Origin: Patescibacteria group bacterium
GTDB lineage: Bacteria; Patescibacteriota; Minisyncoccia; UBA6257; GWB1-50-10
Length of the DNA stretch: 64,000 nt
Reading direction: 5' to 3'
Assembly: GCA_038065455.1 (NCBI GenBank)
Contig: JBBTQX010000008.1
Coordinates: 1 to 64,000, forward strand
Made by a program: the position numbers and the translations under genes. Position 1 is the first letter of the stretch. Every line of letters begins with the position of its first letter. Shown in pieces: positions 1 through 64,000 of the stretch. The notes under the pieces were generated by a model. The model did not search any database. It was not told where the DNA came from and was given only the letters and a program-made list of their open reading frames with translations.

Positions 1-1511
1 CTCTCCCGACTCTCTACTCCCAACTTTCGCTATTCACCAGCGGTTATTTTGATGTGATTATTTCCGATGAAGCCCATCGGTCAATTTTTGGAATTTATAA
101 CAGTGTCCTTTCGCACTTTGACGCTATTCGCATTGGGATGACGGCAACGCCCAGCGGATATGTTGATCGCAATACTTATAAACTTTTCGGATGTTGGGAT
201 GAAACGGAACAGAAAGGAAAGCCGACTTTTGTATATAGCATTCGCCGCGGAGTCAAAGACGGCTTTCTTGCTGGTTATGACATTGTGCAGATTGATACGA
301 AAGTATCGCTTGAAGGTGTAAATTTTGAAGGCGAAGATTACAGTCCGGAAGATTTGGAAAGAAAGATAAACATACCGGCCAGAAATGAACAGGTTGTCCA
401 AGCTTATTTTGCCGAAGAAGAAAAGCGGGAACAGAAAAAAATGCGCAAGGCTATCGTTTATGCTGTAACCAAACGTCACGCCGCTCAACTGGCTTATTAT
501 TTCAATCAAGCTAAGCCGGAATATAAGGGTAGGTTTGCCGAGGTTATTACTTCCGATACCGAAGACCCTCGTGGGGCTATTCGCCGCTTTAAGCTGGAAG
601 AAATGCCAACGATTGCTGTTTCTGTGGGTATGATGGATACCGGCATTGATGCGCCAATGGTTGAAAATATAATAATGGTTCGTCCAACACAATCGCCGAT
701 CTTATATCAGCAAATGCGTGGCCGGGGCAGTCGTCTTGATTCTCGGATCAATAAAAAATCATTTAGGATTTACGACTTTGCCGGCGTTACTAAGTATTTT
801 AATGACGAAAGCTATAATCCATATTCAGAAATCGCTAAAGCCAAAGCTGGTATCCCGTGGGGAACGGAAGCCAAGGACTTTATTGAAGAAGACATTGAAG
901 TACCGGCCAGTTTTATCCAGGTTGCGGAGACCGCTCAAGAAAATATTGATGTCGTTATAAAACGCGCTTATGTTGAGATTGGAGCTGAAGGAGAAAGAAT
1001 AGACTCTGATGATTATCAAACGGCATGGGAACGGCAGGTTCAGGAGCTTGCGCAAGCTGAGCCGTTGGTGAAAAAAGTAAAAGACGGGCAGGAACTTACA
1101 AATGACGAATCTCAAATTTTAGCGGATCGTCTCAATTCACCGAAGTTTTATTTCAATGAAGCGAATTTGCGCGAAGCGTATCGTTATCCAATTGGGACAC
1201 TGAATGACTTTATAAAAACAGCTCTCGGTATCCAAAATCTTCCTACTGAAGAGCAATTATATGAGGACCGAGTCGGCGAACTCTTTGAAGCCTGGATGAT
1301 AGATAAGCAGTTTGAGCCGGAGCAGGCTAAGATTTTGCGTTTGGTTAAAAGCCAATATATCGCTCGCCGCGCGCCGATTGAGGTTTCTATTTTCAACGAA
1401 CCGATTTTTTCGGCCCTAGGCGGTCTTAATTATGTGCTTAAGGTCTTTGATGATGATAAACTTAAATCAACGATTGAAGAGTTAAATCATTCGGTTTTTA
1501 TAAATCAATAA
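1..1511 (+). CDS. hsdR: Type I restriction enzyme R subunit (EcoEI-like), 5'-truncated by window edge
   Basis: Frame open from base 3; DEAH (ISDEAHRS), TATP, TGID and QMRGRGSR helicase motifs; hsdM/hsdS downstream. Confidence 0.93.
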   Translation, partial: LPTLYSQLSLFTSGYFDVIISDEAHRSIFGIYNSVLSHFDAIRIGMTATPSGYVDRNTYKLFGCWDETEQKGKPTFVYSIRRGVKDGFLAGYDIVQIDTKVSLEGVNFEGEDYSPEDLERKINIPARNEQVVQAYFAEEEKREQKKMRKAIVYAVTKRHAAQLAYYFNQAKPEYKGRFAEVITSDTEDPRGAIRRFKLEEMPTIAVSVGMMDTGIDAPMVENIIMVRPTQSPILYQQMRGRGSRLDSRINKKSFRIYDFAGVTKYFNDESYNPYSEIAKAKAGIPWGTEAKDFIEEDIEVPASFIQVAETAQENIDVVIKRAYVEIGAEGERIDSDDYQTAWERQVQELAQAEPLVKKVKDGQELTNDESQILADRLNSPKFYFNEANLREAYRYPIGTLNDFIKTALGIQNLPTEEQLYEDRVGELFEAWMIDKQFEPEQAKILRLVKSQYIARRAPIEVSIFNEPIFSALGGLNYVLKVFDDDKLKSTIEELNHSVFINQ

Positions 1512-1522
1512 AAGTTATATTC

Positions 1523-2326
1523 ATGTCATTTTTTAAATTCAACAAAGAAATAAAAACCGAAGACTTAAAACTTTCTGATTTTGATAAAATCTGGACAAAG
1601 TTTTGTTTTTTGGACGAAACAGGCACATTAAGCGATCAGAAAGACCAGTATTTTACTGTCGGAATATTGAAGATGAGCCAACCTTATTATTTGCAGAGTA
1701 AGCTATTTTTTGAGAGAAGTAGGGCTCGATTTTATGATGAAGTAAAATTTAATAAATTATCTAAAAATAATATCGGCTTTGCTAAAACCTCAATGGATGC
1801 TCTTTTTGAAACAAGGAGTATTGGATTTTACTCCTATTCTATCAGCACAAAGAGTGATTATTACCTTAAGAATTTTGATAAAAATCCATGGTTAGCCTAT
1901 GAACAGATAACGCTCAAGCTGTTGGATGCCGCTCTTTCTAATCAAGAAATTATTGTGCTCATTGCTGATTATGTCACTACTCCAAGAAATATTCGATTTG
2001 AGGTCAGTATAAAGAAGAATTTTAACGCCGAGAAAAAACGACTTGCTTTGGCAGGCGTGTGCAGATTTGATTCAAAATCAAACGACTTGTTGCAACTCGT
2101 TGATCTTTTAATCGGCGCGATAACTTATGATATAAAGTTTGCAAAAAGGTTGGTCGACGGTTCAAAGTATAAAATTGAAGTCGTGGAGTATTTAAAAAGT
2201 AAGTTAGGAACAGAAACATTTACGAAGGGCTTCAAAAATCACAATTTCAATATCTTTGTAGATAAAACAGACCATTTAAATATGCCAGAAGATAAAGAAG
2301 AAAATGAAAAAGGGCTATCGTCCTAA
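1523..2326 (+). CDS. DUF3800 family protein (RNase H-like fold, putative nuclease)
   Basis: N-terminal FLDETG and C-terminal DSKSNDLLQLVDLLIGAI motifs. Confidence 0.8.
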   Translation: MSFFKFNKEIKTEDLKLSDFDKIWTKFCFLDETGTLSDQKDQYFTVGILKMSQPYYLQSKLFFERSRARFYDEVKFNKLSKNNIGFAKTSMDALFETRSIGFYSYSISTKSDYYLKNFDKNPWLAYEQITLKLLDAALSNQEIIVLIADYVTTPRNIRFEVSIKKNFNAEKKRLALAGVCRFDSKSNDLLQLVDLLIGAITYDIKFAKRLVDGSKYKIEVVEYLKSKLGTETFTKGFKNHNFNIFVDKTDHLNMPEDKEENEKGLSS

Positions 2327-2352
2327 CGGTCGACGCCCCTTTTCGGTACTGT
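2302..2352 (-). ncRNA. Predicted small antisense/convergent RNA overlapping DUF3800 stop (DUF3800-associated motif-like)
   Basis: Minus-strand promoter TTGACT-16-TATACT with extended TG (2359-2386), then hairpin 2306-2344 that pairs via G-U only on the minus strand and ends in a U-run. Confidence 0.6.
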
Positions 2353-2358
2353 AATTCT

Positions 2359-2386
2359 AGTATAGCAACCGCTCGCCATAAGTCAA
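2359..2386 (-). promoter_or_regulatory. Sigma70-type promoter pointing back at DUF3800
   Basis: TTGACT-N16-TATACT, TGn extended -10. Confidence 0.6.
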
Positions 2387-2431
2387 TAGTTATTAACACC
2401 CTTTACAATAGTTCGACAAGCTCACTATAAT

Positions 2432-3955
2432 ATGACTCAAAATATCCAACAATTAAGAGAGGGATTTAAGCAAAAGATAGATATTTTGAATAACTATCTT
2501 TTCGCGCAGGGTTTAAGCGACCCAATGACTCGCATACAGCAGTTAAGCTTCTTTTTCTTTCTCAAAATGCTTGAGGAACAGGATATCGCAAAAGAAAGAG
2601 AAGAAAAAATCACGGGGCATAAACATCGCTCATTGTTTGAGGGCAAGAAAGAAAAATTTAGGTGGTCAAAGTGGCGAGAAAAAATTGGCGGAAATTTATA
2701 CAAATTCGTCCGCGATGAGATTTTTCCGTTTATTGAAGAATTGCACAATGGCCATTCAAACATCAGTCAAATTTTTCACGGCGCGAAATTGCTTATTCCC
2801 GATGAAGCCACACTGAAAAGAGTTGTTGAAATTATAGACACCATAGAATTCTCAAGTTTGGACACGGATGTAAAGGGTGATCTCTACGAGTATCTTTTGA
2901 GTCAAATCAGTTCAGCCGGCAAGTTGGGCGCGTTTCTCACGCCGCGGCATATTATCCGCGCGATTGTTGAGATGGTGAATCCGAAAATCGGCGAGACAGT
3001 TCTTGATCCGGCTTGTGGCACGGGCGGATTTTTAATAACAGCATACGATTACATCAAGTTTAAAAATAGCGATGCTAAAAATATTGAAGAAAAAAATGGG
3101 CACAAAGTAGGATATGGCGACAAACTAAATAAAGAACAGTGGCAGTTTCTCACGCAGAAAACTTTTACCGGTTATGATGTCGCGCCGGAAGTTTCGCGGC
3201 TGGCATTGATGAATCTTTTGCTTCACGGACTTGAGGGTGCGCGCATTTTACGAAAAGATACCGTGGCAGGAAACGAAGATGGGAACGACCTTAAAAGATA
3301 TGAGGTTATTTTAACGAATCCTCCTTTTGCCGGTTTGGTTGACGCTGGAAGAATAAAACCCACACTACCCGTTCAATCTAAAAAAACGCAGGTGCTTTTC
3401 TTGGGCTATGTTATCAATTCACTTAAACCGAGCGGTCGAGCTGGCATAATCTTGCCGGAGGGTTCGCTTTTTGGCACAAATAAAGACGACAAAGACATTC
3501 GCCGCTTTTTGCTTGAGAACACAAAGCTGGAGGCAGTTGTCTCGATGCCAGCCGGAGTATTCCAGCCCTATGCCGGAGTAAAAACTAGCTTTCTGGTTTT
3601 CAAAAAGAAATCCGCGCCAAAAATTGACGACAAAGAAAAGGTTTGGTTCTTTGATATGAAAGGCGATGGCTCATCTCTATCGGCCGCCAAGAAGTTCGGA
3701 CCGCAATACAAGAATGATATTCCAAAACTGCTGGAACTCTGGAATAAAGATCAGGCAGTTGCCAAACCTTATTCGTGGTTCACTACCGTGAAAGAAATTG
3801 CCGAAAACGATTACATACTTTCGGCCAATACTTATAGCCCATACAACGGCGAAGAAGAAATAAATCACCGCGATCCGAAGGAGATTTTGAGAGAAATTGA
3901 AAATGCGAAAAATAAATTAGATAAATTACTAGGCGAAGTCAAAAAGAAAATTTAA
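2432..3955 (+). CDS. hsdM: Type I R-M methyltransferase M subunit (m6A)
   Basis: FLTPRHI, DPACGTGG (motif I), NPPF (motif IV). Confidence 0.95.
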   Translation: MTQNIQQLREGFKQKIDILNNYLFAQGLSDPMTRIQQLSFFFFLKMLEEQDIAKEREEKITGHKHRSLFEGKKEKFRWSKWREKIGGNLYKFVRDEIFPFIEELHNGHSNISQIFHGAKLLIPDEATLKRVVEIIDTIEFSSLDTDVKGDLYEYLLSQISSAGKLGAFLTPRHIIRAIVEMVNPKIGETVLDPACGTGGFLITAYDYIKFKNSDAKNIEEKNGHKVGYGDKLNKEQWQFLTQKTFTGYDVAPEVSRLALMNLLLHGLEGARILRKDTVAGNEDGNDLKRYEVILTNPPFAGLVDAGRIKPTLPVQSKKTQVLFLGYVINSLKPSGRAGIILPEGSLFGTNKDDKDIRRFLLENTKLEAVVSMPAGVFQPYAGVKTSFLVFKKKSAPKIDDKEKVWFFDMKGDGSSLSAAKKFGPQYKNDIPKLLELWNKDQAVAKPYSWFTTVKEIAENDYILSANTYSPYNGEEEINHRDPKEILREIENAKNKLDKLLGEVKKKI

Positions 3956-3969
3956 AAACATATTTGGAT

Positions 3970-4932
3970 ATGGGAGTAATAACAAAAGGCAATAACATAA
4001 ATACTCAAACGGCTATTTTTATAGATGGCAGCTGGCTTTATGCAACTACTAGGCGGATAAATAAAAATGTTGATTACACCAATTTTTTTAACGTCCTTAT
4101 AAAAAAATTTGGAGCAAAGACTAAGATATATTATTACGGTGTAATCGATCCAACCAGTAAAGGACAAGAAAAATTTTACATATCGCTCGAAAAAATTGGT
4201 TATATTGTACATTGTATAAAATTAAGAAAAGTAGGTGATAGAGTTATTTCTGGCGGTTTAGATATAAGTTTGGCAGTAGATGCAATGCGCATTTTGCCAT
4301 CGTTAAAAAATTTCGTATTAGTTTCGGGAGATAGTGATTTTGTAGCTCTCCTTCAACAAACTAGACAGGCCAAAGTTAATACTTATGTAATTGCTCTACC
4401 TTTTTCAATGGGGTATCTTCTAAGACAAATTGCAAATACTTTTTTAAATCTAGAAACTTTAATAGTTGAGCATAAGCCAACAAGATTAAAAAAGAAGGCG
4501 AAAATAGCAAAATTTGTAGATCAAAATTATATAAAGAAAGGAGATTCCTTTCAGTCGTATATTAAACTCCGAAATTTAATGAAATCCACGAAAAACAGTA
4601 TTATTATCATTGATTCATATATAGATGACCAAATCCTTTTAATGATTCAACTGTTAAAACCAGGGATTAAAAAGATTATTATTACTGACACCAATAAAAT
4701 CACCCCAGCAGATTTTTTTATACAGGTTGAAAAATTAAAAAATGACGGACACTTGATAGATATTTATGAAAGCAAAAAATTCCATGATAGGTTCATTTGC
4801 ATAGATGATATTTGGTGGCACAGCGGACATTCGTTTAAAAATTTCGGAGAGAAAGATTCTATGTTTAATAAAGTTACCAAAGAAGCCGCCCAAAACATAA
4901 ATAATAGAATGGCCGAAGTGAAGAAAAAATAA
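3970..4932 (+). CDS. NYN (LabA/DUF88, PIN-fold) nuclease fused to PLD-like C-terminal domain
   Basis: IFIDGSW, GLDISLAVD, LVSGDSDF; C-terminal IIDSY...FHDRFICID...HSGHSFK. Confidence 0.8.
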   Translation: MGVITKGNNINTQTAIFIDGSWLYATTRRINKNVDYTNFFNVLIKKFGAKTKIYYYGVIDPTSKGQEKFYISLEKIGYIVHCIKLRKVGDRVISGGLDISLAVDAMRILPSLKNFVLVSGDSDFVALLQQTRQAKVNTYVIALPFSMGYLLRQIANTFLNLETLIVEHKPTRLKKKAKIAKFVDQNYIKKGDSFQSYIKLRNLMKSTKNSIIIIDSYIDDQILLMIQLLKPGIKKIIITDTNKITPADFFIQVEKLKNDGHLIDIYESKKFHDRFICIDDIWWHSGHSFKNFGEKDSMFNKVTKEAAQNINNRMAEVKKK

Positions 4933-4933
4933 T

Positions 4934-5002
4934 ATGACTTGGCTAACAAACCCCGAAGGAAAGCCTACGGCTTCCTACGGGGCAAGAAAATTAGAAAAAT
5001 AA
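4934..5002 (+). pseudogene. Vestigial hsdS 5' end containing a 32-bp palindromic insert
   Basis: Removing a 36-nt CCCCG...CGGGG insert gives MTWLTKKLEK*, versus hsdS start MTWPIKKLGE. Confidence 0.55.
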
Positions 5003-5030
5003 AGGTCAAAAAAATTAACGAATAAAAAAT

Positions 5031-5213
5031 ATGATAAAACCAATTAACATAACTCCTCTAAATACAACAAACACTCTGCAATACAAATGTGAAAAGTGTG
5101 GCGATTACGGAACAATTACTTTAAAGAACATTATTATCAATACTGATAATGCTGGAAATTCATTGGTGCCTCTGGATGATTACGAATGTCAGAAATGTGG
5201 AGAAGAATTATGA
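5031..5213 (+). CDS. Small Zn-ribbon protein
   Basis: Two CxxC pairs (CEKCG, CQKCG); ATGA overlap with next gene. Confidence 0.6.
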   Translation: MIKPINITPLNTTNTLQYKCEKCGDYGTITLKNIIINTDNAGNSLVPLDDYECQKCGEEL

Positions 5214-5623
5214 ACACGACACTACAATTTATTATTACATTATTACTTAGCGGCGTTATCGCTGCCTTAGTATCAGCAGTAATGCAAAAAAGAAACGAAA
5301 AAGAGTCGCGCCTTTTTAACGCAAAACTGGAGGCATACAAAGAATTCGCTGCTCACTTGGAAAGCAAGTTTGTTTCGCTCACAAAAGAAGGAAAAAGTTT
5401 GAATATTACGACACTGGCAGAAGTAAGTGCAAAATGCCTTTTGATTTCAAGCCCTATTGTAAATAAAGAACTAAAAGCATTTCTTGTATATGTTAGCGAA
5501 GTTTATAAAAGATGCTGTGCGCCCGATTATGATAAGAATAAAGAATCGGAAATGTTTGATAAATTATGGAGTGACGCCGATAAAATTGAGGATTTAATGA
5601 GGCAAGATTTAGGATTTAAATAA
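5210..5623 (+). CDS. Hypothetical protein with N-terminal TM helix
   Basis: ATG overlapping upstream stop; hydrophobic N-terminus. Confidence 0.7.
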   Translation: MNTTLQFIITLLLSGVIAALVSAVMQKRNEKESRLFNAKLEAYKEFAAHLESKFVSLTKEGKSLNITTLAEVSAKCLLISSPIVNKELKAFLVYVSEVYKRCCAPDYDKNKESEMFDKLWSDADKIEDLMRQDLGFK

Positions 5624-5625
5624 AT

Positions 5626-6849
5626 ATGACTTGGCCAATAAAAAAATTAGGGGAAATTGCGGAAGTGGTTATGGGACAATCACCACCATCTTCCAGCTAC
5701 AACGAGCAAGGTATTGGTTTGCCATTTTTTCAAGGCAAGGCGGAATTTGGAGAAATTTATCCTATCCCAGTTAAATATTGCTCATCTCCAAATCGAATCG
5801 CGGAAGCGAACGATATTTTGATATCGGTTCGTGCTCCCGTAGGAAATATCAATATTACAAAAGAAAAATCTTGTGTTGGTCGCGGTTTGGGAGCTCTCCG
5901 CGCAAAGGAGGACATTTTAAATCAAATGTTCCTATTCTATTTCATGAAAAAGAATGAAAATAATTGGTCTAGACTTTCAACTGGAAGCACATTCTCTGCA
6001 ATCAAAGGAAGTAGTTTAAGAAATTTTGAAATCCCGGTTCCTCCTCTTGCAATCCAAACCCAAATTGTTGAGCGGTTGGATAAAATCGCCAAGGCGCAGA
6101 AATTGAATGATGGGCTTATCCAGAAAACTGACGAGCTTTTTCAATCGCTTTTGCATAAGGAATTAAACCCCGTTAGAGATAGCAAACACTCTAACGGGGT
6201 AAATCCGGCCGGCCCCGCCGACGCTTCCGCCTTCGTTAAAACTTCGGCGGATAAAAAAGCTATGGCGGGCAAGAAGAATTGGGAGATTAAAAAATTGGGA
6301 GATATTATCAAACCACAGTATGGATACACTACATCGGCAAAAGACTCAGGAAATTATAGGTTTATAAGAATTACCGACATTGGTGATGAGGGCGAATTAA
6401 GAGATTCTGATAAAAAATATGTGGCCATTAGCCAAGACGAAGCAAAAAGCTATCAATTACGAAACGGTGATCTGCTACTGGCACGGACTGGCGCAACGTT
6501 CGGCAAGATTCTCTATTTCGAAGAAGGCGAACCGGCAATTTTTGCATCGTTTTTGATTCGCTTAAACCCTGATACTTCAATTGATCCATTTTACATTTGG
6601 TTATTTTCTCGATCCCAGGACTATTGGCAACAAGCTAGATCGCTGATGACCGGCTCAGGGCAACCACAATTTAACGCAAATAGGCTAAAGCAGATTAAAA
6701 TTCCTCTTCCACCCCTCGAAATTCAAAAGCAAATCGTCGCCAAACTTTCCGCGATTCAGAATTACAAAAAACAGCTTCTTGGACAAAAAGCAAAACTCAA
6801 AGAGCTTTTTGACTCGGCTTTGGCGAAATCAATGTCGAAAGATGCCTAA
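5626..6849 (+). CDS. hsdS: Type I R-M specificity subunit
   Basis: Two TRDs each starting W-x-x-KKLG and ending PxPPLxxQxxIV; linker extended by palindromic inserts. Confidence 0.95.
   Translation: MTWPIKKLGEIAEVVMGQSPPSSSYNEQGIGLPFFQGKAEFGEIYPIPVKYCSSPNRIAEANDILISVRAPVGNINITKEKSCVGRGLGALRAKEDILNQMFLFYFMKKNENNWSRLSTGSTFSAIKGSSLRNFEIPVPPLAIQTQIVERLDKIAKAQKLNDGLIQKTDELFQSLLHKELNPVRDSKHSNGVNPAGPADASAFVKTSADKKAMAGKKNWEIKKLGDIIKPQYGYTTSAKDSGNYRFIRITDIGDEGELRDSDKKYVAISQDEAKSYQLRNGDLLLARTGATFGKILYFEEGEPAIFASFLIRLNPDTSIDPFYIWLFSRSQDYWQQARSLMTGSGQPQFNANRLKQIKIPLPPLEIQKQIVAKLSAIQNYKKQLLGQKAKLKELFDSALAKSMSKDA
6168..6199. repeat. In-frame palindromic insert, CCCGTTAGAG family, flanked by TAAA direct repeat
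   Basis: CCCCGTTAGAG-N10-CTCTAACGGGG; 32+4=36 nt. Confidence 0.85.
6214..6270. repeat. Nested REP-like palindromes in frame in hsdS linker
   Basis: Outer CCCGCC...GGCGGGC with inner TCCGCC...GGCGGA; 57 nt, PADASAFVKTSADKKAMAG. Confidence 0.75.
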
Positions 6850-6869
6850 AATTTTGATAAAATAAATTT

Positions 6870-7085
6870 ATGCAAAGAACGCCGGTTTCATCAACAAATA
6901 TTAGTTCAATTGGCTACGATCCACAGTCGGCTACTTTAGAGGTGGAGTTTACTTCGGGCGATGTGTATCAGTATTTTAATGTACCGGAGCGTTTATATGA
7001 CGGATTGCTTAAGGCGGCGTCGCCTGGGCAATTTTTGAATATAAATATTATTCAATATGGCTATCGGTATCAGAAAAGAAGTTAA
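6870..7085 (+). CDS. KTSC domain protein
   Basis: VSSTNISSIGYD...LEVEF..G.VYQYFNVP...A.SPG.F.N. Confidence 0.9.
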   Translation: MQRTPVSSTNISSIGYDPQSATLEVEFTSGDVYQYFNVPERLYDGLLKAASPGQFLNINIIQYGYRYQKRS

Positions 7086-7089
7086 TTTT

Positions 7090-7866
7090 ATGTTTACGCC
7101 AAAAACACAAAGAATAAAAGACATCGCAGAAAATAAACAGGAAGTCATCAAACGACTTGAAAGTGTTTTTGATGCAAACACTCGCGTTTATATTGATTAT
7201 GCCAATGTCAGACCGTGGAGTGAAAAACTTGGGTGGCATATTGACCTAAAGCGTCTCAAACAGTTTTTGGATTCTTTCAGCACTATAGAGGCAATCAATT
7301 TCTATAATGGATATCTTGCGGGCAATGAGCGCTCGGAAAAAGAAAAATCAGAAGCAGAAAATTACAAATATATTCTTCGAACGAAGCCAGTCAAAATACT
7401 CAATTTTTCTATCAATGCCTCAAGCGTCTCGTCAGATTCGACGGTTCTTGTAAAGCAGTTTATTCGCCGCGCGTTACTGAAGAAGTACGAAGTTGGGACA
7501 ATTGAATACTTAAATCAGCGTTTTGCCGACATGAACAAGAAGGGCGAATATTTTATTGAGGATATGAAATGTAATTTTGATGTTGAAATCGGCGTTGATA
7601 TGCTCCTTGATTGCGAACGAAACAGCGCGGAAACTTTTATATTATGGAGCGGAGACAGTGATTTTGCCGATCCAATTAAAAAATTAATAGCCGCCGGCAA
7701 ACAAGTTTATTTGTTTGCGACAGCCGGTAGAATTTCCAGCGAATTGAACGAACTTAGAGAAAACGGTCTCAAAATAGTAGATATTTTTGATCTCAAAGAG
7801 TTTATTTGTTGGTTAAAAGAATCGGCTTATAAAAGCACAAAAGACCCCGTTGCCGAGGCCCTTTAG
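7090..7866 (+). CDS. NYN domain (PIN-fold) nuclease
   Basis: VYIDYANV, KCNFDVEIGVD, LWSGDSDF. Confidence 0.85.
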   Translation: MFTPKTQRIKDIAENKQEVIKRLESVFDANTRVYIDYANVRPWSEKLGWHIDLKRLKQFLDSFSTIEAINFYNGYLAGNERSEKEKSEAENYKYILRTKPVKILNFSINASSVSSDSTVLVKQFIRRALLKKYEVGTIEYLNQRFADMNKKGEYFIEDMKCNFDVEIGVDMLLDCERNSAETFILWSGDSDFADPIKKLIAAGKQVYLFATAGRISSELNELRENGLKIVDIFDLKEFICWLKESAYKSTKDPVAEAL

Positions 7867-7892
7867 CTCTAAAATCCGTGATCTTACGATCA
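7831..7892 (-). ncRNA. Predicted small convergent RNA overlapping the NYN gene 3' end
   Basis: Minus-strand TGGACA-18-TATAGT promoter (7898-7927); two hairpins with GNRA loops (GUAA, GCAA), G-U pairs on minus strand, U-rich tail. Confidence 0.6.
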
Positions 7893-7961
7893 ATTACACT
7901 ATAGCATAAGACAAAGAAAATTGTCCACAGGTGGTAAATATATGGAAATCGAATCAAAACA

Positions 7962-8245
7962 ACCCCATACCAGTTCGCTACGGGGCAGGCAAGGGCAACC
8001 CCGCCTTCGCACTAGGCTACGGACGGGCAGGCAGTCAAAAGTTCGAAAATCGTTGAGCAGGGCGAGCAAGCGAGCGAAATATAAGAGCGCCTTCGGGCGC
8101 TTTTATATTTCCGAGCGCGCTCCTCGGGGTATAGCGAGTTTGCGAGCTATACCGAGGAGCTGACGAGTGAAGTGCAAGGCCGCCGTAAGGCGGTTTTGAA
8201 TTTCCGAAGCGGCGACTCGGAGTATTCTCTGAATACCCGAGGAGC
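7962..8245. repeat. Cluster of REP-like palindromes
   Basis: Several hairpins, e.g. AAATATAAGAGCGCC-TTCG-GGCGCTTTTATATTT; CTCGG..TAT...ATAC(C)CGAGGAGC twice. Confidence 0.6.
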
Positions 8246-8305
8246 AAACAATTTCCATCCTTTGTAAGAGCTGTAAATTCTCTCATATTTAGTATAATTT
8301 TAGAT

Positions 8306-8614
8306 ATGGGTATAGAACAAATTTCATCAGATCAGGAGAAAAAAGCCATGTTTAATGTAGGCGAAGGTGTAATGCCAAGGTGGTCAACTGACGAGAACCG
8401 TGAAGAAATGATGCCCGCCATGAAACTGGACAAAAATTATTATGTTGTCGATCAGGTTGATGAAAGTGCTGGTAGTATCCATCTTAAAGGAACGTCATTG
8501 GATGACTGGTATGAAGCCAAATTTTTTGTCAAAGCTTTAGATCCGAAATTCAGACAACCTAGCGAGAGAGAAAAACGAGCAAGTCCTGAGGGTTATGATA
8601 CTCTAGCTCCTTAA
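8306..8614 (+). CDS. Hypothetical protein
   Basis: ORF with TATAAT just upstream and hairpin/U-run downstream. Confidence 0.65.
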   Translation: MGIEQISSDQEKKAMFNVGEGVMPRWSTDENREEMMPAMKLDKNYYVVDQVDESAGSIHLKGTSLDDWYEAKFFVKALDPKFRQPSEREKRASPEGYDTLAP

Positions 8615-8760
8615 TGAATGGATAATTCAAGATTAGAGCAAGTTCGGTTATAAACTGAATCTGCTTTTTTATTCTTCCAAAACCATTCCAATACATTCGC
8701 TTCGCTCAGTATCTACAACATCGTCCCACTCGGAGAGCAACGACTTTTGACAATATAACA

Positions 8761-9372
8761 CTAACCAATCATCTTCAAATATTGTTGCAATTCTTCTTTT
8801 ATTTTTTCTAATATTTTTCTAGTTTCATTTTTTTCAACTTCATTTATCTGATTAAAAGTTTTTTTAAATTGTGGATAGTACCAAACATGCCCCATCCACC
8901 CATAAGAAGGAATGTCGGTATTTTGCGGTTTTTCAACTATACAACCAAAATCCGTAGTGTCCTCAAGCGACCACAAAAGATTACCACCCTTAGCTAAAGC
9001 CAGTGCTAAATGATGGGAACATCTTCTATCATCTCCTTTTAGACCGCTCATCAGAGAAATAAGAGTATCTACTTTTTCTTTATCGGTTTTGGTTTCTCCC
9101 ACTATTCTTTGATTTTTTAAAATATCCCATTTATCGCCTAGACCCGGAATATCTACACCCACATCTGAAGCAAAAACGTACCAGTCCGTATGTTTTGAAA
9201 GTTCCACTGCTTTTTTTCTAGCGTTGGCTTCTAAACTGTTCTGGTCTTCTTCAATAACTATTTGGCTCGATATTTCGTCCAAATAATGAATTTTAATATC
9301 CTTAACCTCATCCAAGAGGCTCATCATTTCAGCCACCTTATATTGATTTCTTGTCCCGATTAATAGATCCAT
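8761..9372 (-). CDS. Ham1/ITPase-like NTP pyrophosphatase, divergent
   Basis: LIGTRNQYKVAE, EEDQNSLEANARKKA, ASDVG; lacks canonical FGYDP and SHR. Confidence 0.75.
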   Translation of the reverse strand: MDLLIGTRNQYKVAEMMSLLDEVKDIKIHYLDEISSQIVIEEDQNSLEANARKKAVELSKHTDWYVFASDVGVDIPGLGDKWDILKNQRIVGETKTDKEKVDTLISLMSGLKGDDRRCSHHLALALAKGGNLLWSLEDTTDFGCIVEKPQNTDIPSYGWMGHVWYYPQFKKTFNQINEVEKNETRKILEKIKEELQQYLKMIG

Positions 9373-9427
9373 ATTTAGAGGATATAACATTTTCTAGTGT
9401 TTCCCTACCCCAACCAACATTCCAACA

Positions 9428-9463
9428 CCTGCCTCCTGCATGCGCAGGCATGGCACAGACAGG
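9428..9463. repeat. Nested pair of 18-bp CCTGCCTGCGCAGGCAGG-family palindromes
   Basis: CCTGCCT[CCTGCATGCGCAGGCATG]GCACAGACAGG. Confidence 0.65.
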
Positions 9464-9572
9464 TCCCACTCGGAAAAACAAAACAAATCTTGCGTCCGGG
9501 CGAGTTTTATTCAATAATTCAAACAGTACTATTTTCAACAAACTAAAAATCAAATAACAACTGGAGGTTCCA

Positions 9573-10077
9573 ATGAACATCTTTTTTGCTGTATTGCTGA
9601 TTTTTTTCGCGGCATTTTCAAGACTAATCCCCCACGCGCCGAACTTCACTCCGATGATATCCGTAGCGCTCTTCGCTGGAGTCTATCTCGAGAAAAGGCT
9701 CGCGCTCGCTATTCCCCTTTTGGCGCTCCTTCTAAGCGATATCTTCTTGGGCTTCTACGGCCCACTTATGGCAATCGTCTACGGGAGTACGCTTCTCGTT
9801 TCCGTTTTCGGATTCCTAATGAAAGGTAAAGTTTCAATCGGAAGAATCGCCGGAACGTCTTTCGCCGGGGCCGTCTTCTTCTTTGTCACAACGAACTTCG
9901 GAGTCTGGGCACTCTCGGGTCCGGCTTATCCCAAAACATTCGCGGGCTTGGCCGAATGCTACACCGCGGCAATACCGTTTTTCAGAAACACTCTCGCAAG
10001 TACGCTTATATAGCGCGACGCTTTTCGGAGTCTATGAAATAGCGGCAAAATACGCCTGGAAAACAGAAGTAATATAA
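9573..10077 (+). pseudogene. DUF6580-family putative transporter S-component, frameshifted near 3' end
   Basis: SRLIPHAPNFTP...AIPFFRNTL motifs; stop at 10013 while C-terminal YSATLFGVYE continues in another frame. Confidence 0.7.
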
Positions 10078-10088
10078 TTCAATACGCA

Positions 10089-10117
10089 GCGGCACCTGTA
10101 AATAGGTGCCGTTTTTC
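10089..10117 (+). terminator. Rho-independent terminator
   Basis: GCGGCACCT-GTAAAT-AGGTGCCGT followed by T-run. Confidence 0.7.
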
Positions 10118-10199
10118 TATTTGACAAAAATACTGTTGTTTGATAGCATAAGCATCAGTTTAGAGACGGGGTCGGGTTTCTAGAAGTATAAACACAAAC

Positions 10200-10397
10200 A
10201 TGACGGGAAAAATCAAAACATTGACGGACCGGGGGTTTGGATTCATTGCTCGCGATGGCGAGGAAAAGGATCTTTTCTTCCATTCCAAAGATTTGAACGG
10301 CGTGACGTTTGATGAACTCAAGGTAGGCGATGAGCTTTCTTTTGAGATCGTGCAGGGCGACAAAGGCCTGAGCGCAAAGAACGTTTCGCGCGCTTAA
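10200..10397 (+). CDS. cspA: Cold-shock protein
   Basis: RGFGFI (RNP1), DLFFH (RNP2), 65 aa; TTGACA upstream. Confidence 0.95.
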   Translation: MTGKIKTLTDRGFGFIARDGEEKDLFFHSKDLNGVTFDELKVGDELSFEIVQGDKGLSAKNVSRA

Positions 10398-10409
10398 GCG
10401 CCAAATCAG

Positions 10410-10447
10410 AACCCAGCCAGTCCATTGGACTGGCTGGGTTGTTTTTA
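10410..10447. terminator. Hairpin terminator between convergent csp and nrdJ
   Basis: AACCCAGCCAGTCCA-T-TGGACTGGCTGGGTT then T-run. Confidence 0.75.
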
Positions 10448-10462
10448 TCCATCTTTCTCTGT

Positions 10463-13222
10463 TTAGGAGCAACCTCCCGAAGAACTGCCGCACTGAAGGC
10501 AGGTCAGGCAGGTGCCGGTGCGCACCATCATTCCCCCGCAACTCCGGCAAACCGTATCTCCGGCGACCGATTTGACGCTCTTTTTGGGAGTATCGACATT
10601 CGCCTCCGGAGAAGAACTCTTAACCGAAGCGGCCACCGCCACTCGAGCCGGTTCTTTCGATTCCTCCTTCATTTCAATGAGATGATTATTATGGGATTCG
10701 CGGGACATTCCGAATTCAGAAAGATCGTCTTCCGAAAGGAAGTCGATGGCCAGATACCGGAACATATAATCAATAATACTCGTCGCAATCCGAATATCGG
10801 GATTTTCGGTAAAGCCAGCCGGCTCGAATCGGCTATAGATGAATTTGTTGGCGAGCGCCTTGAGCGGCACGCCATACTGAAGCGCCATGGAAACGGAAAT
10901 GGCGAATGCATCCAAAAGCCCCGAGAGCGTGCTTCCCTGCTTGGCCATCTTCACAAACATCTCCGCCAAACTGCCGTCTTCATAAATGCTGTAGGTGAGA
11001 TAGCCTTCGTGGCCCGCGATGGAGAATTTATGCGTTTTGGAAATTCTGGTCGGAGGCAGACGTCTTCGAAACGCTTCGCCCGCCAATTTCAATTCCTTAT
11101 TGTCTTTGGACTTACTTTCCGACGTATTCAAAGGCTGGGCGGACTTGGAGCCGTCGCGATAAACGGCGAAGGCTTTAATACCCATCTTCCAAGCCATTAC
11201 GTAAGCTTCCTCGATTTCCCCCTTTGTCACGTCGTGGGACATATTGAAAGTTTTGGATATCGCGCCCGAAATAAAAGGCTGGACGGCGGCGACAATTCTT
11301 ATATGCCCGCGCCAGGAGATTTCCCGCGTGCCCTTCTGGGCTTTGACCGCGCAATCGAATATCGCCAGATGCTCGTCCTTCATACCCGGCGCGTTTTCCA
11401 CCGTGCCGTTTTCCGCCACGTAATCAATGATGTTTTTTGCGTCCGTCGCCGAGTAGCCGAGCTTCAAGAGCGCGTTCTCCACGCCGGCATTCACGATTTT
11501 CATCCAGCCGCCGCCGACGAGCTGTTTCATTTTCACAAGCGAGAAATCCGGCTCAATGCCCGTGGTGTCGCAATCCATCATAAAAGCAATCGTGCCGGTC
11601 GGCGCAATGACCGTCGACTGGGAATTCCGGAAACCGTGCTCTTCCCCGAGCGCGAGCGCTTCGTCCCAAATCTTTTGAGCCTCCGTTCCGAGCTTCTTAT
11701 CATCGAGGAAATTAAGATTGATTTTCTTCGATTCCGAACCATGGTGTTTTATGACCTCAAGCATCGGCTCGCGATTCGCGGCATATCCTTCGAAAGGCTT
11801 CACGCGTTCCGCAATCTTCGCCGAAAATCGATAGGCCTCGCCGGCCATCAAAGACGCGATGGCTCCGCTCCAAGCGGCGCCTTCTTCGGAATCGTACGGA
11901 ATGCCCTTAGTCATCAGAAGCACTCCCAGATTGGCGAAACCGAGGCCCAATTCGCGGAATTTACGGGCGTTTTCCCCGATTTTCTCCGTCGGATAGGATG
12001 AACCGCCTACAATAATGTCTTGGGCCAAGATAAAAACATCCACGGCATGTTTGAAGTCATTCACCATAAAAGTGCCGTCTTCGCGGAGGAATTTCATTAA
12101 ATTAATGGAAGCGAGATTACAGGCCGAATTATCCAAATGCATATACTCTGAGCAGGGATTCGAGGCATTGATGCGGCCGGAATTCGGACAGGTGTGCCAT
12201 CGATTAATAGTGGAATCGAATTGAACGCCCGGGTCGCCGCAATCCCAAGCCGCCTGCGCAATTTCGGAAAGCATTTCCCGAGCCTTGTATGTCTTGGCCG
12301 GCTGGCCATCCGTGACGCGTTTCGTCTGCCATTCACCGTCGCGCTCCGCCGCTTCCATAAAATCATCGGTAAGCCGAACGGAATTATTGGCATTCTGGAA
12401 TTGAATGGAATTCCAGGCATCGTTATTCAAATCGGCCATATTATAGCCCGCATCGATGAAAGCTTTGACCTTCTTCTCCTCCTCCGCTTTGGTGCGGATG
12501 AAATCCATTACATCGGGATGATCGATATTCAAAACCACCATCTTCGCGGCGCGGCGCGTCGTACCGCCGGATTTGATCATGCCCGCGACGGAATCAGCGC
12601 CGCGCATAAATGATACCGGACCGGAAGAATACCCTCCGCCGGACAAATTTTCCGTTCTGGAACGGAGATTGGAAAGATTTACGCCTGCGCCGGAACCGCC
12701 TTTAAAAATAATTCCTTCGGTTTTGATCCAATCCAAAATTGAATTTATGCTGTCTTCCACCGAAAGAATAAAACAGGCGGAACACTGCGGATGTTCCCGC
12801 GCGCCGACATTGAACCAGACCGGACTGTTAAATGAACCTTTCTGGTTGAGAAGAATATATTTCAATTCGTCTTCAAATATTTGCGCTTGATTCGCGGTCG
12901 CGAAGTAGCCGAATTTTTCGCCCCAGCCGCGGATGACACTCGTGACCCGCGTAATCATTTGCTTCAAACTTTCTTCGCGCACCGGCGTGCCGAGCTTGCC
13001 GCGGAAATATTTCGCCACGGTGATGTTCACCGCGTTCAACGACCAGAAATCCGGAAACTCCACTTCTTTTTGTTCAAAAACTTTTTTGTCGCCGCTGCCT
13101 ACGACTGCGTCGCGTTTCACCCACTTCACTTCGGAGAACGGATCTGTGCCCGCCTTGGTAAAAATTCTCTTCAAAGGAATGACCTTTTTATCTTTTTTGG
13201 AGACCGTTTTTTTTCCGCTCAT
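10463..13222 (-). CDS. nrdJ: Class II (B12-dependent) ribonucleotide reductase
   Basis: FNSPVWFN, SACF, GGTTRRAA, NPCSEY, APTGT, C-terminal TSCPD-type domain and Zn ribbon. Confidence 0.95.
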   Translation of the reverse strand: MSGKKTVSKKDKKVIPLKRIFTKAGTDPFSEVKWVKRDAVVGSGDKKVFEQKEVEFPDFWSLNAVNITVAKYFRGKLGTPVREESLKQMITRVTSVIRGWGEKFGYFATANQAQIFEDELKYILLNQKGSFNSPVWFNVGAREHPQCSACFILSVEDSINSILDWIKTEGIIFKGGSGAGVNLSNLRSRTENLSGGGYSSGPVSFMRGADSVAGMIKSGGTTRRAAKMVVLNIDHPDVMDFIRTKAEEEKKVKAFIDAGYNMADLNNDAWNSIQFQNANNSVRLTDDFMEAAERDGEWQTKRVTDGQPAKTYKAREMLSEIAQAAWDCGDPGVQFDSTINRWHTCPNSGRINASNPCSEYMHLDNSACNLASINLMKFLREDGTFMVNDFKHAVDVFILAQDIIVGGSSYPTEKIGENARKFRELGLGFANLGVLLMTKGIPYDSEEGAAWSGAIASLMAGEAYRFSAKIAERVKPFEGYAANREPMLEVIKHHGSESKKINLNFLDDKKLGTEAQKIWDEALALGEEHGFRNSQSTVIAPTGTIAFMMDCDTTGIEPDFSLVKMKQLVGGGWMKIVNAGVENALLKLGYSATDAKNIIDYVAENGTVENAPGMKDEHLAIFDCAVKAQKGTREISWRGHIRIVAAVQPFISGAISKTFNMSHDVTKGEIEEAYVMAWKMGIKAFAVYRDGSKSAQPLNTSESKSKDNKELKLAGEAFRRRLPPTRISKTHKFSIAGHEGYLTYSIYEDGSLAEMFVKMAKQGSTLSGLLDAFAISVSMALQYGVPLKALANKFIYSRFEPAGFTENPDIRIATSIIDYMFRYLAIDFLSEDDLSEFGMSRESHNNHLIEMKEESKEPARVAVAASVKSSSPEANVDTPKKSVKSVAGDTVCRSCGGMMVRTGTCLTCLQCGSSSGGCS

Positions 13223-13368
13223 ATTTTTTGTTTTTTATCCGACTGATTTTTATTTTTTTGTTCGTAAGCTAATTTTAAGGTAGTTGCCAAAACAAGCAAC
13301 GGTGGATAACTCACTAGGAAACTAAAAAAATGGACTTTTGTCCATCCCTTAGCCGCACCATGCAACCT

Positions 13369-14577
13369 TTATCTCTTTTTCTTCCTTAGAAAAGTGGGAA
13401 TGTCCCAAGGCTCGTTCTTTTCCGACTTCGGCGAGGCCGATTTCGGACCCTTTTCGCTTTCCTCATCGAACATATCGTCATTCTTTTCGGCTTTATCCAA
13501 TCCCGCTTCAGGTTTTACCTCCTTTTTCATTCCTTCGCCACTCATAAAAAGGGTTGGAATCATCGAACGCTGAGGAAAAACGCCGTTAAAGCCAGTCGCA
13601 ATGACCGTCACTTTGATGGCCTTATCCTTCAAACTCCGGTCATGATAGGCGCCGAAGATGACGCGCGCATTCGAGTCCAGATTAGCCGATATGGCTTTCG
13701 CAATATCGTTGATTTCGGACATTTTAAGGTCTTTAGCGCCCGCTATACTAAAAACAATACCCTTCGCGCCATCCAAAGAGACTTCCAAAAGCGGCGAATT
13801 GATTGCGGCATTCACGGCTTTAATGCTCCGATCCTGGCCCGAGGCCATACCAATACCTATTAACGTGGTGCCGGCATCCTTCAATATCGTCTTGATATCG
13901 GCGAAGTCCACGTTAATGATACCCGGATTGTTTATAAGTTCGGTAATCGCCTGCACCGACTGTTTCAAAATATCATCGATTGAAGCAAAAGCTTTCAAGA
14001 TTGGCGTGTCTTTATCGATAAGGGAAAAAATACGGTCGTTCGGTATCACGACGAGCGCGTCCACTTTTTCTTTGAGACGGCTCAATCCTTCTTGAGCGAT
14101 ATTCATCCGTTGAGCGCCTTCAAAGGCGAAAGGTTTTGTGACGACTGCAACCGTAAGAATTCCTTTTTCCTTCGCGATTTCCGCAACCACTGCGGAGGCC
14201 GAAGTGCCCGTGCCGCCGCCCATGCCGGCCGTGATGAAAGCGATGTCAGTGCCTTCGAGCATCTCGCCGATTTCCGAACGATTCTCTTCGGCGGCCTGTT
14301 TGCCGATTTCCGGATTCATGCCCGCGCCCAAACCGCGCGTCAAAGCTTTCCCGATGTAAATCTTTTTATGCGCCGCCGCGTAATCCAAATCCTGAGCGTC
14401 GGTGTTTACCGCGACGAATTCGACGCCGCGCGGCCGGTCGCCATTCATCATTCGCGTAACGGCATTGCCGCCGCCGCCGCCCACGCCGATCACTTTGACA
14501 CAGGTCAACCCGTTCTTACTTTCTTTGGGTTTCAGCTTAAGATTCTTTTTAATTTTTTTATGGTTCTTTTTTGACAT
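13369..14577 (-). CDS. ftsZ: Cell division protein FtsZ
   Basis: GVGGGGGNA, GGGTGT, INVDFAD, C-terminal DIPTFLRK. Confidence 0.98.
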   Translation of the reverse strand: MSKKNHKKIKKNLKLKPKESKNGLTCVKVIGVGGGGGNAVTRMMNGDRPRGVEFVAVNTDAQDLDYAAAHKKIYIGKALTRGLGAGMNPEIGKQAAEENRSEIGEMLEGTDIAFITAGMGGGTGTSASAVVAEIAKEKGILTVAVVTKPFAFEGAQRMNIAQEGLSRLKEKVDALVVIPNDRIFSLIDKDTPILKAFASIDDILKQSVQAITELINNPGIINVDFADIKTILKDAGTTLIGIGMASGQDRSIKAVNAAINSPLLEVSLDGAKGIVFSIAGAKDLKMSEINDIAKAISANLDSNARVIFGAYHDRSLKDKAIKVTVIATGFNGVFPQRSMIPTLFMSGEGMKKEVKPEAGLDKAEKNDDMFDEESEKGPKSASPKSEKNEPWDIPTFLRKKKR

Positions 14578-14616
14578 TTCGGTTTTCAACTTTATCAAGT
14601 GTAATGAAAATAAAAA

Positions 14617-15834
14617 TTAAGGCAATAAATTGCGGAGGAATTTCTTGACCGCGCCTATACCCGAAACGGGCGTCTCATTTTCCGTCTTGCCCCAAATGAC
14701 AAGCCCCGCCGCTACGGAAAATTCCGGATCATCCATCATCTCCCGATGAGCCGGATTCAAAATCTCGAATTCGGAAAGATTCGGAAAGCCGATTTGAACC
14801 GGAAGTTTGAGTTCCTGCTTCACGAGATCGGCCAAGCCGGCCAGTTTTACTCCCCCGCCCGTCAAAACTGCGCCAGCCGGAAAACGAGCATCGCGCCCGA
14901 TTGTTTTCAATTCCCCGGCGACCAAGTCGAGTATTTCTATCAGCCGGCTTTCGATTATCTCCGCCAAAAAATGACGGGAAACCTCACCTCCACTCTTCCC
15001 ATCCACCTCCGAGAGTTTTATCGTCTCCCGCCGATTGATATCTTTCGCCAGCGCGCAACCGAAAGAAGTTTTGAGCTTTTCCGCCACCTCGACGGAAATT
15101 TTTAATCCAATTGCGATGTCATTCGTAACATAACTAGAACCCACGGGCAGACTTCGAACGTGGAGTATCTTACTATCCTCATAGACCGCCAAAGTCGTCG
15201 TGCTCGCGCCAAAATCAATAACAAAACTGCCGAGTTCTTTTTGTTTTTTTGAAAGAACCGAACGGGCGGCGGCCAAAGGATTGAAAATCACTCCGCCTAC
15301 GCCGACGTTCAAACGCTCCAGAGTTTTCAAAAGAAGGCTTACTTGGGGTAAAAATCCTTCCATAATAAGCGTCGAAACCTCCAGCCGACTGCCGTTCATT
15401 CCCAAAGGATTAGAAATATCTCCCACATCGTCTACGAGGTATTCCTTTATTATATTATGAAGCACGATTGAATTAGGCAGAATCTTTACCGCCTGGGAAA
15501 ACTGAATCGCCCGCTCGATATCTTCGGTTTGAATCTCCTTGTCGCCCCGCGCGACAGCCGCCACCCCCCGGGAAACCCGGGCTTTCACCCGCTCGCTGTT
15601 CGCGTTCACAAAAATATTCTGAACGGCTTTCTTGGATATTTTTCTGAGGTCAACAAAAAGATTGTGGAGCACCTTGGTGGATTCTTCAACATCTACCAAC
15701 ACGCCTTTTCGAAAACCGGCCATCGGCTGTTTGAAAACCGAGATGACCGAAAGGGTCCCGTCCTTCTTCACTTCCGCCACTATCCCCTTTACCTGGGACG
15801 TGCCGATATCCAACCCGGTAATGATTTGAGACAT
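14617..15834 (-). CDS. ftsA: Cell division protein FtsA
   Basis: GLDIGTS, DFGASTT, LTGGG; adjacent to ftsZ. Confidence 0.95.
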   Translation of the reverse strand: MSQIITGLDIGTSQVKGIVAEVKKDGTLSVISVFKQPMAGFRKGVLVDVEESTKVLHNLFVDLRKISKKAVQNIFVNANSERVKARVSRGVAAVARGDKEIQTEDIERAIQFSQAVKILPNSIVLHNIIKEYLVDDVGDISNPLGMNGSRLEVSTLIMEGFLPQVSLLLKTLERLNVGVGGVIFNPLAAARSVLSKKQKELGSFVIDFGASTTTLAVYEDSKILHVRSLPVGSSYVTNDIAIGLKISVEVAEKLKTSFGCALAKDINRRETIKLSEVDGKSGGEVSRHFLAEIIESRLIEILDLVAGELKTIGRDARFPAGAVLTGGGVKLAGLADLVKQELKLPVQIGFPNLSEFEILNPAHREMMDDPEFSVAAGLVIWGKTENETPVSGIGAVKKFLRNLLP

Positions 15835-16223
15835 AGTTCTTCTTCGAGTATTTCCATTCTTATCCTATCACGTTTGCCCTTGTGGGTATATCCCAAAAGA
15901 TGCAAAAAACCGTGGATAAAAAGGAAACCGATGTTTTCCCCGCGGGCGCGGATATAATCCGGCGCGAGAAATATTTCGCCCAGAAAACGGCGCCCGCTTC
16001 CCAGATCGGGCCGAAGCGAGCCTTTTTCCGCCTCGAAGCTCAAAACGTTCGTCGGCCGATTTTTACCCTTGAATTTCCGGTTTATTTTTTTCATCTCCGA
16101 GTCGGAAACAAGAAAAACCTCAAGAGAGAGGTTTTTTTTTTCGGCCAGCTTCGGCAGCTTCCGAACGAGCGATTCCACTATTTCAGTTTCCTTCGCGAAT
16201 TTTTTATTTCGATTAAAGACCAA
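15789..16223 (-). CDS. ybeY: rRNA maturation endoribonuclease YbeY
   Basis: PTNVLSF, HGFLHLLGYTH. Confidence 0.93.
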   Translation of the reverse strand: MVFNRNKKFAKETEIVESLVRKLPKLAEKKNLSLEVFLVSDSEMKKINRKFKGKNRPTNVLSFEAEKGSLRPDLGSGRRFLGEIFLAPDYIRARGENIGFLFIHGFLHLLGYTHKGKRDRIRMEILEEELCLKSLPGWISARPR

Positions 16224-16680
16224 TTTTTTCCTTGATAATTTTGGTTACGAGCCCCGCGTCGGCGATGCCCTTCAATTTTTTCATGGCCTCATTCATTACC
16301 TTACCGAAATCCTTGGGACCGGCCGGCAAAACTTTATCCACGGCTTCCTGGACAATTTTTTCCACGGCGGCGGAATCAAGCTGGGGCGGCAAATAATCCT
16401 CCAGAATTTTAAGCTCTTTTTGTTCTTTAGCGGCCAGCTCGGGACGATTACCTTTGAGATATACTTCGATGGATTCCTTTCTTTTCTTGATTTCCCTCCT
16501 CAAGATTTCCGACAAATCGTCGTCGGTAAGATTGGCGTCTTCCCCGCGCCCTTTCTTTTCAATTTCCCGATTATGGGCGGCGGAGAGAAAAAGGCGCAAG
16601 GTGCTGACCTTCGTCTCATTTTTATCCTTCTGCGCTTGAACCAGCTCTTTGCTCGTCTGGTCTTTCAAGTTATCCATCAT
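16213..16680 (-). CDS. GatB/YqeY domain protein
   Basis: KKRKESIE.Y..GNRPELA..E..EL.IL..YLPPQL. Confidence 0.9.
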   Translation of the reverse strand: MMDNLKDQTSKELVQAQKDKNETKVSTLRLFLSAAHNREIEKKGRGEDANLTDDDLSEILRREIKKRKESIEVYLKGNRPELAAKEQKELKILEDYLPPQLDSAAVEKIVQEAVDKVLPAGPKDFGKVMNEAMKKLKGIADAGLVTKIIKEKIGL

Positions 16681-16904
16681 TATTTTTTCTGGATACGGCC
16701 GTATTTCTTTGATTTGGCCATCTCGTCCTTCTTCTTCATCCGATAAAGAGCGCTCAATTTGCGCTTCCTTTTATTCTCGGGGCGCGAACGAACACGGCGC
16801 TTTCTCACTTCTTTCAAAACGCCGCTCTGCTGAATGCGTTTCGAAAAACGGTAAAGAAAAGAACCGACGTTCTCATTTTTCCTCCTTCTGACTTCCATTG
16901 GCAT
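16680..16904 (-). CDS. rpsU: 30S ribosomal protein S21
   Basis: ENVGSFLYRFSKRIQQSGVLKEVRKRR; typical rpsU-yqeY order. Confidence 0.8.
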   Translation of the reverse strand: MPMEVRRRKNENVGSFLYRFSKRIQQSGVLKEVRKRRVRSRPENKRKRKLSALYRMKKKDEMAKSKKYGRIQKK

Positions 16905-16966
16905 AATATTATTAAATTCTAATTTCTAAATACTAAATTCTAAACACTGGTATAATTTCGACCGTT

Positions 16967-18274
16967 TTAATGAATTCTTTTTTTCACCTCTTCCACCAGC
17001 CTGTCGGTCACGATCGTTTCTTGAACACTGGAAGTCATATCTCGCACGATAACAGTCCCTTCATAAACTTCTTTTTGGCCCAGTATGAGCGCGAGAGATA
17101 TATTCATTCTTTCGGCAATTTTGAGCTGGGCTTTCAAAGTCTTCTTGCCGACCACTTCGACGACCGCAACGCCCGAAGAACGCAATTGATTCATAAGCCT
17201 CAAGGCGGATTTTTTTGCCTGATCGCCGATAACGACGAAGAAAACTTTCGGTTTCAGTTTTGCGTGTGGCGCAACCTCCTGTCGTTTCATCGCTTCCACG
17301 ACCCGCTCCAAACCCAAAGCGCCTCCCACCGCCGGAATGGCCCGACCGCAAACCTTTTCGGCTAAATAGTCGTAGCGGCAACCCGAGGCGACCGGTAACT
17401 CGAAGGGCGGAGCGAAAACCTCGAAAACGGTGCGATTCGAAGAATCATTTTCGGGAAAAAGGTACGGGTCAGGCTCATAGCCGATGCCATTATCCTCCAC
17501 CAATTCTAAAACAGCTTTAAGATGATTATTACAATTCTGGCAGAGATAATCAAGAACAATGGGCGATTTTTCCCGAAGTGATCGGCAAGCCGGTTCTTCA
17601 CACCGGACGAGCGCTAAAGGATTACCATCCAAGCCGCGCTCGCAATTCTTGCAAAGTTCGTCCTTACACCCGCGGTAATAATTCTTGAGCTTTTGCTTGA
17701 ATATCGGCCGGCAAACTCGGCAACCCGATGTGTTTATTTTCAGAATTGGATTTTTTATTTTTAAAGCTCTTAAAAAATCGAAAATAGCGAGAATGATTTC
17801 GCCGTCATAAATGGAATCGGCTTCGCCCACCACCTCAAAACCCCAAACATGAAATTGCCGGCTGAAACCCGGCTTAATTTTTATATGCCGAAAAAATGGG
17901 CCGGTGTGGTAAACCTTGAGCGGCGAAGAAAAATAAGCCAAACGATTTTCAAGATAACTCCTTAAAATCGGCGTATGAGCGTCAAAACGCAAAGCGAGCT
18001 TTTCCTCCTCCCTAGTCTTCAGAGTGTAAAGTTTTTTCTCGAAATCAGCCGGATCGTTCGCGACGGAAGTGAAAAGTTCGGAATTTTCCAAAAGCGGCGT
18101 TTCGATGAAATAAAAATCGTGGAGTTCGCTCACTGCTTGGCCGGTTTGCCAAATCATTCTCCGCCACTCCTGCTCCCGGGGTAGAATATCGCTCATTCCA
18201 TTAACCCCTTTAAAAATGAGGTCTTTGGCCGGCTTCGGAGACTTATTAACCTTAATCTTTGGTTTATTGAACAT
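16967..18274 (-). CDS. hisS: Histidine-tRNA ligase-like protein with degenerate catalytic motifs
   Basis: GMSDILP, ETP, RQFH, GCRYD, GLER and anticodon-binding domain; RGLDYY loop absent. Confidence 0.8.
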   Translation of the reverse strand: MFNKPKIKVNKSPKPAKDLIFKGVNGMSDILPREQEWRRMIWQTGQAVSELHDFYFIETPLLENSELFTSVANDPADFEKKLYTLKTREEEKLALRFDAHTPILRSYLENRLAYFSSPLKVYHTGPFFRHIKIKPGFSRQFHVWGFEVVGEADSIYDGEIILAIFDFLRALKIKNPILKINTSGCRVCRPIFKQKLKNYYRGCKDELCKNCERGLDGNPLALVRCEEPACRSLREKSPIVLDYLCQNCNNHLKAVLELVEDNGIGYEPDPYLFPENDSSNRTVFEVFAPPFELPVASGCRYDYLAEKVCGRAIPAVGGALGLERVVEAMKRQEVAPHAKLKPKVFFVVIGDQAKKSALRLMNQLRSSGVAVVEVVGKKTLKAQLKIAERMNISLALILGQKEVYEGTVIVRDMTSSVQETIVTDRLVEEVKKRIH

Positions 18275-18819
18275 TATCGGTAAGCAGGAGCAGAGAACGC
18301 CATTGCTTCATTGAATGGCCAAAGACGGAAACGAACCACTCCGACCAAATCATCTTCCGGCAAAGGCCCCCAATTTCTGGAATCGAAGCTGAAATCCCGA
18401 TTATCTCCCATCACAAAGTATTCGCCCGCCGCGAGCGTTTTTTCCATCTCGGCGCCCTGGGATTCCCGGGAAACGTATGATTCATTCAAAGCTATCGTTT
18501 CTCCGTCTTTCTTCAATATTTCCACTCGGCCGCCGCCCGCTCTTACCGTTTCGCCGGGCAAGCCGATTATCCTTTTTATGAAATAGGAATTGGTATCGTT
18601 AGGATACTTGAAAACCACCACCTCGCCCCGTTCGGGAGCCCGAAAACGATAGGTAAGCTCGTCTACCAGGAGATAATTACCATTCTTAAAGCTCGGTTCC
18701 ATGCTGGAACCGCTCACAAGAAAAGGCTGCGCGACAAAGGAACGCACTATAAACACGGCGACAACGGCGACAACGACTGTCTCCGCTACTTCGAAAATGG
18801 ACCAGAGTATTTTTTTCAA
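18274..18819 (-). CDS. lepB: Signal peptidase I
   Basis: GSSMEP, FIKRIIGLPG, GDNRDFSFDSR. Confidence 0.95.
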   Translation of the reverse strand: MKKILWSIFEVAETVVVAVVAVFIVRSFVAQPFLVSGSSMEPSFKNGNYLLVDELTYRFRAPERGEVVVFKYPNDTNSYFIKRIIGLPGETVRAGGGRVEILKKDGETIALNESYVSRESQGAEMEKTLAAGEYFVMGDNRDFSFDSRNWGPLPEDDLVGVVRFRLWPFNEAMAFSAPAYR

Positions 18820-18954
18820 TTTACCAGGCAGTGAAAATGCGACCGCGATTCAAAATTGAATCGATGATTTTGAAAAGCATCCAGTTGTATTTCTAAAATT
18901 GATGTTTTTGTCATTAATAACATTAATTGGCCGCATTTCTACTGCCCGGTGAAT
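18819..18954. repeat. 136-bp element with 26-bp imperfect terminal inverted repeats (MITE-like or structured leader)
   Basis: ATTTACCAGGCAGTGAAAATGCGACC versus GGCCGCATTTCTACTGCCCGGTGAAT, 21/26 complementary. Confidence 0.6.
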
Positions 18955-18973
18955 CCTATATAATATATATGAG

Positions 18974-19504
18974 ATGAATGGAGTTTTCAACCCCGAGAAA
19001 ATAAAGCTGATTGTCGGCCTGGGTAATCCGGGCTCCGACTACGAAAACACTTACCATAACGCCGGATTTTTGGCGCTCAAATATCTTTCGGAGAACGCAC
19101 CGGAAACCGATTGGCGGCAAGCGAAAAAATTCTCCTATATTAAGACAAGCCGCTTCATTCTCGTGAAACCGGAAGAATTCATGAATGAATCAGGCAACGC
19201 CGTCAAAGAAGCTTTGAAATATTTCAAATCGAAGAAATTCGAGCTTCTTCTCGTTCACGACGACTCCGATTTGGAATCGGGCAAATGGAAATTAAGCTTC
19301 GGCCGGGGCGCCGCCGGACACCGCGGAGTCGAGTCCATAATCGCATCCGTGAAAAGTCCGGATTTCTGGCGGGCGAGAATCGGCGTGAGAAATCGGAAAG
19401 GCAAAGCCGGCGATTTCGTGCTGAAAAAGATATCTTCGGCCGACCGGAAAAGCCTTATTTTGGCGTTCCGGGAATTAAAAGACGTTTTAAGCGTCAACGG
19501 CTGA
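18974..19504 (+). CDS. pth: Peptidyl-tRNA hydrolase
   Basis: GLGNPG, TYHNAGF, FMNESG, VHDD, GHRG. Confidence 0.95.
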   Translation: MNGVFNPEKIKLIVGLGNPGSDYENTYHNAGFLALKYLSENAPETDWRQAKKFSYIKTSRFILVKPEEFMNESGNAVKEALKYFKSKKFELLLVHDDSDLESGKWKLSFGRGAAGHRGVESIIASVKSPDFWRARIGVRNRKGKAGDFVLKKISSADRKSLILAFRELKDVLSVNG

Positions 19505-20996
19505 CATTGAACTGAAAAGATAAATTGAAAGAAACCGAATTGTCGGGCGCAATCGATATCTGGGTCAAAGGAAGGTTCACATTCAAAAATTCCGGATCTG
19601 ATGAAAGGGTGTTTTTGAAATCAAGTACGGTATTATAATCCGCCGCCGTTCCGAAAAGACTGATAGGCGAATTTAAAGACAAAATGTTCACGCTTTTTAG
19701 CTTCACATGGCTCGCCTCCGCCACATTTCCCAAATGATTCAAAACATCGTACCAAGGAAGCGAGTTTCCCCGAACGCTCTTAATGGTCGAGATTAAAGTA
19801 TTGAATTCGGAAACTTTCGCGGTCAAATCCGCCAATTCCTGCTGACGGCCGGAATAGGTAAATTCGTTCAATTGATTCGCCAGATCTTTCGAGCGGGAAA
19901 CGAGGAAACTCGCGGCGAGTATGAAAGTGACGAGCATTATAGAAAAGACTCCTACCGCGATATTTCGCCAAAGAGAGAGGAAATTCAGAATCTGGTCATT
20001 GTAGATATTATTCACGAGATCTTCTCCTCCCAGATTAACGATTTTAAGCCCCCCTTCCCCCAATTCCATTCTTCCCCGCAAAGCCGCTCCCAACGCGACA
20101 TAGAAAACGGGCGCGATATCATTCAGCACGAGCGGCACCGCCCTCAAACCAAAGTTTTTTTCCAAAAGTCCGACAATTTCCGATTCGAATCCCGGCGCAA
20201 CAACGAACGCTCCGCTGGGCGTTTCATGGAAACGGCTCACGGAAAAATTAATCACTTTTCTCACCTCATCGATTACCTCTGCATCGAAGACCGGTCGCGA
20301 AATGGCGCGCGCATCGCCTTGAATGGATTGCCAAGAACGGAAATAATTGAAATAAAGTTTCCCGTTTCTCAAAATAATGATACTTAGGCCTTCGCTTGAA
20401 ACATGGGCAACCAAGGTGGAATTCTGATTCAGTTTCGTCAACTGATCGATGACACGAGTGAGCGCCAAAGCCGGAAATTCCAGCGCTACGGGAGAAAATC
20501 CTCCCTGAACCAATAAGTCGCGGAACTGGCCAGAACTATTCTTATCCACAAAAGCTCCCAGAAGATCATAACGATCCGGCGTCTCTCCGATAATCTGGGC
20601 GCCCATATTCGCGTTCGCCGCCGGAATCGGGGAAATCATCTGCAGATTCAACTCTGCCGTTTCTTTTATTTTATCCGCTCCCACATTCGGAATATTGAAG
20701 CTCTGGGTATAGACCAAGGCGGCCGGCAAAGCCACCGTGACCCGGAGCATTTTTTCCGGCTCGTTGGGCAATATCATATCGTGGAATTTTTTGACGTATC
20801 CGAGAAATTGCGCCGAATCCTCCAATTTGCCGTTCTTCAGTATTCCCGGCGGCAAACGGAGCGCCACGGTTTTCGGTTTTTCGTATTCGAAAAAAACGTA
20901 CTCCAACCCGGCATCACTCAACTGCAATCCGTCGATTCTGGGCTTGGAGCTCAATTTATCGAGGAGGGATTTTATTCTTTTGAAAAGATTGTCCAT
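19494..20996 (-). CDS. PilM/PilN-like fusion protein
   Basis: Actin-like N-terminal part, TM helix, PilN-like C-terminus. Confidence 0.55.
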   Translation of the reverse strand: MDNLFKRIKSLLDKLSSKPRIDGLQLSDAGLEYVFFEYEKPKTVALRLPPGILKNGKLEDSAQFLGYVKKFHDMILPNEPEKMLRVTVALPAALVYTQSFNIPNVGADKIKETAELNLQMISPIPAANANMGAQIIGETPDRYDLLGAFVDKNSSGQFRDLLVQGGFSPVALEFPALALTRVIDQLTKLNQNSTLVAHVSSEGLSIIILRNGKLYFNYFRSWQSIQGDARAISRPVFDAEVIDEVRKVINFSVSRFHETPSGAFVVAPGFESEIVGLLEKNFGLRAVPLVLNDIAPVFYVALGAALRGRMELGEGGLKIVNLGGEDLVNNIYNDQILNFLSLWRNIAVGVFSIMLVTFILAASFLVSRSKDLANQLNEFTYSGRQQELADLTAKVSEFNTLISTIKSVRGNSLPWYDVLNHLGNVAEASHVKLKSVNILSLNSPISLFGTAADYNTVLDFKNTLSSDPEFLNVNLPLTQISIAPDNSVSFNLSFQFNVSR

Positions 20997-20999
20997 TTT

Positions 21000-21422
21000 T
21001 TATTGGAGTGCTTGATCCGTGACCGACTGAAGTTGAATTTGGCCGGTATCCCGATTGACGATGGCTTTTCCGAAAATGCTTCTTTCTCTGGTTCCGGCCG
21101 TCCCAAGCGAAGTAATCGAATAGACATACACATTGGCTCCGATGTCGAGCGTCCGAGAAACATTTATTGTCGCGCTATCGTTGTCTATTGTAAGGCCATA
21201 AGGATTGGAGCTGGGCAGAAAATCCCGGTTTTTCGAAATTCTCGCGAGCGCGTCCCATAGTCCGGAATAGGCGGCGGTAACTGCTCGGGATTCCAACCGT
21301 TCACCCAAACCGGAATTACTCAAAAAATAAGTTACGAAAGAACCCGCGATCACGATCTCAACAATGACGCCGCTCACGAGAAGCACGAATGAGAGGGCAA
21401 TCTGACCTTTTTTTAAAAACAT
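21000..21422 (-). CDS. PilX-like minor pilin
   Basis: KKGQIAL prepilin-like site, hydrophobic helix, A..AA.SG..DAL. Confidence 0.65.
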   Translation of the reverse strand: MFLKKGQIALSFVLLVSGVIVEIVIAGSFVTYFLSNSGLGERLESRAVTAAYSGLWDALARISKNRDFLPSSNPYGLTIDNDSATINVSRTLDIGANVYVYSITSLGTAGTRERSIFGKAIVNRDTGQIQLQSVTDQALQ

Positions 21423-21493
21423 CTTTCTCTAATGATAGCAAAAATCCCCTCTCGCGTTAATGAAAGGGGATTTTTTCGAAAATATCCGACGGA

Positions 21494-21934
21494 CTATTTG
21501 CTTTCCGGGGCGGACGAGCCGCTCTTCGGGGCAACGTTCGTAGCCGGTTGCTGGGCCTGATTGGCCTGCGCAGGCATGAGATCCGGATTCGTTTGGATCA
21601 ATTTGATCAACTGGCTGTCGCTCTTCAGTTTCGTGTACCAAGCCACTTCGTCGCGGTTGATTTTCATGGAATCTTCCGGACCCCAAAAGACATTGGAGAA
21701 TTTCTGGACATTCACGGGATTCTCCTTATCCTGGGCATTCACCTGCAAAAGGTAAACATGGCTCAAGCTGAAGGACGGAAAGCGGCTCAATTGGCCAAAG
21801 TACAAATCTCCCGTCTTGAGGTAAACGGCGTAATAGGAGGGGCTGCTGAACCAAGTCTGCCAAACCAACACTCCTCCGAGCGCGAGAACCAAAACGACGA
21901 GAACGATTAAAATTACTTTATTCACGTTTCGCAT
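21494..21934 (-). CDS. Conserved hypothetical membrane-anchored protein
   Basis: N-terminal TM; YYAVYL.TG..YFG, GPED.M.INRD. Confidence 0.75.
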   Translation of the reverse strand: MRNVNKVILIVLVVLVLALGGVLVWQTWFSSPSYYAVYLKTGDLYFGQLSRFPSFSLSHVYLLQVNAQDKENPVNVQKFSNVFWGPEDSMKINRDEVAWYTKLKSDSQLIKLIQTNPDLMPAQANQAQQPATNVAPKSGSSAPESK

Positions 21935-22084
21935 TGATTGATTATGGATAAAAATAAAAACGACCTTTATATATGTAATAGATTATATCATACCCGGTAT
22001 TACAATACTAAAAATTGTATGTAAATCGTCTTTATTTCTTTTTGTAGTACCTGGCATATCCGCCCTTCTGTTATAATTTATAGG

Positions 22085-23068
22085 ATGAGAATGGTGAAAA
22101 TAATCTTTTGGATTTTCGTGGTCGCAATTGTCGTGCTCGCGCTCATACTTGGTTTAAACTCCCCGAAAAGCCGCGCCGCCGGCACTAACATAAATTCTTC
22201 CGCGACGAGTTCCGTTGCCTGGGACGATATAATCGGCTGGCTGGATTTCTACAGTACCGGAATCGTGCAGGTAAAAGGTACCCGACTCGAGGGCTATGCC
22301 AGTTCTTCTGTTGGAGACATATCGCTTGATTGCGCGACGACCAGAAGCGGAAATATCTGCGGCAGTTCCAATTACGGAGTTTGCAACGGACCGGGCCCAA
22401 AAGATCCAACAAATCTTGACGGTACATGCGACGCAGGCGATGCAAGCGGTGAACTTACCGGCTATGCATGGAACGACACAACTGGCTGGATCAGTTTTAA
22501 TTGCGACCAGAGCTCTCATAGTGGCTCGAATGATTGCGCTAGTTCCAATTATAAGGTGTTAATAAACCAAAACACCGGCGATTTTTCCGGTTATGCCTGG
22601 AACGATACCAATGGCTGGATCAGTTTCAATTGCGCAAATAATACCAGTTGCGGAGTGAATAATTTTAAAATGAATACCTTGTGGCGGGCTACGAGCACTT
22701 TCGGTTATCTCGAATCTTCCATCTTCGATACCCAGGATCCCCAAGGCACCATCCTCAAAAGTTTTATTTGGAACGGAAGTGCTCCGGCCAGCACTTGCAC
22801 CAATTTCCAGATTGCGGCCTCGAACGATACGAGCGGTCCATGGAATTATTTAGGGCCCTCCGGAGATGCAAGCAGTTACTATGGCGCCTCCTGCTCTCAA
22901 AGCCCTAACGGCGGTCTGGGCTGCGCTTCGGCCGACACGCCGATTTGCGTGAACTCCAGCCAATTCAACAATTATCGTTATTACCGATATAAAGCCCAGC
23001 TCCAAAGCAATTTAATTCAGACCCAGACGCCGAGGGTAGACGATGTTATACTTAATTTCAGCAGATAA
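22085..23068 (+). CDS. Secreted protein with GYAWND..GWISFNC repeats
   Basis: Signal peptide and repeated W-xxxx-GW motif. Confidence 0.75.
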   Translation: MRMVKIIFWIFVVAIVVLALILGLNSPKSRAAGTNINSSATSSVAWDDIIGWLDFYSTGIVQVKGTRLEGYASSSVGDISLDCATTRSGNICGSSNYGVCNGPGPKDPTNLDGTCDAGDASGELTGYAWNDTTGWISFNCDQSSHSGSNDCASSNYKVLINQNTGDFSGYAWNDTNGWISFNCANNTSCGVNNFKMNTLWRATSTFGYLESSIFDTQDPQGTILKSFIWNGSAPASTCTNFQIAASNDTSGPWNYLGPSGDASSYYGASCSQSPNGGLGCASADTPICVNSSQFNNYRYYRYKAQLQSNLIQTQTPRVDDVILNFSR

Positions 23069-23071
23069 CTT

Positions 23072-23980
23072 ATGACCGAGAAAACGAATATAAATAAAAT
23101 CACCTGGATTCGTATCCTCTCCCCTTCCGAAAAGGAAGTAAAAAGTCTGGATGGTCTTTTCAAAATTCACCCCATTATTCAGGAGGAGATCTATCGCCCA
23201 TCCGACCGGAGTAAGGTGGAAAATTACGACGGCTATGTCTTCGCTGTCTATCATTTGCCCGTTTATAATCCGAAAGAGCGCACCTCCCGCCGAGTTGAGC
23301 TTGATTTCATCGCGACCAAAGATCTGCTCATTACGGTAAGCTACGAAAAAATAGAGCCGCTCCTCGAATTTGCAAAAAAACTCGAGAAAAGCGCCGAACT
23401 CAAAAAGAATATCCAAAACCCGGCTCAGCTCATTTATTACATCCTTCAGGAGGCGAATGTTTTTTCTTTGCGGCAGTTGCGCCACGTGGAAGAAAAGGTG
23501 AAAAATGTCGGAAAAGAACTCTTTAAGCATCCCGACCAGGAACTTCTGGAAGAGATATCGCACATCAAAAGAGACTTATTAGAATTCGGCATAATCGCCG
23601 CCGCCCAAAAAACCACCTTGGAATCTTTAATCCATGTGGGCACCGGCTTCTGGGGCCAAAGTATGAAAGTTTATTTTTCGGACCTGCTGGGCGATTTTTT
23701 GAAGACACACTATCTTCTGGAAAATCTCCGCGCCACCATCATCTCATACAGCGAAACGATCTCGGAAATCTTCCAATTTAACACCTCAAACATTGTCCGG
23801 CGCTTTTCCATTCTCGGCTTTTTGAGCTTTCCCCTTCTTCTTTTCGCCACGATTACGCTTCAACCGGAAATCGCCCCCACGCTCTTTGCAAACCCGCTGG
23901 AATTCTGGCTCATCTTCGCACTCATCTTTATGGTAATGGTCTGGATTCTGATGATTTTCAGGAGGAAGAAGTGGTTTTAG
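23072..23980 (+). CDS. corA: CorA-family divalent cation transporter (GMN motif missing)
   Basis: HPIIQEEI..PSDRSKVE, two C-terminal TM helices ending FRRKKWF. Confidence 0.8.
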   Translation: MTEKTNINKITWIRILSPSEKEVKSLDGLFKIHPIIQEEIYRPSDRSKVENYDGYVFAVYHLPVYNPKERTSRRVELDFIATKDLLITVSYEKIEPLLEFAKKLEKSAELKKNIQNPAQLIYYILQEANVFSLRQLRHVEEKVKNVGKELFKHPDQELLEEISHIKRDLLEFGIIAAAQKTTLESLIHVGTGFWGQSMKVYFSDLLGDFLKTHYLLENLRATIISYSETISEIFQFNTSNIVRRFSILGFLSFPLLLFATITLQPEIAPTLFANPLEFWLIFALIFMVMVWILMIFRRKKWF

Positions 23981-24024
23981 AAAAAACAGACCCCATCGAT
24001 TATTGATGGGGTTTTTAGAACTTT

Positions 24025-24834
24025 TTATTTTAGAGGTATTTGCCAATCTACCTGAATTTCATATTCAAAACCAAAACCACAGGTTTTCTCGGCATCCAGA
24101 ATCACATCCACGCATTTTTTCAGTTCAATAAAAACTCCTTTCGTCGAATATTCCATAAGCGGCGCGATGACACGAAGAATTTGGGAAGTATCTTTGCATT
24201 CTTTGGATTTAATCCAGGCATGGAGGAATATTTCCCCCACATTAACCAGATAATCATAATGATTATCGAATTTATAATGTGGTAGATTGGGACCGGTATA
24301 ATCCAAACCGATTCTCAGAAAATGCCTAAGCAGTCGGTTCTCCGAAGGACAATTGGATTTAAGATAGGTTATTTCCGTCGCATTCCTGAATATATCCAAA
24401 TGCATTTTGACCTCTTCTCTATCATAACTTGGCTTTAAAGAACAGAGAAAATCGAAAAGTTCATCGGCCTCTTCTTCATTTTTTGTCGAATGATAACAAG
24501 TGGATATGCTCAAAAGAGCTTTTTCTTTGGTCTTAGGCATCCAAAAAGATACGCCATTACTAACCGGAATTCTAAAATACATCTTCTGGACGGCTTTCGC
24601 TCTGCAACTTCCCAGCGACAAATAACTTCGATTTTCATCTGAATCAACCCATGCTTGAATAAGCCAATCGAGAAACAACTGGCCTTTTTCGTCATTATTC
24701 TTCTCACAAGCAAGATCAAACCATTTGCATATCAAATCGACACGCTGGAGAGGATCGAGATCTTTCAAGGTCTTATAAGCCTCAAAATGGCCACTAAAAA
24801 TAAGGTTATCAACGAAAGATTCCATACAAACCAT
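24025..24834 (-). CDS. Hypothetical protein (AT-rich)
   Basis: Long ORF; GAAAGG upstream of chosen ATG. Confidence 0.6.
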   Translation of the reverse strand: MVCMESFVDNLIFSGHFEAYKTLKDLDPLQRVDLICKWFDLACEKNNDEKGQLFLDWLIQAWVDSDENRSYLSLGSCRAKAVQKMYFRIPVSNGVSFWMPKTKEKALLSISTCYHSTKNEEEADELFDFLCSLKPSYDREEVKMHLDIFRNATEITYLKSNCPSENRLLRHFLRIGLDYTGPNLPHYKFDNHYDYLVNVGEIFLHAWIKSKECKDTSQILRVIAPLMEYSTKGVFIELKKCVDVILDAEKTCGFGFEYEIQVDWQIPLK

Positions 24835-24991
24835 CCTTTCTTTCCGGCCGCAGCCAGTATTACCCTTCCTCGCAAGGAACGGCTTCGGAAAATACCCGCG
24901 GGCATTCCCGAATTTTTTAAAATTGCGCCTTGGAGATTTTCCCCTCGGCATTTAATTACTACACCCGCAAGCCTATACCCGTCAACACAAC

Positions 24992-25021
24992 ACTAGGTGC
25001 TATCGTCAACTATAGCACCAT
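24992..25021. repeat. Palindromic repeat copy 1 flanking TrpR-like gene
   Basis: ACTAGGTGCTATCGTCAACTATAGCACCAT. Confidence 0.85.
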
Positions 25022-25420
25022 TTATTTAGACCTATTGACCGCCGCCCGAATCCGACTAGCCTGTCCGGAAAGTGCGAATATGCCAGAATGACTGCTTTTA
25101 TTCTTTGTTTTATCAGATTGTATTAAGCTGTTTTTTCTACGAACGACCGGTTTTTTGGTCAAATTACTTTTTACGAAACTGATGGTGTTCGGACCCACAT
25201 CAATAATTTCTCCAATAGACCGATAACTCAATCCTTGCTTAAGAAGGATGGGTATTGCCAACCGTTTTTCCAATATAGCCAATTCCTTTGCCGTGAAAAA
25301 TTTCTTCAGATTCAAGACTAGGGACTCTTCCGAACCCGACTGCTTCACGACATCAACGAAGTTTTTCCAAGCTTTACTGCTTAGTTCCTTATTGAGATGT
25401 TTTTTAATCACGTTAGCCAT
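25022..25420 (-). CDS. TrpR/YerC-YecD-like HTH protein
   Basis: FFTAKE...LEKRLAI..LL..G.SYR.I...I.VG..TIS.V. Confidence 0.75.
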   Translation of the reverse strand: MANVIKKHLNKELSSKAWKNFVDVVKQSGSEESLVLNLKKFFTAKELAILEKRLAIPILLKQGLSYRSIGEIIDVGPNTISFVKSNLTKKPVVRRKNSLIQSDKTKNKSSHSGIFALSGQASRIRAAVNRSK

Positions 25421-25450
25421 GTGTTTTCATTAAAATTATATCACATTTCG

Positions 25451-25480
25451 ACTAGGTGCTATAGTCAACTATAGCACCAT
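25451..25480. repeat. Palindromic repeat copy 2 flanking TrpR-like gene
   Basis: ACTAGGTGCTATAGTCAACTATAGCACCAT, 29/30 identical to copy 1. Confidence 0.85.
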
Positions 25481-25551
25481 AAATTAACTAGGTGACGAAA
25501 TGTACAGAGGTTTGATAACCTTATTCAAAAGCTTTAATCTATATAGAATCG

Positions 25552-27000
25552 ATGAAAATTTTCAACACTCTAACGAGAAAAAAAGATGAAATTATAAAGA
25601 CCGAAGGCCAGCCGCTTCATCTTTTCGTCTGCGGACCGACGGTCTACGACTACTCCCATATCGGCCACGCCCGCACCTATATCGTCTTCGATACCTTCGT
25701 CCGTTGGCTCCGGCATGCCAATCTGCCGGTCTTCTACCTCCAGAATATCACGAATGTGGATGATAGAATTATCGCTCGGGCAAAAGAAGAAAACAATAAT
25801 CCCATAAAGCTCGCCGATTTCTTCTATAGTGCCCATCTGAAGGATATGAAAGCACTCGGCATCGATTCGGTGGATAAATACGCTCCGGCGACCGATTTCA
25901 TTCCCGATATCGTAAAACAGGTGAAAACGCTTCTGGAAAAAGGTTTCGCCTACGAAATTGCGGACGACGGCATCTATTTCGACGTGGCGAAATTTCCGGA
26001 ATACGGGAAACTTTCCGGCCGCACCGCAGCCCAGGCCGAAGATTCGATATCGCGAATAGACGAAAGCGTGAAAAAACGGAATAAGGCGGACTTCGCGCTC
26101 TGGAAATTCCCAAAGACAATTATTCCGAATACTTTTCTCAATAAATTCCGCAGATTCATCATCACCCGCGACGGCGAACCGGTCTGGCGCACCGAGCTCG
26201 GCTGGGGCCGGCCCGGCTGGCATATCGAGGACACGGCAATATCGGAGCGCTACTTCGGCCCGCAATACGATATTCACGGCGGCGGCATAGATATAAAATT
26301 CCCCCATCACGAAGCGGAGATCGCCCAGCAGGAAACGGCCTCGGGCAAAAAGCCGTTCGTGAAGATATGGATGCACGCCGGCCATCTGACGATAAACGGA
26401 AAGAAAATGTCCAAGAGCCTAGGGAACTTCATCACCATCCGCGACGCGCTTCAAAAATATTCGCCGGATATTCTCCGCTGGTTCTTCCTCTCCGCGCATT
26501 ACCGGACGCCGTTGGACTACTCGCCCGAATCAGCGGATCAGATAAAAACTATTTATAATCGAACGGGAATATTCATCGAAAAACTTGCGCGCGCCGCCGC
26601 GATGAAGACGGTAAAAAAGAATGCGGCGGAATTAAATACCGCTGAATCGATTCTAAAAGCCTCCGATGAATTTGGAAAAGCAATGAATGACGATTTTAAC
26701 ACTCCTCTGGCGCTCGCTTCCCTTCTCGGTCTCGCGGGCATTTTCCAGGAACGGATTTGGAAATTAGCGCCGAAGGATGCCTCAGAAATCAAACGATTTT
26801 TGGAAAACAGCTTCAAAACTCTCGGTATCGGATTCAAAACCGGAAAGATACCCCAAAATGCAAGAAAACTGGCCGAGGAACGCGAGTTATACAGAGGCCG
26901 TAAACAGTTTGTCCAATCCGACGCCTTGAGGGAGAAAATCCGCGTGCTAGGATATGAAGTAGACGATACGCCCGAAGGACCGTTTATATACAAAGAGTAA
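25552..27000 (+). CDS. cysS: Cysteine-tRNA ligase
   Basis: CGPTVY, HIGH, GRPGWHIE, FPHHE, KMSKS. Confidence 0.97.
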   Translation: MKIFNTLTRKKDEIIKTEGQPLHLFVCGPTVYDYSHIGHARTYIVFDTFVRWLRHANLPVFYLQNITNVDDRIIARAKEENNNPIKLADFFYSAHLKDMKALGIDSVDKYAPATDFIPDIVKQVKTLLEKGFAYEIADDGIYFDVAKFPEYGKLSGRTAAQAEDSISRIDESVKKRNKADFALWKFPKTIIPNTFLNKFRRFIITRDGEPVWRTELGWGRPGWHIEDTAISERYFGPQYDIHGGGIDIKFPHHEAEIAQQETASGKKPFVKIWMHAGHLTINGKKMSKSLGNFITIRDALQKYSPDILRWFFLSAHYRTPLDYSPESADQIKTIYNRTGIFIEKLARAAAMKTVKKNAAELNTAESILKASDEFGKAMNDDFNTPLALASLLGLAGIFQERIWKLAPKDASEIKRFLENSFKTLGIGFKTGKIPQNARKLAEERELYRGRKQFVQSDALREKIRVLGYEVDDTPEGPFIYKE

Positions 27001-27011
27001 TTTAACCAATT

Positions 27012-28385
27012 ATGCCTGAAAGAAAATCTGTAAAAAAATCTTCGGAATTGAAGCTCCCGCCGCAGGATTTGGAATCCGAACGCTCCGTTTTGGGCGCGCT
27101 CCTTTTGGACAAGAACGCGGTAATCCAAGTCGCCGACTCCATCGCACCTTCGGATTTCTACGAAACGAAAAATCAGCGGGTCTACGAAGCCGTTCTGGAA
27201 CTCTTCAGTAAAGGGGAACCGATTGATATTCTGACGGTCTCCCATATTCTCAAGGAAAAGAAAGAACTCGCTTCGATCGGCGGCGTGGAATACCTGACGG
27301 AACTTGTTTCGTCTACGCCGACCTCGGCCCACGTGAGCCACTATGCCAATATTGTAAAGGAACAGCGGGTGCGCCGCGACCTCATCCAGGCCGCCTTTGA
27401 AATAAATGAAAGGACCTTCGACGAGAGGAATTTCGAAGACCTTCTCGAATCCGTCGAGCAAAAAATATTCAGCATCTCCCAGCGCTCGCGTCCGCAAAAA
27501 TTCGTCCAATTGAAAGACGAATTGCCCGCCGCCTATGAGCGCCTGGAGAAACTTCATCAGGGCGAGAAGGGCACGCTCCGCGGCGTCGCCACCCAATTCA
27601 CCGAATTGGACAATATGCTCTCCGGGCTCCAACCCTCCGACCTTATTATCTTGGGCGCCCGGCCTTCTTACGGAAAAACCTCGCTTGTATTGGATATTGC
27701 GAGGCAGGCCGCCACGGTTAGCAAAAAATCCGTGGCAATATTCTCGATTGAAATGTCCCGCGAACAGATAATCGATCGGCTCATTTCCGGCCAGGCCCAG
27801 ATTCCCCTCTGGCGGCTTCGAACCGGCCGATTGAACGACGAAATGGAATTCTCGCTGGTCCAGCAGGCTCTCGATGAACTCTCCAAATCGAGGATTTTCA
27901 TCGATGACACCGCTTCCCCTACCCTCCTTCAAATGCGCTCCATGGCTCGCCGACTCCAAATCGAGCATGGCATCGACCTTATTATCATCGACTATCTCCA
28001 ACTCATTCAGCCGAGAACTTCTTCCGACAATATCGTTCAGCAGGTAACCGAAATTTCCCGGGGACTGAAAGCGCTCGCCCGAGAATTGAATGTTCCCGTT
28101 CTCGCCGTCTCCCAGCTTTCGCGCGACGTCGAAAAACGGGAGGTGAAAATTCCCCGCCTCTCCGACTTGCGGGAATCCGGCAGTTTGGAACAGGACGCCG
28201 ATGTTGTGCTCCTTATATATCGCAAAGACCGCGACCGCTTGGACACTCCCGAAAGCGACAAAAATATCACCGAGATAATTATCGCCAAGCACCGGAACGG
28301 CCCGGTCGGAAGCATAAAACTTATGTTCGACCCGGAAAAAGTCGGATTCAAAAATCTCGACAACCGGCATTCCATCGAGCAATGA
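27012..28385 (+). CDS. dnaB: Replicative DNA helicase
   Basis: GARPSYGKT, IDYLQL, SQLSR, DLRESGSLEQDAD, KHRNGP. Confidence 0.98.
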   Translation: MPERKSVKKSSELKLPPQDLESERSVLGALLLDKNAVIQVADSIAPSDFYETKNQRVYEAVLELFSKGEPIDILTVSHILKEKKELASIGGVEYLTELVSSTPTSAHVSHYANIVKEQRVRRDLIQAAFEINERTFDERNFEDLLESVEQKIFSISQRSRPQKFVQLKDELPAAYERLEKLHQGEKGTLRGVATQFTELDNMLSGLQPSDLIILGARPSYGKTSLVLDIARQAATVSKKSVAIFSIEMSREQIIDRLISGQAQIPLWRLRTGRLNDEMEFSLVQQALDELSKSRIFIDDTASPTLLQMRSMARRLQIEHGIDLIIIDYLQLIQPRTSSDNIVQQVTEISRGLKALARELNVPVLAVSQLSRDVEKREVKIPRLSDLRESGSLEQDADVVLLIYRKDRDRLDTPESDKNITEIIIAKHRNGPVGSIKLMFDPEKVGFKNLDNRHSIEQ

Positions 28386-28666
28386 TCCCGTTAGAGACAT
28401 TTCTATGTATTACAATTACGTTTTAAGAAGCAAAAAAGATGGGAAATGGTATACTGGCTACACGAATGATCTACGGAAGCGCTTTAGCCAGCACAATAGC
28501 GATAAATTCCCTCAATGGACCAAAAATCGGGGTCCTTTTGAAATCATATACTATGAAGCCTGCAAAGATCTGCAAGATGCAAGGTCGAGGGAATATTATC
28601 TAAAAACAGGAATGGGTAAACGTTATATCAAAAATAGGTTAAAGCGCTTCCTGTCTCTAACGGGAT
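28385..28666 (+). mobile_element. Minimal putative mobile element: GIY-YIG gene between 15-bp perfect inverted repeats
   Basis: ATCCCGTTAGAGACA (28385-28399) / TGTCTCTAACGGGAT (28652-28666); ATGAT directly repeated at both ends. Confidence 0.75.
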
Positions 28667-28668
28667 GA
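28405..28668 (+). CDS. Small GIY-YIG nuclease
   Basis: YNYVL...WYTGYT.DL..R...HN, YYEA, A..RE..LK. Confidence 0.92.
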   Translation: MYYNYVLRSKKDGKWYTGYTNDLRKRFSQHNSDKFPQWTKNRGPFEIIYYEACKDLQDARSREYYLKTGMGKRYIKNRLKRFLSLTG

Positions 28669-29261
28669 TTCCGAAACCGATAAAGAAATTCATCGATGCC
28701 TTTTCCCAACTGCCCGCTCTGGGGCCGCGCCAGGCCACCCGGCTTGCTTTCTATCTCACTTCCCTTCCCAAAGCGACGCTCCACGAATTGGAAATGTCGC
28801 TTAAGGGACTGAAGGATTTGGGCCGATGTGAACGGTGCTTTTTTCTCAAAGAGAATGAATTAAAAGTTTGTCGGATTTGCGGCGACCCCAAGCGGGATAA
28901 GGAAATAATCGCGATTATCGAGAAAGAAACGGATCTGCTTTCGCTCGAAAAGCTCGGCGCCTATACCGGCCACTACTTCATTTTGGGAAAACTGGCCGAA
29001 AAGGGCGTGCTCGAGATCGCCCAAAAACTAAGACTGGAACATTTGAAATCACGGATAAAAAGCGAGGGTGGTATCATAAAAGAGTTGATTATCGCCCTTA
29101 ATCCCAGTGCCATCGGGGATTTCACCGCCGATATGATAAAGCGGGAATTCAGAGAATTAGCCGGTAAGATTACCCGCTTGAGCCGCGGACTCCCGACCGG
29201 CGGAGAGATAGAGTTCGCCGACGAAAGTACGCTCGAAAGCTCGTTTGAGCATAGAGAATAA
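28665..29261 (+). CDS. recR: Recombination mediator RecR
   Basis: LPALGPRQATRLAF, C4 Zn finger, Toprim, GLPTGGEIEFAD. Confidence 0.93.
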   Translation: MIPKPIKKFIDAFSQLPALGPRQATRLAFYLTSLPKATLHELEMSLKGLKDLGRCERCFFLKENELKVCRICGDPKRDKEIIAIIEKETDLLSLEKLGAYTGHYFILGKLAEKGVLEIAQKLRLEHLKSRIKSEGGIIKELIIALNPSAIGDFTADMIKREFRELAGKITRLSRGLPTGGEIEFADESTLESSFEHRE

Positions 29262-29286
29262 TAAAAACTCCCCGAATTGGGGATTT

Positions 29287-29598
29287 TTATTTAATTTCTT
29301 TTATCTTAAGTTCCGTGAAAGGCTGGCGGTGCGTCTTGAATTTCCGGTATCTCGTTTTGGAGTGATAACGGAAGATTATCTTTTTGTCGTCGCGAACCTG
29401 GCCTAAAATCTCCGTCTCAACCGCCGCCCCCTTCACAAAAGGCGCGCCGATTTCGATTTTATCGCCTTCCGCTTTGAGAAGAATTTCGTTGAATTTCAAA
29501 GCGTCGCCGGCCACCCCAGCCAGTTTTTCAACCCTGACTTTATCGCCTTCTTTCACCTTATATTGCTTGCCTCCGGTTTGAATGACTGCGAATTTCAT
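29287..29598 (-). CDS. rplU: 50S ribosomal protein L21
   Basis: AVIQTGGKQYKV, HRQPFT. Confidence 0.97.
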   Translation of the reverse strand: MKFAVIQTGGKQYKVKEGDKVRVEKLAGVAGDALKFNEILLKAEGDKIEIGAPFVKGAAVETEILGQVRDDKKIIFRYHSKTRYRKFKTHRQPFTELKIKEIK

Positions 29599-29677
29599 AA
29601 CTTCCTAAAGATACCAAACCCCCTAAAAAAAATCCAGCCCTTTGCGGGGCCGGATATTTTTCCTCCAAAAGAAGAAA

Positions 29678-30358
29678 TTAGTGCTCGGTATGCTCCCGCA
29701 ATTTGCCGATAAGGGATGCCGCGTAATCCTTGCCGCCCAAGCCGAAGGCCAAGCCAAAAGCCAAAGCGAGCATCGCGATCAAACCCGTTATCAAAGCATT
29801 CACCACCGCCACAGCGATTCCCAACTGGGAGAAAGCCGCGAGCAAACCAAAGATTATGACTGCCCACCACGTAAGCGAAGCTAAAAACCCGGCGCCATGC
29901 AAATGAGCGCTTTTTACCGAAGCGCGCACCACGTTGCGCAAGAAATGGCCGATTACGAAAGCGGCAAGCATAATCAATACCGCCACGATTACATTCGGAA
30001 TATATATCAGAATATCTCTCAAAAAACCGGAAAGCGAGTAGAAACCCAGAATGTCGGTTGCCGCCAATGCGAAAACGACGACTAGGAACCAATAAACCAG
30101 TTTCCGAAAGAATTTTCCGCTATTTACGGTCATATTGGCGCGTTCAAAATACTCCTGAAGTCCGAGACTCACGAGCAACTTGTCCAATTTGATAAAGTTG
30201 ACTAGTTTCTCCACGAGCGCTCCAATACCAGCCGCCACAATCAATCCGATAATAAGGATGACTAAAGCGCCTACTATGCTCGCGAGAGTGCTGATGAAAC
30301 CGAACCAAAGATTCTGCATAGAACCCACTACGACCGAAGCCCAATCTTGAATGAACAT
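29678..30358 (-). CDS. TM-helix repeat membrane protein (CmpX/MscS-like TM region)
   Basis: Repeated TM helices, YIPNVIVA, LAFGLGGKD. Confidence 0.8.
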   Translation of the reverse strand: MFIQDWASVVVGSMQNLWFGFISTLASIVGALVILIIGLIVAAGIGALVEKLVNFIKLDKLLVSLGLQEYFERANMTVNSGKFFRKLVYWFLVVVFALAATDILGFYSLSGFLRDILIYIPNVIVAVLIMLAAFVIGHFLRNVVRASVKSAHLHGAGFLASLTWWAVIIFGLLAAFSQLGIAVAVVNALITGLIAMLALAFGLAFGLGGKDYAASLIGKLREHTEH

Positions 30359-30479
30359 AATTTAGATTTAATTTAAATACCGACCTTTATTTGATACGTG
30401 AAGTTATTATAGCAAAAAAGCCCTATTGAAGCTATAAAAATATCGGAAGGTGTCTTGAGCGGGGGTCGGGGTTTTCGTT

Positions 30480-30553
30480 TGGTGGACCTGGGGGGAATCG
30501 AACCCCCGACTCGGCAATGCGAATGCCGCGTAATACCACTTTACTACAGGCCC
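30480..30553 (-). tRNA. tRNA-Ala(CGC)
   Basis: Cloverleaf, G3:U70, anticodon loop TTCGCAT, encoded CCA. Confidence 0.92.
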
Positions 30554-30589
30554 ATAAGGAACAGGGGAAATCCCGGCTCCAATATTTTG

Positions 30590-30660
30590 TCGGGATGCCG
30601 GGAATTGAACCCGGTCTACACGCACCCGAAGCGTGCGTACTACCGACATACTCCATCCCG
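30590..30660 (-). tRNA. tRNA-Pro(CGG)
   Basis: CGGGATG/CATCCCG acceptor, loop TTCGGGT, GGTTCAATTCC. Confidence 0.9.
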
Positions 30661-30673
30661 AAGTTTCCTTATG

Positions 30674-31117
30674 CTACTCCTTGCTTACTTTCTTTTCAAT
30701 CGTTTCCAGCCTGTCGGATATCTTATGGAGTTCCTTATGAATCAAAGAAAGAGAGCCCGCTTCTTCCGTCACCTCTTCCTCTGTTTTCTCGGCTACCTTC
30801 TTCTCGTGCTTGATGCCGGAAATGATTATATGATCGCCGATGAAACTCGCGACGAAGAGCCCGGTTATAAGAAGAATAATCACGCCGACAACCAAAGAAA
30901 TAAATCCATCCAGGAAAAAAGGATAATCAATGGTGCCGAGAACGGCCTCCGAGCCGCCGCGGATATAGTAGGCGGAAAGAAAATCGGCTGTGTGCCATAT
31001 GCCCCGCCAGACAAGCACGGTTCCTATTCCCCCTATCACGCCGTAAAAAATGGGGTGATGACTCAAGAAACCCCGGACCTTATCTTCAAGCTTGTCGAAA
31101 AATTTGATGATTTTCAT
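30674..31117 (-). CDS. Hypothetical membrane protein
   Basis: Two TM helices and C-terminal coiled coil. Confidence 0.75.
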   Translation of the reverse strand: MKIIKFFDKLEDKVRGFLSHHPIFYGVIGGIGTVLVWRGIWHTADFLSAYYIRGGSEAVLGTIDYPFFLDGFISLVVGVIILLITGLFVASFIGDHIIISGIKHEKKVAEKTEEEVTEEAGSLSLIHKELHKISDRLETIEKKVSKE

Positions 31118-31118
31118 A

Positions 31119-32594
31119 TTACTTCACATAATACTTGCTCTTCATCTTCTCTTCAACTCCGGACTCGAACTCTTCTTTGGTTTCTTTGGCTTTTTTCGCC
31201 ATTTCATCGAGCACCTTATCCGAAAGACTGCCTAAATCTTCCACGCGCGTTTTTAGATATTCCTTGTCGTTCTTCTTCGGCTCATCGAGCACCTCTTCGA
31301 GAAGAATGCCAAGAATCTTGCCGATCTTGGGGCACGGCTCGATTTTCAATATTTTCATAACATCATCTCCCCGCACTTTGAGCAATTTGGGATGGATTGG
31401 ATCGTGTTTCACTTTTTCTATCATAAAAAGGAGATGGCGGAGTTTGTACGGAAAAGCCTTCGGGACGCCCGAACCGATGCGGTCCGCTTCCCGCACTTTC
31501 AAAAGGTCATCGATATTTTCCGGCCCCACTCGCGAAAGGAAGCGCCGAACGCCCGCGGCCGTCACTTCGCCGACGTTGTAGTAAAAAAGATGATTGCGGA
31601 CCAGGTGGCTCACTTTATCCACGGTCTCCTTCGAGAAGCGGAGATTATCCAGAATCTTTACCGCCATCCGCGCGCCGACCACTTCATGGTTGTAAAAAGT
31701 GGAATCAGGACCGTCGCCGCCCTTGGTCCGAGGTTTTCCCACGTCGTGCAAGAGCGAAGCAAGCCGAACGATAAACGAATAGTTTTTTTCGGCGGTGTAG
31801 TTCAAGGCCCGCACGTTATGGTCGAAAACCGTATAGATATGGTGCTTATTCTGCCCGCAACCGATTCCCTCCCGAAGCTCCGGCATAATATGCTTCAAAA
31901 GGCCGGTATCCTCCAGAAGGATTATCCCTTCGGCCGCTCGGGGCGCCATAATTATTTTGGCGAGCTCATCTTGAATGCGCTCCTTTGCAATCATCTGGAG
32001 CAGGCCGCTCTGATTTTTCACGGCTTTGAGCGTCGCTTCATCTATGCCGAAACCGAGCTCGACGGAAAATCTCACCACGCGCATCAAACGCAAGGCGTCT
32101 TCTTCGAAGCGCTTGTCGGGATTGCCCACGGTCTTCACGATTTTATCCTTCAAATCTTTCTGGCCGCCGTAAGGATCAATAATATTCTTCTCTTCCACGC
32201 CGAGCGCCATCGCGTTAACGGTAAAGTCGCGCCGGCCCAAATCCTCCTCGATGGTTTTTGCGAACTTCACTTCGTCGGGATGCCGCTTATCGCTATACTT
32301 CCCTTCCAGCCGGAAGGTGGTCACCTCCACGATTTTCAGCTTCTCATCCTTGGAATCGGTTTTTACGCCTACTGTGCCAAAACTGTTCTCATAAACGCTG
32401 TCGGAAAATATTTTTTGCACCTCCGCCGGCGTCGCATCCGTCGCGATATCCCAATCCTTTGGTTCGACAAGCTCACCATGAACGGTTCTACGCAAAAGGT
32501 CGCGCACGCAGCCGCCCACCAGATAGGCCTGGTGGCCGTTTTTTTCCAGCTCTTTGGCGATGGTTTTCGCTTCCTTGGGAATCTTCAGCTCCAT
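31119..32594 (-). CDS. cca: CCA tRNA nucleotidyltransferase with HD domain
   Basis: VGGCVRD, DWDIAT, RRDFTVNA, EDALR, LLHDVGK. Confidence 0.93.
   Translation of the reverse strand: MELKIPKEAKTIAKELEKNGHQAYLVGGCVRDLLRRTVHGELVEPKDWDIATDATPAEVQKIFSDSVYENSFGTVGVKTDSKDEKLKIVEVTTFRLEGKYSDKRHPDEVKFAKTIEEDLGRRDFTVNAMALGVEEKNIIDPYGGQKDLKDKIVKTVGNPDKRFEEDALRLMRVVRFSVELGFGIDEATLKAVKNQSGLLQMIAKERIQDELAKIIMAPRAAEGIILLEDTGLLKHIMPELREGIGCGQNKHHIYTVFDHNVRALNYTAEKNYSFIVRLASLLHDVGKPRTKGGDGPDSTFYNHEVVGARMAVKILDNLRFSKETVDKVSHLVRNHLFYYNVGEVTAAGVRRFLSRVGPENIDDLLKVREADRIGSGVPKAFPYKLRHLLFMIEKVKHDPIHPKLLKVRGDDVMKILKIEPCPKIGKILGILLEEVLDEPKKNDKEYLKTRVEDLGSLSDKVLDEMAKKAKETKEEFESGVEEKMKSKYYVK
32461..32491. repeat. REP-like GTTCGACAAGCTCAC element in frame in cca; second copy at 2411-2425
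   Basis: 15-nt identity between the two sites; encodes RTVHGELVEP. Confidence 0.65.
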
Positions 32595-32678
32595 ACATCC
32601 ATTCTAAGCGACCTTGAAAGATTTTCCCAATGGGCGGTTTATATTTTTTTAAAGCCGGGATACAATCATTATTGAAAC

Positions 32679-32750
32679 GCCCTCATGGTGAAATGGATAT
32701 CACGTCAGGCTTCGAACCTGAAACTCTAGGTTCAATTCCTAGTGAGGGCA
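32679..32750 (+). tRNA. tRNA-Arg(TCG)
   Basis: Cloverleaf, TCAGG-CTTCGAA-CCTGA. Confidence 0.9.
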
Positions 32751-33022
32751 CACTTCGAAAATCTCAGTGCGGGCAAAACAATGAAGTTACCGAAAACATC
32801 AAATCTTTCCGTCCACAAAGCAAGAAATGGTCTTGGGGTATTTACAAGAAGACAATTCAATAGTGGAACTATAAAAATACGCGTTAGCAAAAGAACAGAT
32901 ATGAGACACAGGATTTTTGGATGGATAAAAGCGTCTTTACAAGACATGAAACCGAAAGTAGAATTAAAACAAAATAAATGGATGAGGCTGACTGAGAATC
33001 AGCGTCCTCCTGCAAATTTATA

Positions 33023-33095
33023 GCCCTCATAGCTCAGTTGGTAGAGCAGCTGCCTCTTAAGCAAATGGTCCCAGGTTCGAATCCTGGTGGGGGCA
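33023..33095 (+). tRNA. tRNA-Lys(CTT)
   Basis: Canonical D and T loops, loop CTCTTAA; weak upper anticodon stem. Confidence 0.9.
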
Positions 33096-33098
33096 CAA

Positions 33099-33725
33099 TC
33101 AGCCGCGAGGTTTCTTCCACTCCGTAATCTTCCCCGCTTTTATTTCTATCTTATCCGCCGGACGGAGATCCCGAATCGTTTTTTTATCCAAGACACTGAA
33201 ATGTTTTGAGGCCATAAAGTCATCAAAGAGCTTCCATAAGTTCTTTTTTGAAACTAGCCAATCGCTCCCGTATTTGGACAAACCGAACGGGGCGGAGTAG
33301 CTCCGCATGGTCTTCTTGCCGCTGTCCAAGAAATATTCGTTGAAGTAGGACATCGCGAGCTCCCGAACGGAAGTATAGACCGGGTCGCGGTAACGCAAAA
33401 CGGCATGATTGGTCTTGGTTAACGCGCCCCAACGACCTCTGCGTTTAAAGATCGCGAGAACGTGGCCGTAATCGTCATCCGTAGTCCTTAAATTCAAAAG
33501 AATAGGTGGTTCGCCGTTGTGCCACAAGACGGCCGCCGCCAAGAGCGCTCCCTCCATACAATGGGCTTCTTTATTCTTCAGAACCTGGAGCGGCGACCGG
33601 CACGTTCGCTTCCCCACCTCGAAGTTTATCGGAATTCCGTTGACGAAATCCTGGATTTTGGCAGGAGTATTCATTTTTTTAAAAACGGAGAATTCTTTTT
33701 TCAGCGAAATGGGAAACTTCTTCAT
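33099..33725 (-). CDS. Conserved hypothetical protein, transglutaminase/papain-like triad
   Basis: AHCMEGALLAAA, GHVLAIF, WGA..K.N...LRYRDP. Confidence 0.75.
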   Translation of the reverse strand: MKKFPISLKKEFSVFKKMNTPAKIQDFVNGIPINFEVGKRTCRSPLQVLKNKEAHCMEGALLAAAVLWHNGEPPILLNLRTTDDDYGHVLAIFKRRGRWGALTKTNHAVLRYRDPVYTSVRELAMSYFNEYFLDSGKKTMRSYSAPFGLSKYGSDWLVSKKNLWKLFDDFMASKHFSVLDKKTIRDLRPADKIEIKAGKITEWKKPRG

Positions 33726-33792
33726 ATAACAATGATAACAAAGCCGCGCTAAAGATGGGGAAAATACCAAAAATCGGGTATAATATGCGGCA

Positions 33793-35919
33793 ATGTTAGA
33801 CTTTCACACGCCTCTCGCCGAAGTGAACGGCATCGGCCAGAATTTCATCGCGAAACTGAAGAGGATGGGCATTTCGACGGCGGGCGAACTTCTATCCCAT
33901 TTTCCCGCTCGCTACGAAGATTTTTCGCAAATCTACAATATCGCCGATTTAATCCCCAATCAGGAAGCGACCATCCGGGGGCAAGTGGAAGAAATCGAGG
34001 GTCGCCGCGCCTGGCATCGCCGGAATCTCCACATCACCGAATGCCTTATTACCGACGATACCGGTTCCATTAAAGCCGTCTGGTTCAATCAACCCTATAT
34101 CAAAAATACTCTTCAGCCGGGGCGTCTGGCGAATTTCTCGGGCAAAGTGTCGAAAAGCAAGGACGGAGATATCCATCTTTCAAGCCCCACTTACGAAGTG
34201 ATAACCAATGACCGAATGGACACAAAGCACACGGCGAGGATTGTCGGCATTTATCCCGAAACCCGCGGCCTCACTTCCAAAGGCATCCGTTATCTCATAA
34301 AACCCCTACTGGAAAACCTGGAAGAAATTCCCGACCCCTTGCCGAAAGATATTTTAAAAAAATGGGATTTAATCGGAATAAACCGCGCCTTCAGCCAAAT
34401 CCATTTTCCCGAAAAATTGGAAGACGCGTTTGAGGCGAAAAAACGCTTTGCTTTCGAGGACTTATTCCTACTCCAGATTTACAACCTGAAACAGAAGAGT
34501 GCGCTTGCTCGGAAAAAAGCGCCCAGCGTGGCGACTGATATTCTTTTTATCAAAGATATCCTGAATCATCTTCCTTTTACCCTAACCCTTTCGCAGAAAA
34601 AATCTCTTTGGGAAATCGTTCAAGATACGGCGAAAGGCCAACCGATGAACCGCTTGCTTCAAGGAGACGTCGGCTCGGGAAAGACGGTGATAGCCGCGAT
34701 TGCCGCTCTGAATGCCGCTCATCAAAACTATCAAACGGCACTTATGGCGCCCACCGAAATACTCGCCCGCCAGCATTTCAATACCTTCATCAGATTTTTT
34801 CCGGAATTCGACGGCGGCGTGGCGCTCATAACCGCAAGCAAACGGGAAGTCTTTTACGGCCACGGCCTCGCGGCCGAGCTCAAGAAAAAACAGGCCGAGG
34901 AAGAAGTTCGAAGCGGGAAAATAAAAATAATCGTCGGGACGCACGCGCTTATCCAAAAGGGGCTGGATTTCAAATCGCTGGCACTCGTTATCGTGGACGA
35001 ACAGCACCGTTTCGGCGTAAACCAAAGAGCGGAGCTCCTGAATAGGAATGGGGCGTTAACACCCCATTTTCTCTCAATGTCCGCCACCCCCATTCCCCGC
35101 ACTCTTTCCTTGACCATCTTCGGCGACCTTGATCTCTCCATAATCACCGAGATGCCGAAAGATCGGAAGCCCATCGTCACCAAATCGGTTGATCCAAAAG
35201 AAAGAACGGCGACCTACCAATTTATTCGCGGGGAGATCAAAAAAGGACGACAGGTTTTCGTTGTTTGCCCGCGCATCGAGCCGAACGAAAAGATTGAAGC
35301 TCCGATCACGAGATTGGAGTGGCAAAAACTAGAGTTGAAATCCGTAAAAGAGGAGTACGAAAAATTATCGAAGAAGGTTTTCCCTGATCTCAAGATCCTC
35401 ATGCTCCACGGCAAGATGAAGGCGACGGAGAAAGAAAAAGTGATGCGCGATTTTTTAGAAAAACGCGGCGATATTTTGGTAACGACATCCGTCGTCGAGG
35501 TCGGCGTGGATGTGCCGAACGCGACCGTCATGATGATTGAGGGCGCCGACCGTTTCGGCCTGGCCCAGCTTTACCAGTTCCGCGGCCGGGTCGGCCGGAG
35601 CGAGCACCAATCCTACTGCTTTCTCTTCACCGATTCATCGTCCAGAACCACCAAACAAAGAATGAAATCTATTGTTGAGGCTAAGAACGGCTTTGAATTG
35701 GCTGAAAAAGACCTAAAAACACGGGGCCCCGGCGAGTTCTTCGGTCAGACCCAATCCGGAATGCCGGATCTGGCGATGATTGCCATCCAAAATCCGGAGA
35801 TGGTTAAGGAATCCCGGGAAGCGGCGGTTAGGATAATCAAAGCAGATCCGGCGCTAAAGAAAAATCCGGGGCTTGCCCGGAAGATGACTGAATTCCAAAA
35901 GCAAATTCACTGGGAGTAA
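33793..35919 (+). CDS. recG: ATP-dependent DNA helicase RecG
   Basis: QGDVGSGKT, DEQHRFG, SATPIPR, RGRVGR, RGPGE. Confidence 0.97.
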   Translation: MLDFHTPLAEVNGIGQNFIAKLKRMGISTAGELLSHFPARYEDFSQIYNIADLIPNQEATIRGQVEEIEGRRAWHRRNLHITECLITDDTGSIKAVWFNQPYIKNTLQPGRLANFSGKVSKSKDGDIHLSSPTYEVITNDRMDTKHTARIVGIYPETRGLTSKGIRYLIKPLLENLEEIPDPLPKDILKKWDLIGINRAFSQIHFPEKLEDAFEAKKRFAFEDLFLLQIYNLKQKSALARKKAPSVATDILFIKDILNHLPFTLTLSQKKSLWEIVQDTAKGQPMNRLLQGDVGSGKTVIAAIAALNAAHQNYQTALMAPTEILARQHFNTFIRFFPEFDGGVALITASKREVFYGHGLAAELKKKQAEEEVRSGKIKIIVGTHALIQKGLDFKSLALVIVDEQHRFGVNQRAELLNRNGALTPHFLSMSATPIPRTLSLTIFGDLDLSIITEMPKDRKPIVTKSVDPKERTATYQFIRGEIKKGRQVFVVCPRIEPNEKIEAPITRLEWQKLELKSVKEEYEKLSKKVFPDLKILMLHGKMKATEKEKVMRDFLEKRGDILVTTSVVEVGVDVPNATVMMIEGADRFGLAQLYQFRGRVGRSEHQSYCFLFTDSSSRTTKQRMKSIVEAKNGFELAEKDLKTRGPGEFFGQTQSGMPDLAMIAIQNPEMVKESREAAVRIIKADPALKKNPGLARKMTEFQKQIHWE

Positions 35920-35920
35920 T

Positions 35921-35952
35921 AATAGGTGGTGTCTTCAAAGACACCACCTATT
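35921..35952. terminator. 15-bp-stem palindrome between convergent recG and pheS
   Basis: AATAGGTGGTGTCTT-CA-AAGACACCACCTATT. Confidence 0.7.
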
Positions 35953-35975
35953 TCATTATTCGGATTTATTTCAAT

Positions 35976-37115
35976 CTAACGGACTTCTGCCTTGAACTGC
36001 TTTTTCGTTTCTTCAATAATCTTGTTCTGAATGGGTGTAATTTCTTCCAGAGTCAGCGTGCGCTCGTTGGAACGATAAACAATGCGGTAGGTATAGCTCA
36101 TCTTCCCCGCGCCGAATTTAGCCGCGTTCTCATATTTGTCCAAAAGCGAAACCTGCTCCACCAAATCGCCGCCGATGTCGCGAATGAGATCAAAATAATC
36201 GTTGGGAACGAAGCCGCTGTTTACGACAAATGAGATATCCCTCGTAATGGGCGGATACTTGCTGACCTCCGTGAATTTCTTGCCGAGTTGGAGCTGTTTC
36301 GTTATGCGGGGGTCTTCCGACCATAAGAGGCGTATATCTGGCAAACTCATACTCACTATCGCCAGGCGTTCCAAACCAAAGCCGAAAGCCCAGCCGGTAT
36401 AATTGGACGAATCAACCCCGAGCTTTTCGAGCACGCTGCCCTTTACCACGCCGCAGCCGACCACCTCCACCCATTTGCCTTCTATTTCAACCTCCATTTC
36501 CAAAGACGGTTCTGTGTAAGGGAAGGTGTCTTTGTTCAGGCGATATTTGACGTTCGGCCCGAATACCGCGATTGCGATATTGCCCAGAGCTTCCTCCAAT
36601 TCTTTTATCCCTATCGTTTTTAACGATTTGGGCGCCAGATACCAGCCGTCGATTTGGTGGAAAACGTTCATATGATTCCGGTCGATTTCATCCCGGCGAT
36701 AAACTTTGCCGAAGCTGAAAGCGCCCACCGGCTCGTTTTTCGCAATTCGTTTTTTTATATCCTCGTCCAAAAGATAGTAGTACCACATAATCGTGGTGTG
36801 AGTGCGCAAAATATTCCTATCATCCACATAATACGTGTCCGAGCGGCTTCGGGCCGGATGATCGACAGGAAAATCGAACAAATCGAAGCTTATGCTCGCC
36901 GGCACGATTTCGGGAGTCTTGATTACATCCAAATCCTTGAAATACGGGCTTTTGAGTATCCGACTCACGATTTCGGCAATCGGATTCCCCTTCATCCGCG
37001 AAAGATCCGGCATATCCATGAATCTTTTCATACGCAAACCGTCCGCATCCGTTCTTTTTTGGAGCTCGGCTATCAGCATTTTCTCTTCAAGCATATCAAT
37101 TAATATTTCCGCCAT
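35976..37115 (-). CDS. pheS: Phenylalanine-tRNA ligase, alpha catalytic domain fused to FDX-ACB (monomeric/mitochondrial-type)
   Basis: HPAR..DTYY, LRTHT, FHQ, FPYTEPS, GWAFGFGLER, then SKYPPITRDISF...YRSNERTLT. Confidence 0.9.
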   Translation of the reverse strand: MAEILIDMLEEKMLIAELQKRTDADGLRMKRFMDMPDLSRMKGNPIAEIVSRILKSPYFKDLDVIKTPEIVPASISFDLFDFPVDHPARSRSDTYYVDDRNILRTHTTIMWYYYLLDEDIKKRIAKNEPVGAFSFGKVYRRDEIDRNHMNVFHQIDGWYLAPKSLKTIGIKELEEALGNIAIAVFGPNVKYRLNKDTFPYTEPSLEMEVEIEGKWVEVVGCGVVKGSVLEKLGVDSSNYTGWAFGFGLERLAIVSMSLPDIRLLWSEDPRITKQLQLGKKFTEVSKYPPITRDISFVVNSGFVPNDYFDLIRDIGGDLVEQVSLLDKYENAAKFGAGKMSYTYRIVYRSNERTLTLEEITPIQNKIIEETKKQFKAEVR

Positions 37116-37234
37116 AATTAAAACATCATACCAATTTTCTATCAAATATCAAACAACAAAAAATCTGCCGAAATGACAGACTTTTTGATTCTTGTTGCGG
37201 GGGCAGGATTTGAACCTGCAGCCTTCTGGTTATG

Positions 37235-37956
37235 CTTACCACTACAATTTTCATTGCTTCCATCCGTCAACTGACGAAGAATTTGTGGTCTGGACTATCC
37301 TTTGTTCCTAAAATAGGAACCCTACCCTCTAGTCTCTACACCTTCTCTAACACAATGTCGGAGCTTGGCTCGGGATTGTCTGTCTCATTGCTGAGATTGG
37401 GATTTCCCCGAATTTGGCAGGTTATCTTTCCAACAATTACTCATCGGAACGCCCTATGCATTTCATTTGAACACGAACTAATGGTATACTACCAGAAGAT
37501 GCCTAAATCTCTCACACGAAGCGAAAGTGTTTATAAATTCCTTAATCCTAAAGGTGATCCGTTTTCCTATAGTCCGAAAAGTAATAGATCTCTCGAAATC
37601 ATCGGATTAATTCTTTGGATAACAGAAGGTGATAAAACCCAACTTTCTCTTTCTAATGGTAATTTTTCGATTATCAAACAATACCTAACTTTTTTGAGAA
37701 AGGTATGCAAGTTAAAAGAAGAAAAAATCAAAGCTGTTATCCACTGTCATGATTCTTTATCTTACGAATCTTGTTTGTCTTATTGGTCAAAAATAACCAA
37801 TATCCCAAAGAACCGTTTTACCAAGCCATATATCAAAAAGGATCACGGTGGAGCCAGAAAATACCCCTATGGAATAATCAGGATTGCAGCAACTAATATG
37901 AAATTAATTCGTATTTTTAATGAACGCTTGAAAGATTTCGGTCTTTCAAGAAGTTG
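37235..37956 (-). ncRNA. Group I intron (IC3-like) inserted after U33
   Basis: P AAATTCGGGGAAA, Q AATCCCGAGCC, R GTGTAGAGACTAGA, S AAGGATAGTCC, terminal G. Confidence 0.88.
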
Positions 37957-49154: not shown

Positions 49155-50885
49155 TTATTCCGTCTCTCTCAAGACTTCTTCCAGTATAACCTCACCTGCC
49201 AATGCTTTCAAAATGCCGTCTTGGCGCAAAGTCACCATTCCCTGGCGCTTTGCCTCATCTACAAGCGCGCTTTCCGAAAAACCTTTATTAATTACATCGC
49301 TCAATTCCCGAGTCATTTTGAATATTTCGAAGATTGCCACCCGGCCGGACGTTCCTTTGCCTTTGCAGGTTTTGCAATTTAAATCATTGCCCGCCCGCCA
49401 AACGGCGAACGGCGCTTTTCCTTTGACGGCGGCGCGGAGAATTTCCGGCAATTTTTCCGTTTCTTCCTTGATTATTTTTTGGAGTTCGGCGGATGGAACG
49501 GCTTCTTTTTTGCAATCGGGACAGAGCCGGGAAACCAGGCGCTGGGCCAGCATCAAATTCAAGGATGATGAAAGGAGGAAATTCGGCACGCCCAAATCAA
49601 CAAGCCTAGGAATGACTCCGATGGCATTATTCGTATGGAGCGTCGAGAGCATCAAATGGCCGGTTAAAGCGGCGTTCACCGCCAAGCTCGCTGTTTCGGA
49701 ATCGCGAATCTCGCCGACCATCACGATATCGGGATCCTGCCGCAATATTTGGCGCAAACCGGACGAAAAATCATAGCCGATTTCCGGCTTCACCTGCGAC
49801 TGGTTCACGCCTTCCATAAAATATTCCACCGGATCTTCGAGCGTGAGAATATTCACCCGATCGGAATTCAATCTCTGCATCATGGCGTAAAGGGTCGTGC
49901 TTTTTCCGGAACCGGTGGGACCCGTGATTAATATCATTCCGAAAGGCGATTCCGCGGCGGCATCCAAAAGCCGAAAATTATATTCGTTTAATCCCAACTC
50001 CTTAAGACCCTTGAGGCCGGTTACGGGGTCCAAAACCCGGATGGCTACCTTCTCACCGTTGGGCGTGGGGAAAGTGGCGACGCGGAAATCGATATCCCGC
50101 CCGGAAATAACGGCCCGGAAACGGCCATCCTGGGGTTTTCTCGTTTCATCTAATCTCAATCTCGAAAGCACTTTCACTCTGGAGACAATCGGCTGATTCA
50201 AAGTCGAAGGCAAAGAAGCCGCCTCTTCAAGCTCTCCGTCTACGCGAAAACGAATCCGCAAGCGGGCGCGCTGGGGCTCAATATGAATATCCGATGCCTT
50301 GAGTTCCACCGCTTCCCTTAAAGTCGATGCCACTACTTTTATAATCGGGGCGTCTTCCGCCGTTTGAGCCCCTTCTTCCAAAACCACCAGCAATTCATCC
50401 CGATTGCGGCTTTCTCCGATATCCTTGACGGCCGCTTCTATTTCCGTCCGATAAGGAGCATAGAGCCGCCAGACGAGCGCGAGATCGCCGGGGGTCACGA
50501 TATAAACCCCTAAGCTCAAGCGCTCCCGTTTTGCGATGAATCTCAGGGCTTCTTGCGCCCGAACGTCGTCGGGCCTCAGCATCCCCACAATAAAAATGTC
50601 TTTCCTCTTTTCGAGGGGAATGACGCGGTAAGCCCGGGAGGTTTCCTGAGGAATGAGCGAAAGAAGCTCGAGCGGAATGGCCGCCGAATCAACTTTCTTG
50701 TATGGAATTTTCAGAAGCTCGCTCTTTGTTTCGGCCGCGGCAACTTCATCAACCAATCGTTCTTCATAAAGAATGTCCTCCGGAAGGCGACCCCGCGCTC
50801 CGGCTTCTTTTAAAGCTTTATCCCCGATAGATTGGGAAAGCAGTCCTTTTTTGACTAACGCCTGGATAAATATTTGGTCGGTCAT
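49155..50885 (-). CDS. pilB: Type IV pilus assembly ATPase (GspE/PilB)
   Basis: ASDIHIEP, GPTGSGKST, TGHL, AQRL, Zn cysteines. Confidence 0.93.
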   Translation of the reverse strand: MTDQIFIQALVKKGLLSQSIGDKALKEAGARGRLPEDILYEERLVDEVAAAETKSELLKIPYKKVDSAAIPLELLSLIPQETSRAYRVIPLEKRKDIFIVGMLRPDDVRAQEALRFIAKRERLSLGVYIVTPGDLALVWRLYAPYRTEIEAAVKDIGESRNRDELLVVLEEGAQTAEDAPIIKVVASTLREAVELKASDIHIEPQRARLRIRFRVDGELEEAASLPSTLNQPIVSRVKVLSRLRLDETRKPQDGRFRAVISGRDIDFRVATFPTPNGEKVAIRVLDPVTGLKGLKELGLNEYNFRLLDAAAESPFGMILITGPTGSGKSTTLYAMMQRLNSDRVNILTLEDPVEYFMEGVNQSQVKPEIGYDFSSGLRQILRQDPDIVMVGEIRDSETASLAVNAALTGHLMLSTLHTNNAIGVIPRLVDLGVPNFLLSSSLNLMLAQRLVSRLCPDCKKEAVPSAELQKIIKEETEKLPEILRAAVKGKAPFAVWRAGNDLNCKTCKGKGTSGRVAIFEIFKMTRELSDVINKGFSESALVDEAKRQGMVTLRQDGILKALAGEVILEEVLRETE

Positions 50886-50893
50886 ATGTTTAT

Positions 50894-50959
50894 CTACGAA
50901 TTACGAATCTTTTACGAATATACGAATTCGTATATTCGCGCGTTATTCGTAATTCGTAG
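50894..50959. repeat. TACGAAT heptamer array arranged as an inverted repeat
   Basis: CTACGAATTACGAAT...ATTCGTAATTCGTAG. Confidence 0.7.
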
Positions 50960-50964
50960 CTATT

Positions 50965-51255
50965 TTAATATGGCAAAAATGGATTGGAACGCCCCGGAGT
51001 GGGAATCTCTAATGACGCGCCGTAGTTATTCGTGAAATATTTATTGAGGGAATTCACGACCGGCGCGGGGTCCACCTGCACCTGGGAAAGCTGATTAATG
51101 TTTGAAAGACTGCCCGGCACCACGACATCAATAAGTTCGGGTTTTTTGAAAAAAATGAAATACAAAACCAGAAAAACTATTCCGATTACCGACGCAATGA
51201 CGATAATATTGAACCAATTGACCGGCTTTTTATCTTGTTCGATTATAATGGCCAT
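50965..51255 (-). CDS. Small membrane protein of pil operon (PilP-like position)
   Basis: TM helix; C-terminal GRSNPF. Confidence 0.7.
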   Translation of the reverse strand: MAIIIEQDKKPVNWFNIIVIASVIGIVFLVLYFIFFKKPELIDVVVPGSLSNINQLSQVQVDPAPVVNSLNKYFTNNYGASLEIPTPGRSNPFLPY

Positions 51256-51270
51256 TTTATTTTTACCTGG

Positions 51271-51876
51271 TTAATTTTCCTGATAGAACGCGACGACGTT
51301 CAGTTCCAAAGAATAGGTCGGATTTCTGCCCAAACCTGCCTGCGCAGGCAGGCCCGTTTGGCTTCCCGGAGTAGTCCGAAAAGTAAATGAGGTAACGTTC
51401 ATCACCCGCGCGTTCGTCTCTATCGAATTCAGGAATTGCTTGAGCGCGCCATAGCCGCCCGTAGCACTCACCTTGGTCGGAATATTCTGGAGCTTTTTGA
51501 CCAAAGATTGGGCAACAACTTTCTGCTTGGATATCTTGTCGGATTGGATGTCGAGCGACTGCAGATTCACCTGGTTTGCGACCGAGATCGCCTGCCACTG
51601 ATTAAGGGCCTGAGTGGTATTCGGCCCGATAGGCACGGCAAGACCGACTGTTTCCTGAAGTTTGGCGGCGGATTTAAATTGACTGATAAGGCTGGCTACT
51701 TGAGCAACAGCCGCTTTCTGACTGTTATAGAGATTTATTTTTGAAGCAACAACTGATTGGAGCGCGCTTGAAGCCGTAATCTCCGGTTGAATCAGGCTCC
51801 CGTAAACGACGAGCGTCGCCATCAGAAAGAAGGCCGAGAGGAGGATGCTTAAAATTCTTTTGCTGGAAGTTTTCAT
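51271..51876 (-). CDS. pilO: PilO-like protein
   Basis: TM, coiled coil, G.Y..LKQFL..IE...R. Confidence 0.7.
   Translation of the reverse strand: MKTSSKRILSILLSAFFLMATLVVYGSLIQPEITASSALQSVVASKINLYNSQKAAVAQVASLISQFKSAAKLQETVGLAVPIGPNTTQALNQWQAISVANQVNLQSLDIQSDKISKQKVVAQSLVKKLQNIPTKVSATGGYGALKQFLNSIETNARVMNVTSFTFRTTPGSQTGLPAQAGLGRNPTYSLELNVVAFYQEN
51335..51352. repeat. 18-bp perfect palindrome in frame in pilO
   Basis: CCTGCCTGCGCAGGCAGG (LPAQAG). Confidence 0.75.
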
Positions 51877-51880
51877 TTTC

Positions 51881-52438
51881 CTATATTGGCTTAGCTAGAT
51901 ATTCCGGTTGGAAATTCAACGATACCGAAAAATCCACCGTCCCGCTCGGATTGAAATTAGTGGATTCAAGCATTGCGGAGTGAACTTCCGGTGCTTTTTC
52001 GAATTGCGCCAGTTGCTGAGCGAGCGCTTGAAGGGAAGGTGCCCGACCATTTAGTTCCAAATTATACGAGATAGAATTGAAATTTGCCTCCGTAAAGAAA
52101 GTTTGCGGCAAAGTGTTTTTTTCGAGGAAGGGGAAAATATTCGCCGAGAATATATGCTGACCAAGAACAGTCTTTAAATTCGCAATTTGGGAATAGAAGC
52201 CGACGAATTTCTGCTGTTCTTTTTGGCTGATGGAATTTGAAAGCTCTTCGAGTTGAGTATCCATACCCGCGGACCTGGTGTTTAAATAAGATTCGTATCC
52301 GATACTCATTCCAAAATAAATAAGGATGGAAAGAGCGAAAAGCACTCCGGAAAAAACCATCAGACGCCAAGGCAGGCCGATAGATGTGGTCTCCGAGACG
52401 AATTGTTCATTTAGGCTTTTGGGTTGTCCTTCTGGCAT
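51881..52438 (-). CDS. pilN: PilN-like protein
   Basis: TM plus ferredoxin-like C-terminus, between pilM and pilO. Confidence 0.7.
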   Translation of the reverse strand: MPEGQPKSLNEQFVSETTSIGLPWRLMVFSGVLFALSILIYFGMSIGYESYLNTRSAGMDTQLEELSNSISQKEQQKFVGFYSQIANLKTVLGQHIFSANIFPFLEKNTLPQTFFTEANFNSISYNLELNGRAPSLQALAQQLAQFEKAPEVHSAMLESTNFNPSGTVDFSVSLNFQPEYLAKPI

Positions 52439-52448
52439 ATGTTTATTT

Positions 52449-53549
52449 TTATTGAGCGAAATATCTTTCGGCTAACCCGATTGCGACCGGCAATTCATTG
52501 TTTAATTTTTCGATTACCGGTTCCAATTTAATGTCGTAACCGACATTTCGAAAAAGATTCTGGCTGATAATCGGCACGCTTATTTGGGAACCAAAATGTT
52601 CCGTTATCCCAAGCAGATTCGCTCCGCCGCCTATGAGCGAAACTTTTTCCACCTTCTTTCCGTAACGCCGTTCGTAAGCGTCTTTAGCGTGATTCACCTC
52701 CTGTATTATAACATCCAAGAACGGTTGGGTTAAAGTTGATAACTCCGATTCTGCTCCGCCCGAGAGAAGCCCCCGTCGGCGTTTCAATTCCTCCGCCCGC
52801 GCCACGCTTATGCCGAGACTCCGCGCAATCGCCTGCGTGAGATAAATGCCGCCGTAATCCGTCTGACCGGAATAAAAAATATCGGCGCCTTCGCTTAAAA
52901 AAATATTGGTCGTTTCCGCGCCCAAATCCACAAAAAGCGTCGGCTTTTCCGCCGGAAGCGAGCGAATAATAGACAAACCGTCCATCTCCAAAGCGACAAG
53001 TTTGAGTCCCGCTTCCCTGAAAATAGTTTTGTATCTTTGAATAATTTCCTTGGGAATGCCGATGAGAAATATTCTTTGGTAACGGACGCGGTCGGCATTG
53101 TCATATTCCCCCGCTTTCACCCAATCCAAAATCACCTCGCTCATCGGAAGCGGAATATATTGGGGCGCCTGAAACTCCACCGCCTTGCGGGTTTCTTCCG
53201 GAGAAAGAACCGGCATATCGAGCATTGTCGTAAAAGCGGTAAAAGCCGGAATAGACCCGACGGCGATGCGCGACTTTGTTTTCATTTCCCGCAGGAGGAT
53301 TTTGAGCGTTTCCGCCGTCTCTTTCTCGGAAATCTTGAGTGAACTGGATTGAATAACCTGATTCGGATGAGCTAGATAATCTTTGGTTTCCAGAATACCG
53401 TAATTTATTAGAACCGGGCGCTCTTCTTTCCGGGAAAGTTCTGCTATCTTTATTGAAGTAGTACCGATATCGACACCTAGAACCGACCGGCCCCCAAAAA
53501 AATTGCCGATATCCGCGAAAAAATTGGAGATAGGATTTAAAAATTTCAT
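52449..53549 (-). CDS. pilM: Type IV pilus assembly protein PilM
   Basis: GVDIGTTSIK, DLGAETT, IGGGA. Confidence 0.9.
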   Translation of the reverse strand: MKFLNPISNFFADIGNFFGGRSVLGVDIGTTSIKIAELSRKEERPVLINYGILETKDYLAHPNQVIQSSSLKISEKETAETLKILLREMKTKSRIAVGSIPAFTAFTTMLDMPVLSPEETRKAVEFQAPQYIPLPMSEVILDWVKAGEYDNADRVRYQRIFLIGIPKEIIQRYKTIFREAGLKLVALEMDGLSIIRSLPAEKPTLFVDLGAETTNIFLSEGADIFYSGQTDYGGIYLTQAIARSLGISVARAEELKRRRGLLSGGAESELSTLTQPFLDVIIQEVNHAKDAYERRYGKKVEKVSLIGGGANLLGITEHFGSQISVPIISQNLFRNVGYDIKLEPVIEKLNNELPVAIGLAERYFAQ

Positions 53550-53557
53550 TCTATTTT

Positions 53558-54298
53558 ATGAGTTTATCACAATATCTCCTTAACATCATCTTCCCGCCCA
53601 TCTGCCTCTCCTGCAAAAAATATATCGTTCCCGATAAAGAGAAGAAATTCCTTGTTTGCCCGGATTGTCTTTCCAAACTCTCCTTTATGCCGGGTTTTTT
53701 GTGCCCCGTCTGTTTCAGAAGATTGCCCGAAGGGAAAATTCCTCCAGCCGGCGGATGTCATTCCGACTCCCAGTTTATACTTGCCACTCCTCTCAAATAT
53801 TCCGATCCAACGACTCGGGAACTTATCCATATGTTCAAATATGCCAAGCTCAAAGCCGCCGCCGAGCCGCTCGTCTCCATTCTCGGGGATTATTTGAATT
53901 CGTCCATTTGTAATTTGTCATTAGACATTAGGAATTTTGTTTTTATTCCCATTCCATTACATCCGAAAAAACAAAGGGAACGCGGTTTTAACCAGGCGCT
54001 CGTCATTGCCGAAGGATTGAAAACTCGACTGAATATCTTTCGGGAGGTTCCCATTATTTCCAACACGCTTTTCAAAAAAGAATCGACCAATTCCCAGACC
54101 GAACAGAAAGATTACGCGTCGCGGGAGAATAATGTCCGCGGCGGCTTCGGCCTGAGAAATCCGGAACTCGTTGTTGAAAAGAATGTTTTTATTGTTGACG
54201 ATGTTTTCACTTCCGGCGCCACGATGCGGGAGGCCGTCCGAGTTTTGAAATCCGCCGGCGCGAAAAAGATTGTCGCGATTACTATCGCAAAGGCGTAG
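53558..54298 (+). CDS. comF: ComF family competence protein
   Basis: Zn ribbon, ERGFNQA, VDDVFTSGAT. Confidence 0.9.
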   Translation: MSLSQYLLNIIFPPICLSCKKYIVPDKEKKFLVCPDCLSKLSFMPGFLCPVCFRRLPEGKIPPAGGCHSDSQFILATPLKYSDPTTRELIHMFKYAKLKAAAEPLVSILGDYLNSSICNLSLDIRNFVFIPIPLHPKKQRERGFNQALVIAEGLKTRLNIFREVPIISNTLFKKESTNSQTEQKDYASRENNVRGGFGLRNPELVVEKNVFIVDDVFTSGATMREAVRVLKSAGAKKIVAITIAKA

Positions 54299-54310
54299 GG
54301 GATTTTAATC

Positions 54311-56734
54311 TTATCGCTCTCTAAAGATACGGCGCCTAAGAAGAGGGGTACTGTCAGCCGAAATTGTTTTTTCCGCTACACAGGAATTCCCATCCGAATC
54401 GGTTACCGTGAGCGAAACATCTAATGGCATCTTTTTAACGGTTTCTTTCGTCGGAGTAACCGAGGGGTTTTTTGGCTCGGCATCAAGAAATTCCCAAAAA
54501 ATGCTCCCGGGCGTACTGGAACGATAATCCGTAGTATTGGTAAATGTTACGACTGATTCTTTCGCAAATTTAAGGGGCGTCCAAGTAAAATCTACTAACG
54601 GATAATAACGCGCCGGAGTTGTCATTGTTGCGGGGTTGGCAGAATCTTCCCAATCGGAGAATCCGGCGATGCCGTCCGAAGCCTGAACCGACACAAAAAA
54701 TTCCGTACTGGCTCCTATATTGGCTATCGGGTTGTTTAACCTTCCAAACCGGTCGCTCCCTACTGAAACGGTGTCAATCGTCAAATTGTCGGAAGATTTA
54801 ATTATTTTTATATCGGCGGACGTTTGTGGGTTGCCATCCGGATCGGAATAATCCCAAGTTACCCGATAGAAAGGATTTGCTTGGCACCAAGCATCCGCCT
54901 CCCGGATAATCTGTACGTTAGAAACGACTGGCGGTTGATTTAAAATAACGGCGCTCACTGTGCAATTACTCGCTTTACTGACAGTACATTCCGGCTTGGT
55001 GAACGCCAGCCAGCCAACGATATCCCCGCCCCAGGCCGAACCTACAAAATTAATTGAATCAAAAGAAACTCCATATAAACTGCCGTCTGCCGCTGTTCCA
55101 CCCAAACTCACCCAGCCGTCCCAATTCGGATTGCCGGTATTTTTCGGCGCGAGAAAACGCGCCCAGCCGGTAACGGCGCCGGTATTAAGATCTTTTCTTG
55201 CTTCGCAAATCCCTGATGGACAGTCAGCTAAATCGCTCTTATTAAAAGAGAGCCAGCCATAATCTTCATTGCTATCAATCGCCGCCCAAGCGGAACCCGA
55301 GAAAAGCCCGGCGCGGTCAATCTGAACGCTGTATTGAGGATCGCCGGTATTCCATGCCGGAATTTGATAATCGGAATTGAAATTCACCCACCCAACGCCT
55401 TTTCCATCGATTGTCGCCCAAGCATTACCCCGAAGGGAAAGCGCCATATTCAGATTTACGGAAACTAGTGTGGAATATTCGGAGTAAGAACCGCCAAAAT
55501 CAGCTCTCACGCGATAGGTATATGTATGACCAAACGCCAAATTATCATCGAGATACTCCGCTCGAGCTTTAGCAGACGGCGGAAGAGCGATTTTCCCCGC
55601 CAGAGTTTCAGGGCCACCGCCAATAGACCGGTAAATATTGTAATTCCCAGAGTAGAGCGGATTCGGAAAAGTGTTATCCCAAGAAATTCTGACATTGCCC
55701 TTGGTTCCATTCACATAATAAATCTGGGCCGTCGGATTCTGGGGCGCATTCGCGATTGTAACGGAAGAAATATTTGAAAAATCGGAACAGCCGCCGCTTG
55801 TCGTACAACCCCGCACTTTATAGGAATACTTCTGATTGGTGATAATACTGGAATCTTCATAATGAATCGTTCCACCGTTAGCCGTTTTCCCAAGAAAATT
55901 GGGTGAACCACCGAAAGGAGCGCGATGAATCTCGTAGTAATCCTGACCGGTGCCCGCCGTCCAACTCAAATTAACTTGACTTGGCCGAAATTGGTAAGGC
56001 GCGATAAGATCGGTCGGTGTTGTCGGCACCCCGATAGGCGTTGAAGGAATTTTATCGGAATAAATTTTATCTCCAGTCGCGCAGCCGTAATCGCTTTCAA
56101 AACTCCTAACTTGGTAATAGTAAACGCCCGCCGGGCTAATATTCCCGGTATAGAAATAGTGTCCGTTAATATCTTTGTTGCCAACGAGAGAAGTATAAAA
56201 ATAAGTAAGATTTGAATCTGTCGTTCCGCGCCAAATTTCGAATCCGCCATACTGTGAGCTTGGCGGTGTTGCGTCATCCCAAATCAAATCAACTTGGCTG
56301 TCACCGCTCTTACCGGTTACAACAAGATTTGACGGATTAGTTGGTTTGGTTAAGATTATTGTTTTTATCGTCAACGGACTTGAATCAACCCAATTTGAAA
56401 CAGTTCCGTTGCTATTGTCCACCGCTTGAATGTGATATCGGTAATTCGAAAAGGAGTTGACGGGATTAATAGGTAAATTTAAATGTTCGGCGGTCAGGTT
56501 GGGCGTGGTCGCGACGGGTTTTACGCCGGTGTTGAAATCCCCAGCCGTCGTGTATTCGATAGAATAGGTAACGGTCGAAGGATTCCCATTCGCTTCCCAA
56601 TTCAAATCAATCGCGCAGGCTGATTTGGCAGTGATATTAAAACCCACCGGCGGCTGAACTGCCGCGGAAACTAAAGTCGCCGAGGAGACGAAAAATCCCG
56701 AGAATAAAAAGAGAAGTATCGCGCGCTTGCTCAT
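54311..56734 (-). CDS. Large secreted fibronectin type III repeat protein
   Basis: Signal peptide, several FN3-like repeats, W..xGW repeats, PKD-like end. Confidence 0.75.
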   Translation of the reverse strand: MSKRAILLFLFSGFFVSSATLVSAAVQPPVGFNITAKSACAIDLNWEANGNPSTVTYSIEYTTAGDFNTGVKPVATTPNLTAEHLNLPINPVNSFSNYRYHIQAVDNSNGTVSNWVDSSPLTIKTIILTKPTNPSNLVVTGKSGDSQVDLIWDDATPPSSQYGGFEIWRGTTDSNLTYFYTSLVGNKDINGHYFYTGNISPAGVYYYQVRSFESDYGCATGDKIYSDKIPSTPIGVPTTPTDLIAPYQFRPSQVNLSWTAGTGQDYYEIHRAPFGGSPNFLGKTANGGTIHYEDSSIITNQKYSYKVRGCTTSGGCSDFSNISSVTIANAPQNPTAQIYYVNGTKGNVRISWDNTFPNPLYSGNYNIYRSIGGGPETLAGKIALPPSAKARAEYLDDNLAFGHTYTYRVRADFGGSYSEYSTLVSVNLNMALSLRGNAWATIDGKGVGWVNFNSDYQIPAWNTGDPQYSVQIDRAGLFSGSAWAAIDSNEDYGWLSFNKSDLADCPSGICEARKDLNTGAVTGWARFLAPKNTGNPNWDGWVSLGGTAADGSLYGVSFDSINFVGSAWGGDIVGWLAFTKPECTVSKASNCTVSAVILNQPPVVSNVQIIREADAWCQANPFYRVTWDYSDPDGNPQTSADIKIIKSSDNLTIDTVSVGSDRFGRLNNPIANIGASTEFFVSVQASDGIAGFSDWEDSANPATMTTPARYYPLVDFTWTPLKFAKESVVTFTNTTDYRSSTPGSIFWEFLDAEPKNPSVTPTKETVKKMPLDVSLTVTDSDGNSCVAEKTISADSTPLLRRRIFRER

Positions 56735-56754
56735 TGAATTAATTATAGCAAAAT

Positions 56755-57816
56755 TCATGCCTTTTTGACGGAATAGTTTTCAGCGGCAAACTTATACTGT
56801 TCCAAAAAAATCTTCTTGAATGGCTGGATAGAATTCAATTCATAAAAGACGAGGGTTGCTTCCCGATAGTCGCTTTCTTCCACACTCCGGTAAGAAAGTG
56901 GCGCTAAATTATTAGCCAAAAGAATGGCATTCGCGATTAATCGTCCAGTACGCTTGTTGCCATCTTCAAAGGGCTGGATATAGCTTATGCCCAACAAAGC
57001 GAAAAAAGCTTTGGCATAAGGATCCTTCTGTTTCCCTATCGAGGCAATGAAAGACTCAACTGCCTCCTCTATCTGAAATCTGTTGTCCAGAGGCATGTAT
57101 TTGGATCCAGCAACTCCGACTGCGGAACTGCGCCAACCCGTCTTTACGTTCAAATTTTTAACCAAAAGCTTGTGAACTTCCCTCATATTAACCTTGGTCA
57201 GTTTCTTAAATTCCTTGACGTTATTAAAAACCAGGTTAAACGCTTCCTTATGATTCAATATCATTTGTGCTTCTTCTCTCCCGTGGCCAGCCGCTTTCTC
57301 TCCCCTAATCAAAAGTTTTTCCGTATCCAGCAAGGTATATGTATTACCTTCTATTTTGGAAGACTTCCAAGACAGTTCTATCACAAACCTTTCCAGTTCT
57401 TTTTTGGATATCGCAGGAGAAAGATTTTTTATTTTTTTCCCATACTCCAAAGTTTTAACCTCCAAGAGGTTCTTTTCTTCTTTTTGGAAAGGGTTAAGCT
57501 TAAAATATTCAAGCAGATTAAAATTGAACTTGGAATCGCCGAATCTCTTATCGGGTTCTCCGAAACAATATTCCTTTGCGTTAATCTCCGCGCTAAAGCG
57601 TCCTGGAACGGCTATTTTATAAACGGTGGATCTGCCGAATCCGGAAACCTCCAAAAACCCGACCCGACTCATCTCCGAAAGGCTTCTTTTTACCGTAACC
57701 AAAGATGTTTTCTCGCCGGATTTTAAAAGTAAGTCATGGACGCCGGATGATTGCTGATTTCCGTTCTTTAAAAACAGAAGAATTATCAACTGTTGGTTTT
57801 TGGTTAATTTATCCAT
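56755..57816 (-). CDS. Fic family protein with N-terminal wHTH
   Basis: SSKIEG, QPFEDGNKRTGR. Confidence 0.9.
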   Translation of the reverse strand: MDKLTKNQQLIILLFLKNGNQQSSGVHDLLLKSGEKTSLVTVKRSLSEMSRVGFLEVSGFGRSTVYKIAVPGRFSAEINAKEYCFGEPDKRFGDSKFNFNLLEYFKLNPFQKEEKNLLEVKTLEYGKKIKNLSPAISKKELERFVIELSWKSSKIEGNTYTLLDTEKLLIRGEKAAGHGREEAQMILNHKEAFNLVFNNVKEFKKLTKVNMREVHKLLVKNLNVKTGWRSSAVGVAGSKYMPLDNRFQIEEAVESFIASIGKQKDPYAKAFFALLGISYIQPFEDGNKRTGRLIANAILLANNLAPLSYRSVEESDYREATLVFYELNSIQPFKKIFLEQYKFAAENYSVKKA

Positions 57817-57839
57817 TTCTTTCGTATCTTTTTAACCAT

Positions 57840-57866
57840 ATAATCGTATCATATTGATACGATTAT
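57840..57866. promoter_or_regulatory. Palindromic operator upstream of Fic gene
   Basis: ATAATCGTATCA-TAT-TGATACGATTAT; second copy at 63058-63086. Confidence 0.65.
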
Positions 57867-57877
57867 TTAAAATGGGG

Positions 57878-58055
57878 TTAGAACTTATATGTTTTTTCCG
57901 ATCTTTTTTCCAGCGCGATGATAAAAATGCTGTTTTTGTCCGAAACGCGGAAGATAACACGCATATTCCCCTTTCTGACTCGGAATAAATCATCCCGCCC
58001 TTTGAGTTTTTTAATATCTAAGGTGGCAATATCGCTTTTATGGCAAAAAGTATAT
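57878..58055 (-). pseudogene. Truncated RelE-family toxin
   Basis: LDIKKLKGRDDLFRVRKGNMRVIFRVSDKNSIFIIALEKRSEKTYKF, paralogous to 63124-63363; no start codon. Confidence 0.75.
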
Positions 58056-58063
58056 CGTGATCT

Positions 58064-58819
58064 CTATGCAATTTGTCTTTTCATTTCGTCTTCGAGCATC
58101 CGGCTGAAATCCCGGATTATGGCCTGCTGATCGGCCGGCAGAAACGCCCCCAATTCTCCGTGAAAATCTATTTCTCTCGCGTTTTTTGTTATTTCATCCT
58201 TCACATCCGCCAACTTCCTTTTTTGTTCGGATGAAAGCATTCTCTTTCTCATCAAAAAATACAAATCATAAAAGTCGCGGGGCTTCTTCCGTTCCAAAAG
58301 AGCACCGAATATTTTTTCTTCAACCAGCTCCATTTGCGACAGATGAACCGCCGTATAGGGGGGAATGAAATCGCTTGCCACGCTGTCTATCTCGGCCTTG
58401 ATTTCCCTGCCATTTCGGGCGGAAACGTTTATTTCTACCCCCACCGGCGGATAGTCGAGCGCGCGGAGGGTCGCCAATCCGAAATAACCGCCGCTCGTCG
58501 TTCCGAAGCGTTCGCCGAGTTCCACGCGAACGCCAAAATTTTCCATGGTAGCCAGAATCTTGATAAATAAGCTTTCCACGAAATATTTCGTTTTATTCGA
58601 ATGAACCTGTGTCAGTGAAAAATCCAAATCCTCGGAAAAACGCGGACTGCCATAAATGATGCGTAGAGCCGTGCCGCCCTTGAAAAGCAATTTTTCCGAT
58701 TCCGGCAGTTTGTAAAGCTCGCTTAAAAAAATGTGCTGGAAATATTCCCGGATGATATTCGGAAAAACGCCTGTCTGGCATTGGGCGGCCAATTTTTCCA
58801 AACTTTCCGATGAAATCAT
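58064..58819 (-). CDS. abiEii: AbiEii nucleotidyltransferase toxin (type IV TA)
   Basis: FKGGTAL...RFSEDLDF, EK..A, PRDFYDL. Confidence 0.9.
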   Translation of the reverse strand: MISSESLEKLAAQCQTGVFPNIIREYFQHIFLSELYKLPESEKLLFKGGTALRIIYGSPRFSEDLDFSLTQVHSNKTKYFVESLFIKILATMENFGVRVELGERFGTTSGGYFGLATLRALDYPPVGVEINVSARNGREIKAEIDSVASDFIPPYTAVHLSQMELVEEKIFGALLERKKPRDFYDLYFLMRKRMLSSEQKRKLADVKDEITKNAREIDFHGELGAFLPADQQAIIRDFSRMLEDEMKRQIA

Positions 58820-59415
58820 TTTAGAGTCCTTTTTATAATACCTATAAGTTCCCGGTTTTGAAACAATGAGGCGTATTGAATCGCTTTATTCGGATTTATT
58901 CTTTCCTTATTGAACCGCGACAGCGGCTTCAATCTATCCAGCATCCTAAAGTAGTTGGTGTCAACGAAAGCTTTTTCCGGACTGGCGATGAAAAACCCCA
59001 TTCCTTTTTGTTTTACAATGCCATAGCCGGCGAACGCCGTTTTTTTCACTCGCCGATATGAATAAATCTTGCCTAGAATTTTGAAGCGCCGGGGATTTTT
59101 CGAGGTGATCGAGGTAATCTCGTAAACGTTTTCCGGAATGACGCGATGGTAAGACAAGGCCAATTCGAGAGAAATATAGGATGGTTCGCACATTTTGTTC
59201 GCGATGAAAAATTCCGTCGGCAAAGCGTCGGGGAAAGCGTAAATCCCCCGTTTCAACCGGACAATGAAGCCTTTCTTGGTATACCGATAAAGAAGGAAAC
59301 TGGCCGCAATTTTGGAACTCCCGAACAACCGGCAAACATCCAGAGCAGAGAAGACAAGTAGTTTTTTCCCTTTTATTTCCTTGTTAAAACTATGCCAATT
59401 CACTAATTTAGCCAT
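58816..59415 (-). CDS. abiEi: AbiEi antitoxin
   Basis: RLKRGIY, PSYISLE.ALSYH..IPE, A.PEKA..D. Confidence 0.88.
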   Translation of the reverse strand: MAKLVNWHSFNKEIKGKKLLVFSALDVCRLFGSSKIAASFLLYRYTKKGFIVRLKRGIYAFPDALPTEFFIANKMCEPSYISLELALSYHRVIPENVYEITSITSKNPRRFKILGKIYSYRRVKKTAFAGYGIVKQKGMGFFIASPEKAFVDTNYFRMLDRLKPLSRFNKERINPNKAIQYASLFQNRELIGIIKRTLK

Positions 59416-59657
59416 ATTGCTAACTTACTGGAATGACGTTAAAAAGTCAAGCAATTACCGAGATTAATGGTTGTTAATGGGTCAGCCACCATTGTTTGTT
59501 CTCGGTCTTCCTACCCCTCTTAATGTCTGTTCAAGGTCAAATTTTTTCACCGTACTGCCTATCCAATTATCACCGCCATAAGGATTCCCTTTATCTTACG
59601 AAGTCGGACTTCGTAAAATTCGATAAAATGGGTGGAAAAACAAGGAGAAGGGAAAGG

Positions 59658-59924
59658 ATGAAAATAAAATTTAATGACGGCTGGGCTTTTGCGATCGTGA
59701 ACGGCCGTTTGGCTGAAATTCACTTTGATAAAAAATACGGCCCTTGGGGCCATTGCTATGTTAATAAAGAAGAATATAAAACAAAGCGAGAACAAAAATG
59801 GATTAAAGAAGACACCCTAAAATATCAATTTTCTTATAGGAGCGGTTATTACTTTGATAAAATTAGGAAAATAAGATTTAAAATACCAAGCCGACAGAAA
59901 TTATTTTCTGATTCAATTTTGTAA
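59658..59924 (+). CDS. Hypothetical protein
   Basis: GGAAAGG before ATG; 88 aa. Confidence 0.6.
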   Translation: MKIKFNDGWAFAIVNGRLAEIHFDKKYGPWGHCYVNKEEYKTKREQKWIKEDTLKYQFSYRSGYYFDKIRKIRFKIPSRQKLFSDSIL

Positions 59925-59926
59925 GA

Positions 59927-60172
59927 TCACTTCGGATGCGTTCTGATATCAAGGAGAATATAAGTATTACCTTCAATTAAAAAATAAAAGCGGATATTTC
60001 TATCTACTCTGGCCTGCCAAATCCCGCGGGCCTCTTCGTATTTCTTTGCGCGCAGAGAAGGGTGCCGCAAATCCCGAAGAAGAAAACTAACTTGTTTATA
60101 GAATTTATTTCTAACTTCCGGAGAAAACTTTTTCAAGCTCTCCTTAAATCCGATATAATACCAAACGATCAT
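59927..60172 (-). CDS. RelE/ParE family toxin
   Basis: HPSLRAKK, WQARVD..IRFYF. Confidence 0.8.
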   Translation of the reverse strand: MIVWYYIGFKESLKKFSPEVRNKFYKQVSFLLRDLRHPSLRAKKYEEARGIWQARVDRNIRFYFLIEGNTYILLDIRTHPK

Positions 60173-60384
60173 TACCTCTCTAATGAGTATCTAAGAGCTT
60201 TTACGGAAGAAAATGGCCCTTTTATCTTCTCTTTCTTTACTTCTCTGATCACCTTATCCAAATCAACGTCTAATTTTGTATATTTTTTTTTCACTACACG
60301 CAAAAACCGCTCATACTCTTTACGAGGAATAGCCACAAGCTCTTCGCCTTTGGTTATTTTTTGAGGAATAGTAATAGTAGTCAT
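60172..60384 (-). CDS. Putative antitoxin
   Basis: ELVAIPRKEYE, GPFSS; coupled to toxin. Confidence 0.7.
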   Translation of the reverse strand: MTTITIPQKITKGEELVAIPRKEYERFLRVVKKKYTKLDVDLDKVIREVKKEKIKGPFSSVKALRYSLER

Positions 60385-60440
60385 GCATTTACCTTACCAT
60401 GGTCAAACAAACGAAATCAAACTGTCAAAAGGAGGGCGGA

Positions 60441-60473
60441 TTCACAAAAAACACCGTCACCCCGAAACAAAAG
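60441..60473. repeat. 33-bp direct repeat copy 1
   Basis: 31/33 identical to 62552-62584. Confidence 0.8.
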
Positions 60474-60505
60474 CGCAGAAAATTATCTCTCATCTTCATT
60501 TATTA

Positions 60506-61618
60506 TGCATAAGGCCACATACATATTGCACTCGGTGAAGCCAGCGCTTCACCATGAAAATCCATTGTAAATATGCCGGCATCAAGGGGAGTATGACTGT
60601 CTATCGGGACGCGCTACGCTACCGGTATATGATCCGACCCCAAGCGTTGCGGAAGGCAAAAATCCTCGCCTTCGCTGAAAAGCACGGCACCTTGACTGCG
60701 CTCGAGGCCTTTGAGGTGAAGCGGCGCACGTTCTTTGACTGGAAAAAGAAGTGGGTAGCGGGCGGGAAGATTCCCGAGACACTCAACGGGAAATCACGGG
60801 CGCCGAGGACAAAACGGAAGCGCCGGTGGTCCGATGAGGTGATTGCCGAGATCAAGCGGCAGCGCTGGGAGCATCCCAATCTCGGCAAGGATAAACTGCA
60901 TCCGCTTCTTGCCGAATTCTGCGCCGAGAAGAAGCTGGCTTGCCCTCAGTCAAAGACCATCGGACGGTTGATCGCGGATCTGGGCGGATTGCGGATGCAC
61001 CCCAAAAAGATCTCGCACTTCGGAAAAATCAAGATCGCCAACCGTCAAAAAGTGTTGAGAAAACCTATGGATTTCAAGGCCGAGTATCCTGGCCACTGCG
61101 TGGCCCTGGACACCATTGAGAAGCACGTTGGGGGCAGACGCTATTACGTGATCACGTTTGAAGACCTGTTTACACGATTTTGCTTCGCCTGGGAAACGAC
61201 CTCGCACGCATCGCTTGCGGCAAAAGAGTTTTTTACGCTTTGCCTTAAGGTTTTTCCGTTCCCGATTTCTTTTGTCCTTACGGACAACGGCAGCGAGTTC
61301 ATGAAACACTTTGACGCAGAGCTCCGCCGGCTCCACCTCGTCCATTATCATACTTATCCGAAGACGCCAAAGATGAATGTGCACATGGAGCGGTTCAATC
61401 GCACCGTCCAAGACGAGTTTGTGGATTATCACACAGCTGATCTGCAAACGCCGGATGCGTTCAACCGCAAGCTCGTGGACTATCTCGTCTGGTACAATAC
61501 GAAGCGTGTGCACTATGCTTTCAAAAACAAATTATCACCCGTGCAGTTCATGCTACAATTACCACAACTAGCAGTCGCAAAAATGCCCACCGAGTGCAAA
61601 AGTGGGTGGCCTCATACA
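60506..61618 (+). mobile_element. IS481-like insertion sequence
   Basis: ~31-bp imperfect TIRs (TGCATAAGGCCAC...TTGCACTCGGTG / CACCGAGTGCAA...GTGGCCTCATACA), 5-bp TSD TATTA. Confidence 0.85.
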
Positions 61619-61693
61619 TATTATAGCAAAATGACCAAATTTATGGTAAAATTAAAGTATGGAGAAATATTTTTGGGATACGAATCCCGATAA
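60554..61693 (+). CDS. IS481-like DDE transposase (rve integrase core)
   Basis: VALDT, LTDNGSEF, ERFNRT, YNTKRVH; reads through the right TIR. Confidence 0.9.
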   Translation: MKIHCKYAGIKGSMTVYRDALRYRYMIRPQALRKAKILAFAEKHGTLTALEAFEVKRRTFFDWKKKWVAGGKIPETLNGKSRAPRTKRKRRWSDEVIAEIKRQRWEHPNLGKDKLHPLLAEFCAEKKLACPQSKTIGRLIADLGGLRMHPKKISHFGKIKIANRQKVLRKPMDFKAEYPGHCVALDTIEKHVGGRRYYVITFEDLFTRFCFAWETTSHASLAAKEFFTLCLKVFPFPISFVLTDNGSEFMKHFDAELRRLHLVHYHTYPKTPKMNVHMERFNRTVQDEFVDYHTADLQTPDAFNRKLVDYLVWYNTKRVHYAFKNKLSPVQFMLQLPQLAVAKMPTECKSGWPHTYYSKMTKFMVKLKYGEIFLGYESR

Positions 61694-61874
61694 ATTGGAT
61701 TTTAAAACAAATAAAAAATATATTATAGAACGTATCCTGGAAATGGGCGACGAAGAGGCGGTTCGTCGGCTTTTCGGCATATTTTCAAAAAAAGATATCC
61801 TTGAAGTTGTTGGGAACAACCGCCGAATTTCCCCAAAAAGCGCTAATTATTGGAGGTTGTTGCTAACTCGCTAA
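61659..61874 (+). CDS. DUF6922-like antitoxin
   Basis: YFWD...LD......IIERILE.G. Confidence 0.75.
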   Translation: MEKYFWDTNPDKLDFKTNKKYIIERILEMGDEEAVRRLFGIFSKKDILEVVGNNRRISPKSANYWRLLLTR

Positions 61875-61886
61875 CCCCGCACAAAA

Positions 61887-62513
61887 ATGGACTTCCATAA
61901 AGAAATTCTTCCGGCTGGCACGTTGGAAACATTTTCTAAATTGTCCCATTCTTCCTTGATTGGAAATTTCTATTTAGCCGGCGGGACGGGTCTGGCGCTT
62001 CAACTGGGACACCGTTTTTCAAACGATCTGGATTTTTTTACGCCTAAAAAATTCAACGAGGAAACAACGCTTCAGGAAATAATTTCTTTGGGAAAATTAA
62101 GACTTGAAAAGAAAGAAGCACAAGCCATTGTGTGCCAATTAGATGAAACGAAACTGTCGTTTTTGGGATATGGATATCCCCTACTTGAACCGCTTAAACA
62201 TTTTGACGGCATATCTGTGGCTGAAATATCTGATATCGCCTGTATGAAAATTGACGCCATCGCCAGTCGGGGAACAAAGAGAGATTTTATTGATGTGTAC
62301 TTCGTTATGAAAGAGATAATGCCACTCAATGAGATACTGGCTAATTTCAAAAAAAAATATGCTAAGTTGAATTATAATACCGTGCATATCAAAAAAAGTT
62401 TGGTATATTTCAACGACGCAGAAAATGACGCAATGCCGCGGATGATAAAGCCGGTCTACTGGGAGAAAGTGAAAGAAACATTCGAAAGCGAGGTAAAAAA
62501 ACTCGGACTATAG
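61887..62513 (+). CDS. AbiEii/AbiGii-family nucleotidyltransferase toxin
   Basis: YLAGGTGLAL.LGHR.S.DLDFF, MK..AI..RG..RDF.D. Confidence 0.88.
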   Translation: MDFHKEILPAGTLETFSKLSHSSLIGNFYLAGGTGLALQLGHRFSNDLDFFTPKKFNEETTLQEIISLGKLRLEKKEAQAIVCQLDETKLSFLGYGYPLLEPLKHFDGISVAEISDIACMKIDAIASRGTKRDFIDVYFVMKEIMPLNEILANFKKKYAKLNYNTVHIKKSLVYFNDAENDAMPRMIKPVYWEKVKETFESEVKKLGL

Positions 62514-62551
62514 ACTTTTCGTATCATTTTAATTCAAGATTTAGGGATGGG

Positions 62552-62584
62552 TTCACAGAAAACACCGTCACTCCGAAACAAAAG
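62552..62584. repeat. 33-bp direct repeat copy 2
   Basis: 31/33 identical to 60441-60473. Confidence 0.8.
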
Positions 62585-62599
62585 TGGAAAAGGTTTTTC

Positions 62600-62703
62600 C
62601 TCACCTGATAATATTATCGGCTCCGGATCGCTTTCGGCATCTTCAAAATAAACCAAGCTTTTCAGAATATGACGGTAGTCATGAGCAATATATCAAAATA
62701 CAA
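62600..62703 (-). pseudogene. Internally deleted AbiEii-like toxin remnant
   Basis: LYFDIL start stub joined out of frame to HILKSLVYFEDAESDPEP (compare HIKKSLVYFNDAENDAMP). Confidence 0.65.
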
Positions 62704-62705
62704 GC

Positions 62706-62936
62706 TCAATTTGCCCTTAGAATTAGGGTCCATAGGTTTTTAGTATCGGGTCTTAAACACCTTGACTTGGAGATTATCTTCCGAAGCAACGTTTTATCAT
62801 AAAAATCCAGAACCCAGCGGGCTTCTTGATCATTGCCGAAATCGGCGATGCGTTCAATAACGTATTGAGCGTTCTTTTTCAGGTCTATTTTTTGGGGATC
62901 AGTGTCCCAAAATAACGCCTGCCTTAGCTTTATCAC
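62706..62936 (-). CDS. DUF6922-like antitoxin (orphan)
   Basis: LFWDTDP..ID......VIERIADFG. Confidence 0.75.
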   Translation of the reverse strand: MIKLRQALFWDTDPQKIDLKKNAQYVIERIADFGNDQEARWVLDFYDKTLLRKIISKSRCLRPDTKNLWTLILRAN

Positions 62937-62976
62937 CCTCTAACTATACCAGAATTCGCCAAATCCTGCCACCGGC

Positions 62977-63033
62977 GCCGTTTCTCAAAAACGAGAGGAA
63001 AACCGATTGTTGGAATTTGGTCAAATTAGCCAC
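62977..63033 (-). pseudogene. 5' stub of a second Fic gene
   Basis: VANLTKFQQSVFLSFLRNG versus MDKLTKNQQLIILLFLKNG; same operator upstream. Confidence 0.6.
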
Positions 63034-63123
63034 TCTATTTTCGTATCTTTTTGACTAAATAATCGTATCATATTGATACGATTATTCAAGATGACCGAAT
63101 CAATATGATAAATCAAACGCTGA

Positions 63124-63363
63124 TCAGCGGTAGGTTTTTTCGGCTCTCCGCTCTACGGCCAGAATAAAAACGTCGCCGTTCCCTAGAATACGAAAGATTA
63201 TCCGCATACTGCCTTTTCGTATTCTGAATATGTCTCCTCCGCCCCGTAATTTCTTCAGATCCAAGCCTAGAAATTTCCCTTGTTGAATCTTATTAAGAAG
63301 TTTTTTTAGCTTCTCGCGTTCTTTTACCGTGAGTTTCCCGAGCTCCTTAGCTATCCGATCCAT
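63124..63363 (-). CDS. RelE family toxin
   Basis: KKLRG...FRIRKG.MRIIF. Confidence 0.85.
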   Translation of the reverse strand: MDRIAKELGKLTVKEREKLKKLLNKIQQGKFLGLDLKKLRGGGDIFRIRKGSMRIIFRILGNGDVFILAVERRAEKTYR

Positions 63364-63370
63364 CTTGGTT

Positions 63371-63586
63371 TTACAACCTGGAGAGTAAATCCCTTATCTT
63401 TACACCCCCCCTCTTTATCCGCATAAAATCAGCCGCCTTTTCCCACCCCATTTCTTCATCTATTGAAGAGACACGAAACATTGGTTTGGAGCGGCGCACC
63501 ACTATAACCGGCGTTCCGGCCCGGGCCGCACGGGCGTATTTTTCCACGTTCATTCTAAACTCTTTTAACCCGACAATATTTTCCAT
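63371..63586 (-). CDS. Phd/YefM-like antitoxin
   Basis: VGLKEFR.N..KY....G....V.RRSKP. Confidence 0.75.
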   Translation of the reverse strand: MENIVGLKEFRMNVEKYARAARAGTPVIVVRRSKPMFRVSSIDEEMGWEKAADFMRIKRGGVKIRDLLSRL

Positions 63587-63652
63587 ACCTATAAGTTAAT
63601 CTAAAGGTAAACCAAAGTCAATCCTTCAAGAATTAGCCGTGGAATAATGGAT

Positions 63653-63692
63653 TACACACAGTTATCTCGCTATGGCGAGATAACTGTGTGTA
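63653..63692. repeat. 18-bp-stem hairpin
   Basis: TACACACAGTTATCTCGC-TATG-GCGAGATAACTGTGTGTA. Confidence 0.8.
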
Positions 63693-63765
63693 GGAATTTC
63701 AATAAGAACATTCTCCATTTCAATCCGTGCCACTGCCGCCTAAAATGGGAGATGTAATTGATAAA

Positions 63766-63805
63766 TCACTACCCTATATACACGATCGTGTATATAGGGT
63801 AGTGA
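63766..63805. repeat. Perfect 40-bp palindrome
   Basis: TCACTACCCTATATACACGA|TCGTGTATATAGGGTAGTGA. Confidence 0.85.
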
Positions 63806-64000
63806 AAATTTAAATGATTGAAATAAGATACCTCAAAGTAATTGAGTGATGGCTGAAAGAGAGGGATGATAATTCGGAGAGAATAGAAAAAATTACTTTA
63901 GAATAATATCTATCGGAGTTCAACTTCGTAAGATTTATAGATTAACTAAAAAGAGTCCGGGGCAAGACCGGTATGTTTTGCGATGCGGGCGAGCATTCGT

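What the first reader, a model, noticed from the sequence alone, without database searches (positions are those of the whole stretch)
28382..28669. Candidate new mobile element: lone GIY-YIG nuclease inside terminal inverted repeats, with non-autonomous in-frame derivatives
Seen: an 87-aa GIY-YIG gene is the only cargo between perfect 15-bp inverted repeats (ATCCCGTTAGAGACA / TGTCTCTAACGGGAT). ATGAT is repeated at both ends. Removing the element and one copy restores a normal dnaB-stop/recR-start ATGA overlap. The right repeat encodes the protein's last residues (SLTG). The same CCCGTTAGAG...CTCTAACGGG ends bound two short elements elsewhere in the window (6168-6199 in hsdS, 43684-43757 in a pilin), each with a 4-nt direct repeat. 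Known: MITEs are usually moved by DDE transposases and REP/REPINs by HUH (RAYT) enzymes; GIY-YIG proteins are known as homing or repair nucleases. Inference: an autonomous/non-autonomous pair in which a GIY-YIG nickase spreads palindromic elements.
Basis: partly seen in the sequence, partly recalled or inferred. Interest (0 to 1): 0.88.

Follow-up and report, generated by a model that had tools for sequence, protein, structure and literature searches.

The report
Tiny GIY-YIG nuclease transposon-like element
A 280-base unit that holds only an 87-residue GIY-YIG nuclease gene between inverted repeats looks like a very small mobile element that lands on start codons and has left many gene-less copies, so it may be a new way for DNA to move in bacteria.

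Summary
Window 28382-28669 holds an 87-aa GIY-YIG gene between perfect 15-bp inverted repeats with ATGAT on both sides.

- **Copies:** the genome has a second copy differing by 1 nt, and 19 further pairs with the same ends, 30-139 bp long.
- **Empty sites:** four were found in congeners: dnaB-recR, the second copy, an rpoB-rpoC-like junction and the pilin.
- **Relatives:** 66 of 78 close homologues from many phyla are bounded by the same repeat. Arm changes are compensatory.
- **Co-variation:** distant homologues carry other repeats, and repeat similarity tracks protein similarity.
- **Insertion site:** insertions sit at (A)TGAA, mostly start codons, in one orientation. The flank supplies the nuclease gene's stop codon and often its start.
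- **Other transposases:** the genome's Y1 and DDE transposases have different ends. Several repeat-rich relatives lack both.

The closest published system is Ssn/NTS, a single-domain GIY-YIG ssDNA nuclease flanked by hairpin repeats (PMC11893778). That paper noted the IS-like layout. Target duplications, empty sites and start-codon targeting are new here. The nuclease's role in movement is inferred, not shown.

The parts
28382..28386 (+). Left direct repeat ATGAT. It contains the dnaB stop codon TGA.
   Evidence: The same five bases recur at 28665-28669.
28385..28399 (+). Left inverted-repeat arm ATCCCGTTAGAGACA.
   Evidence: Core positions CCCGTTAGAGNN pair in 67-69 of 69 distinct related units.
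28405..28668 (+). 87-aa single-domain GIY-YIG nuclease gene, the only ORF between the arms.
   Evidence: Pfam PF01541 at E 5.4e-16. Y5, Y16, G18, R26, H30, R62 and E63 are invariant in 26 homologues. AF2 model pLDDT 89.7. Nearest structures are UPF0213 BH0048, then Slx1.
28652..28666 (+). Right inverted-repeat arm TGTCTCTAACGGGAT. It encodes the C-terminal SLTG.
28665..28669 (+). Right direct repeat ATGAT. It supplies the GIY-YIG stop (TGA) and the recR start (ATG).
   Evidence: The same arrangement holds in 54 of 69 related units.
27012..28385 (+). dnaB, the upstream host gene.
   Evidence: Pfam DnaB_C at E 2.3e-96. It abuts recR directly in three congeners and one other genus.
28665..29261 (+). 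recR, the downstream host gene.
   Evidence: Pfam RecR domains.
6164..6203 (+). 32-base mini element CCCCGTTAGAG...CTCTAACGGGG (6168-6199) with TAAA on each side. It lies in frame in the linker of an HsdS-like ORF.
   Evidence: The ssDNA hairpin has z -8.2. No congener DNA match, so no empty site was seen.
43680..43761 (+). 74-base mini element TCCCGTTAGAG...CTCTAACGGGA (43684-43757) with TGAA on each side. It adds 26 residues, in frame, to the prepilin leader on the minus strand.
   Evidence: The congener orthologue lacks it and has a normal ...KQG|FTLVEL leader.
18823..18950 (.). Member of a second repeat family, ACCAGGCAGTGAAAAT...ATTTCTACTGCCCGGT. This family has its own GIY-YIG gene elsewhere in the genome.

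Best explanation
This is an autonomous member of a family of very small transposon-like elements. Each is about 280 bp and carries one UPF0213/Slx1-like GIY-YIG nuclease of about 86 aa, bounded by 12-16-bp inverted repeats (T/C)CCCGTTAGAG...CTCTAACGGG(A/G). Gene-less derivatives of 30-139 bp keep only the ends.

Shown here:
- The unit of duplication runs exactly from arm to arm.
- Insertions are absent from orthologous sites in congeners.
- Most are flanked by a 3-5-nt direct repeat.
- The target is (A)TGAA or TAAA, usually a start codon or an ATGA stop/start overlap.
- Orientation relative to the target is fixed.
- The nuclease ORF has no stop inside the element and uses the T(G/A)A of the right flank, which overlaps the host gene's ATG.
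- In about a quarter of units the left flank's ATG starts the ORF (MNPVR...).
- Seven of the 14 roughly 120-bp derivatives carry a 39-46-codon ORF from the left ATG to a TAA four bases before the host ATG. Host translation could therefore continue by termination-reinitiation.

Inferred:
- In single-stranded DNA the two arms pair into a stem.
- The nuclease recognises that stem, as the published Ssn enzymes recognise their hairpins and as Slx1 recognises branch points.
- It cuts at the stem's base, in or beside T(G/A)AA.
- Host ligation or repair joins the piece into another T(G/A)AA site. A non-palindromic 4-nt overhang would explain both the duplication and the fixed orientation.
- The derivatives are moved in trans.
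For: **Unit boundaries.** Two copies in the genome are 278 bp and differ by 1 nt. Similarity ends 4-5 bases outside the arms.

**Copy number.** There are 21 convergent pairs in 654 kb: 13 with AGAG/CTCT on both arms, 7 with AGAA/TTCT on both, and 1 mismatched. Two roughly 120-bp copies are 100% identical over 135 bp.

**Empty sites.**
- dnaB-recR is uninterrupted in G004, G003, G001 and G005.
- The second GIY-YIG copy is absent in G004, G003 and G002.
- The derivative between a 1066-aa and a 1207-aa ORF is precisely absent in G004: GGTTATTCATTTTG against GGTTATTCAT[...]ATTCATTCTT.
- The pilin insert is absent in G004.

**Architecture in relatives.**
- 66 of 78 evaluated close homologues (64-78% identical; Patescibacteria, Omnitrophota, Planctomycetota, Nitrospirota and others by record title) have an arm score of 12 or more right at the ORF borders.
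- 20 of 30 homologues in 60 relatives do too, against 3 of 240 mismatched pairs and 0 of 26 displaced windows.

**Compensatory change.** In 69 distinct units, positions 0-11 pair in 67-69 of 69. Position 11 is C-G in 32, T-A in 31 and A-T in 5. Position 10 has four pair types.

**Protein and repeat co-vary.** Spearman 0.75, with 0 of 5000 permutations as high. For the 9 distant loci alone it is 0.66, with 1 of 5000. A second family in the same genome has its own GIY-YIG gene and 17 gene-less pairs.

**Direct repeats.** 32 of 69 units have identical 4-mers. Among the 43 whose left 4-mer is not TGAA, 6 are identical against 0.6 expected, with 0 of 10000 shuffles as high.

**Target and coding layout.**
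- All 16 long elements in the genome are followed at once by ATG, and 14 of those ATGs open 156-1207 codons.
- In the 69 units the stop lies at +2..+4 in 54. The right flank begins with a start codon in 47, of which 38 open at least 100 codons, against 24% of random ATGs.
- The logo shows (A)TGAA and nothing beyond it.
- Tandem arrays share the TGAA.

**No other mobiliser fits.**
- The genome's IS481-like DDE element and its two Y1 genes have unrelated ends.
- No TnpB or DDE_Tnp_1 was found.
- 6 of the 11 relatives with 8 or more repeat hits have no Y1_Tnp. G027, G038, G001 and G002 also have no rve.

**Fold.** The nearest structures are UPF0213 and then Slx1, a branch-specific nuclease. ssDNA stems have z -4 to -8. 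Published Ssn enzymes of the same size cut ssDNA beside their flanking hairpins (PMC11893778, sections read).
Against: - No activity of this protein is known. It has no DNA-binding domain, and a hydrolytic nuclease cannot join DNA by itself.
- 10 of 30 homologues in relatives, and 2 of the small GIY-YIG genes in this genome (C7:26543, C8:92151), show no flanking repeat.
- 3 of the 11 repeat-rich relatives lack a close homologue of 58% identity or more. G003 has one at 54% with a stop, G014 has 48% plus a fragment, and G055 has 53%.
- Direct repeats are imperfect or absent in 37 of 69 units, and their length reads as 3, 4 or 5 nt depending on where the ends are set.
- The second family shows no clear duplication, and its one complete gene copy (a second is cut by a contig end) is frameshifted at an A-run.
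- Part of the start-codon pattern could come from selection on where insertions are tolerated rather than from enzyme specificity.
- The published SRM hairpin motif of Ssn is not present: 0 hits in the window and 1 in the genome.
Confidence: 0.6

Rival explanations
1. This is a domesticated Ssn-type system. The GIY-YIG protein is a host ssDNA nuclease, for example one limiting incoming transforming DNA. The repeats are its recognition sites, and their spread is old or incidental rather than driven by the nuclease.
For: Chenal et al. 2025 (PMC11893778; sections 5 part 1, 10 and 12 read) show this role for Neisseria SsnA and propose domestication of an IS-like NTS-ssnA-NTS unit. The protein here has the same size and is also single-domain. 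The genome also has repeat-free small GIY-YIG genes.
Against: - Near-identical copies point to recent movement: 1 nt in 278, and 100% over 135 bp.
- Four sites are empty in congeners.
- Homologues 64-78% identical occur in records titled as very distant phyla.
- Several gene copies occur per genome, up to 11 matches and 3 gene-sized pairs in one Omnitrophota-labelled genome.
- The ORF depends on flank-supplied stop and start codons.

All of this fits a selfish, horizontally moving unit better than a host gene.
Confidence: 0.17
2. The repeats are REP/REPIN-like or MITE-like elements moved in trans by another transposase (a Y1/RAYT-like enzyme, a DDE enzyme or an unrecognised one). The GIY-YIG gene is only cargo.
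For: The genome encodes two 236-aa Y1_Tnp proteins and two copies of an IS481-like DDE element.
Against: - Each Y1 gene is bracketed by its own, different hairpins, and the IS has its own 30-bp ends. No family-1 or family-2 end lies within 400 bp of the Y1 genes.
- 6 of 11 repeat-rich relatives have no Y1_Tnp hit. G027, G038, G001 and G002 also lack rve.
- The cargo is always the same gene, across phyla and across unrelated repeat families, and the repeats co-vary with it.
Confidence: 0.1
3. This is a free-standing homing endonuclease gene that spreads by double-strand-break repair between alleles. The inverted repeats serve as RNA or terminator structures rather than transposon ends.
For: GIY-YIG is a classic homing-endonuclease fold. 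I-TevI's catalytic domain is among the structural matches.
Against: - There is no DNA-binding domain in the 87 aa.
- Copies lie at many unrelated loci, with short direct repeats.
- Gene-less units share only the ends.
- Homing copies a gene into the same locus of another allele and does not produce this pattern.
- No T-run follows the stems (sequences).
Confidence: 0.05

Closest known systems
Ssn nucleases with NTS/SRM hairpin repeats (Chenal et al. 2025, Nat Commun, PMC11893778; sections 5 part 1, 10 and 12 and keyword passages read; supplements not seen)
   Same: - A single-domain GIY-YIG protein of about 90 aa.
- The gene is bracketed by palindromic repeats that are dispersed in many copies.
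- Protein and repeat pairs diverge together.
- The authors remark that the layout equals an insertion sequence.
- Their enzymes cut ssDNA next to the hairpin, which is the mechanism I borrow.
   Different: - There, each flank is a complete short hairpin with an oriented 5' extension. Here the two flanks are the two arms of one inverted repeat, with the gene in the loop.
- The published SRM pattern is absent here.
- The nearest named and solved relatives here are UPF0213 proteins (YazA 44%, BH0048). Assignment to cd10448 could not be tested.
- In the sections I read, the paper reports no target duplications, empty sites, start-codon targeting or gene-less derivatives with ORFs. It favours domestication.
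REP/REPIN elements with RAYT (Y1 HUH) transposases, and IS200/IS605 (listings and abstracts seen; mechanism recalled)
   Same: A small enzyme gene is bracketed by palindromes that also occur as many gene-less copies. The likely substrate is a hairpin in ssDNA.
   Different: - The enzyme class differs: a hydrolytic GIY-YIG nuclease, not a covalent HUH tyrosine enzyme.
- IS200/IS605 make no target duplication (recalled).
- The Y1 genes of this genome have other hairpins.
MITEs of DDE transposons. Also Correia elements of Neisseria and Rickettsia palindromic elements (these two recalled, not looked up).
   Same: Terminal inverted repeats, short target duplications, many short non-coding copies, and some in-frame copies inside protein genes (as in Rickettsia).
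   Different: The matching autonomous element encodes no DDE enzyme. The whole autonomous unit is only about 280 bp. Insertions are aimed at start codons in one orientation.
UPF0213 proteins (B. subtilis YazA, B. halodurans BH0048, E. coli YhbQ) and Slx1
   Same: - Best sequence matches: 1zg2 at E 6.9e-12 and yazA at 44%.
- Best structural matches: 1zg2, then Slx1 at TM 0.57-0.63.
- The GIY-YIG catalytic residues are conserved.
   Different: yazA sits in a housekeeping operon without flanking repeats in the record inspected. Slx1 has an extra RING domain and a partner, Slx4 (entry titles).
GIY-YIG homing endonucleases (I-TevI, Seg proteins) and the endonuclease domain of Penelope-like retroelements (recalled)
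   Same: A GIY-YIG nuclease serving a selfish element.
   Different: Those have a separate DNA-binding domain or a reverse transcriptase, and they move by homing or reverse transcription. Neither partner is present here.

Membership tests
Ssn family (Chenal et al. 2025) | Single-domain GIY-YIG protein of about 90-100 aa with intact catalytic residues | tested here: met
   87 aa, with PF01541 covering residues 1-69. Y5, Y16, R26, H30 and E63 are invariant. The model is one compact domain plus a C-terminal helix.
Ssn family (Chenal et al. 2025) | Gene flanked on both sides by repeats that are multi-copy in the genome | tested here: met
   The flanks are two arms of one inverted repeat, not two separate hairpins.
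Ssn family (Chenal et al. 2025) | Flanking repeats fit the published SRM pattern HGTCWY...RNCYNB | tested here: not met
   A regular-expression scan gave 0 hits in the window and 1 in the 654-kb genome, and none near the gene.
Ssn family (Chenal et al. 2025) | Assignment to CDD cd10448 (GIY-YIG_unchar_3) | not testable with these tools
   No CDD search is on hand. The nearest named relatives are UPF0213-type.
Ssn family (Chenal et al. 2025) | Site-specific cleavage of ssDNA only, next to the hairpin | not testable with these tools
   Needs purified protein.
Transposon with non-autonomous MITE derivatives | Terminal inverted repeats shared by gene-bearing and gene-less copies | tested here: met
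Transposon with non-autonomous MITE derivatives | Target-site duplication | tested here: met
   32 of 69 units have identical 4-mers. Non-TGAA sites give 6 of 43 against 0.6 expected. The empty site of a congener shows one copy. The duplication is imperfect or absent in 37 of 69.
Transposon with non-autonomous MITE derivatives | Empty orthologous sites | tested here: met
   Four sites.
Transposon with non-autonomous MITE derivatives | Encodes a transposase of a known class (DDE, HUH, serine, tyrosine, DEDD) | tested here: not met
   The only ORF is GIY-YIG.
REP/REPIN-RAYT | The repeats flank a Y1 (HUH) transposase gene and occur with it | tested here: not met
   The Y1 genes have other hairpins. 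6 of 11 repeat-rich relatives have no Y1_Tnp.
GIY-YIG homing endonuclease | Nuclease domain joined to a DNA-binding domain, occupying one cognate site | tested here: not met
   87 aa with no second domain. Many unrelated sites are occupied.
UPF0213 (YazA/YhbQ/BH0048) | Sequence and fold similarity to solved and named members | tested here: met
   1zg2 at E 6.9e-12, 1ywl at E 1.2e-4. yazA 44% over 76% of the query. Top Foldseek hit is 1zg2.

The most novel reading that the evidence does not exclude
This would be the smallest autonomous DNA transposon yet seen, at about 280 bp, and the first prokaryotic transposon class driven by a GIY-YIG nuclease. The enzyme would recognise the stem formed by the element's own ends in single-stranded DNA and cut at T(G/A)AA, leaving non-palindromic 4-nt ends that host enzymes ligate into another T(G/A)AA site. 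The element carries neither start nor stop codon of its own. It lands on a host start codon, uses the host's initiation signals for its nuclease, and hands the ribosome back through an ATGA overlap. That would explain how it sits in front of essential genes in 0.6-Mb genomes and crosses phyla.
Probability: 0.45. Interest if true: 0.92.

Novelty: new variant of a known kind. Interest (0 to 1): 0.8.

Why it matters
**Movement of the repeats.** Ssn-type GIY-YIG nucleases were described in 2025 as hairpin-specific ssDNA cutters whose IS-like layout was left unexplained. This locus and its relatives give that layout the marks of real transposition: exact unit boundaries, target duplications, empty sites, gene-less derivatives and spread across phyla. 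Whether, and how, a hydrolytic GIY-YIG nuclease moves DNA becomes directly testable with a 40-base substrate and an 87-residue protein.

**A new transposon class.** If confirmed, it adds a transposase class and the smallest autonomous element known to me.

**Annotation and genome biology.** It explains many short repeats, odd leader ORFs and in-frame inserts in the tiny genomes of Patescibacteria. It also shows a way for a parasite to sit on start codons of core genes without silencing them.

**Tools.** The family would offer a large set of matched nuclease and hairpin pairs for ssDNA work.

Tried and rejected
- **Rfam:** no family matches 28300-28760 at E up to 1.
- **NCBIfam:** only a sub-threshold match to group I intron endonuclease, 20 bits against a cut-off of 56.
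- **hsdS site:** no DNA match in the four congeners, so no empty site could be shown there.
- **Sequencing runs:** only assembled contigs were served.
  - Laying X9, X11, X12 and X13 gave no joint that skips the element.
  - One DNA contig spans 27900-28967 with the element in place.
  - In X11, contigs break at the repeat borders, and one loose end carries the flank of the other copy.
  - One contig from an RNA library covers 28595-28862, across the right arm into recR. That is at most a weak hint of co-transcription.
  - Contigs cannot show rare variants, so none of this counts against mobility.
- **Derivation of the 120-bp units from the gene-bearing unit:** beyond the arms only the 3' subterminal AGCGC(A/T)TCC is shared, and the 5' inside is unrelated. 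This supports derivation only weakly.
- **Second family:** I looked for a target duplication and found none that is consistent.
- **Extended target specificity or a Shine-Dalgarno motif in left flanks:** none beyond (A)TGAA. An SD-like 4-mer occurs in 14 of 86.
- **S. meliloti homologue:** it is flanked by its own hairpin but does not fit the SRM regular expression as I wrote it. This did not help place the protein relative to Ssn.
- **Dimer prediction:** not run, because the reading does not rest on it.
- **Literature:** searches found no paper in the held library describing a prokaryotic GIY-YIG element with terminal repeats and target duplications. Subscription journals and the Ssn paper's supplements were not seen.
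Full report
**What is at the coordinates**

dnaB (27012-28385; Pfam DnaB_C at E 2.3e-96) and recR (28665-29261) are separated by 283 bases. Their layout is as follows.
- ATGAT at 28382-28386. It contains the dnaB stop codon.
- ATCCCGTTAGAGACA at 28385-28399.
- An 87-codon ORF at 28405-28668.
- TGTCTCTAACGGGAT at 28652-28666, the perfect reverse complement of the left arm.
- ATGAT again at 28665-28669.

The ORF is a GIY-YIG domain (PF01541, E 5.4e-16). Its last four residues, SLTG, are encoded by the right arm. Its TGA overlaps the recR ATG.
- 6168-6199 has TAAA on each side. It adds 36 bases in frame to a 407-aa HsdS-like ORF.
- 43684-43757 has TGAA on each side. It adds 78 bases in frame to a prepilin leader on the minus strand.

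**More than chance**

The exact 10-mer CCCGTTAGAG occurs 29 times in the 654-kb genome, against once for the reversed control. With one mismatch allowed, single hits are not enriched (55 against 72). They do, however, form 21 convergent pairs 30-278 bp long.
- 13 pairs have AGAG/CTCT on both arms.
- 7 pairs have AGAA/TTCT on both arms.
- 1 pair is mismatched.

Three further copies have a decayed left end. By size the 21 pairs split as follows.
- 2 carry the GIY-YIG gene.
- 14 are 109-139 bp.
- 5 are 30-72 bp.

The second gene-bearing copy (contig 2, 35627-35904) differs from the window's copy by 1 nt in 278. A genome self-comparison shows that the similarity stops 4-5 bases outside the arms. 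Two of the roughly 120-bp copies are 100% identical over 135 bp.

**Empty sites**

- **dnaB-recR.** In three congeners dnaB abuts recR directly. G003 has ...ACATGATTCCC, G001 has ...GAATGATCCCT and G004 has ...CAATAATAATGATTCCG. The same holds in G005, from another genus. G002 gave no RecR match.
- **Second gene-bearing copy.** It is missing from the orthologous place in G004, G003 and G002.
- **Junction of two large ORFs.** The roughly 120-bp copy between a 1066-aa and a 1207-aa ORF is precisely absent in G004. I read these as rpoB and rpoC but did not test that. G004 has GGTTATTCATTTTG where this genome has GGTTATTCAT-element-ATTCATTCTT.
- **Pilin.** The G004 pilin has a normal leader, MKILNKKYFNKQG|FTLVEL. 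Here the leader reads ...NSGF-IPLEIARPAGPFGARASARARSLTGF-TLVEL.
- **hsdS.** No match was found in congeners for this region, so that site stays open.

**The architecture is general**

The protein has homologues in 48 of 61 related genomes, with up to 11 matches in one genome. Of 30 loci fetched, 20 have an inverted repeat scoring 12 or more right at the ORF borders. The left arm ends 1-9 nt before the start, and the right arm lies at or just after the stop. Controls gave 3 of 240 for left and right flanks taken from different loci, and 0 of 26 for displaced windows.

A scan of one genome per species found at least 533 relatives. The best 80 are 64-78% identical. By record title they come from many Patescibacteria lineages and also from Omnitrophota, Planctomycetota, Nitrospirota, Desulfobacteraceae, Elusimicrobiota and an archaeal (Woesearchaeota) bin. 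Bin labels may be wrong. Of the 78 I could evaluate, 66 carry the CCCGTTAGAG-type arms at the ORF borders. In most of the other 12 the left arm is visible but the ORF is broken.

Five of those genomes were searched. All held a gene-sized pair, and four also held pairs of 42-118 bp. One Omnitrophota-labelled genome has three gene-sized pairs.

**Covariation**

In 69 distinct units the twelve core positions pair in 67-69 of 69 cases, with many double changes.
- Position 11 is C-G in 32, T-A in 31 and A-T in 5.
- Position 10 has four pair types.
- Positions 4-6 change together (TTA to ACG).
- The base just outside the core is T-A in 45 and C-G in 17.

More distant homologues (40-55% identical) carry quite different arms, such as CCCAGTACAATTACACCGAT, ACCCTCCCAACTTTTGAAA and GCCCCCACACCAATT. 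Protein identity and arm similarity correlate across 20 loci: Spearman 0.75, with 0 of 5000 permutations as high. For the 9 distant loci alone it is 0.66, with 1 of 5000. Related loci are not independent, so these figures are descriptive.

The same genome holds a second family with the ends ACCAGG(C/T)AGTGAAAAT and ACCAGG(C/T)AGTAGAAAT.
- It has 17 gene-less pairs of 63-150 bp, one of them in the window at 18823-18950.
- It has its own GIY-YIG gene of 314 bp, frameshifted at an A-run.
- A second gene copy is cut by a contig end.

**Target, orientation and coding layout**

With the element set as (T/C)CCCG...CGGG(A/G), the flanking 4-mers are identical in 32 of 69 units, and 26 of those are TGAA. 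Among the 43 whose left 4-mer is not TGAA, 6 are identical, against 0.6 expected. None of 10000 shuffles reached 6. Examples are TGAT, TAAA, TGTA and TGAC. Several more share 3 nt in a shifted register, as at dnaB-recR. The logo of 86 sites shows (A)TGAA and nothing further.

Elements ending C...G go with TAAA, as in the hsdS copy.

All 16 long elements of this genome have the same orientation relative to the target and are followed at once by ATG. Fourteen of those ATGs open 156-1207 codons. The other two open 38 and 43.

In the 69 units:
- the nuclease ORF never stops inside the core;
- its stop is the T(G/A)A or TAG at +2..+4 in 54;
- the right flank begins with a start codon in 47, and 38 of those open at least 100 codons, against 24% of random ATGs;
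- the ATG of the left flank is in frame with the nuclease in 18, giving ATGAATCCCGTTAGAG = MNPVR...

Among 14 close loci from relatives, 7 have that in-frame flank ATG and 11 have the ATGA overlap with a host ORF.

Seven of the 14 roughly 120-bp copies carry an ORF of 39-46 codons from the left ATG to the TAA inside the right arm, four bases before the host ATG. Tandem arrays sharing one TGAA occur in L050, L052, L100 and L114. That fits a target which each insertion regenerates.

**Other possible mobilisers**

- The only large repeat in the genome is an IS481-like element: 1114 bp in two identical copies, one at window 60505-61618. Its transposase is rve-type by my reading of the motifs. Its ends are about 30 bp and unrelated.
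- Two 236-aa Y1_Tnp genes exist. Each is bracketed by its own hairpin, and no family-1 or family-2 end lies within 400 bp.
- No TnpB-type or DDE_Tnp_1 hit was found.
- Eleven of the 61 genomes have 8 or more exact 10-mer hits. Of these, 8 have a homologue at least 58% identical. The exceptions are G003, G014 and G055.
- Six of the eleven have no Y1_Tnp hit. G027, G038, G001 and G002 also lack rve.
- None of the 25 genomes without a 10-mer hit has a close homologue. That is partly by construction, since the gene carries two hits.

**The protein**

Y5, Y16, G18, R26, H30, R62 and E63 are invariant in 26 homologues. The AlphaFold model has mean pLDDT 89.7. It is a three-stranded sheet with helices, followed by a long basic C-terminal helix.
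- Sequence matches in the PDB are the UPF0213 proteins BH0048 (E 6.9e-12) and EF2693.
- Foldseek ranks BH0048 first, then Slx1, then the I-TevI catalytic domain and the UvrC N-terminal domain.
- The best named relative in the plasmid collection is B. subtilis yazA, at 44%.

As single-stranded DNA the units fold with the arms paired, with z-scores from -4.0 to -8.2.

**What is known**

Chenal et al. 2025 (PMC11893778; I read sections 5 part 1, 10 and 12 and keyword passages, not the supplements) describe the Ssn family.
- Members are single-domain GIY-YIG proteins of about 94 aa, assigned to cd10448.
- They bind a hairpin repeat (NTS, generalised as SRM) and cut ssDNA beside it. They do not cut duplex DNA or RNA.
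- 42% of homologues have such repeats on both sides.
- The authors say the NTS-ssnA-NTS layout equals an insertion sequence, compare it with REP/RAYT, and propose domestication.

So the link between a lone GIY-YIG nuclease and dispersed palindromes is published. The locus here differs in three ways.
- The flanks are the two arms of one inverted repeat.
- The SRM pattern is absent.
- The nearest named relatives are UPF0213-type.

Membership of cd10448 could not be tested. I found no report of target duplications, empty sites, start-codon targeting, flank-supplied stop and start codons, or ORF-bearing derivatives. That covers the sections I read and eight literature searches.

**Reading**

I put about 0.9 on this being a family of DNA units that has moved recently within and between genomes. 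I put about 0.6 on the encoded nuclease making the cuts that move it.

The proposed mechanism is inference:
- stem recognition in ssDNA;
- cuts at T(G/A)AA;
- non-palindromic 4-nt ends ligated by host enzymes;
- derivatives moved in trans.

It is built from the duplications, the fixed orientation, the fold and the published Ssn activity.

Against it:
- there are no activity data;
- some homologues lack repeats (10 of 30);
- three repeat-rich genomes lack a close homologue;
- duplications are imperfect in 37 of 69 units;
- the second family has no clear duplication and a frameshifted gene.

Part of the start-codon pattern may reflect where insertions are tolerated in very compact genomes.

**Verdict**

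This is a real and well-supported feature. It is a new variant of the recently described GIY-YIG nuclease and hairpin-repeat systems, and it now carries the sequence marks of transposition. Interest 0.8.

Noticed in passing
window 60505-61618 (second copy at contig 8, 81221-82334, outside the window): A 1114-bp exact duplicate holding a 379-aa transposase-like ORF (60554-61693) with DDE/rve-type motifs. The imperfect ends of about 30 bp are ATGCATAAGGCCAC... and ...GTGGCCTCATACA. It looks like an IS481-type insertion sequence.
   Followed up: partly
window 18823-18950: A 128-bp member of a second inverted-repeat family (ACCAGGCAGTGAAAAT / ACCGGGCAGTAGAAAT ends). The genome has 17 such gene-less pairs plus a 314-bp unit with its own, frameshifted, GIY-YIG gene at contig 2, 77643-77956. 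No clear target duplication. The ends often lie 5-9 nt from a start codon.
   Followed up: partly
window 21993-22054; also contig 2, 35540-35605: A third small inverted-repeat family (CCCGGTATTACAA...) of about 62-66 bp, flanked by TATA. The contig-2 copy is absent from the congener G004. The ends resemble the arms around distant GIY-YIG homologues in other genomes.
   Followed up: partly
window 6204-6270: Directly after the mini element, the HsdS-like ORF has a G+C-rich stretch encoding NPAGPADASAFVKTSADKKAMAG, with a small hairpin. It looks like another in-frame insert but has no second copy in this genome.
   Followed up: partly
contig 3, 12877-13119 and contig 10, 7617-7847 (outside the window): Two 236-aa Y1_Tnp (IS200/RAYT-like) genes, each bracketed by its own hairpin repeat (GCGATGTCAGACGTTGC; TACGAGGTTAAACCTCGTA). 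Copy numbers are low, at 2-5.
   Followed up: partly
contig 8, 92151-92357 (outside the window): Another small GIY-YIG gene without flanking inverted repeats lies just upstream of a tRNA-like sequence. An 11-nt direct repeat (CGGATAGGACG) lies before the gene and inside that sequence, as if the gene had inserted next to or into a tRNA gene.
   Followed up: no
contig 4, 18656-18721 (outside the window): A third in-frame mini element of the CCCGTTAGA family, inside a 759-aa ORF. It encodes ...HPVRNSPPQGPEGARRAGEISNG...
   Followed up: partly
L100 and G065:C143:5262-5661: In a bin labelled Woesearchaeota archaeon, a gene-bearing unit is followed directly by a 118-bp gene-less unit that shares the TGAA. 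Either the element reached an archaeon or the contig is mis-binned.
   Followed up: no
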